Source: Pavona decussata (taxonomy: Eukaryota). From it: a stretch of 64,000 nucleotides of DNA. The translations under genes were made by a program, and so were the position numbers. The notes beneath the pieces are model-generated. The model had not been told where the DNA came from. It did not search any database and saw nothing but the letters and a program-made list of their open reading frames with translations. Shown here in pieces: positions 1 through 64,000 of the stretch (position 1 is its first letter; each line of letters opens with the position of its first letter). The DNA lies in NCBI GenBank assembly GCA_977016875.1, contig CDRNST010000226.1, positions 744,001-808,000 of the forward strand, read 5' to 3'.

Positions 1-1731
1 CACTGGTTAAATGGATTTCTTCAGCAAAACTGCGAAGAAGCACGAAAACGTGTTCAAGAGGAACGAAATCTTTGGAACTTAACAAACGAGAATGAAGACC
101 TTGATCTGTCAGGAATTTTCAACTTTACTGATTACGAAGAATTCAACGGACAGGGTGGTGAGGAAATTTTACCTTCTAAAACTTTTGATTCAGACGATCT
201 GTCCCAAATGAAGCCTGCGTCATTCGACGATGGTACATCGATTCACGACACTGAACGACGAACAGAACACGACGGTATTCGTCAGAATTTAAATTCCAGT
301 CCATTGGCTCAAAGAAGCGTGTCGTCGAACGATGACATATCGATTTACGATGAACGACGAACAGAGCTCGACGACATTCAAAATCACAAGGAAATTCAAG
401 TTACAACTTTGCACGAGGCTCGACAAAGTTTGAATTCCAGTCCACTGGCCTGCACAAGCACATCATCCAACGATGGCATATCTAGTGATGGCGACGATCA
501 ACGAGCTGCGCACGACGCTGGTCATACGTCTTCGGCAGATCACGTTACGTCAAAGAGCACCCAGGCGGACTGGGATTTCGAAACCGATTTAGTAGAAGTG
601 GCGAGTATGGACATAGTCCATGCAAAACAACAGCTCCAGCGGGCAATAAACGACTTCAACTCCAATGTAGTGGACAGGGAGCGAGCGGGTTTCAGACTAA
701 CGATGAAGCAGATCGAAGCAACGGTCAACGAAGTTTTAGAGGAGGTTGAGCGACTCGACAACAACTTCAAGCTACGTAGAATGAGTCCTGATAGCTACTA
801 TGAAGTGAAGTCGTGGAATGAAATAGACTTACTCATTGCGCTTGAAAACGTCTCGCTGAATGAAGTTGTCATCGAGGATATGAAAACTCCAACTGGCTAT
901 GCGCGAATACGCGTGGTATCACAGGAAGTGACGTCATTGTCGAATGTACCGTCGTCAGAGATGACCTCAGCCTTGAGCTTGAACATGACGTCATCACACC
1001 ATCAGTTATTTCAGTGGTGTACAGAAACACAGTCGGGTGAGCTGTACCTTTCGCCGAAAAAGTTATGCAAGGAATTCGCGGCGCTAGTTTCCAGAGCGGC
1101 TGGGAGAATTTTAAGAAATGGCTCCAGCGTGAACCGGAAGGGAGTTACTTTTTCTGACACAGAAGCTTCCGTGCCCTTCACAGTCAACCTCATTCCCACG
1201 GTGGAATGTCCACAGACCTGGCCGCTATGCGCTTACTGGCTCAGAAATTACACTAAAAAGTGGCCAGCGGTGGGTGTGAAGGATGACGTCATTCGTGGGG
1301 GGATGCACCTTGTTGCCTTGGTGACGAGCAAGGAGTCTGACCCTTTGTGGCGAATAAACTTTTGCGCCGCACGGCGTCATCTTCTTCGGTCTGATTGTGA
1401 AGGGAAGAAGAAATGTTTACGTATTTTGAAAGTACTCCTGGATAAAGATCTGTCGCGGCCCAAGGGCCTCCTTCCGCTGTACCTTGAGAACATAGTACTG
1501 TGGGCAAGTAGAAAACACTGGCAGGAGGAGGAATGGGCCGAGTGCATGTTACCGGAGAGGTTTTTGGAGATGTTAATGGCCCTGCATAAGTGTTTGGAGA
1601 ACAAAGACTGTTACAATTTCTTTGTGCCAACCATGAATCTCTTCAGCAACTTGAGACCCGAGGTTGTCCAAATGTTAGCTGCGAAAGTGAAGGATGTCTT
1701 GCATGATCCTTTCAAGTACCTAAAGAGTTAA
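1..1731 (+). CDS. Mab-21/cGAS-like (cGLR) nucleotidyltransferase-fold protein, 5' end outside window
   Basis: The frame of ORF 208..1731 is open from base 1 (HWLNGFLQQNCEEARKR...). The C-terminal ~370 aa follow the Mab-21 motif order: DSYYE..NEIDLLIAL, YLSPKKL, VNLIPT..WP, WRINF, KKKCLRILK, CLENKDCYNFFVPTMNLF. The N-terminus is acidic and Ser-rich with an internal repeat. Confidence 0.88.
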   Translation, partial: HWLNGFLQQNCEEARKRVQEERNLWNLTNENEDLDLSGIFNFTDYEEFNGQGGEEILPSKTFDSDDLSQMKPASFDDGTSIHDTERRTEHDGIRQNLNSSPLAQRSVSSNDDISIYDERRTELDDIQNHKEIQVTTLHEARQSLNSSPLACTSTSSNDGISSDGDDQRAAHDAGHTSSADHVTSKSTQADWDFETDLVEVASMDIVHAKQQLQRAINDFNSNVVDRERAGFRLTMKQIEATVNEVLEEVERLDNNFKLRRMSPDSYYEVKSWNEIDLLIALENVSLNEVVIEDMKTPTGYARIRVVSQEVTSLSNVPSSEMTSALSLNMTSSHHQLFQWCTETQSGELYLSPKKLCKEFAALVSRAAGRILRNGSSVNRKGVTFSDTEASVPFTVNLIPTVECPQTWPLCAYWLRNYTKKWPAVGVKDDVIRGGMHLVALVTSKESDPLWRINFCAARRHLLRSDCEGKKKCLRILKVLLDKDLSRPKGLLPLYLENIVLWASRKHWQEEEWAECMLPERFLEMLMALHKCLENKDCYNFFVPTMNLFSNLRPEVVQMLAAKVKDVLHDPFKYLKS

Positions 1732-1938
1732 GTATGCGCAACAAGGTTTATGCGCATGTTCAATTAAAAAAGTCTTTTTTACGATATAAAAGACAAAAAT
1801 CCTTTCCAAATTCACCGGAAGACCCTTCTGCCACGTTTCAAACGAGAACGGTGGTGGGGAAGGGGAGGGGGGATGAACCGCGTTTAACACAGTAAGGCTA
1901 TTGCAGGCTCCCGTGGAGTGATGGAGTGCGGCGAATAA

Positions 1939-2175
1939 GGACGCTTTCGATTCGACCAAAAATTCCAGAAATTCAGTATGAGGAATCGAATGAACCACAA
2001 ATTTTCCGGAAGGAAACTTCGGAAATCTGTGTATACCTTGCAAGGTTGTCCAATAATGATCCTGAAAATCGGAACTGCCTTGAAAATTCCGTTCCATTCG
2101 GCGATTACCACTCGCATTCAGCTCCTAAATTTTTCGAAACTTCAAAAACGAACGTTTGGCCGAATGGAAAACGTA
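1939..2175. mobile_element. Degenerate MITE
   Basis: Imperfect inverted ends: GGACGCTTTCGATTCGACC ... GGCCGAATGGAAAACGT. Confidence 0.5.
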
Positions 2176-3146
2176 AAAAACCTAAAATGTTTCCTTACAA
2201 ATTGAATACAACAAATACAATCGTGAAACTCCTGTCTGGCGGATGAGTTGCCATCCTATCGGGAGACGTCCGAGAATGACGACACCTTATCGATTTTCCA
2301 CGAAGACTTGACTCGGGCGATTTCCGAAGTTGACGGGTGTAAAAACTGTTCAAATTCAAAAAAGGAAGCAAAATGCAGACAGAGATTTTTACACACGAAA
2401 TAACTGAAGCGTTTAGAGTTTTATTATCATACAGTGGTAAAAAATAGCACTTGCCTGACGCAAGTCTGACTTAAATATTATTTACCAAATCAAAATACCT
2501 TTTGTAATTAAAATATAACTGCATGTAAGTTAACTGAAAAGCCTGCATGAGATTTCTTGCCCGTTTCCATTGGTCCTACAGAGAGATTACACGGCGGCCA
2601 TTGTGGAGGTAAAGAACAATACAAATATTTGCATGAAAATAAGATTTATTTCCTAAAGGAAAATCATTTTTTTGTTTTGTACTTCCAATAATATCGCCAC
2701 GTGAAAAAGTCCTCTATTTAATTATATGCAAACTAATTAGCTATCTTTGTTCTTGAAAATGAATGTCTTACGATTAAAGCTAACTGAATCTACAAGCAGC
2801 GTCAAAATTGTCGAGACACTATGATTTCCAAGAGTATTTTCTCGTATCCTACGCAATTAACCCGTCTGCCCCCAAAATATTTCCCACCCTCCCGCCCCAA
2901 TCCCTCTTGGCAGCGATACAGCATTGAATAAACCGGCTGTTAGCATAACCCGTGGCCAATCATTGAAACAATCCCCCAATCTGACATAGCGGGGTAATGC
3001 GCCAAGCCAACTATCAAAGACTATCTTGATAGAAACCAACAGCAAGCTTTTTAATTGTTAATTGGAAAACTCCTGCCAAAAGTCGTTCACTAGCACTGGG
3101 TTATGACGAAATTGCTAAAACGCCCATGTGTTCAAACCAAAAAATT

Positions 3147-3162
3147 GGCCGTTTTTATACTA

Positions 3163-3196
<34 letters not shown>

Positions 3197-3221
3197 AACA
3201 TTTGTTGCTCGTCTGGTTATT

Positions 3222-3264
<43 letters not shown>

Positions 3265-3318
3265 AACAAACTATTTTCCGTTGTGCGTCGTTCAAGTCGA
3301 ATAACGGAAGATAATTCG

Positions 3319-3353
<35 letters not shown>

Positions 3354-3438
3354 GCTAGAGACGAATAACCAGACGAGAAATAAATATTTGCCCAAGTTCG
3401 TCCAGACGGATGATGCGTCCTCTAGTATAAAAACGGCC
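3147..3438. mobile_element. Foldback/hairpin MITE (Harbinger-like), ~135-bp arms
   Basis: Near-perfect palindrome with GGCCGTTTTTATACTAGAGGACGCA at the left end and TGCGTCCTCTAGTATAAAAACGGCC at the right. ATT flanks both sides as a 3-bp TSD. This explains the mirror ORFs 3103..3504 and 3132..3440. Confidence 0.85.
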
Positions 3439-3504
3439 ATTGACAGTAAACATGCTTATGTTTCCTTCCAGCCAGAGACGAAACCAAAACCGATCACGAA
3501 TTAG

Positions 3505-3630
3505 CACAGGCGTGGTTTTCCCGCGCTTCACACCGGTCGCCATTTTATTCGTTGTTTTTCCCGCCCTTGGCAGCGGTCACACGTTTTCCCGCGCTTGACA
3601 CCAATTGCCACCAGCCGGTCGCATGTTTTT
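3505..3630. repeat. Degenerate minisatellite (TTTTCCCGCGCTT core)
   Basis: Three imperfect TTTTCCCGC(G/C)CTT-centred units. Confidence 0.55.
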
Positions 3631-4910
3631 GACTCAAGTTCTATGTCGTATTAAAACGTATGTTTTGGACTTCGTCAGTGGTTCAAAAATTGCTTAACAA
3701 TATGCAACTTCATTAGTGAGAGTATTAAGTAGTTATGTTTAAGAATGTTTAAATTTCGTGCACGTATGCTTAATAATTGTTATATACCTTCATTATTTAT
3801 TAATTATTTTTAATTCTTCCACTATATAAATGTAAACATCTTGCAAATTTATAACAAGGTGTCATTATGTAAATATTACAATCGCTTTAAATAAACGCTA
3901 AAAGATACCTTTTAAGTGTACTGTACGAGCATTCAACGTGGCCACAAAGAGAACCATTATCCCAAAAACGCGTCATGCTTTGAACCGATACCTAATCGAT
4001 TTGCGGTTTAAAAAAATGCATCGTCAATTTAAAGAATAATTTAAGTAAAAATACAAACATCTGCTATGATTAAAAATGATGGTAAAAGCTTATACCTGTA
4101 AGTTGAAAAACAGTTTGTAAAACGCATTTAAAGGACACTAGTTTGCACGTGTTTAGTCTTGGGACGTGTAATCGGCAAATTAGCGACCACAGCAATACCT
4201 TAAAAATATCTTAAAAGTCGATAAAGACTTCAGCTTACCTCAAGACGGATTTTCTAGTGCCCTAATTTCAAGTACGAAAAATTTATTCAAAATCTGAAAA
4301 CCGCAACAAAAGTTTTATGGACAAAGGACGGCAAACACAGGGGATCTCGAAACAAGACGCACCTATGGCATTAGCGAAGATGCTTGTCCCGGAGACTTGA
4401 TTTTTTTCCCAAAAAGATCACACGAAGGGCACTAATCACCTCACGTGAAGATCTGGTAAACTTCAAAATTTTTAGAAGGATTCAAACGATATGCCTCTAT
4501 TGAAACGTCTTGACAGTTTCACGGGAACTGATTCAAAGCATAAAAATGTGTTAAGCATGAAATCACATCTCAAATAAGCGTCAAAAAGTATATAAATAAG
4601 CGAGTTTGATTGGCGCAAAAATGTACGCGAATGATTTGGTTAGGATGGAATTCTCCCACACTCACATCCGATCGTGCTCTACATTTTCTGAGCCTTTTCC
4701 AGTTCTATTTTGTTTTGTCGTTATTTCAAATTACTGAACATCCAGTGACCATTGACGCAAATGTCGGCTTGCATTGCCCTTCAAAATAAACTTTCCCACT
4801 CAAAACCTCTCTGCGTTCACCTAGGTACTGGCTTTGACTCGCTAACAGGCGCTTCTTGACACCATTCATTCACGGGTTGATTTCTGCTCTTCTAGAAGCA
4901 CAAATTACGT

Positions 4911-7900
4911 CTAGACGGAAGAGTCACCAGGCTTGTGGCCGTTGCGTTGCGAGAACTTTCTCACGCCGGGGAAGCTGTTGTTGGCGGGGCTTTGTGAGCC
5001 GTGCGCTAGCAACTGTTCCTGTCTAAGGAGCAAGCTGTCCAAAAGAGAGTCAAACCTCGAGTTCATGTGCTCGAGCAAGGCCTGGAGCTTAGCATCTACT
5101 CGTCCCAGGATTCTTTTCTCCGCGGCGTAGATGTTTGTTGTGATGGAGTTGTAAACCGACAAACATCCGGGACACCCACACTCGGCGCACCTGAAGCAAA
5201 GCGACCCGTGTTGATCAATTACAGTCAACCCAGGTCACGCGTGAACAGAATTTCCAAGAATGAAATGAACATTCGAATTTCTCTTTGTAATGTCCGACGT
5301 GTGAATGGAATGTTGGACATTTCTCTAAAAATCGTTCCGAAAAAGACGCATTAACTGAAAAAAAAAGATTCAAAATACTTGAGAAACAATTGTTATTCTT
5401 GAAATATTCAATTTTGCAATGTAAAGAAAAATGCATAGCTTTATCCTGTCAATAAGCTAGGGAAATTTATGCGGGAACTCCGAAATCTCGTTGGCGATGT
5501 TCAAAACTGACATGTAAATTTCAAAACTCCGTTCAAATTTCGAAAATACCGTTCACGCGTGACCTGGGTTGACTGTAAACCGCTATTTTCGCTTGAAGTG
5601 AAATATCGTGCAAAACTAACAACGTGTTACATGGTTCACGCTGAAACATGCTATCAAACAAGATTTTGAGAATGATGTGTTATTCAGTGAGTGACACAGG
5701 CACACTCGGAAAAGAGGAAATCCGAGTGCTACTAGAGTTGAACCTTCCGATTACTAGTTCGGATGCTTTACCACTGAGTTACAGGAGACTCGTGGGAGCT
5801 AAGGCCATTAAACTACGCTCATGTGACAAACATCCTGCATACTGCTAGGATTTGAATGTCAATGTGTGGCATATGCACGATGGAATAAACGGTTAAATAT
5901 ATGGGGAAAAAAGTTTAAATAAAATAGTCAAGAGTGTCATGATGTAGAAGGCCACAAACGCTACGGGAAATGATGGATTTCTTTCACATCATGACACTCT
6001 TCCTTATGTTTGTTACATACATTTTTTTCTAATTTTCGTTTCCTTTCATACACTATCATCCTACCTGGCCTTACTGCCGGAGTCTGGGCCATCAGACTCA
6101 GTTTTATCCAACGGCGCAGGCGCAGGAGCTTGCTCGGCCAGAGCTCGTTCCAAAGCCCGCTTGTCTTCCAAACAAAACGACTGAGCCCGTGGGTTCATCT
6201 GAGCATGCGTGGGCACAGGCAATGCACTCCCAAGGGACACTGGTCTAGCTTTTCGGACCATGTTGCGACTCGCGCGGACACGTGACTGGAGGTAGGTTTC
6301 CCAGCGATGCTTTGCGAGTGTGGGCGATTCTGGCGTGTCCATCTTTCCATTTTCGACTGAGGCTGAGGGCGTGTCTGTTGCCGCTTCCGGCTTCTTGTCT
6401 ACCATTAGGCCAGCTAGCATGTTAATGAAATCTCCATCGCTTTCCGGGCTGCCAGGCAAGTCTCTTCCTGTGAAAAGAAAGCCAATTTTGTGACACATAG
6501 ACTAGAGGGTTAGTTCCTAAAGTAATTGCGGTATTGCGTTGGTGAGGAGTAGAAACGAATGTTCGGTTTATCAACAGAGTTGGCAAGGTAAGTTGGTCAC
6601 CGTAAAAAGATTCGTCAGAGCGAATCCGTCACACAGTTGAGTGTTTTGAAACAAATATATTGCTATCACAGAAAACTATTCTACCGCTTTCAGTTGCAAA
6701 AGAGAGCGATGTTGCGTGGTAAAGGAGCTTCGTGTAACTAAGGAGAATATTATATAATTTCTCTAGTACAGCACCGCCCACCCCCCCCCCCACCCCCCGT
6801 CCCCCACTCCCAAACATGCATAGTCTTTAGACACTGTTAAAGACAACTCTTCTGTAATTTTCCTTCAGTGATATCTTTTACTTTATATGAAGTGAATATC
6901 GACATATAAATGACTTTTGCCTTGGAAAAACGAAACCGTGTGCGTGTGTGTGCCCGTTCCTACCCAAAGTAAATATACGGTTATGAAACTTATCATTGGA
7001 TATGGAAAAGAAGCGCCCAGTTCCTTGCAACTGGGTCATGGAATCCCACGAAAAATAACTAATCAGGCGGACCATTAACGCGCACTTACGATGCTATCTT
7101 TGTAATGCATCACATGAAAGGATTATAATATACTGCCTGATAAAAATCGTTGCTTGAGAATGAGTTTTCGTGTCAAGAAGCTGTGTTTGAAGCACTTCCT
7201 ACGATGCAATCCTTGTAAACACACTTTTGTAAGTTCAACATTCCACTGAATGTTCAAAGCCGACGTTTTTGACAAAGTTCTGACAGAGTTCTCATTTCCC
7301 TACAGCAAACTTAGTTCAAACTTGTTTCTAGCCGCATGCATCAGATTAGGAAAACCTTGTTTGAGATTTACCGCTTTCTGCGGTGAAACTACCAAGTATA
7401 AATGCGCTTTCGTTTTTTGACGCATTCGTACTCCGTGACACACCCTAAACGTTTCTTGAATTTTTTTTATCATTCAAAAGCAAAATGTTGAGATTTTATT
7501 TTATTTTATTACTCATAAATTTAAAAAACATATATCTCACCCATTCTTTCGATTTTCTCTTCTTCCTCAAGTTGCTTAGCACGTGCCATTGCTTGAGATA
7601 AGATACTTGCTTCACTTCCAGACAAATTTGTAGCACCAAGATCCGACCGAGGACCATTGCCAACACTGAGGGATCTGCCTCGATGTACTGCCGCCGCATG
7701 ACCACTTTGGGCCTAACATACAAACAAAACTGATTTAGTTGAACGGTGAAGAATGCAAGGGAAGAGTGAGGCAAAAATCATGTCCACCTTACTCATACTT
7801 TCGAACTGCACTTGTGCACGGCTTGCTCAGGTGCCTTAAGGACGGTGCCTACTTTTGTTACTGCGCATACGTTCTGCGTATCTCGAGATACTCGGGTTCC

Positions 7901-8108
7901 CTATGGGTGGTGCCTACTAATACAGGGATAATTTTGCGCGGTTAAAAACTATGTGGAGAAAGCAGAACTGAGCAAGTGCCCTTGGTATCCAAAAAGGAAA
8001 CTGGGGGGTAACCATTCATGTTTCAGAGAAAAAAAAAACGCCAAAAAACGTCATACATGCCTTTGTATTACTCAGATTTTTAGCATAGTTGTTGCTTAAT
8101 TGTCTCTA

Positions 8109-8144
<36 letters not shown>

Positions 8145-11100
8145 TCCAGTAGCCCTTGCTAAGATCTGCTCTTCCGTCATAGTCATAAACCACACAAAAA
8201 CACTTCAGTGTTAGTAGGCACCATCCTTAACGGTAAACCTATAATTTCCAACATCAACACGCATATTCTCCATACTGTTGTCTCTATATTCTATGGTACT
8301 AGTTGCGAGAATTTGTTTAAAAATCAAGACAGCTCATCTTTGGTGATTATTTCCTTTATTCTCATGAGCCGTATGCTTGGTCAACTAGTGATATTGTAAA
8401 GAGAAATTACATGCTGATCACTATTAGGGCTTACAGGGTTAATAGGGAGGAGGGGAAGGAGGGAGGGAAGTCTGAAATCCTCACTTTCAATACCCTCCAG
8501 CTCTCACCTCTTGTGCTTTTGAGATTGCAAAATATATACAGTATATATCTGTAATAATTATTGAACTAACATGAGGTCTGTATTGGGAAAATATTGGTCA
8601 AGTTCTTTTTTGCAAAAAAGGGATGAGACCAATTTTTTCCCCATAGAGAACGAACAAGCTAGTTCAATAAGGTTTTTGTTAATATATAGACTTTCCTTCT
8701 TGTTGCTTTCTAGTCCACGTAAAAGTTCATGTTCAAGCAGTGTGAAAAAAGTGCAAAAAATGAAAAACTCTGACATGACAGTTTGAACAGTTCTTACTTC
8801 ATAAGCTTGATCTGAAACATCTTTGCTTTGTTTTTCGTCAAAATTGAAACACTTTTCTCCTTTTGAAGCGTATGTTTTAATGCAAGCGGTCCATCTTAGC
8901 TGTCCGTATAGGAAAATTCGGATCACTCAGGGAACCAATCTGAATGCTCCTTTTCAACGCTGACCAGTTCAACTATATAATAAAGTTATATTCTTCCTAG
9001 CATCTCAAAAGGCATTTTCTCCTGGGGTCAGTACACCAAACTGCTATAGGGATATGGTGGCCATGTAGTTTAAGTACATCACACCCCTAACACTTGTCTG
9101 GCATCTAAGGGGACAAAGAAATTCCTGCTAATTTTATTCACCAACCATTTGCTTGCTTTCCATTGCTTCCAAGAGTTGCTGAGCCTCGGGGGAGAGCTGT
9201 TTACCCAAACTGTCCAGATAACTTCTCACATTTGCTATATCCACTTGGCCTGGGATTAAACTCTGGTGAATATGAATGAAGACAATGGATGAGAACTGTG
9301 TCTACTACATTATCAAAATATATTTATTAATACTATAATTATTGAGCATTACATCACATCATTTAAGTGCCAGAAGGGTGATGTTTCACAAATTTGGGAT
9401 ACATTGGCCAAACAGACTGATACAGTTTTAAATAATGAACAAGGCCCAGAGTGGGGTGCAGGATTTCACAACCTGAATACATTTTTTTCACATGCAAATA
9501 AAGCAGAATTTTGCAACATCTACAGCAATATGTATTTCTATAAAGCCTGTACTTTTACATGGATGGTATTTTACTGCAGCAAGGAAATATAATTATTGCC
9601 TCCAGGTTAACTTTGCCGACATTTGCAGCTACATTGCATTTTACTTGTGACTTTGTACAAGGAACACTATTCTTACTAATAAGGATGCAAGCTGATGTCA
9701 AGTGTTTAGAAAATTGATATAAAATATGTTTTTTCAATAGTTTCTTGAAATTTAAGGCAGCTAAAACTCCCTTAAAGGCACTAGTTAGGAAAGAATTTCA
9801 AAAGTAATATAGTTGGTTTTCTGACCTGTGCAGGTGAAAGAGTGCTTGATCTTGCAACCCTCACAACAATAGTCTGAAGTCTCATGGAGTTTTCCTCGGA
9901 ATATGATAGGAACTAAAGAAAAGCAACGGACTCAGAATCAAGACAGACGTTGTAAATGATAGCCACATCAATGAACACAACCATAGCCAGTAGGGGTTGG
10001 GACACTTGGCAATTTTAATTTCTAGCAATTTTCATTCAGGAGCTAAAGCACAGAAGGCTGAAGTTCATGAGCCATGGACAGCAACCAAAAGTGAAACATT
10101 TCACTTGTTAGCTTGTTTTTGCTTGTTGCAAAGGACTGGCGGACATCTGGTGAGAAATTACACGTATCTAACAAGTGGTTAAAGTACGATCCATGGAAGG
10201 GCATGCTTTGTTCGCTCTGCCTACAGTCGAAGTCAAGACCACAAAAATGCTCTTCAAGAGGTCAAAATATTCAGCAGAACACAAGAGTAGTCAGTAAATT
10301 GTCACTGCAAATCTAAATGTCCCCACTTCCCCCTCCCCCCCCCCCCCCCAAAAAAAGAAATTACTGACCAGGAGACATTGTCCCCTGAGGTGAGATCTCT
10401 AGATCAGACACTGGTAAATTAACTCAGTTAATTATTACCTTTAACAAGCATCGACACGTTCCATGAATGAACTCTGTAAGGTCAAACTCAGTTTCAAATA
10501 AAGACACTTTTCTGAAAAGAAGACAAAAAGAAATATTAGTTTTGCCAATCTCAGAGGGCCTTTGATAGTTCTATGTCTCCTTCAGAGAGGGGGAAATTAA
10601 CACTTTCAAGAAGGAACTTTGCAAAGTCCCCCCCCCCCCCCCCACCAATGCCCGGGGGATGGCTGACAATAGGTGCATTACATGTATAATAAACCTGTAT
10701 AAACGCTCATTCACCTGCTTCTAGATCCTAGCATTCTACTATGAAACTTTACCCTGCCACAAATTTCTCATGATCTACAAAGATCTTTGGATAAAGAAGC
10801 CCAAATTTTCAGGGTTCATGTAACAAAAGATGGCATCCAACAAACCCCATGGATTTTTTGATTGAGAAAGATGTTTGGTGGGATGCATGTTATAACCACA
10901 GTGCAGACCTGCAGAGTGAAAAAAACACTGTGTGAAATGGGTTCATTTTCAAGAAAATTATTTCAAAAGATGCCTGGGATTAATCAGAGCTACCATTGTG
11001 GTAAATAATATTATGCACACACAAGCAACTGTATTCAAATAATATGATACCTTCCTTTCCTAATGGTAAGCATAATGCCCCTCGCTGTTTTTTCATAGTT

Positions 11101-13726
11101 GTCATCAATGTACATCTCAACATTCCTTGCTTCAGAGACAATAACAATGCTCTTGATGTGGAACTCCTGCGCCATTGGATGTGCAGTGAAGCTCATTTCA
11201 CACGGCACTATATCAGAGCATATTTTTGGCCGTGTGAGTGTCACACCTGCCCCGGCAGACTGTACACATCCCATAACAAGCTGATCTTGAGCTCTGAAAG
11301 AGGATCCAAATTGGACATGTATTTAAACTCTGAATAAAATAAAAAAGGGGAAGTGGGACAGGCCTTGCACTCCAAGGTAAATTTTGCAATTACTGCCAAA
11401 ATTTTCGCACACTGATTGGTTCATTAGTCATAGCTATTGTCTATATGAGTACAGACAATAAAAATGACGTTGGATGTAACGCAGATGCTTTCACAACAGA
11501 AAAGAAGGCCAATTCCGCTTGTACTTTTTCCATGTTGTTATAAAAAAACAAATCAGCAGTTTTCTATGGTTCATACTCTTATAGACTATAAACTGCTTGT
11601 GCTTACAAGAATTATTACGCTTTATAGGAAAAGGAATTTCCTCATGAAAATATGGTGTACAATAATTATATGTGCATAATAATGTACAGAACAACCCATG
11701 CAGCCTCTAAAATGAATCAACGTTCCTCAGTAAAGCAGATGAATTTATGGCCATTAAGGCCCATTTCTTCATTAAGTGTCATAATTTGAACTGAATGTAA
11801 AAACTATTTGAATTGTACAATTTGTACCTGAAAAGATATTCAATTAATCTCATAATAATAATGAGAACATATTGGGCACATTTCCACTGAAAATCTGCTG
11901 TTGGAAGTAATTGATAAAAGCTTGATAAAAGCAGATAATTTTTTAATAAAATACTTTTAGACCCAGTAAGTTCTCACTATTTTCAAGTTACAACAAGCCC
12001 AAAAAGTCAGATTAAAAATGACCTTTACCTATGGATTGGCATAATTATGACTATGCAAGATGAGAAATAATAAAAAGTTTCTTTCCAGAAGTTTCTCCCA
12101 CTGAACAGCTTGAAGGGTAATTAATCAAGAAACAACTGCTCTCAAAACAAAACAATACATATGTGATGAGATCTGGGTACTTGCTATAATAATATTACTA
12201 TCTGAATATACAAGTTTTGTCGTCATTGCTTACAGTGCAGAAGCTGAGGATTTGAAAACCAGTCTACTGTAATTTTACAGGGTGAGAAAAGACTTGTTAA
12301 TAATATTGGCCATTATTTTTGTTTCAACTTATTTGCATATTAATTTTTTTTGGCAGGTAGCATTAACACCTGCATTAACAGTAACAGTGATTTGCAATGG
12401 AAAAAGCTATTAGCTACAAATAAAGTTGCAATAAAAATTTCTGGCCGCCTGGTTGAGGCACTTTATCTTTCATACGTTATATCTAAATTATACACTTTTG
12501 CTCCTATGTCATAATGCAGCATTTAACCTCTGGAACACTTTGAGATTTTGCTGTGCTTGAAAAATTAAGAGATTTAGATGCCAAGCCACTGTCAAGCAAC
12601 TGAATACTACTTGGTAGAATTGTATGTGAGGTATGGCGCGTGAACTCTTCCTATGCTCTCCGTTTATTCATTTACGTGGAAGAAGCATTCAAAAGAATAA
12701 TTGCTTTTTTAATTGCATATGCTTGAACAAGCAAATATCCAAATTAAAGAGTTAAAACCCTTTTGTCCGCGTTTACTTACACGTTCTGGTAAACATTTAC
12801 TCAAAAAACATTTCTTGGTAAAATTAACATCTAGGAAGATCAAAAGATTGAAGCACTGTAAACAATTGTTTTTTTGTAAAGTATTCTGAAAAATGACAAC
12901 CAAAACATTTTCCCATGAGCTGTTAAAAATAGAAAGCTAATGATTCTTTCAAAAGGAAAATTTACATGTCAACTTTAATTTCATGGTCTGCAAACTATGA
13001 AATAAAGCAGGTTAGCATCCAACTCAAAACATACTGACTCGTAAAATATTACTTTACTCAAAACTTGAATGGTCAAAGAATTTTTTAGAGTTCGTTAACA
13101 GAACATGTCTTTGGTAGCAAAAAGGTTATAAGATAGACTCGCGTGACAGAGAACGATAGTTTGAAAGGTTACCCCCTGTTGCCTAAACCTGGTTTGTTTG
13201 GCTTTTATGGGGAAAAAGCTACTAAATACGAAGAAAATGTACGGTAGAATCAGAGATCGATTAAATCCCGTCTCTAAGTGCTGTATATCGAGTCGAAATC
13301 GAAATGTAACAGTATGTTCATTTAATAAACCCTGGGGATTAATTCAATGAACCCCTTTTGTGGTGCTGTATAATCCGTGTCTCTCGCGGGAACAATTTAC
13401 TCGCCACAGGAAATTTTGTCTTACAACTAAAGACACGTCCTTAAAACGCTACGCTACTTTAGCGATATTACACTAAATGATTAAGTCTTGATATGACATC
13501 AATGTTTTACCGTTTGCTTCTCTACAAATTGTACAGTAACGATATTAAGAGCTATTAATGGAGGTGATATAATGGCTTATGTATTGAAGGCTCACCTTGT
13601 TTCACCATCGCCAACAACATGAAAGACGGCCGATTGGACTGCTTGGACATCCAAACCTTCTGGATAATCCCACGAGAAAGCAATCTGAAATCTTGCCCAA
13701 AAGTTCGACAGTTCCTCCAAATCCAT
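4911..13726 (-). CDS. C10orf88: ATPase PAAT / C10orf88 homologue, 8 exons (~13596-13726, 11051-11293, 10439-10511, 9826-9912, ~9146-9262, ~7540-7712, ~6065-6467, 4911-5190)
   Basis: GT-AG exons join in frame. Motifs match human C10orf88 in order: FSWD; IKSIVIVSEARNVEMY (human IASIGILSSARNMEVY); VDIANVRSYLDSLGKQLSPEAQQLL (IDLDKVQTIMESMGSKLSPGAQQLM); C-terminal EKRILGRVDAKLQALLEHMNSRFDSLL coiled coil. Confidence 0.85.
5222..5575. mobile_element. Tc1/mariner(pogo)-type MITE
   Basis: Perfect TIR CAGTCAACCCAGGTCACGCGTGAAC with a TA duplication on both sides. Confidence 0.85.
5685..5900 (-). mobile_element. tRNA-derived SINE-like repeat, degenerate
   Basis: The minus strand has an A-box-like GTAACTCAGTGGTAAAGC and a B-box-like GGTTCAACTC. 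No intact cloverleaf. Confidence 0.5.
7840..8226. mobile_element. TTAA-target MITE (Kolobok/piggyBac-like)
   Basis: TTAA|GGACGGTGCCTACT ... AGTAGGCACCATCC|TTAA. Confidence 0.8.
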
Positions 13727-14899
13727 TTACAAATCGGTTCTTTTATGTGACGTTTTCAGTGCGATCATTTGCAATGAGCGTTGATGGATGGAATCCCACA
13801 CATGGCGCCGAATGAACGGAGGTGTGCTGCGGCTTAGCGAGCGAAAACAACGAGAAATTAATCTCTCTAAACAAAACAAAGAATTCGAACGGTATTCAGC
13901 GACGTAGGTCTCAGTTTGTAGAGAACGTTTTGGTGTTTTGTTGCAGCTGTTAATACAAACAATTCGATGAAACTTTCCTATGAGGAAGAAAGCTCCGAAT
14001 GGAAATTTGTTTTCCTTGAAAAGCGCGAAAACTGTGTCATATTAGTTCCCAGGCCATCGTGAAAAAGAGGTTTCGTGTAAGAGTAGAATGGATTGGACTC
14101 TTGGAAGGAGACATTTGACTGAAACTCTCAATGTTGTTTTTCAAAATTGTTTTATCAAAATGACCAAAATCGAGTACCCTGCTAGCAGAATTCTCTCTTC
14201 ATTACGTCTTTTTTCTTCCTATCTTTTTAGTCTGTTTACTGAAATTTCTTTTCACATCCAACTCGCTCCATAAGACACCTTCAAAAGGATGATTTGTTGT
14301 TTCAGTTTGTAATAAGAGAGTCCATCATTGCAGGAGTTATTTTCTGTAATTTTTTTCCAGAACATCAGCATCTGTGCATATAAATAGGGTATCTACTGGT
14401 ATTATAAGGTTTTATTTCTTGATCCTGTATGATAATATAAACCTTCCTGATTACAAAAGGTGAATCAACAAGATAAATTGCCATAACAAGACCAGTGAAA
14501 ACATTTCAGATTATAGTCAATATATTTTTTTTTACTCTGAAACAAAACAAAATACAGTTTGGTTTACTTTCTAGGTGGCTAAGATTGTATTAACTTTTAA
14601 CCAACCCTTAGGTTAATTCACATTTCATTACTTGGTGGGCACTGAGCTGTACTGCATGACTGACCACTTAATTTAATCCCATTTTACCAGTCTTGGTCTA
14701 AAATGATTGGCATCTCTTACTTGAAGAGATGGCTGACATATCAGAATACCTATGGTCATTGCACTCACACAAAATGTGTGATTCAGCTGACTTCCCCCAC
14801 CCAACCTTTCACGTTAGTTCCTTCTCCATTATTGGGCAATCACATGGAACTCAACCCCCCAGGTTTAATGTCCATTCAATCCAAACTTATGGCTCATAA

Positions 14900-14921
14900 A
14901 ATCAATCAAGCAATCAATCAG

Positions 14922-14958
<37 letters not shown>

Positions 14959-14980
14959 TAAGCAATCAATCAGTCAATCT
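14900..14980. repeat. (AATC)n microsatellite
   Basis: Imperfect AATC run. Confidence 0.9.
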
Positions 14981-15338
14981 TTAATATTTCTTACATTTCT
15001 TTAGCATCTAATCAAAATGAATACAACATCATGTAAATTTTATTTGTCGCCAATAATACTTTCGACATCTGCAACCCAACAGGATCAGTTTAACACTCCA
15101 AAGAATGCTGATTTAAACATTTATGAAACATTTCTTTGTCATTTATTCAAAATGAATGTTACACGTAACCTTTATTTGTAACTATATCACATCTGCAACC
15201 CAACAGTTTTGTGTCACTCAGTGTCACAAGGAATACTCTAGAAATTTATCAATATGTAAGAATATATATAAGAAACAGCCCAAGCCTTGATCTGTTCACT
15301 CCTCATTGTTAAGGAGCAATCATTTGCAACAATCAGAA

Positions 15339-15486
15339 TAGCCTGCGAGCAAGCTCTCTTTTAGGTCATAGCATGAGCAGCGAGCAAAGAGAGCCTCAAG
15401 AAGATTTGCCCCAACCTTCTCGCCACTTGCACCCCAAAAATTATGCCTCAGGTGAGACTCCCATTAGAGAGCTTGCTTGCAGGCTA
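15339..15486. mobile_element. Short TAGC-terminal MITE (AcademH-like) downstream of the CHMP4 stop
   Basis: TAGCCTGCGAGCAAGCTCTC ... GAGAGCTTGCTTGCAGGCTA. Flanks CAATCAGAA/TAACCAGAA form a degenerate 9-bp TSD. Confidence 0.7.
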
Positions 15487-15633
15487 TAACCAGAAACAAT
15501 GAGCATTCTTTTATCAATATTTGATTTTAAAAGTACAGCAAGTATAGAGGGCAAAACTGTAAACTCTAAATTGACAAGATAAGTTTTAAATGCATGCCCA
15601 CAAAAAGCTGCAGAAAGCATTGCCCAGTTCCGT

Positions 15634-16260
15634 TCACATAGCCCATGCTTGCAATTCACTCTCATCTTGTGCAGATTTCTTCTTTGTCGGAAGTTTCCCA
15701 CAAAATTCCACAGCGGGACGTTCCATTCCAACAAGTTCGTCATCAAGAACTTCTTGTTCGATAGCTTCCAACTCCGCATTCAGTTCATCTTCATCCAAGT
15801 CTTGATTCGAACCAACGCCACAAATAGCTTCTGAGATCTCCTTGGATATTTCCGTTTGCTCTTGAAAATCGTCCATAATGTCATAAACATCGTCGGCTCC
15901 GAACTGTTCATGTACGCTCTTCAGCACTTTCGCTGCGTAGTTCATGTTTTTCAATACCTCCGTGTTCATTCCGGCGCCTTCCAGCGCCTCGCGTTGGAAT
16001 TCTATGGTCGATAAAGTTCCATCAATTTGCTTCAGCTGTTTTTCGAGACGTTTTCGTCTCTTTAAGGCTTGTAACGCGAGTCTCTTATTCGTTTTCGCGT
16101 GCTTCTTCGCCGTTGAGTTTTCGATGTCGATTTTTTTCTCCAAGAATTCTTGCTTCTTTTCCAACATTTCCTCAGTCTGTTTCAACTTTTGTATAGCGTC
16201 CTCCGTCGAAGGAATGTTTTCCTTATTTTTATCTCCAAATATCCACTTTAACATGCTCAT
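15634..16260 (-). CDS. CHMP4: Charged multivesicular body protein 4 (Snf7/ESCRT-III), single exon, 208 aa
   Basis: MSMLKWIFG..DAIQKLKQTEEMLEKKQEFLEKKI..KQIDGTLSTIEFQREALE..LDEDELNAELE..ELQAWAM is a clear CHMP4 signature. The ORF-track start at 16308 is TTG; the first ATG is at 16260. Confidence 0.95.
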   Translation of the reverse strand: MSMLKWIFGDKNKENIPSTEDAIQKLKQTEEMLEKKQEFLEKKIDIENSTAKKHAKTNKRLALQALKRRKRLEKQLKQIDGTLSTIEFQREALEGAGMNTEVLKNMNYAAKVLKSVHEQFGADDVYDIMDDFQEQTEISKEISEAICGVGSNQDLDEDELNAELEAIEQEVLDDELVGMERPAVEFCGKLPTKKKSAQDESELQAWAM

Positions 16261-16432
16261 AACTGCAGCAGAAGTAACGATGAGTTTTGCAAGCTCAACG
16301 ATTTTCAACGACCGCTCAGGCTGCTTGTTCTAATTACAGGAAATTTTGTAACGGCTGTTGTGTAACCGTCACCAATATTTTCAGACCGGAAGTCAGCTGA
16401 TTCAGCCCGGGATCTCGTGACTGGGCAAGATG
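16261..16432. promoter_or_regulatory. Bidirectional promoter CHMP4/NAAA
   Basis: The divergent ATGs are ~170 bp apart. ETS/GABP-type CCGGAAGT lies at ~16386, and a YY1-type AAGATGGC overlaps the NAAA ATG. Confidence 0.65.
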
Positions 16433-17229
16433 GCTGCGCTTTCGTTTCACATAGTGAAAGTCGGTTTTGTTGCGGTTTGCTTTTGCCTCAGATATGTGCA
16501 AAGCGAGCCGTTTCAAGCACGAAGCTACAATATTGACCTCGATCTACCCCCAGAACAAAGATGGGTCAAAGTCATGGAGAAATATGCCGAATACACCCCG
16601 CAGATCGTCGCTTCTTTACGCTCAAAACTCCCAGCCATCGCAGTACCCTTGGCGGAGAAACTTGCTTTGTACTTAGATGATCATTTTCCCGAACCATTTC
16701 CAGGAGAGATGAGGGGTGTATCGAAAGGACTTAACTTGAGTTTGGCGGATACGGTATTACTCAACATTTTCTACGACTTGACAGCATTCTGCACGAGCAT
16801 TGTCGCTCAAGACAAGGACGGCAATATTTTCCATGGACGGAACCTGGACTATGGATTTACGAAAATTTTGCGTAATATTACTTTTATATCAAACTTTCAA
16901 AGCAAAGGTAAATTCTTTAGTTGTCTTGTTTATGTACCCGACCCTTATAATAATAAGATTACACCTTCCAATAATCCCCAACCCACCCCTCCCCGCCACC
17001 CCCATTATCATCCATGTTACTGCTAGTTTTTATTGCATTGCCCTCACCTCCAGAAACTATGGGAAGTCTGGGCATGAAGTTCAGGTGTTATGATTTCCAT
17101 AGTTTTGGGGTTACAGAAGGACAACAATACCACAGCCCTGGCTGTTATACGAAATGCCTCCTTCAGTGTATACTCACGGTGTTTGTGTCCTGAGCGTGGC
17201 TGTTTGTAACCCAATTAATACTAATTCAT

Positions 17230-17273
<44 letters not shown>

Positions 17274-17405
17274 GAGAGCTAGTAGGAGATAAAAGCGACA
17301 CAATAGCTCTGCAGATACAGAAATCAGTCATCACAAGCTCACTCAATATTGAGAGGCGCTTTAAGCTTTTGAAATAATGGACATTAGGCGTTTTATTATA
17401 CTTTT

Positions 17406-17436
<31 letters not shown>

Positions 17437-20397
17437 TTTTTTAAGTGTTTCCATCCTGAGGAACAGAAGATTTAGTATTTAGATTGAGAATCTTATGGAT
17501 AGTAAATAGTTTTAGAATTTAATTACTAGGATCTTTATGATTGGGAGTTGGGATTTTAATTGTAAGGACTTTGGTCATGGCATTGATTGGCTACGGCTGG
17601 CCGCCCAATCATTGTTTAGGATATCTGGGCATCTAGAAGTTTTTACTGCCACAATAATAATAATAATTATAATTGATAATGATAATAGTATGTACTATTT
17701 CTATGTAAGTGGGTGGGGACACATTGCTGTCTTCTGGGCTCAAAAATAATTTCTTTATTTTTCAGAGCTCAGAAAACTCCAAAAAAATTATCTTCTCTTC
17801 CTTTGAGGGACCTGGATAGCATTTAGTTACACATGATAAATAAAATAAATAACAGCAGAACTGATGTGGTCTTGTCATTTCAATACTGAGAATATAAGAC
17901 CTACTTATTAAAAAGCTAATCGTTACTTATAATAATAATAATTAAAACCTACTATAAAATTACCTACTCTATCTTTACATTAAAAGTAGCCTATTAACAA
18001 GGTGATCTCTATCCAAAAAACGTACTTAAAAAATTAAAAGTTAACAAAGGTTTCAACTCACTCATTGATAATGTTTTTAAATTGACCTCAGAGAAGGCTA
18101 TTTTTTGAAAGACACATTATCCCTGGTGCTTAAGTAGCTTAAATATAAAGTGAATGCAGATGTATTTCAAACTTTTGTTTCTCTCCACTGAAAAAAGGAG
18201 AGAAGCAACAGCCAGAAATATGTCTGCAAGTTCACAGGCAAAACCTCAGCCCCTGAATCTCTTCAATGGAGCTGGAACTTTTTACTACTGAGACTCCAAA
18301 TAGTTCTGGAGTTAGCAATTTGTGACCAAGTTTCCTTTCAAACAGCACACTAAAACTGGATTTATGTTGGCCTGGCAGATGTCAAGTTTCGATGTTTTGA
18401 CCATCAACCCTGTTCTGTTTTTTGTTTAGAAGGTATCTACGAGCCTTACCACTTCGACCTTTTTGTAAACACTCAATTGAAAAAACATCACCAACAGCTA
18501 TTACCATATATAAGAACCAACAGCTTTCTGGGAAGTATTTGACCTTTGAGCTCATTGAATGTAAATTTTACATTCATGTTGTTAGAAAATAAAAGCACAA
18601 ATGCTTTTCAGGGCTTGAAATTTGCATATTGCTTGCGGGTGTAGAGAAAAACAAACGAGACAAACTTGAAATATGTACATGCTAAATTAAATTAAGCCAT
18701 AATTCCATCAGGTTAATACATTGTTTACGATTCATAGTTTGCACAGGACAACTTTTTTCAATCCAGTGTTTTCAGCTCTCGTTCAATTCTGAGAATTATA
18801 TGGGTTGAGGAAGGGAGGTGGGGGTTAATAGAGTAATGGTAATACTAGTAATGGACTTAAAAAATTGGAATCATTTGAAGTTAGCTTTCAAGTATGCAGA
18901 ATATAGTCTGTACAAATTGAAACTTGCTCATTTCATCTTTCTGTTCTCTCCAGGGAAAGTGGTCTACACGGGTGTGACTTTTGCTGGCCAAATTGGATTT
19001 GCGACTGCACAGCGACCAAATGCAGTTACAGTCTCCCTTGATGAAAGAGACCAGGGATTTTTATGGCAGAACATCTTGCAGGCTTTATTGGACAAGAAAG
19101 TATTACCTGTCTCATTTGTGATCCGAAATGTTGTTAGTTCAGCAGGAATGGATTTTGATCATGCTGTAAAAATGTTTTCACAAGCACCTTTTATGGCAGA
19201 TGGATATCTGATTGTTGGGGGAGTTGGTGCAGGGCAGGGTGCAGTGATCACTCGGAATAGAGAAGACACAGCAGACATCTGGTACTTAAATAAGGATGCA
19301 GGAAAGAGCCCGTAAGTAAACAGTACCAAAATAAATTTAATTACCTAAAATTTTAGCTTATTTTGATTTATCTCAATTTTCCTAAAGTCCACATCCCTTC
19401 TTCTTCTTCTTGAACACTTTAAAAATCAGTGAAAACATCTGAGATGTTTGCGGGATGGTATAATGCAGACCAGCAGATGGCAGTTTTGGTACAGTCCTGC
19501 AAACATTTTAGATTTTTTCAGTCATTATTAGAGTGTTCACAAAGAAGGAGGGTTGTGGCGTTTCAGATAATTGCATGAAATCTTAAACAGGAACTTCCCA
19601 AGTAAAAAGGGGCCTGAGTGGCCTGGCCATTCTAACCTTCAGTTGTCAATCAATCATCAGTGCATAAAAAACTCACAAACAACTTTTTATGACCCTTGCT
19701 GATCAATAAAATTGGCTTCAGCTTTCAGAATAAACCCTGAATTAACTGAATTGAAACCGATGTCTTATATTCCTGTGGTAACATGAGATTTTGAAACACA
19801 TTTTTTTCAAAGGACGTTTGAGTCAACAACGTGCTGTGCCTGAACGGCATCTGAATTTCGGTTCACACCCCTAAAGGTGTGAATAGCCTGTAAGCTAGCT
19901 CTCGGTAAGCTCTCCTTCTCCTCTCTCCAACCCTCCTCTTGCTCAAGAGCTTGCTTGCAGGCTAAGGCGTGAAAGGAAGGAGGGGCTTGCCCTTTTATGG
20001 TGGAACTTCTTGTTTAAGAAGATATGAGGGAGAAAAAGGCTAGAAGTGACATGAACTTAGCAGGTAGGTTCAATCATTGCATATTGCCCCACTGCACCCC
20101 CCACATGCGCGATCCCCACCCAACCCCTTTGTTGTAGCTAAGTTGTCTTGATGTGTTCTTGACAGGTGGTTCCTGGTAGAGACTAACTATGATCACTGGA
20201 CCACCCCTCCCCCCTCAGATGATCGCCGTGACCCAGCAATAAAGGCTATGACCAAGTTAACTCAGGAGAAACTCACTGCTCAGTCACTGTTTAGTGTCAT
20301 GTCGGTTCACCCCGTGCTCAACAATGGAACAGTTTACACAACCATCATGCAGGCGAAAAATCCTGATCTTTTCAACACTTGGATTCGCCGACCTTAG
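16430..20397 (+). CDS. NAAA: N-acylethanolamine acid amidase / acid ceramidase family, 3 exons (16430-16907, 18954-19311, 20166-20397)
   Basis: Signal peptide, IDLDLPPEQRW, catalytic FCTSIVAQD, HGRNLDY, GAVITRNR and WFLVETNYDHW...DDRR. GT-AG junctions are in frame and the stop is TAG at 20395-20397. Confidence 0.9.
17232..17272. repeat. (AAT)n microsatellite; (ATTT)n nearby at ~17405-17440
   Basis: Direct reading. Confidence 0.9.
19884..19964. mobile_element. Tiny TAGC-terminal MITE (AcademH-like)
   Basis: TAGCCTGTAAGC ... GCTTGCAGGCTA with 9-bp TSD AGGTGTGAA/AGGCGTGAA. Confidence 0.7.
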
Positions 20398-22361
20398 CTG
20401 AGGAGGAAGCTGTGCTCTAAGATAACTGTTTTCCTTTGTTGATGGCTAGAAATCCCTCAGTGAGTTAAACACCGCGAGTTAAGGCTGTCTCACTGATAGA
20501 AACAATATTGAGGTCGCGTTTGATTGACCGTATTCCGGATTAAGAACAAGCGAAATAGCTGTTACATTTTAAGGTATATTTGGGAAGCCACGCATCTACC
20601 AGCTTTCTTTTAGCAGCCTGCACACGCAGTTTTTTGTCCTTTCTTTGCACTAACTGGGATTCAACTAAATAAAATCATTGTAACTAACGTATATACTGTG
20701 TATACATATCGTCATCCATTTTCTAAAGCCGATGTCAAACGTGACGATTCCCTGTAAATATTTTCAGCGCAAACTAGCCCTAAACAGCTTAGTTTTGATT
20801 CGCAACGACTATTTTTAGCATGGTTTTTTTAGTGTTACAATGTTGCGCCAAAAGTTGATTGCAATGTAACATGGACGAGCGGACGTTCTGTGCAATTTTT
20901 GCTTTGCCAGAACATTGTAATTTTTTTTAATTTAAAACTTACAAAGCGCTGTTACTTAACATAGACTTTCCTCACAACATTGTTGCGTTAAAAATCATCT
21001 TTGCCTATTCTCATTTAAAACATATCCGGAAACGTGCTGAGTCGAAAATTGACGTGGTGTTGCGCTAACAAGCGTTTCACTGATTTTTTTCCTGTAATGA
21101 CAATGCAACGATGACGAAGTAATTGCAAGACAAGTTTGCAGATTAAGTGGAATTAAGGGCGTTTTTAAGGACAGAAAAAGAAAAAAAAATCACCGTCGTG
21201 TTGTCATGTTCTCCTTAAAACAATACATTGCATTTGGTTGTCTTGCCGAGACATCATAAGAAATTTAAAAGTTTGTGTTGCTCTTTAACTTTTTGCTTTT
21301 TGAGACGGTTCACGTTCCGTTGCCGTCGTCCCTCGTATAACAGTACTTCTGGGGTTGAAAACGTTGGTAAAGGCTTAACTCATTAAGAATAAATAATATA
21401 AAATTGTGCACTCGATTCCCGTTGGCCATTCGCCCCATTTAACATTTTGTGTGTGTGTTATTCTAATTGGTAAAATATTCCTTTTCTTACCATCTAAAAG
21501 AGAAAGGGGTGAGGTTTTAATAGGGCTTCTCAGTCAGGAAGTTCTTAATCGCATATTTTCGTGATTTATTCACAAAGCTCGTGACAAGAACTTATAGAAA
21601 ATTTACAAGCACAACGTGTACTTCGACATAAAATCCTTGTTACGTGCAATTAGCTTTTTAGATACTCAAAAACCATAATGACAAGACTTTACTACCAAAC
21701 TGCAGCCAAACGCAAAGTAACGCCCAAGAAAGCAAAGCGACAGTCACGAACGACACCCGGAAGTTAAATGCTACCTCTGAGGCAATTTTTACGATGACGT
21801 TATTTTACTACAGCAACTAGAATCCTCTCCGTTTTTGACAATATCCCTAATTTGCAAGAGAAAACAGCAAACTGAAGGATTCGGGCAGTTGACGGTCATG
21901 AAATGTAATGGCCTATTGTTTTTCCTTCACGCCACCCCAAGGACCGGAAAACGCTTATTTTGATGTGGGGTGCCTTGTTTTCAGATATGATAGCAGAAAA
22001 ATACGTCAAAGGGAAAGATTGAACTTCCGTTTTCCGTTTTCACTGAAACGCGGTCTGCATAAGTTGGCCTCAATTTTACCGCGATAAAAGTCTTTTCGTC
22101 AGTTATTTGACTTTTTTGAAACTGCATGACAGGTTCTTTTGATATTTACAGGTGAAACAGTTTCAACTTGAAAAGATTATTACTCATCGATGGCACACTG
22201 ACAGCAACTATCGTCTTGTATTTCACTGAAATATCAGCTGAGGTATTGTTTGGTTTTCGTAAATAAAAATCTGAGATTTTTTCCTTTTCCAGTTTTGGTC
22301 CATTTTGAATCACATTTGGTCTTTCTCTGAAGTAAACTCTAAGATTACAGACTTTACATTT

Positions 22362-23357
22362 TTAGACCGGAGTAGTACATATTGATCGCCCATCAGGCGT
22401 ATATGTTGCCTGTGATTTACAACGGTTACTACAGCATGCTAGAAATGCCTCTCGATACTTAGACAATCTCCAGGCATACAGAAATGGATTCGCGGCAGAG
22501 TTCAGTAAACGTAACCGAAAGAAAATTATTTCCAACTTCTTAAACAGCAATGATTGTGAACAGACGTGGCAGAAGTGCCTGAGATGTAGCACAATAAACT
22601 CGGGTAAAACTGTCATGTAAAACAGCGCTAACACTATCAAAATTGTCACCACCATGCTCCTCTCCATGTCAAGAGCTTTCTTGCATCTCGCGTTCGAGGG
22701 GATTCCCGCGTCTTCCAATTCCTGGCTTTTTCTCCTCAATGTTCGAAAGACTTTAATGTGTATGACAGTGAGCAGTATGACCGGAAGAGAAGCGTAGGCT
22801 TGAGCATAAACAATGTCGAATATTTCTTCGGGAATATTCGTGAGCGGTAGAAAACAGATTGTCAAAGAAACTGCCCACAACCCAGCAATGAAGATCTTTA
22901 CTCTTGTTTTCGTCACTGTGGATTCGTAATCGTATTTAAATGGATGGTTCACAGCGACGTAGCGATCGTACGACAAAGCGATGATTGTTCCGCTGCTCAC
23001 AAACAACGACAAAGCGAGAACCAGGCGGATTATCGGATCGAGTTTAGCAGGGACTGGCAAATCTTCAGAGAAACGAAAATCTTTCACTGCCACCAGATTA
23101 CCAGCCACCAAGCCTAACATGAGATCAGACACGCATAGGTTAACGATCAGCAAAGATGGCGGTGTTTCGAGGAGGCGAAGAGTATCTCGAAAAATGGTCA
23201 CCAACAAGATGGAATTTCCCAAGGTTGTTACGGCAGAGAGAGTGAAGCCAGCAACTGCAAGACTCAGGAAGAATGCAGGATCCTTTACTACCAAGGAATC
23301 GGCTGTTGGGTTGGCGCTATTATTTAGCAGAGATATTGTTTGCTCCATGTCTTCCAT
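22362..23357 (-). CDS. Class A (rhodopsin-like) GPCR, intronless, orphan
   Basis: Seven hydrophobic segments with GN (TM1), LCVSD (TM2), SYDRY (TM3) and NSAANPFLY (TM7). First ATG at 23357; the 23429 start is TTG. Confidence 0.92.
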   Translation of the reverse strand: MEDMEQTISLLNNSANPTADSLVVKDPAFFLSLAVAGFTLSAVTTLGNSILLVTIFRDTLRLLETPPSLLIVNLCVSDLMLGLVAGNLVAVKDFRFSEDLPVPAKLDPIIRLVLALSLFVSSGTIIALSYDRYVAVNHPFKYDYESTVTKTRVKIFIAGLWAVSLTICFLPLTNIPEEIFDIVYAQAYASLPVILLTVIHIKVFRTLRRKSQELEDAGIPSNARCKKALDMERSMVVTILIVLALFYMTVLPEFIVLHLRHFCHVCSQSLLFKKLEIIFFRLRLLNSAANPFLYAWRLSKYREAFLACCSNRCKSQATYTPDGRSICTTPV

Positions 23358-23894
23358 TGTTGACCGACCTTGCGTGCAAAATTTAAGCAAAAAGACCGTT
23401 TCGTCAGTTACTACCCAGGCAGTGGTCAAACTTTAGAGTAACGTTTGTTGAATTTTCGGATTTCTTCGATTAGATTGAAAACCTCCTCTGGCCTAGGGAG
23501 ATTCTCTGCGGTACGATTCGTTCCTCGGTACAATATTCATTGCATAATTTTGCAGACGGGAAGTGTTATGACGTCATACCTTTTTTGTCTTTACTACCGT
23601 GACAATAGTGTGCCTGATACATACGTATATACAGAAACCACAGCGATACACAGCGGCCGGTAATGAAAGGTGGACTACTATCGCTGCTTTAAATTAGGGG
23701 TTACAAATTTTCTGCTAGCTTCTTCTTTATGCCATAAGAATTATTCGAAATTTACTCAGTCTCAGTCAAACTCCAAACAGAGTCTTCCAAGATGGGTGAT
23801 TCTCAGCTCAGCCGACATTGTGCCCTAATACCACTTTCGTTTTCGGATAGGATTGATATAAAAATAAATATCAAAAAGGGTCAAAATGGTTTTG

Positions 23895-24212
23895 AAACAA
23901 ACACAGACGTTTCGGATATATAGCCCTTCTTCAGTGTCGAGAAAACCGTTGAAATACGCTACCGGACACGCGCGCATATGAATAGTAGCGCGCATGCATC
24001 AAAAGCTACAATTAAAATATAACTAAAATTGACGTTAAGTCCATCAGGCTGAACACTTCCAAGTTGGAAAATCAACTTCATTTCACGCTCCTTACGCTGG
24101 AGGTTTGTCCCATTACATAACTGCATACCCCGCACCTGGATATCTGAAATACTGAGACCTGTGGAGTTAAAATGTTGGGCCACAGCTTTCGTTGCCGGAT
24201 TTATACGTTCCA
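23895..24212 (-). mobile_element. Penelope-like retroelement 3' fragment (GIY-YIG C-terminus plus hammerhead-like motif)
   Basis: VAQHFNSTGLSISDIQV..RKEREMKLIFQLGSVQPDGLN is typical of the PLE endonuclease end. It is followed by CTGAAGAAGGG...CCGAAACGTC. Confidence 0.75.
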
Positions 24213-25981
24213 CACAGTTAACCTACTCCGCGAGGCTTCGACCGAACGCGGTGCGTTTTTCTCCCTAACAGAGGTCGCGAAGCTTAAACGTTTAGTACGG
24301 TACTTTAATTAAAACATCGCGAAAAAACACTGTGATCACACGGAAAGAACAGAAAGGGAAACAAAATGAAATTCAAGTATCCGGCAAAGGCCAGCAAGAA
24401 CTGAGGAGAAATTGCCGACAGAACTTAAATAAAAAAGATAGCTTGTCGCCGGGAAAAACAAGGTGATATAGTTTTCTTTATTTTCCTGCTTGACAGCCCT
24501 TGTGTGACCATTGTTGACATTTAACAAATCGACGACAGTTTTCTATGGTCTATACCACAAAATGACGTCACAAAATGTTCTCAAGAACAATTTGTGACGT
24601 CATTTTTATTCAGTTCCCCAGAAAACTACCGTCGATTTGTTTTTTTGTTTTTTGTTTTACAATTACATGGAAAAAGTACGAGCGGAATTGGCTTTATTTT
24701 CCGTTAAGAAAGCGCGTCTACTCTTATAAACAATAGCTACGAGCCAATCAGCGCGCGGGAATTTGGACAGTTACGTTATTGGAAAAAAAGAGTTTTAGGG
24801 AGTGAATAGTGTTCCGTGGGGGTTAATCAAGATAAAATGAGCTTTAAACTCCGTGGAATAAATAACATCTTGCGTGCGTTGAGTTTCACTGTTTTAATTC
24901 AAACTCGCAGTTGTCTCACCCCAAGTTATCTATTTTAGTTATCGCGTTGGTACATTGCTCGTTGCTGTATAGCATACGTAACAGTCGTTTCCTTTCGGTT
25001 GACGTTGGTTTTTATGGGTCCATGCAATAGTTGGTACAGCCTGCTGGCTTGCAGGTGATTACATTGGCTTGTAGTTTGTTACAGTGGATAGTGGCTAGTC
25101 GCAGTTGGTTGCAGTAGATTGTAGCTGGTTATATTGACTGCAAAACCGTATTTTTAGCGTTAATTGGTCTGTGATACGAACGAACGCTATCTTCCAATGA
25201 AAGCTCTGGAGTGAGCCTGTTTGCTGCTCGCTATCTGCCGCTACAATGTATGTGTTCCCGGTTCCTCGGCTACCCGTTGTGAGAGCAGTCACCTTTTCCG
25301 ATTTTGCAGTTCACGCGGCGGGTGAAAAATTTCTAAAAATTCTAAAATTCCCAACAAGCCTTAGCTTGTTGCTCAAAAACTACTGCGCTCAAATTAAAAA
25401 AAAATACATTATGTCACTGTACGAGATATTTACATGGCAGATAGTATCCTCTCTTGGTACATTCTATACTGATGTATACATTTGTCCCTCTTCTCAAGAG
25501 GTTTTCTATTTTCAAATTTAAGACTGTACATCGTGAAATGAAGTGATTAGGAAAACTAAGGAGAAATTAGCTGCAAATAACTATAAGAAGATATTAACGT
25601 CAATATATATTCAACCTGCACAACAGATGCAACCAAACAGCAGGTCACGTTATAATCTGGGCTGGGAGCTACTCCTCCAAATGTTGGGTACAGAGGCGCC
25701 GCCCGACCCCCGAAACTTCACCCATTTTCAGACCACACATATTACCTATATGTAGAGCAGCTTTCATGAAGGAGTGCCTTTATCCCCCCCCCCCCCCCCC
25801 CGGAGAGGCTAAGTTCCACTCTCAATAACCTATTGGATCTCTCTGTAGTTATATGTATCTAAGTAACGCAAAGAAGTACATTCTATCGGTTTCAGTCCTC
25901 TGTTATTGCTTCAACTCCTTGGCTTTTGCTAGAAAGTTCCACAAATGAGGATTTTCTTACTGTATCCTAGGAGTGCACCGT

Positions 25982-27019
25982 TCAAACCGAAGCTGGAACT
26001 GGAATCGTGGGTTTTACCCCGTGTGCGTTCGCAAGAAATTTGGAACAACGAAATCTCAGATTGACAAAGCAGGCCAGAACCGCCCTACGATACTTTGGCA
26101 ATCTCCAAGCATAAACAAATGGATTCATGGCAGAGTTCAGGAAAAGGAACCGTGAAAAAACAATCTCGAGTTTCCTGAAAACCAAGGATCGTGCACACGG
26201 CTCGCAGAAGTGCAGCACATGTAACGCAATAAATTGGGGCACAAATGTCACGTAAAATAACGACAACACAATCAAAATTGTCACGACCATTTTTCGCTCT
26301 CGATCCAAAACTTGCTTGCTTCTCATCTCCGAGGTGATTCCAGCTTCTTTCAATTCCCGTCTTCTTTCTCCCAACGCTCGGAAAACTTTAAAGTACATAA
26401 CAGTTAGTACCAGGAGCGGAATCGCAGCGTGCAGGTGAGCAAATGTAATCGCTAGTATTTTTTCTGGGATTTTTGTGAGCGGGATAAAGCATATTGCCAA
26501 AGAAGCTGACCACATCATGGCGATGAAAGTCTTGACTCTTGTCTTTGTTACCGTGGATTTGTATTTCAAGGGATGCATCACAGCTATGTATCGATCGTAC
26601 GACAAAGCAATGATCGTTCCGCTGCTCACAAGCAACGACAAAGCGAGTACCAGGCGAACGATCGGATCCAGTTCAGCAGGCACTGGCAAATTTTGATAGC
26701 GGTAAACATCCTTTAATCCAACGAGATTACCAGCTATTAAACCCACCATCAAGTCCGAAACGCAGAGGTTAGCGATCAGCAAAGACGGGGGTGTTTGGAG
26801 AAGGCGGCGAGCGTCTCTGAAAATTGTCAACAACAAAACTGAGTTTCCCGCTACAGTGACAGCTGCGAGCGTGAAACCAACAATAGTAAGACTCAGGAAG
26901 AGCGCAGGATCGTTTATCGTCAAGGAACTGATGACTGTTGGCCCAAAAAACGCAGATTCTTCTTGGGAATCTTCTGTTAGGTTTGCGCCATCTCTTGTTC
27001 GAGCGGGTGTCTGCTCCAT
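25982..27019 (-). CDS. Class A GPCR, intronless CDS, tandem paralogue of 22362..23357
   Basis: Same motifs (GN, LCVSD, SYDRY, NSAMNPFVY). Long identical stretches with the neighbour, e.g. SSGTIIALSYDRY and STVTKTRVK. Confidence 0.93.
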   Translation of the reverse strand: MEQTPARTRDGANLTEDSQEESAFFGPTVISSLTINDPALFLSLTIVGFTLAAVTVAGNSVLLLTIFRDARRLLQTPPSLLIANLCVSDLMVGLIAGNLVGLKDVYRYQNLPVPAELDPIVRLVLALSLLVSSGTIIALSYDRYIAVMHPLKYKSTVTKTRVKTFIAMMWSASLAICFIPLTKIPEKILAITFAHLHAAIPLLVLTVMYFKVFRALGERRRELKEAGITSEMRSKQVLDRERKMVVTILIVLSLFYVTFVPQFIALHVLHFCEPCARSLVFRKLEIVFSRFLFLNSAMNPFVYAWRLPKYRRAVLACFVNLRFRCSKFLANAHGVKPTIPVPASV

Positions 27020-27778
27020 TTTTAATTTCCCCTAAATCAAAACAAAGGTGTTAATAGGTGTTAAATCAAAACAATTTATGCTGTTCTCGAACGTACATCG
27101 CAGACTTTGGTAAATCACACATGTACAGTTACGCTTACCTTTTTAGATAAATAAGGCTTGTCCGTGTCTGGCTAGCTATAGCAAGATGTTGTCTCTTTAG
27201 TGTACACACTCAATGACCTCATTCTTTTATAGTGCGTTTTGATTTTCCCAGAAATAAGACAGGAAGTAACTTGTCACTTTTGAAGTCATCACCGTAATGT
27301 AATTTTAATTTCCTCCAACGCTAGTTGTCGCGGGTTAAATCAACAAAAAGCACACCTTGTTAGTAACTTCAATAATACTGCTTCCGAACCGGGCATCCGA
27401 AATCTTATGATCAAGTGTTTTCGTAAAGGACAATGGCAGTTTTGGTTTTTCAAATGTATTTCAATGAAAGGAGGGTCAACCCGTTTTGTCTTGCAATAGA
27501 CTTCCGGTTGAAACGCACTGAAACTCGTATTGTTTCAAAATAGTCCGAATGAGACAAGAACTTAAAAATGCCCTTTATATTATGAAAGCACGAAGCACCT
27601 TCTTCAGAAGAAATATATAACGAATTGATCTAGGCCGTTAAGTTTTTTTCTGATCCGTAAACAAATTTCGCTCACCCGTATCGGAACGGCAATTCACTTG
27701 AAGAGCTGTAGGTTGTTCAGACATCGGCTTTATATATCTATACGGAAATGAATTGCCTTTAATAGAAAATGAAAGCTT

Positions 27779-28950
27779 TTTTACATGGAACCAAAATATT
27801 TTCAAGGCAGTTTGCTTCAAATGACATGAAGCACCAAGGAATGATGCCATCCACAAAATTAGTTTTTAAAATTAAAAAATAAGAATTAGTGATAAGATCA
27901 GTCAGTGCCACTGATCACGAGTTGGCGTGTTGTATGTGACATTGAAATTAGATACCTCAAGAGTGGTGTATTACTTGCTTTTTCAGCTGTTCGTACGATG
28001 AATGCGTGATTTTAATCTGCAGGGTCATTTCGGCAAGTTTTGCGGGGTTTTAACCGCATTCGATCATATTAAACTGAAATCACGAAATGGAACAGATCAG
28101 TTACACAAGTTTTCCTTTTAGCGCAAGTGCAATAGAAAATCAGTCGTTTGGGATCTGTTCGTTTCTCTGCATGTTTATTCTAGCTGTAGTTCCCAACGTG
28201 AGACAAACAATAAAATAAAAACAGCGAGATTAAAGTAGCTTTCACTTTATAACCACTACGTTTGATTACAGCATGTTTTCAGCGACGTGACCGTAATATT
28301 ACCCTGGGTTCCAGAGGCTTTTTATGCGCGGTTTGCCGGTTTCCGGTTTCGAGTCACCGCTCGTGTCTTTGGCCTTCGGCCGCAACTGATGACAACAAAG
28401 CTCGTCGCACGCGAGAAAAAAACCTCTCGTATATGCAAATTTTACATGGAAACACAATATTTTCAAGGCAGTTTGCTTCAGATGACATGAAGCACCAAGG
28501 AATGATGCCATCCACAAAATTAGGTTAATTAAAAAATAAGAATTCGTGATCAGATTATCAGTGCCACTGATCACGAATTGGCGTGTTGTATGTGACATTG
28601 AAATTAGATACCTCAAGAGTGGTGTGTTACTTGCTTTTAATTTTTCAGCTGTTCGTATGGTAAATGCGTGATTTTAATCTCGGCAGGGTCATTTCGGCAA
28701 GTTTTGCAGGGTGTTATCCGCATTCGATCACAACTGAAATCACGAAATGGAACAGATCAGTTACAAAAGTTTTCCTTTTAGTGCAAGTGCAATAGATAAT
28801 CAGTCGTTTGGGATCTGTTCGTTTCTCTATGTTTATTCTAGCTGTGTAGTTCCCAACGTGAGAGAAAAAATAAAAACTGCGAGATGAAAGTAGCTTTCAC
28901 TCTACAACCACTACTTTTGATTACAGCATATTTTTAGCGACGCGACCGTA
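27779..28950. repeat. Direct duplication of ~515 bp (27779-28295 and 28439-28950) separated by a short MITE-like piece
   Basis: Both copies run from TTTACATGGAA..ATATTTTCAAGGCAG to CAGCAT..AGCGACG.GACCGTA with scattered differences. Confidence 0.9.
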
Positions 28951-30570
28951 TATACAAATTAAATGGAAATTTTGTATGTGAGGTCGTACAGGTAAAAGGC
29001 GTTGATATCCGAGGGAAAAGGAATGACTGTGAGAAAACGTGTCACATGGCACAATATTAAAGCAAACCGAAAGTCAACGTTGTAATTGTATTAAAATACA
29101 CTAATGGAATTGTTATTAGAATGTGTGCTTTTTCCTTTCGTGGGCGAGAAAGACATGCATTACAACCACTGCGTGCACTGATAGTGGGGTGGGTTTTCCC
29201 CGTTTTGAGCCACAACGTCCAATTTTAGACAACAGCGGTAAAAATCTATCCAGTCAAAATCAAGATATCATCTCAGGCTGAAAATATTTTTGGGAATATT
29301 CTTAGTTAATGGACGACGCACGCACGCACGCACTGTATATTCTGCAACGCGACATAAATTTCACTGATTCTGTAAATGCAGTGGAGTATTGATTCACATG
29401 AAACATCTCGTAGTTGCTATAAGAATGACACAGCTTTTGGATTTCATTTTGGTGCTCAAAAAAGGGCTCTTTTGAGACTTGGTATTGTTCACTTTCAACG
29501 ACAGGGCGTTCAAAACCCTGAAAACCGTACAGGGCCAAAGCTTCTCAAATATAAAACCATCATTGTAGTGTTAGGGTAACTACAGCGCTGCTGAAAAATT
29601 TTAGTCTCCTTCATATCTCCAAAATCTTTCTTGCATTACGATTTGAGCAAAAAAATATTCGTGAGTCGACGGATTTGACTAATTTGACGGAAAAGTGGCT
29701 AAATATACCCCTGACTTATTCATTCTCATCTTGTACTATTTTCAACTTTACAGGGGGCAAACTCCAAACGCATGTGAATACAAAGCTCCTTTGGTTTAGA
29801 GCAACAAAAAAGTTCAACACGCTTTGAACACATCATTTATTGGCAACAAATTTGATTTACTATCACCTACCCCGGCTAGATATTAATATGCTAATAATGC
29901 AAATTGAGGAAGATCATCATTTAACAATTTAAATTTCGTACTGCTTGAAGAGCAAGAGAAAAATGACTTTTGAACAACCAAAATAAATTTGGTGTCTTCA
30001 AGGAATTCTAAGTTTCCAAAATACAGGGTTTATTCTAGAAGTTGGCGTTGAAGAGATTTTAGAGGCCCTTTTCTCACGAAGCCCAGAAATTTTAGTGTAA
30101 AATATGAAACTTTCAAAAAGCCAATTTGATGGCAGATAAAATGTTTAGCGTATTTTTTCAGGTGTGAACGACTTCAGATTAACGCAATAGAACAGTCTTC
30201 CTTCGGGATATTCGTTGTTCACGTTTGAGGCACTTGTACAAATATTATCAGCAAGGATATATTTACTCCAGATAACCCCACAGTGTGGGGGTGGTGGGGG
30301 TTTGCACCGGGCAGCTTAATAACATAGATGTCTTGAGATGTCACTGAAAGACACAGCTCACGCCCCAATAGAATAGTAGAACGATATTTCAGCCTCCGAA
30401 TCACGGACCAGTACTTGGAATTTCAAGCGCAAAACTTTACGCTTTATATCATTTCCATAGACAGCGTTGACAAGTCACTTTCTATCGAATTGTGGAGTCC
30501 TTTTTTCAGGTCCTTGCCAGGGTAATTTCAAGCGATCAATTTTGTTCCTTGCCAGGGTAGTGTGAAGTAT

Positions 30571-33500
30571 TTATTTGTACTGAACTGTGGTCCAACCATC
30601 CGGATCAGATTGCTCCGCGGGGGGTCGCTCCCGACCACGGCGGGAAGCAGACCAGGATTTCCCTGCAATACAAAGCAAAAGAGGAACCTGGAATAAGATG
30701 CCGAAATTAAGTAACATTACGGAGAACCTAGTGCCGGACACCTTTCCGAAACAGGGAGACAGTCGTTATCTAAGCAAAGAAAGAAATCTACATTCGCCCT
30801 GAAAGCTAGGGCAAAGGATGTCCATTAAATCAAGTATTTAACTGCATTCAACGTAGAAAGAACGCACTTCTAATACAGATTGGAGTCGAGGTTGTATATG
30901 ACAACAACGTTGATTGAATGAATGGATCTTGGGACGCGTATCTGGTATACCCACAGACTTTGCAGGGGCTGATGACATCATCACCAACTTGACAAAGGAG
31001 AGAGAGCTTGGTGACATCAAACGCACTCCCCAGTCTTTGATTATTACTAGTAAATAGACCCTATATTAAAAAAAATTCAGTTTTTGTAACAGTCCCCAAA
31101 CACTGGTTTCGCTACGAATGTAGAACAGTACACTATACTTTTTATCCCACCCTCCACCCTCCCCTCCCGCCTTGCTTTTCTGTAATGGCGACGGCTACGT
31201 GTGCCGTACGCTTTAAGCCAAACAACAAACCTTCAGTGCGTGCAGGTGGGGGTTCCCGCCTCCACTGGTCACGGCCTGGCTCGTCCCCTCCTTTTCTCCA
31301 TCCATCACGCTCACGATCACCGCCACGATCGTCTGCTCGCTCACTCCTCCAGCCAGAGCGATCACGGTCATCGCGGTAACGATCGTCACGATCACGCTCA
31401 CCTCTAAAGCGATCACCATCGCGGTCTCCACGGTAACGATCCTCGCGTTCCCGATCTCCGCGATCACGATCTCCACCGCGCCACCCTTCTCCTGGCGGAC
31501 GGTCACGCTCATCCCGGTCACGCCTTCCCCAACCACTTGGCCTGTCACGGTCGTCACGCCCACGATCATCACGACCACTTCCCCGCCAAGAGCTTTGTGG
31601 AGGACGGTCACGTTCGTCACGATCACGATCACGATCACGGTCACGCCATGCGCCTTGCGGAGGACGATCTCGGTCGTCTCTCCTCCAACCACCACCACCA
31701 CGATCATCCATTCTTCCACGATCATCCATTCTTCTATCATCCATCCGTCCACGATCGTCCATTCTACGATCATCCATTCTACGATCGTCCATTCTGCGAT
31801 CATCCATTCTTCCACGGTCGTCCATTTGTCCACGATCATCCATTCTACCACGGTCATCCATTCTTCCACGATCATCCATTCTACCACGATCATCCATTCT
31901 ACCACGATCACCCAGTCTTCCACGATCATCCATTCTACCACGCTCCTCCATTCTGCCACGGTCCATATCTTAAGAAACCAAAGAAATACGAAATTTAGCA
32001 CCTGGTCATGGATAATGAAAGCGCTGTTTTGTTTTGTTTTTTTGTTGTTGTTGTTTTGTTTATGTGTTGTCTCACTGTCAAAGTGTTTTTAAAGGAAAAA
32101 TTCAGAATATATTTTGAGAATCGTAACCCCAAAAGCTCTTCGCTTACCGCGTCTTGGGGGTCCATCTCTGTCACCAGTCCTCCTCCAGGAAAATCCCTCG
32201 TCACGAGGCCCTTCTCTGTCACGCTCATCTCGTCTCCAGGCTCCACCTGTGGAATAAAGTTGAGTAAACGTTTTGTATTTGACGGCTTTTTTTTTTTTTG
32301 CCTTAATTGAGGGCAGCCCTGCCGACTCCTATCGACAATTTGTTCTGTGCAAATACCTTGATATAACCTATTCTAAGCGTAATAGTTGCAGTGTGGTCTT
32401 TCAATCGAGAGTCGAAGAACCAAAACAGTAATCCATATGACCAATTAAACCATGAAAACAACACAACAGAACAATCAGCACGTCAAACCGCCAAAGCGTG
32501 TGGTCCTCTTGTATTCATTGATTACCGTTATAATTATTTCAATTTACCACTTGGGACACTTGCTTCATTTAAGATTTTGGAGTTGAAGTAAGGACGCTTA
32601 TAAGGGACTAGTTGGTGGGGAAGAAGGAGGGGGGAGGGGGTGTGATGAGAGCGAGAAAGCAGTCTGTGGGCATCATCTTAAAGCGTAGCCTCCCACGCAG
32701 TCGTTTTTAGGGGACTCGTATTGCCTCCTCCCCACAAACGCCTGCTTACCCAAGCGCCACATTCCTTTCCCATTGTTTTACTCCCCAAGCACCCTAGCCA
32801 ATCACCATCGAGGCATTGTCCAATGATATCGAATCAAATTCCTGGTTACAACGGCCGCTTCCGTTTCCCGCGAGCTTTGTACAGTCCCTGGTACAGTCTT
32901 GAGAGACGCGGGAGTTAAGTTAGAATGTACTTATATTTTTTCACTTCTGGAATGGCTGGTTATGGCTGAAACGTCAAAACAAATATCGAGTGTGAATAAA
33001 AGCGCTTCTTGTGCGACGTTTTGACACCGTTAACTGTTGGAAGAGTCAAAATCTTCGGGAAAGTGTAGTCGATCTTTCCCGCCTGATCGAGTTGACAGTG
33101 GATGAAGATATCACCTCTTACGCTACTCTACGTTACTCTGGAGCAGATTTGTTCGTTTGGACGAAGTGCTTCGAGAGACTAACTCGATTCAAGGGAAGAT
33201 CTGCAGTAGTTATCAGTCCATTGAAGACTATTAAACGGAAAGTTAAACGACAAAGAGCCGATCAACTTGTGGTCCTTGTGGAAAATGTCAGCTAATGTCG
33301 TACATTCTCCCGAACAAATTGCAATAATAAAGCGAGTTTCTACTGCAAAATCTTTAAAGTTTACCGACATAAAAACAATCGGGTAATATTTCGGTTTCCT
33401 CCACACCGACAAGGTCGACAAGATTGAAGGCAAAGCATTAAATATTAAAGCGACTTTGCGTAACCATTCGGCAAATTGACGAAAATATCGCTATTTCCCG

Positions 33501-36500
33501 TCACGAATTCTAATTCTTTGATTGCAGTCCGTTGATAGACATTTAAACTAGAAATTTTGAACGTAGGGCACACAATACTCAAAGCTCGGTAAAGTTCTGT
33601 CTCTGCCGTGATGTTTTTACTGTTCGAGACCGCGAGAGGCGTTCTGAGGTCAAGGTCAACCTTCCAGATTTTAGAAGGTTCGCTGTGATTGGCTAAGCGG
33701 CGGAAAGGAATGTGGCGCTTGGGTAAGCAGGCGTTTGTGGGGAGAAGGTAATTCGAGTCCCCTAAAAACGACTGCGTGGGAAGCTACTTAAAGCGTAGCC
33801 AATCAAAATAATGCCATCGTGAAGTTCCATGATAATTTTTGCATTTTTCTCCCGAATTCAACTCGAGTCGTTTTGGAAATAAGAGTGACTAACCTGGTGG
33901 TGCGTCACGTGAGCGATCATCGCGGGCACGATCATCCCGAAAATCATCGCCACCACCGCGCCGCCATCCACCACCAGACTCGCGATCACGCGGCGGCATA
34001 TCAGACTCCTGGTCACGCTCACGGGGCGGTTCGTCACGGCGCCATCCTCCCGATCTGTCACGGTCATCACGTCTCATTGGGGGACCACCCCTGGGCTCAT
34101 CTCTCCATTCTGAAACAGACATGGAACTTGAGTAATCAAATATTGGATCCTCATCATAATAGCCATTTTCTTTTCTTTTTTTTTTTTGTTTTTTTTTTGC
34201 ATTGTCCGTAGACAAACTTTCCGTCCAGACAAAAACGGCGCGCTGCGTGATCAGCCCGATGGTTGTTTTCTGGAAACCAAACTCTGGCAGATAATTGGAT
34301 GCCACACGGTTGATGATAATGCTATACTGCATAAGTAAGTCCCGTAAAGCACAGTAAAAGTAAGCTCTCAAGTTTTGTTGCGTCTCATTTCTGTGGGACT
34401 TGCTCCCTCCATTAAATGGCCCTGTTCCTAACGCTAGAATAACGATAACACAGAAGGCACTTATCGGAGGTTTCAAGAGTTGAGCGCTAAAACAGGTAAG
34501 CTCTCCGTTTCTCATTCCTCATGTCTCTGTGGGGTGTCCCCAGAATGCCCCTATTACTGGCATAACAATGTCCTACGAAGCAATCTTATCACGGTTTCAA
34601 AAGCTCAGTACCAAAACGTGAGGGGCGACCTCCACTGTTTGCGACGTTTTACATGGTTGGTGGAGAGGAGAAATAAACGAACAACAGAACAATGCTCCCA
34701 AGCCTAAAATCAATGCAGCTGCAGGTTATAAGGGTCCAGTGAAAAGAGAGCTTTTGATTGGCAACCACCATTCTCATCCCTCATGCCTCTATGGGTTAGT
34801 TCCCATCAGCATTTGTCCCCGTCAGTAACATAACAATATTCCATATGGCTTTCTTATAAGTGTTTCAAGAGTGCCGAAATAAGTGAGCTCTCACCTCTCT
34901 CATCCCTCATTTCTCTGCGGGGTGGTGGTCCCCACCTGTCCCTGTCACCGTCACGGTACCCTGGTCCATCGGTTCCGCGATCTCTAGCACGTGAAGCACT
35001 CTCCCTCTCCTCTATTTCCTTCTCTCTCTCTTTCCGTTTCCGCTCCATCTCATCAAGTTTGGCTATTTTCTCCTGGTACTCTTGATCCTTCTTCTCTTTC
35101 TCCTTTCGCGCAGCCTCTTCCGCCTCTTCACGCTCTGAAAAAATAATAAAACATACCATTCAGGATGCGTTCGATTGACGCTATTCCGGAATAGGACTAC
35201 ATACAGTACCGCCTGAAACTATTGGACCACTTGCCGCGATTTTGCCTCGGTCGAGCCGCGGTTTTGTGATGCGGTTTCACCTCGGCAAAACCCCGTCTAA
35301 CCGCAACGAAAACCCCGGTTTAGCCTAGGTTTTTTCCGGTCGACTTAAGCCGCAGTGAAGCGCAGGACGCGATTGGGTTTGAATAGGCTATTGTTCGCTT
35401 TGTTTTCACCTTCGAAGACAATAAGCGAAATGTCGGATAAATTTCACGGAAGCGGTACTGTACAATCATTTGAAGAAATCCCTCAAAGAGGTTTTTGGAG
35501 TTACTGGAATACAAAATCGCTCTTAAATTATCACGTGCCAGCGAAAGTTTGCAGAAATGTCTTCCCAAATTTATTTAAAATAGAAATCTAACAGCTACTT
35601 CGCTTATTCTTACATTTCCAGAATACGGTCAATCGAACGCAACCTTGATCTTATGATTTAAGAAGTCAGCATGATCACCGGGCGCAGAGGACTCTAACGA
35701 TAATTCCCGCTAAATTAACCAAGATAATGCACCGCAAATCAAGTTTATCAATTCAAATACATAAAGTTGATCTTATTACGCGTCCGTTGGAAGATCATGC
35801 CAATGGTCGCCTGCGAGGAAACGATCATCCCCCGAACGACAACGTCGGAAAGCGAAGCTTTGAAACGAGGCACGAAATGCCGAAAGAAAAGAAAGATTAC
35901 TTTAACCGTTAGCTATTGGTGATACGCCTGCAGTCACTGGTGTATGCGGCTTTTGTCTTGCAGATAATCTTTCAACAGCTGCGGTCGAAGGCAAGCAATA
36001 ATATCTCATGACGCTTTGGTCGGTCATGTTAATGCATTTTAAAAAATCCACAAACTCGATTTGTGTTGCAATTTTCCGTTAATTTAGTCGGAATTGTGGC
36101 CCTTCTCTGTGCTCTGTGCATGACGGAGCATTTAAGTTGCATTTAAATATTGTTCCGCTGTTGATTGCAAGACTGGAACTACTCTATAAAGTAGAGAGCC
36201 AAAGCTAGTCTTCATTTCGTACCTCTCTTCTCCTTTTCCTCCCTTTCTTTTCTTTCTCTTTCCTCCTTTTCTATCCTTCGTTGCACCTTCCTCTCCAAAA
36301 TGCGCTCTCGGCGTCGTTCTTCCATGCGCTTCTTCCGAGCTTCATCTAAACGCTTTTGGAATTCCTTCAATTTCTCCTGGAAAAAAAATTTAACAGCCAA
36401 GTACCTTGTAAGTTTTTTTGCAGTTTATACGCGCGTTTACAAAGGCTATTTGCACTGTTCTTACCTCGTGAGCTGCTTGGCGAGCCTTGGTGAGATTGTC

Positions 36501-39500
36501 AACAAAAGCATCTTTGTCGGGAAGCATGCGTTGCAGTCTGCCACAGGTTTCCACCAACTTCTTGTGTTCTGAAACAGCTTTATTAATCTGCCACATGAAA
36601 ACAATACAAGAACTATTTATTTATTTATACAGGAGCATCTGATTTAGCTAATAAGAAGCTAGTTTAAACAGAGTACTGATTAAATAATAAATAGACTCTA
36701 GAGTAAAATCCAATACAACTAGCGACACAACATTCATTTGTACCATTCTAGTAACTAATTTTTTTTTTTAGCTGTTTCCCTGTGATTCAACACCAACAAA
36801 ATTTAATGGCAAAAAGTGTATAATTGTTACCCTCTCCTCTTCTTCTTCTTCCCAAAATTGTTTATCCAGTACAAGATGTTCCTCGTATTGTTTGTTCAAA
36901 AGAGGAATCTCTTCCACACGCATGGCTCTTGCCAAGTAATCCATCTAGGCAATAAAAGAAAACAGCGTAAGATTAAATGCCACCAGTTTATTTAATTTTT
37001 ATTACTGATAAAAAACAAAAACAAAAACAAAAAACAATAAAATAAAGGAAGAATCTAAACCCAGAAAGAAGGTAAGAGGTTCATTTTAACTCGTGAATGC
37101 GCGCATCAGAATAATCTTATTCAATCTGTAGAGAATAATTTGATGATCATTGGTGCAAGAATAAAAAATTTTTCGATAAATCTGTGCAAAGTTACAAGTT
37201 TTTTCAATTTTTCTGAAAGTCTGGAGTCGTAAGTTCAATTAGTGAAAAAAAAAATTATTTCACGGCATATCAGAATAATCTTATTCAATACAAGAATGGA
37301 GATTTTTTGTTAAACCTGAGCAGAGTTATAAGTTTTTCGTTTTTCCACAAAGTGCGGTGTCCAAATTCAATTAATGAAGTGTCGGCATGAACTTTGAATA
37401 AAAAAAAAAAAAGGTGAAAATTTTCTAATCGGCGCATTAGAAAACCTTATTCAATGTGTAGGGAATAAGTTTACAATCATTTTAGTACAAGAATGGTTAT
37501 TTTTCGTTTAAAATCGGGCAGAGATATAATTTCTTTTAGCTTTCAAGGTGGTGTTGAGTTTCAATATACTGAGGTGTCATCTGCATTCACGAGTTGGCTC
37601 ACAGGAGCCTTTGATTACTTTTTAGCAACATTTGAGAAAGAAGGGCTATCATTAGCCTCCTCTGCAGACATTCTTTGGCTCTTCACGTCACGCACTCCTC
37701 CTGTGTCACATACTCCTCTTGACGAGCCAAAGAAGGTCTGCATAAGAGGCTAGGCTATCATTAACAGCCAGCAAGCAGCTGCTACTGCCAGCCTAAATGA
37801 TGTGACCAGCTATTCAAAGTCTGAAAGTGAATGAAACTCAAGACAACAGCCATTAAATGCTTTCCTTAGTCAACAACCAGCCACTTTTCTCAAGGAACCA
37901 AAGTCTCCAAAGCTTAAAGACAACCACGGTACAGCAGTTAGGAGTTCAAGAATTAGATGGCCATCTCACCTTTTTCTCTTGGGTCTTGAGCCTTATCTGC
38001 AGTTCTCTTTTCTCTTTGTCAAGTTGTTCAACTTGTCTGGCCAAGATATCATCTGCATCCATGGCTTCGATTTCCTGTATATAAAACACACAAAAAAAGT
38101 TGGCGATATAAGCATGGTCTCTGCATCATGCTTTCTTGTTTCCTTAGATAAGAAGCTATTATTCAAATTGTCTCTGTACACCCAGACTGCAAACCATTTG
38201 GAAAACTTAAAAACAATTAATAATGCTGCAAAGTGGAAGTACATGCAGTGATTCTCTGAGTTACTTCCTGTGGCAGAAGCCATTACTGGCTCTAATCAGT
38301 TGGTAGCACGTGGTTGTTTTATTCCACTGGACTGAGTAGAGCCTTCACCTTTATTACAATCCTGACCAAAACGTTCGTAACACTTGGGCTTTTTTACTTT
38401 AAAACATGAAAATTAATCCCTCCCTCCCCCTAAACAACGTTAATAGTCAGGAGTCAAACACGTCTCGAAAATCTTGTACAGTTTATCAACTTCAACATTG
38501 TTTTCTTTGGGGGGGGGGGGGGGGATAAGTTTCTAAGATTCTTTTTGGGACCTTAAACTATCGGCAATTGTCTAATTTCACAAGAAAAATTTCACAAAAA
38601 CCTACACTTACAGTACAGCTATTTACAAGAAAACATTTCTACCAATCAATAACAGTCACTGATAATCAAAGTTAAAATTGTTGAACGTAGTCAATAAAAA
38701 TGGACAGCACAATAACAGAAAGCTACCTATTTACAAATTTGATTCCATATGAGTAATTAAAATCACACAAACAACAAATACCGGTAAGATCGGTGTCGTC
38801 TTATTTTATAGCAAATGATCCCATTGTCTTCTGAGAATTTAATGTAACTAAATTATAAGTTAGGCAAAGTTAACCTCGAGACAATGCTAGCGGGTCAGCG
38901 GTTGAGCCTCAGGCAGGCAGGCTTGTGCAGGGTGGCCTCTGGGTTTGCAGGGGCTTACATGTGGTTGCATATCTCAGCTCAGCTTTGCTTTGCTTTGCTG
39001 ATCTTTGTGGATCATTGCTATTCATGGCCTGTGATACCAAGCTCATCTTGTCAATGAGTTTAAATATTGGTAGGGTAGGTAGTGACTGACAGTAGGTTCA
39101 TGCTGCATTGTACTTAAACCATAATACGCTCTGGTCCTGTGGGCAAACTATAGCATGAGTATAGCCAAACTCATAAACAGCAAAAAAGTACAGCAACACA
39201 TCACCTCTTCAGTGAGGTCCTTCAATGCCTTGGCACCAACAGATGTTTTCTTGAGCGCAGCAATCTTGTCCATAGCCTGTTTCTTTTCTATCTCCTGAAG
39301 CTCTTGCTTGCGACGCATCACCTCCCGCTTCTGTCTCTCTTCGTCAAGGCGTTTCTTTTCAGCCTGTAAACTCTCCTTCTGTTGTAACTGTAACATTTTC
39401 TGCTCTCGTTGTTCCTAAAACCAAACAAATTGAATGTCACTAACTTGTTTGCTCCAACAGTGATTAAAGATTTCCAGCTACAATCATAATCAGAAGTAAA

Positions 39501-42500
39501 TTAATGGAAGGAATGGACACAGCTGTAGGTGAACAACCTATTAGCTTCACTTTACCATCAAGACACTAAAATATTACATTATTTTACAGTAATATTACTT
39601 TCTTGGACTGCTTCAGGCTACGTTACACATACCAATTAATTGGGCTTGCCCAAGTCTGATGTTACTGATTTGAAGCTCAAAAATTTTAGTGACTGCCCGG
39701 CAAACATAATGTTTACTGAGTTGTCTATATTTCAATATTAGAGCAGTGTTCACTTGAGTGTCAGAAAACTAAAACCAAAAGTAATCACTCTAGCAAATCA
39801 ATACAAACGTAACTACAACCAGCCAACCAGTCTGTGAAGCAAAACACTAAAACAGCGGAACTCGCTTTACGAACTCCGCCTTCATACAGAGGCTTGTTAT
39901 TATGAACAGTTTTCTTGGTCCCACTCCACACATTTTCCTTAAAATCAACCTGCTTAATAAGGACACTCCATAATACAGACACTTTGTCTGGTCCCGATGG
40001 TGTCCGTAATAACAGGGTTTGACTCTAAAAGAAATTGGTGTTTAATGCAGAAAAAGAATGAGTACATGAAAGGGGAGGGGAGGTGGGGTAGTAATGTGGT
40101 GATAGGGGAAAAAAAGAAATACGAGGGATCTATCCAAGTTATCATCTTTTTAGAACAACACCCGAAAGCTGGATCTGGATTGCATGCTGGACTACACCCG
40201 CTGTATGAACTGTATGTTGTGGTTGCTCAACAGAGGTATAATACTTATTTATATGGTGCAGTAAGGTAGTTATTTTAGTACTGTAGCACTGTAAATTCAT
40301 TTTAGCGTTTTAACTAGGCATGATATTACATGCAAATAGTGTCTCCATTTAGTGGTTCTTTTACTGCTATGTCAGGCTGACAATTATGTTATCATAATCA
40401 TCATCATCATCATCATCACCATTAGAAAACAGATGAGTGACCCATGAAGACAGTAGCAAAATACTTGCCCTTTTAACATGGAGAGACTCCAAATATTCTT
40501 TGCGTGCTTCAATCACAGCCTTCCTTTCCAGCATCTGTCTGTGCTCCTTCTTGGAGGAACGCAGGTAGTTTTGAACAATCCTCTGCTGTTCTTCGTTACA
40601 TTTTTGCTGTAAATACCAAGAGAAAAAAAAACCCAAAACAAACAATGTTCATCAGAGAGAAAAATAAAATCAGAGGATAATGATAACTGGATGAAACTGC
40701 ATCAGACTATGGGTGGTTACGAATTCTCCTCAACGTATGGTGGATGCTAGGACAGTGAAGTAGGAGAGAATCATCATTTGCAGCATAAATACATAGTGTC
40801 ATTAGTTTAAAATTATTGCTACTGGAACCAAGAGAAATAGTGTCAGAGTTTGAAATGGTCAGATGGAGTTAAAACATCACAGTTCTAGTAGACATCTGGG
40901 CAAATGCCAGTCCCGTTTTTTGGTTATCAAGTTACTAAGAGATCTTTCTATCATAATGGTTCATTGTATAGATTTTAATAAGATGAAATGATTGTAAAGT
41001 TTTCATTCCCTTATTATTACATTATATTAGCTTTTAGGATTTGCATATTAGTATTTTAGAATAAACCAAGCATTATTTTATATATTCACAGTTTTAAGGG
41101 TAGTATATGTTCACCACACCAGTGCACTTTAGATGTTTGTAAATCATCCCTTGAGATCATCATAACTGGAGCAAGTGTCCAAGAAACCTCAGTATTATCA
41201 ATTCTGACCAAGCATCAACATTATTTACCTTGATGGTCTCGGGGGTAATCTTAGTAATTGCCTTGTGCAATGCTGTAGACATCAGTGTCAGCTGATTTCT
41301 GAGCCGCTCAGATGGCATTGACTGTAACAAAACAGAGAAGAAAACAATGAAGACTGTGCAACTGCTTCTTGCATAGCATTCAAACCGACAAATGCAAACT
41401 TGCTGTTGATCAGCCTATGGGTGGTTGAATCTTATCCTCATCGCAATGGTGGATGCTTGGACAAGACTGTGGTGTCAATGTTGTCATCATTTACAGCAAG
41501 CCAACAACTTATTGTTTTCATTTATACACAAAATTCTACTTGTTAGTGGGGTTTACTTACATGTAGCTCAGGTCCCGGTTGTTCAAAAGCGGATAATTTT
41601 ATCCACCTGATAGGTCGCTATGTGGCATATAAATGTGTGCAAGAATTTCCCTTTATTCCTATAGTAAATTTATTTGCATATAGAGTAGAAGGGTTGTCTA
41701 ATTTAGGTATGGGATTGTGTGGAAAACTTGCCAAAAGTGTTGTTTGGAGTACATTTGCACCGCTGGATAGTGACTTATCCACTGGATAAAGTTATCTGCC
41801 CTTTGAACAACTGGAACTTTAAGCGTAGATGGTGATAACACAACTTTATTTATAACACATGGTGGACACATCAGTACAACTCAAAGCACTAAAAAGTATA
41901 GAATTCATGTCCACAATGTTCATGGATTTTAAAGTCTCTAGCTTGTGTAACAAGGCTGTTCAGGTAGTATGGGTAGCTGTAAATCTTTGCAGTTTAGCTG
42001 TAACAGTTGTCAATGCTATTGGTTGGGTGAAAATATCATACACATTTGCCTCTGTCATTTATTTCTTCTGGGGTGAGGCATAGCTGAGTTTGATAAATTT
42101 ATTGATAAATGTGAACATCAACTTGTTGTCTTGTCACGTAGACCTTCTGAAAATGTTAACTGAATACATGTACACGTAATTGTTTAATTATGCACTAGTA
42201 TCTTTTACTGTGTGTTAGTCCAACATGGACAGTAATGAAAAGAAGTAAGGTTGCCACTCATCAGCACAAAAAAAATTTCCCTGATTATTCACTGACCACA
42301 AACCAATTTTCACTGACCACTAAAGACAAATCTTTTGGCAATAAATCCAGGAATGAAGCCTCAGAAATCAACTCCTTTGCAAATAGTTTTTGGAATGACA
42401 TTACTTTTGCCAACTAGGAAACTCTTTCTATCACCCTTGCAGCTAGCCAAAAATAAAATTCCCTGCCCATTCAGACTTTGGGTTGGGATTTAGACATTTC

Positions 42501-45500
42501 CTGACTTGATGCAAAATTCCCTGACTTTTCCCTGACCTTGAAAAATTAGGTTTTACTGAAACCAAACTTTACTGCACACTAGTGGTGAGAATTTCTAAGG
42601 TGACCATACCTGTAGATAAGGACCTTCTGGAACCTCCTCTTTGTGGGCCACATGCAGGTCAAGTCCAAAACTTATTGCCTTTGTTTTGTGGTCAATACGC
42701 ACCTGACAAACAAAAAAATAGGCAGTCTCAGACTGCATGTGTCTACTGCAGTACTGGTATAGAAATGTGATATAAAAGAATTGAAGAAAAGGGAAATAAG
42801 ACTGAAATAAAAACGAAGAGGGAGGAGTGGAAATAGGATAGAGATAAAAAAAAATGGTTGTAAAAATGTTGCACAGAATACTGGTGAGAAGAGATTAAGC
42901 TGGTATCGTTTACCACAAACATTTTGTATGAAGAGAACTGTAACTTTATTCTAACATAAACAATATATTATATAATCTTACAACCTGAACCACAACTTTG
43001 TACTGAAAGCAATGCAGCAAAGTTCTAAACATAAAGTACTGAAAGCAAAGTTCTAATCTGAAATGTAGGCATAAAATGCAACAGAAATTATTAATTAATC
43101 TATACTGAACTTATGAATGGCGTGTTTCCATAGTTTTCGCATAAATTAACTTTTTTCCAGAGCGGTTTAAACTGAATAAAATGCGCAGTAGATAAATAAA
43201 TATCGTTGGCTTCCAAAATTAACTGCATATTAAGTTGGAATGATTAAACAAATGTTTTCTGACGTAAAATAATATGGTTACCTATTAATCATTTGCCGAA
43301 AAACACACGTGAACGCAAAATTCATGGCATGTTGATGAAGACCTTTGGCATGTCAAATTTCATCCGCTTATGCAAATTGTCCTTACGCATTTGTCGCTTC
43401 TCAAACGCATATATGAATTGACAAAGACACAAAAATCAACAAAAAGCTTTCCAAAAAAAACATTTTATTGAAATAAACGATGCATTTGCTATTAGAGGCA
43501 AAAAACTTTCAGTTTTTTTGCGTGCGTGCAAACACGCATGTAAAATTTGAAGATACTCCGTGTTTGTTCAAAGCGATCACTCGCAGTAAATTCGGGCATG
43601 TTTGCCATGAAAATTACAGAAGTTACAGAATTCTGGTTCAAATCATCACTTAAACTATTTGTAAAAAGCAAATCAACATCGGAAAACATCATTTACCGTA
43701 TTGTCGCCATTGTCCTGATCCGCAAATACAATCGCTTCGATCTCAGTCAGTCGAGGATTAGCGTCGGCTTTCGATAGTATTCCATTTGGGATTCCTGTGG
43801 CATTTACACGCTTACACTCTTTCACTCTTTCACTCTTTCACTCTTTCACTCAACCCGATGACATAGTGTCTACGCTTCTCTAGAAGCCGTAGACACAAAA
43901 ATTAGTTTCCTCTGGAGGAACTGAACTTCTTTTATGAGTACAACCAGCAGTACTGCAACTCTTTGAAAGCCAACAACTTTTATTCCCCTCTTCCCCCTCA
44001 GTGCAGCATCTGATAGTGCTTTTAGGGCAATGGGCATTGTTTCTGTTGGTTTGTTTATTGTCCTGTTCTCTTAAGCACCAAACTAACAGTATGAGAGATT
44101 GCGAAACCCAATAAATGTAACAGCTAAATCATGCTGTATGGAAGAAGGATCCCTGTCCAGAATATCCAAGGGCCTCTACTGTGGCCAACTGGACTCTAAA
44201 GAGTACACCACACCACAGTTGACACTTCCTGCAACCCAACTATGAGTCCTCATGCAAACGTACCAGGCATCCATCATCACTCTAATAAGCTAACACTTGA
44301 CAAAGGGGTAGAAGAGGGGGGGGGGGGGGGGGATGATGAAAAACAGACCAAAATTGTGCCAGAAATTATCAAGACTATGTTCAGAAACTCTGATGAACCA
44401 CCATACTAAAACATGCTAGTACACTGAGGAAGTGTTCTGTCCAAGCATGCACCAATGCATACAAATACCACTGTCTACAGGACAAGTACAAGCCACACCT
44501 TGTTGTTAACTTTGTTACATTCCATCAACAGCATCTACAACTAGCTGTCTAAAACCAAAGTCACACTTCAGGTAACAGGACTGTCGCTGAGTTTTGAAAA
44601 GCTGGCTTCAGAATTAAGGTGCCCACCCACGAACTAAAGAAAGTTTCTAATGCCTGTTGTGCGTCATGCAGTTTTCAAACCGAAAGTATGGTACAACTTC
44701 ACTGTAGCTGCCAGCCATTATAGCCGATTTGATCTTAACGTTTTAGTCTGCTAGCAAAATTTCGATGAATACATGTAACCATGTAATCATAATCAATTAA
44801 AGCTACTGAGCAGTACTTTCCTATGGTTAGACTGTTTGTCATGTTGTACAAGAAGGTTCAAACTTTCAAGTATGAGTGAAGGTTCTTGCATGTTTAGTGT
44901 CTTAAAAACAATGCTGCAGGTGATGACGACGACAAAGGGTGAAATTTTGAGGTGTGAAGATGCTCCTAACTTTCGTGTCTGTGAGTAAAATCTTTTAGTT
45001 TACTGCTGGCCCGTGTTATGTTTAGCCACAAGTAAGTTAATTTTAACTGTACCTGCAACTCATTTGCAAGGGCAACATCCACAATTGCTCTCTCTAACTG
45101 GAATTCTGTAGCAAACGGCACTAGGGTCAACAGTCGTGAAAACTCCAGTGTCTGGTACACTTGAGATACCTATAACAAGAAATGCAAGCTTATACACATG
45201 GAGATAACCCTCTGGCAGCCCAATTGGAGTTGCCTGACTGGCAAGTCAGTCCCAAATATTTTGTCAAAATCATCAAAGCCATCAATTTGGCTTTATGCCT
45301 AGTTTACATTGTACAAAATGTTTGCTGAATTTGCCAAATTTGTTGTTGTTTTGGCTGTTCTTACAGTCCTGGAAATTTGATAAATTTCACCAGAATGGCC
45401 AAATGTGTGACATATGTATTCACTAACATTGTCAAATCCATCAACTTGGTTTTTCACCCACTTTACAGTCCATACAACTTGACAAAATTGTGACAAATTA

Positions 45501-48500
45501 GCCACAGAGGCCTTCAATTCTGGACACGGGTGGTCAAATAGTTGGTGAAAATATTACCTAGAATGTAATATGTACATAAAGTTTGAGAAGCTTGCTACTG
45601 CGTACCAAACTACCACGACAGAAGATTGAAAACCTAAAGCATTGGCTCACCTGTTTGAGGAGACGCACAATAGACATCTCTTGCACTGGCTTAATGTACT
45701 GCGATAGCTCCAACTCTTCATTCTTCTGCAAGAACTCCAAGATTGTATTGACCTCAATGCATAGCCGCAGGGGAGCAAACTCTCTCTCCAGGTGCTGATA
45801 CAGATCTTGCAGCTGTGGCATAATATGTTGCTGAACATTCATCTTCAGCTGTGGTTATAAGGCAAACGTAACAATAAGTTGTCAGAACATGTCAAGGTGC
45901 AATGATCTAAAGGTGTAGCAATCCCTAAAAACATGTTTGCAGATTGACAGTTTTGCTACCTACAGTTGACTACCTGACCCTTTGTACATAAACTTTTGCC
46001 AACATCTTAAATAGCAAGGTCTCCTATTCCTGTTTTGCTACATACCAAGTAAGGCACATGAAGGGGATGGTTTTGTATGACTTTCATTTTCAAGGTTGGT
46101 AGTTCATAACATTGCCTACCTTCTTGAGTAGTTCATACAGGTAGGTGAGTTACTGTATCCCACAGAACTGTATTTACTTCAATAAACCTGGGAATTTTAT
46201 TGCAAACTAAAAAACTGAAAAGGTGCATCCATTCAAATGTTCAACAAAGTCAAAAAGGTCTGTTAAGATTTAGAAATTGATTTATCCCTTACATTCCTGA
46301 ATGGATGAGACAAACATGTCCATCCCAATGCTCTGGGAAATTTATTTCTCTTTTGATTGCTGTGAAGAGGCAGTAGACCTGCCCCTTTCAAAAACTCTAT
46401 TTTCACTGGACCCTGATAATCTGCAGCTGCATTACATTTTAGGTTGGGGGCATTGTTCTGTTCTTCCTTCTTTTGCCCTGTCCACCAACCATGTAAGACA
46501 TTGCAAACGGTGCAGGTTGCCCCTGAAGAGGCTGTTTATTTGGGGGGGGGGGGGGGGGGGTTCAAGTAGATATGGTCATCTACCTCTCTCCATACAGGTG
46601 TATATACGAGGGTGTATGTACAAGTAGCAGGAAATGGTTAGGGACACTTAACAAAATGTTAGAGAAATGAAAATGTTAACTCTTCTAGCACAATGACCTC
46701 TTTAGTCCCAGATAAAAACTATGTAAAATGTCATCAGTCAAACAATCATAAAGTCCCAAGAATAAAGACAATGATCACTGAGAAGAAGTACAGTGTATCT
46801 TGATATGAATACTATAAAACAACGTCAATAAACTTCTCTCTTCTAATACTTGAAGTCAACAGTGGAGAGGGTCATCCTAAATACATCATTCAAGTCTAAA
46901 ATCAGTGACAATGGTATTGATTCCACTTTCACGTCATGTCAGTAGCTTCTTACCATGTCATTAATGAGTGATGCTCTAGTGGGAATGTTTTGTAGTCCCA
47001 ATAGGTTGGCTAAACGGCGAGATTTCTCCCTTGCATTTTCATCCAACTCCAGGTGCTTCTCTGTTTCGCTAAGTGATACAGGGATTGGAATAGCAAGAGT
47101 TGCCAACAGCACACGAGACGCCATTCTTGAGAAAAAAACAACAACAACAAAATCAAAGTCATGACTAATGTTTCTTCACTGCTTGGTCATAATCAGGATT
47201 TAAGTCAACTGTAAGTGCATGTGCTTCACCACTCATGTGATATTTTAGTTGTCTATAATAGGAAAATTTTGATTTCGCTAATTATGCCAGGAAACACTCA
47301 TAGGTCCGTTGTAGAATCCCAGACACCTCACACTCACAAAGTTACGTGCAATAACTCTAAACACAAAAATCCTCTCACTTTTGATGTTCCTCTGCAGTCA
47401 TGGTCCGTTTCTGTTCCCTGGACAGAACATAGAGCCGATGAAGAGTACAAGCATGGAATAAGTAATTCTCAGCTTTCCAAAAGACAAGAGCAACTTTCTG
47501 ATAATAGTTGGCCATCACTTGTGGCTTTGGGGGTCTCTTGGAGAGCTGCATGAGTCCATAAACATCTTCCACAGCTTTAAATGCCTCCTGTAGTGAGATA
47601 ATAAAATACAGTATTATGCATTGTAGATTCTGCAGATGCATTGACATAATGCATTATATGTGACAAAGGAGAACAAAAATCAAACTGGTTTGTAACAAAT
47701 TTAACCAGTACAATAGTCAACTCTGTCCAGAATGAACATCACTGGGATCAGTAACAACTGTCCATTTGAGAGAAAAAGCTGTCTTGAAGAGAGTTAAATT
47801 TTAAGCACAGTGACCGAATATCTTATAGCAGGGACTAACTTGAAGTGTCTGTTTTAGAGAAGTGTTTGTCTTATACTAAGAGGTGTCTGTGAAGAAAGAC
47901 TTGACGGTACATCCAACATTATTATTCAATGCATTGTAACACTGCTCAAATGTGGTCATGGTGCAAGGACTATTTGTCAGATATCCGTAGTCAACAGATA
48001 TCCTGCAATACACGTAATTTTGTTTGTCAGGAAGAAATAACAGAATAGAGATCGTCTCCAGCTTTTCTACAGTACAAGTGTGCTTTGTTATCGATCTGTT
48101 AAATAATAAAACCATTATCCTCCTCAATCTTGGGGAATGTCCCCTGGTTTTAGCCAACATGGCCTATGGCCTCGTAAGTATCAAGAGGTATGGCGCGTGA
48201 TTTTGCAGGATAATATTGTTAATTACCATGAACCCACCTGCCAGAGTTCCATGTTGATAGCACTCTCCAACTGAGCCAGCCGAGTTTCCAGGTGTAGCTG
48301 TAGAGTTTCTGGATTGGTTAGGTTCACTGTGTTAGGCTGCCCTTGATGCTTTATGGCATTGTTCAAATGGTTCCTCAACTGATGAATTAAGAACAGATTT
48401 AAGAGCATCCACTGTTAGCAATAAAATAAAGGAAATGGAAATGGCATGCATCAGATGCATGCTTACATAACCTGCAGACATGCAAGGAAGTTTGGGAGAA

Positions 48501-51500
48501 TTTAAAGTTTATTTGCATCTTGCTATGCAAGGAGTCAGCAGTTATTAACTCCTCCATTTGGACCAAACTGATCCATTCAGATCAAGTGGATTGCACCCAT
48601 AAATTACACCTTACAATCAAATTTTTGTTCACTAGGTGGTCAATAGGCCATCTCCGAGTTGCTTTGAACCTCATATAAAAGCGAGGCTAAGTGCATAGTT
48701 TTTATTATGAAAATTAGTTTCCATTCATATGAAAACAAAAGTAATTTTTGCTCTTCGTCTTGCTTTCATGAGGTTCAAAGCAACTTGGAAATGGCCTAAA
48801 AAACTGTACAAGAAGTTCTCAACAATATACTTACATTGTCACATAATTTGCGAAATTCTGTCCGACGAGAATACTTCAAACAAAACTTGAAAGCTGAAAA
48901 GTATGATTACACCTTGTTAGAACAGTGCAAATAACAGCAGTCGCAAATAGAATCAAATTGAACTAAGTTATAGTATTACTGTTGAGCAAACAATCAGTTC
49001 ATGCGAATAAAGGAATGATTATAACAGAAATTAAAATGTTTTGATTTTTAAGCTTATCCTCCCTACTTGTACTGTGAGAAATACTATGGACTGGATAGTA
49101 AGGAGAATATGCTATTAATACTGGGGCTTAAAGGGTTAAGAGTGATCTTGTACCTTGCTGAGCGGTGTCATGGTAGAGCTTCTCCACTCGGACATTATTT
49201 CGCAGTAGTTCTAAGACATTGCGATAAGCCTCCCATAGAAACTTGACCCAGGGTGTCAACATGACCCTGTCTGTACGATCCTGAGTGTCTTCTCCACTGA
49301 CAAAACCGAGCAATATGCTGAAATGGAAACACAGCACAGTTTAGTAATTCAAATAATGCAAATATGTAACACTGTGAATACAGATGAGCCTTTGTATGTG
49401 GACACCAGTGGCAGCACCCCCAGGTGTTTGTTTAATACAAGTTGTCTGGAAGTTGCAAGTGGCTTGGTCTATGACAGAGTGTCCAGTGCTTCAGCAAGAC
49501 CTGGCACCCGCTGGAGTTCTGGTGGGTATTCTCTTCTGTTTCCACAGTCCAAGAGTAGACATACATAAATAGGGAACTTAAGCAATGATGACAGTGACGG
49601 CAATGGCAATGCCACAAAACAATAGTTTTAATTAGGAAAGACAATCTCCCTACAACCTGTGTTTTAAATTTCAGTACATTTCTTTGCGTCTTCAGCAAAA
49701 CAACAATGTGAAATGACCAAATTCAAGGGTTTTTGGAGAACGCAGGACCCGGGTACCAGTACCAGGACACACAAGAGTCAGTACCTGCCTACTTTCAAAC
49801 TGAACATAAAGAAATTCACTTCAAGCATAATTTTCTGTCCAGCTACTCTCCTATAGGTGCCCCCCTACTTCAAAACTTAATGAAACCCCTGAGAACGTGA
49901 GCACAAATGGTGAATTTTTCATTCTCTTTCTTAAAGTGCCACTACGACGAAAATTTTTACTTCTATTTTCGCCCTTTTCGTGTTCCAATCCATTTAATGA
50001 GTTCGAAATTGCAAAAATAGCTATTAATTAGCTTTATACAAGCTTACTGATCCTGGGAATAAGTGGCCGAAAACCATCGAAAACCCGTCCGCCATTACTC
50101 CGACGGCAAAGTGACGCCCGTGGTGATTCTACAATGCGGTTGCTTGTATGAGATCTTTGCGTGACGTCATACGCGCATCGAACATCGTGCGTTCCTTGCA
50201 AGAACTCAGTAAACCTCAGTAATCGAAAGTCCTAAAGTGAATAGGCAAGATTATTTGTAAGATTCGCCATCCAGTTTGATAAAAAGCGATCTAAAGGACA
50301 ATTTTATCGAATATCTTGGATTATAATTTCCTTGGCGGTGGATTTGGAGTCGTATGACTGCAAAGAATACGCTTCGAAGACACGCGAACAGCTCATTCAA
50401 GCCTGGGATTTACATGTAAAGCAGAAGAAGAAACGAATTCACTCCGGCATTTTTTACTCAGCAACTGTATTGGAGGTAGACATATGGTTATTTAATATTC
50501 TGGTTATGTTTTCTATTTGGGATTAGTAAACAGAACCTAATCACTATTCGCAGAAGCACTTGAGCAACAAATTATTGATTAGGATGGATAACTCCAGACA
50601 TGTTGATGTTGGTGGCGTGTATGGTGTTCGCAAGTATCAATCAAAGCTGCATAATGAGTCAAGAGAAAAAGAACTATTATCCTGGTTTTTTTATAGTTCA
50701 ATAAAGCTTTGACAAAACTAAAATGATGTATAATTAACTTCAGTTGAAAAGTGGGTAGCTATAGCTGTAACCTACAGAATATTTGCAATAATACAATACT
50801 ACAGGGCTGTAATCTACCAGGTATTACCTGGTTAGATCCCTTCCTCATTCTACAACAACTTTCAAGCAGTAAATGAAGTAATCATGAGGGGCCTAATATT
50901 TTAAAGCCACAGTCCATGTAACATTCAACAATAAATTGTTGTAAAGCCTTCAAATGCGGCTGGAAAACTAAAGATTAATAAGAACGTTTAGGAGGACAGC
51001 TAAGGAGGAAACCTTAGTAGGCTTACATCATATCTCATCCATATTTGTTATTTTAATAATGTTTGTTCCTTGGTCAATGAGGATGTGTGAATCTGAGTGA
51101 AACAAGCAAACCAGCCTCTTATCTCATCTAAAACTGACACTATAATTGTAATCATTTTACATGTTGAGTGTGAAGAGCCAGCATAACACTGTGCTGTAAC
51201 AGTATTGTATTTTCCCACAAATCATACAATGTTCACAGACATAAAATTGAAATATAATAGTTATGAAAGAATGACCATCCTTTCCACAGATATACCTTAA
51301 TTATTCTTGGAGATTCTACCAGAAATGAGATTAAATGTCTTTTTTCTTTGGTGTTTTAAATTAAGAGCCAATTATTACTTTAACCTAAGTTTTCACACAA
51401 ACCACAGCTTATTTTTTGTTTTTGTTCAGCGACATGAACTTCATTTTAATTCTTTTCTATCTTGTAAGTTTTATCTTACATGACCCCACAAACATTTTCA

Positions 51501-51711
51501 TGCGTTATACTTATACTATGTGTTTGTTGTTTTTCTATTCTGTTTAGCTTTTTTCTTCTGTCAAATAGCCCTGGCTTTCTTATGTTGGATGTTGATATCT
51601 GTGGGTTTTTACTTTGGCCTTCAGAAAATAACCAGAACTAAGAACAGGGCCAGCTTTAAATATCAAAGCCATTTTTTATGCCAATAATACCACATATTTT
51701 ACTTTATTTCA

Positions 51712-51748
<37 letters not shown>

Positions 51749-54700
51749 TTTTTTTTTTTTTTTTTTGGGGGGGGGGGGGGGGTTGTTTTGTTTTTGTTGT
51801 TGCTGTTATGACATAACACGCAAATCTCCCTCACAATGAACAAGCCAACAAAATAATTGGCAATCAGTAAACAATTTCCATAATCCCTTCACTGTTTATA
51901 TTAATGTGCCTGACCTATATCCAGGATATTTTTTTTGAAGACTCTCCTATCAGCTATGTTGGCAGTTTCTAAGATCAAATTTAAAGTTATGCCTTTTGCT
52001 GTGGCCCTCTCCGATAACCATTACAACAATGAGAATACTCAGAGCACAAGAATGCATGCCATGATCCCACTGGCCAAAAACCTTCCCTGTATAAAGATAA
52101 GTTTACCCTTGAAGTCAGAGGCCAGTCTTGCTGTCTACTCTCACCATGCCTGCAGCATTGTGGTTCTTGATGACATGGGCATGACAGCAACTTTTAAAAA
52201 AAACCACACACACACACAGTCTGCATTACCAGTACCTACTTGTCATATTGATATGATATCAATGCTAAATATTGCAAAAATGTGCTGGTAGTTCTCCTCC
52301 TCTCCCTTCCATTTATAAATTTGCACATTATGTACAATGTAAACCTTAGTGTAAGATCCTGGCCCATTCTTCTGGACAAGGTATCTTCTGTAACTGTGAA
52401 AAATGCCTTCATGCTTCCCTAAACTAACCCTAATAATACAGATCCCAGTATTTTAAGGTTCAGGAAGTGTCGTTGATAGATCTCAACTAAAAGCTAAGTG
52501 AGATTTACTATGGCATTATTTACCACGGGTAGTCCTATTTACCATGGTGTGCTTTGGTGACCTTGTTGACGCCTTTGCACTGTCTCTGGTATATACCAAA
52601 ACAGTGCAATACTTTTTTTTAGAAATTTATTATGTTGTACAAAAAATGCTGTAAAATTGGCTGTCCATATAACAGACTTTGCCAAGAAAACAAAAGAAGG
52701 CACAAATACAAAATTAATAATTCAAACACAAAGATGAAATTTACCAAGCACTGGTAGTTTTCCACACTCTTTAGAATAGAGTATTGGACAAAATACTGTC
52801 TCATAATTTTGTCAGTTTGGTTCATTTGTTCTCTTTAGTACAAACTAATATGGTTTAAATTGTAGATATTATCTTGACTTGTCCCACAAGATAACTTTCA
52901 GCATAATATTCACTGCAAGTCTGCACAAAGGTGCAGTCAAAGCACATTTACAAGTGATATTTAAAAAAATTGCTCAATAATAGTATTATAATTAGTTAAT
53001 AACACAGACCAAATAGGATTGCTACAAGACCTTCTTGACTCACAGTAATCAGTGATAGCCACATTAGAGAATTTTGCAAGTTGGAGTGTCAGCAGGTCCA
53101 CATCAGCTGGAAAGTTGCCTGCAAATTTCTTCTGACCTGTACTTTCACATATCTTGTGATTGTTTCAATATATAGAGATTAATTTTTCATGTCAATGTCA
53201 CAATCAGTTTAATTACAATTGCTCATTTAATACAGATCGAAAATCTCGCCTTGCTGTGTATTCTACAGTCGGCATACAAGTCTTTCAGAAATGTGTTGGG
53301 TGCTTTGTACGAAGAGAGCATTCGAAAAACTCGAGGCAGTTGATTGTCAATATTTATTATACCACAAGCAATTATTATTATTATTTGAATAAAATGGAGT
53401 ATCTATGCACTTTTATTTTCCCAAAGCATGACACTTATAGGAAGTAGACGTAATGAACACTGGACAAACAAAGCATTACAATGAGCTATAAACAAAACAT
53501 ACACACCACCACTCCGCGCCACTTGCTTTCATTGCACGCATTCACGAAAACAGTTCATTTCCGATTAGTTACCTTGGCCTAATCGCTTCACTTAGTCCCT
53601 CGCTTTACCTTGGAAAGTAAACATCGAGGCAGTAGCATTGCATGGCAGTCCTTGCGTTTGAGTTTCCCTCGAAGCAGCTGTCGAAGTCGTCGAGAGGATA
53701 TGTCTTTACAGACTTTAGTACTTCGGTGCGATGTACAAAAAGACGATTTGTCTGAAGAAATTACCCCCTTTTGACGTATTTCAGAACCATAAATGTTCAA
53801 ACAACCACCGTTAGGTTTCTTTCGGTTGCCCACAATACGTGTGCGTTGTAAAGACGGCCCTTGAGCCACTAAAATAAAAAGAAGTGGCTTCTTTCAGCGA
53901 GATCGAACATTCGAGAGCAGGCCATGTTGTTGTGCGCGTATGACGTCATATTGCTGTCGGTGCAACTAGATCCAGCTCTCTATGTAGTTCACGGCCATTT
54001 GTCGTTCGAGTAATGGCGGCACAGCGAAGCTGAACTTCGCGTTTAAAATAACTGGTCTTCCCGTTGGAATTTCGATGTAAAATTTGGCGTGGTTAGTATT
54101 TATCACTTCTACTTTCCAAAGCTGAAGAAAAAAAGGGATGCAAAATTTTGATCGTAGTGGCACTTTAACTTCAATGCCACGCCTACCAATTTGTTTCCTG
54201 GGTAGTTCACTGTTTTTGTACAAGTTGGATGAGTTGAAATAATCGTGAAGTAGCGAAAATAAAATGAACCTATATATTTCAAGTCAAGTTTTTATTGGCT
54301 TGCTGTCGCCATTGCTGTTGCTTAATTTCCCTAATGTTTTCATGGACCATCAGAAACATCCTAAGAAGAAATGCCTCATAATTTATACAAATATAATGAA
54401 AACCAGATGGAATACCTTTCAGGTGTCTGTATCTGATCCAAATCTTCCACAGTAGGAACCTGCTCGCGAGACTCTTGCCTGGCAGCTTCTGCGCGGTCTT
54501 CAGCAAGCTTGAGGAAGTAGCGAATAACATCTTCAAGAGATACAATGTTAACTTGCTGGCAAATCAGCTTGTACTGATATAATCCTTCCTTTGCTACATG
54601 GCTTCTTCGGAGGTCAACACACAACTCCAAGTACTTGAATAGAATAGGCTCATGGATTTTGTTCTGCCATGTACGATGTTTCTTGCTTTTTATAACATCG

Positions 54701-55942
54701 TATAATGCATCCAGTGCTGGCTCTTTCTTTCCAACTTCAATGAATTCTAAAAATAAATTACAAATATTAAAAAAATTCCAGTACTTACAAGTATAATGTA
54801 AGAGAATTCTAGTACATTTAATGACCCTTAGATCTGATCAGATCCATTGAAAACCACTTTTTTTGGCCTCCCAGTTGAAATTTTTCCTTATCATTAATGG
54901 GAGTAAAGAATACCGTACATGCACAGGTACAACTTTTCAAATCAAGGAACTTTTAACATGCGACGTGATTTTGTGTTGTCATGGGTTTTCTTCAATTTGA
55001 AAACAAAGTAGCCATTCTCATTTAATGTCAATGATACAAAAAAAATGGCCCAGTATTATGTTCTAGCTTTCAACTAAAGTTAAGAGTAATAAGGATATTG
55101 TAGGGGTGTGGGGATGTCATTTGCCTCCCACCAAAGGGTTTGATTCCCCGACTGGGTATCATATGTGGGTTGAGTTTGTTGTTGGTTTTTGTCCTTGCTC
55201 TGAGAGGTTTTTCTCCGTGTATTCTAGTTTTCCCCTCTCCTCAAAAAGCAACATTTCTGAATTCCAATTCAATCCGGAAAGTGTCCCCAATCACTGCCCT
55301 ACGCTAAATACATCTACACTAAATAAAGTAATTTATTTATTTTACGTACAATATGTGTACCCACGGGCGAGAACTGTAGCCCTCTTCTTTTAGTTTTTTT
55401 TAATCCATGCAACTAGCATGGAATGATGGCCATCAAGCCTGTCTACAATTTAACGACTTTCAAACACATTTCTAAACGAGCAGTTTTTTATATCCTCAAA
55501 AGAAGCCAAATCAAATAAAATCATCACTTTTAAAATGGCCAATACCTGTTAATCACGTGGTTAAAATCCTTCATCTGACCACTGTACTGTGCGTACGTAA
55601 CGATTTAGTTCGAAAGAAAGACCACGAGAAAATCGCCTATTTTGTGTTACCATTACAGCTTATTAAACAAAAAACCTAACACTAACAATTAAAACAACAA
55701 ATATACTAAAAAAAAAGGTCAAACGGAGTAAGCTTTAAATCTAAAAGATGTTTCGACCAGAATTGAATCGGTCGGCAAAATGGCAAATTTTGATGTACCA
55801 AAAGGTTTCGTTCGAAAACCTTTTTCAGCTTTCTGACGACGTTAAAGTTAATAGAGAAAAAGCCTCTTCTATGGGACATGTACTATTTCTTACCGTTCGC
55901 TCTTTTAAGAGCATTTTCTGGCCGCTGAAAGTAAACCGGCAT
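30571..55942 (-). CDS. EIF3A: Eukaryotic translation initiation factor 3 subunit A, ~22 exons
   Basis: Starts [16 protein letters not shown] (55894-55942). Internal exons include [50 protein letters not shown] and [12 protein letters not shown], then coiled-coil exons and an Arg/Asp repeat tail. The last exon (30571-30662) ends DGWTTVQYK*. Confidence 0.96.
31700..31966 (-). repeat. Coding minisatellite encoding ~16 [11 protein letters not shown] units of the eIF3a tail
   Basis: 18/15-bp ATGGATGATCGT(GGT)AGA units. Confidence 0.92.
32686..33786. mobile_element. Non-autonomous AcademH-like DNA transposon, 1.1 kb
   Basis: Long TIRs starting TAGC(C/T)TCCCACGCAGTCGTTTTTAGGGGACTCG and an exact 9-bp TSD CTTAAAGCG. 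Internal remnant SAVVISPLK resembles SF2/RecQ helicase motif Ia. Confidence 0.85.
35162..35645. mobile_element. MITE
   Basis: AGGATGCGTTCGATTGAC ... GTCAATCGAACGCAACCT. A related single end lies at ~20511. Confidence 0.7.
37100..37570. repeat. Decayed ~165-bp tandem repeat, 3 units
   Basis: GCATCAGAATAATCTTATTCAA-like heads at ~37103, ~37268 and ~37434. Confidence 0.6.
37653..37752. mobile_element. Short TAGC-terminal MITE (AcademH-like)
   Basis: TAGCCTCCTCTGCAGAC ... GTCTGCATAAGAGGCTA with an exact 9-bp TSD GGCTATCAT. Confidence 0.8.
38166..38310 (-). ncRNA. Candidate intronic H/ACA snoRNA
   Basis: Hairpin, H box AGAGAA, second hairpin (TGTAC/GTACA and TGCAG/TTGCA stems), then ACA-ATT. 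It lies ~95 nt upstream of an eIF3a acceptor. Folding by eye only. Confidence 0.35.
40697..40783 (-). ncRNA. Intronic C/D-box snoRNA (copy A)
   Basis: CTGCA stem, C box ATGATGA, C'-like TGAGGA, guide ACCACCCATAG, D box CTGA, closing TGCAG. It lies ~90 nt upstream of the 3' splice site. Confidence 0.8.
41400..41499 (-). ncRNA. Intronic C/D-box snoRNA (copy B, paralogue of A)
   Basis: TTGCTGT stem, ATGATGA, ATGAGGA, guide ACCACCCATAG, CTGA, closing ACAGCAA. It lies ~80 nt upstream of the 3' splice site. Confidence 0.8.
41571..41819. mobile_element. Degenerate MITE
   Basis: CCGGTTGTTCAAAAGCGGATAA ... TTATCTGCCCTTTGAACAACTGG. Confidence 0.65.
43099..43905 (+). mobile_element. Non-autonomous Helitron-like element
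   Basis: 5' end A|TCTATACT. Subterminal hairpin GTGTCTACG-CTTC..GAAG-CCGTAGACAC followed by TTAG|T (canonical is CTAG). Internal (CACTCTTT)n. Confidence 0.6.
48644..48798. mobile_element. Short MITE
   Basis: TAGGCCATCTCCGAGTTGCTTTGAACCTCAT ... ATGAGGTTCAAAGCAACTTGGAAATGGCCTA. Confidence 0.75.
49571..54332. mobile_element. MITE split by the nested Kolobok-like insertion
   Basis: AAT|AGGGAACTTAAGCAA ... TTGCTTAATTTCCCT|AAT, i.e. inverted ends with a 3-bp TSD. Confidence 0.7.
49935..54164. mobile_element. Kolobok-like DNA transposon, 4.2 kb, degenerate
   Basis: TTAA|AGTGCCACTACGACGAAAATTTT ... AAAATTTTGATCGTAGTGGCACT|TTAA. Purine-purine termini and a TTAA target fit Kolobok. No intact transposase ORF. 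Confidence 0.8.
55105..55345 (+). mobile_element. tRNA-derived SINE with V-domain-like core
   Basis: GTGGGTTGAGTTTGTTGTTGG..AGGTTTTTCTCCGTGTATTCTAGTTTTCCCCTC core and a (ATTT)-type tail. Confidence 0.6.
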
Positions 55943-56155
55943 GGTGAAATCTCCCACGCCGTCTCTTCCACGATTCACCAAGAAGAAGGCCGACCGCAGG
56001 GCTTTGTGGTCATACGGCCTCGATTCAAAGCTCGCGGATAACACGCGCGTAAAGCCCGCCAAATATGGTGGAAAAGTGTTCCCAGGAAAATCCGCTGGAA
56101 AATCCACTTTCCATGCAGAATCATGTTTGTGTTTTCGTAGCCAATTGACATCGAT

Positions 56156-56568
56156 ATACCTGCCAACTCTCACGCCTTAGGCGTGAGTCTCACGCCTGTG
56201 GGTTGAAAACTTCGATCTCACGCCGGCTCACGCTTGCGGGTCAATTTCTCACGCCTGATTGAAAAATGTGAGTTTTTGCCGTCTCGCTTGACACAATTTC
56301 CAAAAATATGTTAACTCAGACCCATGCTAGAACGAAAACCATGTGCAAAAGGAATAAATGACAATACCTTCCTCGCGATCTCTGATTTTTGAAGGTGAAA
56401 AGCACTGGGAGCGAGCTCGCGTCTATACGCGTCCTGAGACTTCGGACGCCCTCGCAAGACTTCGGAATTTTTCGGGATTCTTCGGAAATAATCGTGTCGT
56501 CTTTAAAAATCCCAGCACTCCCAGGATAAAAATCTCACGCCTATATCTCAGAAAAAGTTGGCAGGTAT
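56156..56568. mobile_element. hAT-like MITE in the eIF3a/arylsulfatase divergent promoter
   Basis: TIR ATACCTGCCAACT/AGTTGGCAGGTAT with exact flanking repeat ACATCGAT and internal TCTCACGCC repeats. Confidence 0.85.
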
Positions 56569-56648
56569 ACATCGATCGTGAGTGCGGCAGAAGAACCTCA
56601 AATGTGAAGTCCTTCGTACTGTTTACTTAGCATTTTCCTGCAGCAACG

Positions 56649-59600
56649 ATGTGGAAATCTTGGTTCACCTTTATTTTTCAGTTTTTTGTGTTCAACCTCG
56701 TCACATCTACAAAGCCTAACTTTGTAATATTTCTCGTGGATGATCTCGGAATCGCGGATGTGGGATGCTTTGGAAACGACACGATTAAAACACCTAACAT
56801 CGATCGGCTAGCTGAGCAAGGAGCTCGCTTGCGACACGATGTGACACCAGATTCGATCTGTACACCAAACAGGGCCGCTTTTCTTACAGGAAGATATCCA
56901 ATCCGTTCAGGACTTTGTGGACAAATAAGAGCGTTCATTTTCTCATCAACATCTGGCGGTCTGCCCCAAAATGAAACGACATTTGCTGAGATTGCATCTG
57001 CTGCCGGGTATGCGACAGGTCGGTATTGACCATCCAGGGCTGGGATGGAGGGAGAAAGTGGGTGTGTACTGCCGAGTATTTCCAAAGCGTGACCCAATTG
57101 TACACCAAACCTTTGTATTTTTTCACATACTCTAGTCTGTCTGCAGAGCAAGGCAAGTGCATGTTTGAGTTTCAGAAAATGCCTCTCTTTATTTCTTTCA
57201 AAAAGTGCCACCTCTGTATGTGCAAGATCTTGTCAAGTTCTGTCATACTTTACAGTGTCAGGTGTGATTGGACAAGCCAATACAGGAGTGGCCATCCTTC
57301 CTGCACATAGTGTAGGTGAAAACTGATGCTGGTCTGTCTGCCTGGTTTTGGGCTTTTCTTTCCATATTGTGGCTTAAATTGTAGCACATACTGGAAAAAT
57401 GAAGAGATCATCCATCTGTCATGTGCAGTATCTACCTCAACGGTATCCGGTCAGATCATTCCAAGTCAGATTGTTCCAGTAAAGTCAGATCGCTCCACAA
57501 AAAAGTAAGATTGCTCCACGATAAAGTCAGATCGTTCCACTTAGAAATGTTCAGACAAAAAATCTTTTCAACAGTTAATAGATCACTCCACGGGTGTTAT
57601 TCGAGTGTAAGTTCAGTTGCTTACATCATCGATCAGAAGGATCAACTGTTCATAGGATCAATAGAGTATCCCTGTATTGATTTTACTGCAAACATGACCA
57701 AGCACTGCTCATATGATCGATCAAGGCGATGAACTGTTTACATGATAGGTCGAGTCTAGGTTGTAGACTAACCACAATCAAGTTACTGCGTCTTTTAATA
57801 ACATGCAGACTCTGAAGTTCTGTTAACAAGAAAACTTAAAGAGCGTTCCGTTTCCGAAGGAAATATATTTGCTAGAATACCTTCAAACCGCGACATTAAG
57901 TCCGATTACACTCAGTGAAGATGGTGACGCATTTCAGTACATTAACTCTTTCCGTTAACTTAACATCGAGCAGGACATTTTTCTTTACGTTTACATCGAG
58001 TAAGAATGTTTTCTTGACTCTTCCTAAGTGGAACGCACTGACTATATTGTGGAATGATCTGACTTTTTTGTGGAACGATCTGACTTTATTGTGGAACGAT
58101 CTGACCGTAAACCACCTCAATATTTAATAATCTTCAATTTTCATGTTCGTGTGGGGAATGGTGCAGGAGTGTAGCTTCTCAGTAATATTATTTTTGATCC
58201 TTTGCTTTCTCTTTTTATTTTACTATGTAGGTGTTATTGGAAAATGGCATCTGGGATTGCACTTGTCATCTTCCTCTGATTACCACTTTCATCCCCTAAA
58301 GCAAGGGTTTCATTATTTTTTTGGTCTGCCACTGTCAAATGGAAGATTTTGTGAATCAGGTCCCTATTCTATCATTGCAGTCATCATTCCAGGATTGAAG
58401 CCAACTAACATCCTAATTGCTGCAACAATTGTTTGTATAACACTGCATATCTGTTACCTCACTGGCTTATTAAACAAGTTTGTTTTCTATTTCCTTTTAA
58501 CAATAATTGTGTTAGTTGCTTCAATGGTGTCTACATATATAACAATGTATGGAAGGTTTAATTGCTTTCTGATGAAAAACTATGACGTTGTGGAGCAACC
58601 TACCGTCTTTGAAAACTTAACAGTGAGGTTTACAGATGAAGCGGTGAACTTTATTCGAGCAAACAAAGATGGCCCCTTTCTGTTGTACATGTCGTATGCC
58701 AAAGTGCATACTCCTCTCTTTACTTCACGAGCATTTGTCAATCACAGTGTCCATGGTCGCTATGGTGATAACGTAGAGGAAATGGATTGGAGTGTTGGAC
58801 AGATCATGGCTGCTGTTGAGAAACTGGGTTTGAAGGAAAACACTTTTGTTTACTTCACATCTGACAATGGTCCTCACTTAGAACAAACAGATCCTTTGAC
58901 AGGCGAATACCTGGGTGGCTGGAAGGGTATTTACAAAGGAGGTAAGCCAGATGTGCGACATAATGATTGCCTGCACATTTGTCAGTCTATGTTTACTGCC
59001 CCCAATTCCACCATAGATCAGCCTGAAAATGGTTATCACTGACATGCAACTCTGGAGTATTCAGAAGGCCAGAATTGGCATCCAAACCACGTACAGACTG
59101 TTCTTGGACTGAGCAATATCCAGTTATAGCTAAAGAACATTTTTCACTTTCTAGAGGCACAAACCTCTTAGACAACTATAAATGGACTCTTTATGTGGAG
59201 GGAAACTTGATTTGTAGTTTACCTCCATTCCTACGAGGTACTTCAGTTCAGCTCCCTTTGTCAGCCCCCTATTGTCTCATTTATCAAGATTAATTTTTTA
59301 TTGATATATTTGTTTCTTTAAATATAGTAATATTTCATTAATAGGCAAAGGACAGTGTTGGGAAGGTGGTGTGAGGATGCCTACAATAGTATCATGGCCA
59401 GGACATATTGCTGCTGGAGTCTCACTTGACAAGCTCACAAGCACCATGGACCTATTACCCACAGTTGCCAAACTAGCAGGTGGAGATGTTCCTCAGGATA
59501 GAATAGTCAACGGAAAAGACCTTTTGCCATTACTGACCAACAAGACACAACAGTCATCTCATGAATTTATTTTCCACTATTGTGCAAATCACTTGCATGC

Positions 59601-59997
59601 TGTTCGTTATCATCCAAAGAACAGCGATGTTGTCTGGAAGGCGCACCTTGTGACACCCAAATGGACCGAAGGAACTGACTCCTGTAGTGGAAAAGGCATT
59701 GTTTGTAGGTGTCAAGGAGATTTTGTCACAGTCCATGATCAGCCTCTTCTTTTTGATGTCACAAATGATCCCGCAGAGAGCACTCCTATTGCTTCAAACA
59801 GGTCAGAATACCAAGAGGTCATGAAACATATCTTCCCTGCAATTAAGATGCACAAAGAAGGCATTGACAGTGTGCCTAATCAGCTGGAACTAAATAAGAA
59901 CTTCTTCCACCCCACCCTTCAAATGTGTTGTAATTTTCCATTCTGTAGCTGTAAGGAAACAGACAGAAAACTTGAACATTATCCTGAAAACATATGA
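56649..59997 (+). CDS. Steryl-sulfatase / ARSD-E-F-H-like arylsulfatase, 3 exons (56649-57018, 58231-58941, 59345-59997)
   Basis: Signal peptide, KPNFVIFLVDDLG, formylglycine motif CTPNRAAFLTGRYP, GKWHLG, a two-helix membrane hairpin, FTSDNG, WEGGVRMP and C-terminal CCNFPFCSC. Confidence 0.92.
57442..58113. mobile_element. Merlin-like MITE with subterminal ~21-bp repeats
   Basis: GGT...ACC termini and inverted arrays of AAAGTCAGATCGTTCCAC. Flanks ACCTCAAC/ACCTCAAT (8 bp, one mismatch). Confidence 0.75.
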
Positions 59998-60104
59998 GCA
60001 AATTGATGAACTTCTTACTACAGTTAATTAGAATTACAAATAACAATAAATCTGACTGGCTATGCTAGCTCTTCTTTCTCTAATGGAAGTGAAATATTAT
60101 ACTG

Positions 60105-60840
60105 CAGGGTCCTACATAGCGGGGGCGGGGGGGGGGGGGGGGGTCAGAGGTGGCAGCTGCCCCCACCAGGAAAACTAAATTTTTGTTTGAGTTTGCTGAG
60201 CTATTTCTTGTAGCTATATTGGTCCAGAATCACAAGAAAATCGACTAATCGACTGAAAAAATCTCACTTTAATGTTACTTCCAAATAATTATTTTGGAAA
60301 ATCTTTGGAGGCAAAGGCGAGTACAAGTTTTCTTGTGAAAATAATAATAATAATAATGATTTCGTAATTTGGGCTGCCTGTGGTTTAGAATTGTGTAAAT
60401 AAAGAGTGACAAACCTACGCGACTCCCTCGCGCATGTTTTAGCCATTTTAAATCTATCTGACACGAGTAGGTTTTTTCAGAGCTAAATTCAGAGTAAATT
60501 GGTTTTTAAAGGCCTGCGCTAATCCCAAGTATTTGTAGCGGATTTGGACGATCTGTTGTTCACAGTATAGCTTGAGTTTAAGATGATATATAAATCATCA
60601 TTGTGTAGCAGAGACCTTGGAGACAATTTCGAGCTAAACAAGGTGTTTATGCCATAATAAATCATGAAAATTTAGGACAAACAACATCAGTGTGTTTTGA
60701 TTTCTTTAAAGGTCTAGGCACCAACTTTCTGTGTAGGGGTAAAAACGAAAACGTCCACCTAGAAACCCTGTCTGTATACAGGAGACCCCTGTGTGTGCGG
60801 AGTTTGCCCCCCAAGACAAAACATCCTAGGTGCGGCCCTG
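60105..60840. mobile_element. Possible hAT-type MITE
   Basis: Imperfect ends CAGGGTCCTACATAG ... CTAGGTGCGGCCCTG. No matching TSD. Confidence 0.4.
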
Positions 60841-60844
60841 CCTG

Positions 60845-60990
60845 GAAAAAAAAATAGGACTTAAACAGGATTCGAACCCATGGCCTCAGGTGTAGTGCTA
60901 TACCAACTGAGTTATGAAGCCAATATTTAGGAGCTGGTCATTTTGTGAGTTCGTAATTTACCTTTAGCAGTGAAGAGATGGAAGTGAACT
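60845..60990 (-). mobile_element. tRNA-derived SINE-like fragment
   Basis: The minus strand has TAACTCAGTTGGTATAGC (A box) and GGGTTCGAATCC (B box). No acceptor stem. Confidence 0.6.
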
Positions 60991-61521
60991 CTACTACCAT
61001 CTGCGATGGTCTCTAGATCTTGGTAGCCGTTCAGTTATTAATTCTTTCATCCGAAGTTCAAGTACAGTATTTGGATTTCAGGCTGCGCAGAAAGACGGCC
61101 AACTTGGCGGGACAGAACAGAAACGACATTCATAGTACAGCTGAAAGTATTAAAGGGGGAGTGGCACGTAAGTTTGATGTCATTTTAAAACCCAAAAATG
61201 TTTGTCCGCCAACAGAAACAAAAAAGATAATTGTCTAATGTTATATATCATCGCCCCAGTGCAATAAAATTGTCGATTGGTGGCTCTGTCCAGAGACAGC
61301 CGGAGTAGGTCGGAATGAATTGAAACTTGAAAAAAGTTAGGCTAACGTTGCGGTCTCCCTGTCTAAACGTCAGTTATTACTTTTTCTTACTTTTCCTGTG
61401 CCTGCCAAATATTGTCTCCGTCCGACCCACCCAGATTTTGGCGAAAAAAAAAAACACTAAAACAAATTAGTGCTAATATTATAAAAGCTAATACTATGCA
61501 TTAGGTCCTAACATTAGCTTG

Positions 61522-61580
61522 TCGTTAGGCTTAGTTACGATTAGGGTTAGGGTAGGGTTAGCTAGGGTTAGAGTTAGGTG
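61522..61580 (+). repeat. Degenerate interstitial (TTAGGG)-like tract
   Basis: TTAGGGTTAGGGTAGGGTTAGCTAGGGTTAGAGTTAGG. Confidence 0.65.
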
Positions 61581-62077
61581 TTGGGGCTCACGACACGTAA
61601 AAAAATCAAACAGTGCTCAACGTTTTGGGTTTACGCAAGCTTTTCATACGTTTCTTCCTACATTATTTTTGTACGTGAAGGCGACTAAATTATGTCCGCA
61701 CGCACATAAAATTGGCGCAACGATAGAAACTCGTTGGCTTCGCCGATAATACACAAATAAGGGAGCTTGCCTAGAGGCTTCTTTCCCAGCGCTATTTCTC
61801 GATAGAAGTTGTTTACACTGATTTCTCCGTTTCATTACGAGGTTGCCATTTTCCCCCGATATCTCCCGACGTAATACATTTCTGTCGTTTCAGCGTATTG
61901 CACATCAGCATGTTTTACCTTTCCATTTTTGTGTTGTGTCCTTTTTGCGTTTTGTAATGTTTATGTTGTTTTTGTATGACGACTAAGGAAAACTTGTAAC
62001 TCTTCACTCAAACAGAAAACGTCACATTAAAATCATCAACAAAGAACTTGCTCACTTGAGGTCACCAAGTACACCTG

Positions 62078-64000
62078 TTTTAAGTACAAACAATGCCCTA
62101 AGAAAATTTTTTAGTTTTGACCCAAAAGTGCAAAAAAGTGACTTTATCCTTTGTGGGCTATTTCTTTGTCCCCTGTCCCTTGGGAGGCCTGAAAAGTGTC
62201 CCCGGGGATGTTTTAAGACACGCTGAATTGATTGAGACCTTTTTCAGGAATATTTTTTCGGGGTCCAAAAATCGACTTTTTCCTCCGTGGGGGTACGGGC
62301 AATTTTGCCAAAAATGGCCAAATTTTGAAAAATTTTCAAGTTTGCATTTTTCACTCGGTTAAGTCCCTATGGACCTCAGGTTGTCGAAAACATCACTGGG
62401 GAATCATTTTTAAGTACAAACAATGCCCTAAGAAAATTTTTTAGTTTTGACCCAAAAGTGCAAAAAAGTGACTTTATCCTTTGTGGGCTATTTCTTTGTC
62501 CCCTGTCCCTTGGGAGGCCTGAAAAGTGTCCCCGGGGATGTTTTAAGACACGCTGAATTGATTGAGACCTTTTTCAGGAATATTTTTTCGGGGTCCAAAA
62601 ATCGACTTTTTCCTCCGTGGGGGTACGGGCAATTTTGCCAAAAATGGCCAAATTTTGAAAAATTTTCAAGTTTGCATTTTTGACTCGGTTAAGTCCCTAT
62701 GGACCTCAGGTTGTCGAAAACATCACTGGGGAATCATTTTTAAGTACAAACAATGCCCTAAGAAAATTTTTTAGTTTTGACCCAAAAGTGCAAAAAAGTG
62801 ACTTTATCCTTTGTGGGCTATTTCTTTGTCCCCTGTCCCTTGGGAGGCCTGAAAAGTGTCCCCGGGGATGTTTTAAGACACGCTGAATTGATTGAGACCT
62901 TTTTCAGGAATATTTTTTCGGGGTCCAAAAATCGACTTTTTCCTCCGTGGGGGTACGGGCAATTTTGCCAAAAATGGCCAAATTTTGAAAAATTTTCAAG
63001 TTTGCATTTTTGACTCGGTTAAGTCCCTATGGACCTCAGGTTGTCGAAAACATCACTGGGGAATCATTTTTAAGTACAAACAATGCCCTAAGAAAATTTT
63101 TTAGTTTTGACCCAAAAGTGCAAAAAAGTGACTTTATCCTTTGTGGGCTATTTCTTTGTCCCCTGTCCCTTGGGAGGCCTGAAAAGTGTCCCCGGGGATG
63201 TTTTAAGACACGCTGAATTGATTGAGACCTTTTTCAGGAATATTTTTTCGGGGTCCAAAAATCGACTTTTTCCTCCGTGGGGGTACGGGCAATTTTGCCA
63301 AAAATGGCCAAATTTTGAAAAATTTTCAAGTTTGCATTTTTGACTCGGTTAAGTCCCTATGGACCTCAGGTTGTCGAAAACATCACTGGGGAATCATTTT
63401 TAAGTACAAACAATGCCCTAAGAAAATTTTTTAGTTTTGACCCAAAAGTGCAAAAAAGTGACTTTATCCTTTGTGGGCTATTTCTTTGTCCCCTGTCCCT
63501 TGGGAGGCCTGAAAAGTGTCCCCGGGGATGTTTTAAGACACGCTGAATTGATTGAGACCTTTTTCAGGAATATTTTTTCGGGGTCCAAAAATCGACTTTT
63601 TCCTCCGTGGGGGTACGGGCAATTTTGCCAAAAATGGCCAAATTTTGAAAAATTTTCAAGTTTGCATTTTTGACTCGGTTAAGTCCCTATGGACCTCAGG
63701 TTGTCGAAAACATCACTGGGGAATCATTTTTAAGTACAAACAATGCCCTAAGAAAATTTTTTAGTTTTGACCCAAAAGTGCAAAAAAGTGACTTTATCCT
63801 TTGTGGGCTATTTCTTTGTCCCCTGTCCCTTGGGAGGCCTGAAAAGTGTCCCCGGGGATGTTTTAAGACACGCTGAATTGATTGAGACCTTTTTCAGGAA
63901 TATTTTTTCGGGGTCCAAAAATCGACTTTTTCCTCCGTGGGGGTACGGGCAATTTTGCCAAAAATGGCCAAATTTTGAGAAATTTTCAAGTTTGCATTTT
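62078..64000. repeat. 330-bp tandem satellite, ~5.8 near-identical copies, continuing past the window
   Basis: Exact 330-bp period (62101, 62431, 62761...). Only two substitutions noticed, at ~62352 and ~63979. Confidence 0.97.

Follow-up and report, generated by a model that had tools for sequence, protein, structure and literature searches.

Two paralogous box C/D snoRNA candidates in consecutive eIF3a introns of the coral Pavona decussata and their predicted target in 18S rRNA

On the minus strand of a contig of the coral Pavona decussata, two consecutive introns of one gene each carry a short element with the boxes of a small nucleolar RNA, which raises the questions of whether these are snoRNAs, whether both copies work and which nucleotide they would modify. 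The window analysed is a stretch of 64,000 nucleotides (positions 744,001 to 808,000 of contig CDRNST010000226.1, GenBank assembly GCA_977016875.1), and all positions given here are numbered within it. It is very probable from the sequence comparisons described below that the two elements, snoRNA A and snoRNA B (Table 1), are paralogous intron-encoded box C/D snoRNAs that guide methylation of U1264 in 18S rRNA and are redundant for that one site. Strong comparative evidence argues that, with their relatives, they make up a real and previously unannotated snoRNA family of corals.

Table 1. Features of the two snoRNA units and their host gene, numbered within the window
Feature	Position	Strand	Remarks
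snoRNA A	40696..40784	minus	88–89 nt: stem, C box, block, C′, guide, D box
C box AUGAUGA of A	40771..40777	minus	
Conserved internal block GUCCUAGCAUCCACCAU of A	40737..40753	minus	
C′ box UGAGGA of A	40727..40732	minus	
D guide AACCACCCAUAG of A	40707..40718	minus	11 Watson-Crick pairs, 18S 1261–1271
D box CUGA of A	40702..40705	minus	
snoRNA B	41399..41500	minus	102 nt: stem, C box, internal block, C′, guide, D box
C box AUGAUGA of B	41484..41490	minus	
Conserved internal block GUCCAAGCAUCCACCAU of B	41446..41462	minus	
C′ box UGAGGA of B	41435..41440	minus	outside search pattern
D guide AACCACCCAUAG of B	41415..41426	minus	with next G, 12 bp including one G.U, 18S 1260–1271
D box CUGA of B	41410..41413	minus	
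eIF3a exon downstream of A	40465..40606	minus	peptide ending HVKRA; 3′ bound approximate
eIF3a intron hosting A	40607..41228	minus	622 nt, GT..AG; spliced contigs, runs X17 and X19
eIF3a exon between host introns	41229..41321	minus	peptide ending PETIK; exon homology, contig cover
eIF3a intron hosting B	41322..42609	minus	~1288 nt; bounds from exon homology and GT/AG signals

The host was identified as eIF3a through one exon that matches solved eIF3a chains (E = 2e-27). In two runs guessed to be RNA, spliced contigs connect 40606 directly with 41229 across GT..AG borders on the minus strand, and this junction sets the limits of the intron hosting A; the 3′ splice boundary downstream of B was placed by sequence, by homology of the exon and by contig cover. 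Spliced eIF3a mRNA is all that is represented in the public-run contigs guessed to be RNA, which are assembled contigs and not small-RNA reads, and the contig from the one recorded RNA library is unspliced and belongs to a related coral. Both units lie in sense orientation and end a short way upstream of the next exon (~90 nt for A, and 77 nt for B, whose exon starts at 41321 with the AG at 41323–41322), as intron-encoded snoRNAs of animals do. A distance of ~70–90 nt upstream of the 3′ splice site is said to have been found usual in mammals by Hirose and Steitz in 2001.

The anatomy of both units is that of box C/D snoRNAs, with an RUGAUGA motif towards the 5′ end and CUGA towards the 3′ end, a terminal stem immediately outside these boxes and an antisense element 1 nt from box D. 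When the minus strand was re-read, each stem, C box, C′-like box and D box previously listed for the two units was found again; the two-unit layout is unchanged, except that its end at 41499 falls one base short of the stem of B (41500). A and B have in common the boxes, the 12 nt guide and the sequence GUCC(U/A)AGCAUCCACCAU, while the 5′ region after box C shows ~25% identity between the A type and the B type. The terminal stems were correctly described as differing yet still pairing, and the difference is compensatory, GCUGU/ACAGC in B corresponding to GCUGC/GCAGC in A (U-A versus C-G). No D′ box with GA was found in A or B, and candidates such as CUAG are weakly D′-like.

Ten further distinct relatives were found on eight distinct metagenome contig sequences; the runs that hold the window's own stretch are labelled as coral. 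A-type relatives are present in L009/L015, L016, L010, L011 and L018, and B-type relatives in L008, L009/L015, L014 (two copies) and L016. The relatives keep the boxes, the C′ box and the guide, with a C box of either AUGAUGA or GUGAUGA, and the remainder of the RNA and the flanking introns diverge. Since an exact C box, guide and D box were prescribed by the pattern used for searching, conservation of the guide is imposed in most of the metagenome copies. Three copies without an exact AUGAUGA (A in L009/L015, A in L016 and the second B in L014) were caught via a neighbour on the same contig, and in all three of these copies the guide and D box are intact. The C′ box UGAGGA, which was not in the pattern, is invariant in all 12 aligned copies. 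In four contigs similarity to the window ends within a few bases of the ends of B (8 bases in L016). Wherever an exon could be recognised on a contig, the copy lies in an eIF3a intron, and three different introns are used overall. The earlier proposal of an unannotated cnidarian family housed in eIF3a is thereby supported, as is its novelty with respect to Rfam (see below).

Differences between A and B bear on the possibility that one copy alone works and that its partner, which would most plausibly be A, is a decaying duplicate no longer processed into a stable RNA. The stem of A (GCUGCA/UGCAG(U)) has 5–6 bp with an outermost G.U pair and that of B has 8 bp (CUUGCUGU/ACAGCAAG). The predicted fold of A is no better than that of shuffled sequences (z = +0.7), compared with z = -2.8 for B. 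However, a short stem suffices for box C/D snoRNAs, and A-type copies whose boxes, guide and stem are all intact occur on five or more further distinct contig sequences. In a related coral, A is altered at 40735, 40736 and 40720 alone, and these changes spare the guide, block and boxes. Loss of one copy is therefore quite unlikely. On the family covariance model A scores 97.5 bits and B 87 bits.

Neither unit matches a known family in Rfam. There was no match to A or B with curated thresholds across the whole window, nor at E <= 10 in 40300–41900, a check recommended in the preliminary description. The weak rows for SNORD111, snoU31b and snoR35 were set aside as chance matches, and the row for SNORD11B as an ATG-ATG microsatellite. 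In the 602 Mb genome, the exact pattern of guide plus D box occurs in A and B and at two places that have no boxes (contigs C56 and C76), close to the number of such matches expected by chance. A search of the genome with covariance model R1 recovered no further member among the 150 of ~337,000 candidates that were scored, so weak relatives could be missed. One 25-bit R1 match in the genome has no C box, and was not counted as a family member. The lack of an Rfam match is what might be expected if A and B were conserved intronic elements of another kind, involved in eIF3a splicing control or derived from repeats, with a chance likeness to C/D snoRNAs. This we consider very improbable. The joint occurrence of box order and spacing, a compensatory stem and an exact guide 1 nt from box D is very unlikely by chance, the distance to the 3′ splice site is canonical and conservation is confined to the snoRNA unit. 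Repeats are also unlikely, as two copies alone were found in the genome within the limits of that model search (150 of ~337,000 candidates scored).

The P. decussata 18S rRNA carries CUAUGGGUGGUGGUGCAUGG, for which there are 892 rDNA matches in the genome, and the guide has an exact 11 bp match to it that is unique within 18S, 5.8S and 28S. The complement of the guide is thus present in the species' own 18S, as had been anticipated. Counting to the fifth nucleotide upstream of box D selects 18S U1264, the U that precedes GGGUGGUGG, and the earlier arithmetic, which placed the predicted U 7 nt upstream of the U33/snR55 site, was correct. For an exact 11-mer from an 18 nt stretch to occur in the 9 kb rDNA unit, the chance expectation is ~0.02, and 11 bp is at the short end of the range of guide lengths. 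When scored by duplex energy alone against the whole 9 kb rDNA unit, spacers included, the guide did no better than shuffled guides. Because shuffled queries equal or exceed it in energy, the assignment relies on contiguous Watson-Crick pairing beside box D.

The internal block GUCC(U/A)AGCAUCCACCAU had been put forward as an extra or second guide, and this suggestion is not upheld, as A-type copies elsewhere alter CCACCAU and no clean rRNA target was found. The block and UGAGGA together are most likely a degenerate internal D′/C′ module that binds protein and not a guide. As a second antisense element, the block would be either a D′ guide for U1271 or an accessory pairing to 18S GGUGGUGCAUG that aids the D guide. 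Its conservation is far above that of the adjoining 5′ region (87% identity for the block among the aligned copies versus 40% for the 5′ variable region), and CAUCCACCAUU is invariant in B-type copies and can pair with 18S 1269–1279 as 3 bp, a mismatch and 7 bp that include two G.U pairs. By our own reading of the sequence, a D′ box directly after CCACCAU would set the fifth position on U1271. However, CCAACU or CCAACA replaces CCACCAU in the A-type copies of other corals and breaks this pairing, so that the identity of the block in A and B of P. decussata is not general across the family. All candidate duplexes contain G.U pairs as well as a mismatch, and against the rDNA unit the block does no better than its shuffled versions. 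The variable positions of the block keep complementarity to no rRNA site, the proposed site overlaps the target of the D guide by 3 nt, and the letters that follow the block (ACGU, GUGU, UGCG and UUGU) are not D′-like. A second guide is for these reasons unlikely.

A wider examination of the 5′ halves of the 12 copies against 18S, 5.8S, 28S and the spacers revealed no target common to both types for which the duplex lacked mismatches and G.U pairs. Among recurring candidates the best, 28S 879–891 (8 of the 12 copies), and another at 28S 1071–1081 (seven of the 12) were rejected, as variable block positions break both pairings. Nor is there an exact copy of the block's complement in the genome outside the A and B loci. 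Pairing of the block with the region of C′ (CAUC/GAUG in B and CAAC/GUUG in the A copies of other corals) was also considered. Although the changes look compensatory, such an internal stem would overlap C′ and is disrupted in the A of P. decussata, and it was discarded.

A conventional pathway can be proposed on the basis of what is established about intron-encoded box C/D snoRNAs in general. A and B would be transcribed inside the eIF3a pre-mRNA, where the terminal stem would join the C and D boxes into a kink-turn, and the core proteins 15.5K/Snu13, Nop56, Nop58 and fibrillarin would bind during splicing. After debranching, the intron would be shortened by exonucleases to ~90–100 nt. The guide, 11–12 nt directly next to box D, is complementary to 18S 1260/1261–1271, and fibrillarin would methylate the 2′-OH of U1264, which lies where the rRNA approaches helix 34. 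No recognisable guide is present in the 5′ half, and the two copies would be redundant for the one site.

No cnidarian snoRNA catalogue and no cnidarian rRNA methylation map were found in the literature searched, and the family described here would add a well-supported snoRNA family to this phylum. Both loci merit annotation as snoRNA genes rather than as anonymous conserved intron. The family also illustrates clearly how snoRNAs can be faithful to one host gene, here eIF3a, while moving among the introns of that gene. The predicted 2′-O-methyl site at 18S U1264, absent in model animals and yeast and present in plants, would bear on the gain and loss of rRNA modification in early animal evolution.

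The known guides nearest in target are SNORD33 (U33), snR55 and Arabidopsis U33, box C/D RNAs for the same 18S segment. Their site (human Um1326, yeast Um1269, Arabidopsis Um1273, and U1271 in P. decussata) lies 7 nt downstream of U1264, so SNORD33 and snR55 differ from A and B in target nucleotide and guide, and there is no sequence-family match between them. A and B are predicted to select U1264 and not U1271, which the block reaches by a bulged or mismatched duplex only, one that is lost in A-type relatives.

None of the published maps that were checked, those of human, yeast, Drosophila and Dictyostelium, shows a methylation equivalent to that predicted for U1264. The methylations reported in this part of Arabidopsis 18S are Um1264, Um1266, Um1273 and Gm1275, a pattern of Um and Gm that fits the motif in one register alone and so equates the predicted site with Um1266. 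The equivalent uridine has been measured as Um in both Arabidopsis and tomato, and its guide is the box C/D RNA snoR32. The predicted site, for which the preliminary description named no vertebrate guide, is thus new for animals and already known in plants.

Like A and B, snoR32 (AtsnoR32-1 and -2) is a box C/D guide RNA, and its D guide (consensus CACCACCCAUA), which is shared by the plant Rfam family snoZ43 (RF00330), picks Um1266, the U before GGGUGGUGG, the same uridine as A and B. The internal modules of snoR32/snoZ43 and the coral RNAs have short resemblances, UGUC-YUA upstream and UGAGGA/UGcCGA downstream. However, A, B and the coral relatives have no match to snoZ43 (curated threshold 43 bits), even at E <= 10 (1.6 kb) or E <= 1 (14 kb). 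The D′ element of snoR32, which by our own reading is probably the GGUCUCGUUCGU stretch of the snoZ43 consensus, also guides Am1330 (human A1383); A and B have no such element, and their variable 5′ regions show no complementarity to ACGAACGAGACC, the snoR32 D′ target. The coral copies are single or paired in eIF3a introns. Plant snoRNA genes lie in clusters.

A further snoRNA, called type C here, was found on contigs L012, L013 and L017. It shares with A and B the D guide (CACCACCCAUAG, separated by one nucleotide from CUGA) and the C′ box UGAGGA, and has a similar UGUCUUA element; it scores 37–40 bits on snoZ43, just below the curated 43, where A and B give no match. No eIF3a exon, nor any other exon, was recognised on the type C contigs, and no DNA match to a type C contig was found in the P. 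decussata genome; type C does not come from this coral genome. A second C/D candidate follows ~160 nt downstream of type C. Its D′ guide (GGUCUCGUUCG, with a single C before CUGA) fits the 18S position that plant snoR32 addresses through its D′ element; the human equivalent of this position, 18S Am1383, is methylated.

These likenesses invite the idea that the coral eIF3a snoRNAs, type C and plant snoR32/snoZ43 are one ancient family. Methylation of the U1264 type and its guide would then predate the split of plants and animals, and would have been kept in corals, perhaps also in other non-bilaterians, and lost toward vertebrates, flies and yeast, with the coral block as a remnant of the end of an ancestral D′ guide and its D′ box. 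This reading is possible but doubtful. RNAs with the same target must carry the same guide, which is no proof of common descent with snoR32. If it is true, the coral family would represent another 'plant-like' RNA feature of cnidarians.

When the two units in consecutive eIF3a introns were read on the minus strand, both showed the full anatomy of a box C/D snoRNA (units A and B in the table), and the coordinates in the preliminary description were right to within one base. Unit A begins with the stem strand GCUGCA, followed by AA, the C box AUGAUGA, a 17-nt variable stretch and then an internal block, GUCCUAGCAUCCACCAU. Four nt separate this block from the C' box UGAGGA and a further 8 nt separate UGAGGA from the guide, AACCACCCAUAG, which is followed by a single U, the D box CUGA and the stem strand UGCAG(U). 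Unit B has the elements in the same order, and one stem pair is changed on both sides between A and B (GCUGU/ACAGC versus GCUGC/GCAGC), a compensatory difference. Neither unit matched an Rfam family and the earlier call that they are unannotated stands. Weak Rfam C/D matches (SNORD11B, snoR79, sR11 and sR5) at 40371–40424 were rejected as false, as they derive from an (ATG/ATC)n microsatellite found there, in the intron that follows the QKCNEEQQ exon. Judged on these features and their conservation, A and B are real intronic box C/D snoRNAs, well conserved as a pair, and represent a new family within a familiar class.

Coordinates of the snoRNA units, host intron, rRNAs and related copies (bare coordinates are those of the window; L-numbers are contigs)
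Feature	Location	Strand	Remarks
Unit A	40696–40784	minus	88–89 nt
Unit B	41399–41500	minus	102 nt; terminal stem 8 bp, CUUGCUGU/ACAGCAAG
Host intron of B	41322–42609	minus	from exon homology and splice signals only
18S rRNA	L007:460–2259		located by Rfam
5.8S rRNA	L007:2459–2612		located by Rfam
28S rRNA	L007:2810–6467		located by Rfam
A-type variant	L010:77–164; L011:1049–1136; L018:1104–1190		block GUCCUAGCUUCCAAC
Second C/D candidate	L012:1039–1130	minus	approx. 160 nt downstream of type C
Second C/D candidate	L017:1097–1198	plus	approx. 160 nt downstream of type C

The eIF3a gene is on the minus strand of the window. Its exon at 47378–47587 matched solved eIF3a chains (E = 2e-27), and the exons flanking A and B, read from the sequence, are eIF3a segments. 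In contigs from two presumed RNA runs, with the same organism label as the best holders of the window stretch, 40606 is spliced directly to 41229 (GT..AG, minus strand), and the intron of A is therefore 40607–41228. A ends approx. 90 nt ahead of the downstream exon and B 77 nt ahead of the exon starting at 41321, distances within the range that Hirose and Steitz reportedly found in 2001 to be best for the processing of mammalian intronic box C/D snoRNAs. The host intron of B also contains a high-copy repeat (41575–41800), probably a short interspersed or miniature inverted-repeat element, over which contig depth climbs from tens into the thousands or hundreds of thousands and all four runs show numerous internal joints and loose ends. 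The eIF3a reading frame has a C-terminal part made up of a long run of DDRGRM-like repeats (approx. 31150–32100, minus strand), and vertebrate eIF3a has similar repeats.

The target was examined using one rDNA unit of the same genome. The rDNA repeats in tandem, with a unit of approx. 8.53 kb, in one contig of the assembly (C16) and many short contigs, and a 20-nt 18S motif was counted 892 times in the assembly, for the most part on short contigs of rDNA repeats. Watson-Crick pairing of the guide with 18S positions 1261–1271 (CUAUGGGUGGU) is contiguous over 11 bp, and that of the B guide reaches 12 when a G.U at 1260 is included; no comparable match was found elsewhere in the 18S, 5.8S or 28S of this genome. 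A spacer of one nucleotide between duplex and box D places U1264, the U preceding GGGUGGUGG, opposite the fifth guide nucleotide counted upstream from box D; this is the target originally proposed. By folding energy alone the guide-18S duplex was no better than those of shuffled guides, so the case for the target depends on exact pairing at the canonical position together with conservation. We infer that both snoRNAs would be expressed and bound by protein and that U1264 would be methylated; the public runs used consisted of assembled contigs, in which a small RNA would not be visible.

A scan of metagenome contigs for an exact pattern (C box, 40–70 nt, guide, 1 nt, D box) returned 11 contigs, eight of which (L008–L011, L014–L016 and L018) contained A-type or B-type copies. 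As L009 and L015 are identical over both their copies and were counted once, this gave ten further distinct copies. For most of these, the search itself imposed an invariant C box, guide and D box. The exceptions are A in L009/L015, A in L016 and the second B in L014, whose GUGAUGA C box lies outside the pattern and which were included only as neighbours of pattern matches on the same contig; all three have the guide, spacer and D box intact. Features outside the search pattern provide an unbiased view of conservation, and among the aligned copies mean pairwise identity was 100% for the C' UGAGGA, 87% for the internal block, 66% and 69% for the two short spacers, and 40% for the 5' region after box C, falling to 25% when A-type copies are compared with B-type ones. 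In four contigs, nucleotide similarity to the window ends within a few bases of the ends of B (8 bases in L016) and resumes, in the longer contigs, in exons only. Among the best-supported differences listed for a related coral (runs X10 and X14, the label being that in the records of the runs holding the window stretch), the only ones within A are at 40720, 40735 and 40736, just outside its guide and block. Comparison of the relatives' introns, which had been proposed when the units were first described, thus finds the boxes, guide and C' kept and the surroundings diverged.

The block had been suggested to be an extra or second guide for the adjacent GGUGGUGCAUGG. In B-type copies it can be paired with 18S 1269–1279 (3 bp, a mismatch, then 7 bp including two G.U), and a D' box directly after it would put the fifth position on U1271, the U33/snR55 site. 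However, this pairing is not kept in the A-type copies of other corals, which have CCAACU or CCAACA where this genome reads CCACCAU. The variable positions of the block, GUCCUA[A/G]C[A/U]UCCA[A/C]C, keep complementarity to no rRNA site, the letters that follow are not D'-like, shuffled blocks pair equally well with the rDNA unit, and a genome search found no exact complement outside the two loci. A second antisense element appears very improbable, and the block and UGAGGA together most likely form a degenerate internal D'/C' module, with the degree of conservation unexplained. Since the block varies in A-type copies of other corals, its identity between A and B here is not general to the family, and may represent retention or local conversion. 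A 22-nt near-copy of the block region of B (CUGUCCAAGCAUGCACCAAUGC) is found inverted in another eIF3a intron (44436–44460, plus strand), and the eIF3a pre-mRNA is therefore complementary there to the block of B at approx. 19 of 21 positions. This is one of eight genome matches to the complement of the block with one mismatch, in the same gene as B, and gapped alignment of the wider region was not above background. It may be left over from an inverted copy, have matched by chance (rough p 0.001–0.01) or serve as a pairing site.

The host was eIF3a in every contig with a recognisable exon, and the intron differed. Both this genome and L014 have one copy before the SMPSER exon and one after it, the two visible copies in L014 being B-type. 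In L009/L015, B and A are approx. 620 nt apart between the SMPSER and QKC-EEQQ exons, with no recognisable coding exon between them, and L016 has the same order (B, A, QKC exon; approx. 700 nt apart) and stops short of the SMPSER exon. In this other coral lineage, both types are in an apparently single eIF3a intron (L015:1086–1894, identical to L009:638–1446 over both units; L016:1149–2037). In animals the usual rule is one snoRNA per intron and two are unusual; an unrecognised non-coding exon may separate B from A here. The A-type variant in L010, L011 and L018 is approx. 95–135 nt upstream of a different eIF3a exon, and a search with a covariance model of the family found no copy in the matching window intron, just upstream of exon 47175–46942. 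Members of the family have therefore remained within eIF3a while moving or duplicating from one intron to another. A search of this genome with the exact guide-plus-D pattern found A, B and two places without boxes and nothing else, and the model, which scored 150 of approx. 337,000 candidates, gave convincing scores for A and B alone.

RiboMethSeq of Arabidopsis has mapped Um1264, Um1266, Um1273 and Gm1275, the last two corresponding to human 1326/1328 and yeast 1269/1271 (PMC8583080). The only register fitting the U, U, U, G spacings in CUAUGGGUGGUGG puts Um1266 on the uridine predicted here. Um1266 has been assigned to AtsnoR32, which also guides Am1330, and the tomato equivalent is Um1265; for human, yeast and Ostreococcus the site is not listed (PMC11542601 Table 2). 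The Drosophila map includes Um1357 and Gm1359 and nothing 7 nt upstream (PMC11014333), and Dictyostelium has Um1264/Gm1266 as well as Um1255, which is 9, not 7, nt upstream (PMC8817022). Among the mapped organisms checked, the site is therefore plant-only, and a literature search returned nothing on snoRNAs or rRNA methylation in cnidarians. The guides of A and B thus predict an 18S Um site that would be new for animals.

A different box C/D RNA (type C) was found on L012 and L013, identical over the unit, and on L017; no DNA match of the type C contig was found in the Pavona genome. Type C has the same D guide and C' as A and B, with the short motifs UGUC-YUA and UGAGGA in common. Compared with snoZ43 (RF00330), a plant Rfam family sharing the snoR32 D guide, type C scored 37–40 bits (E = 5e-6; curated threshold 43), and its D guide is also that of the snoZ43 consensus. 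The second C/D candidate has a D' guide (GGUCUCGUUCG, one C, then CUGA) that fits the 18S adenosine corresponding to A1330 of Arabidopsis and A1383 of human. In L012 and L017, the guides that plant snoR32 carries together are found on two neighbouring RNAs. As a shared target dictates a shared guide, common descent of the coral RNAs with the plant snoR32/snoZ43 family is possible but, on these likenesses, unlikely.
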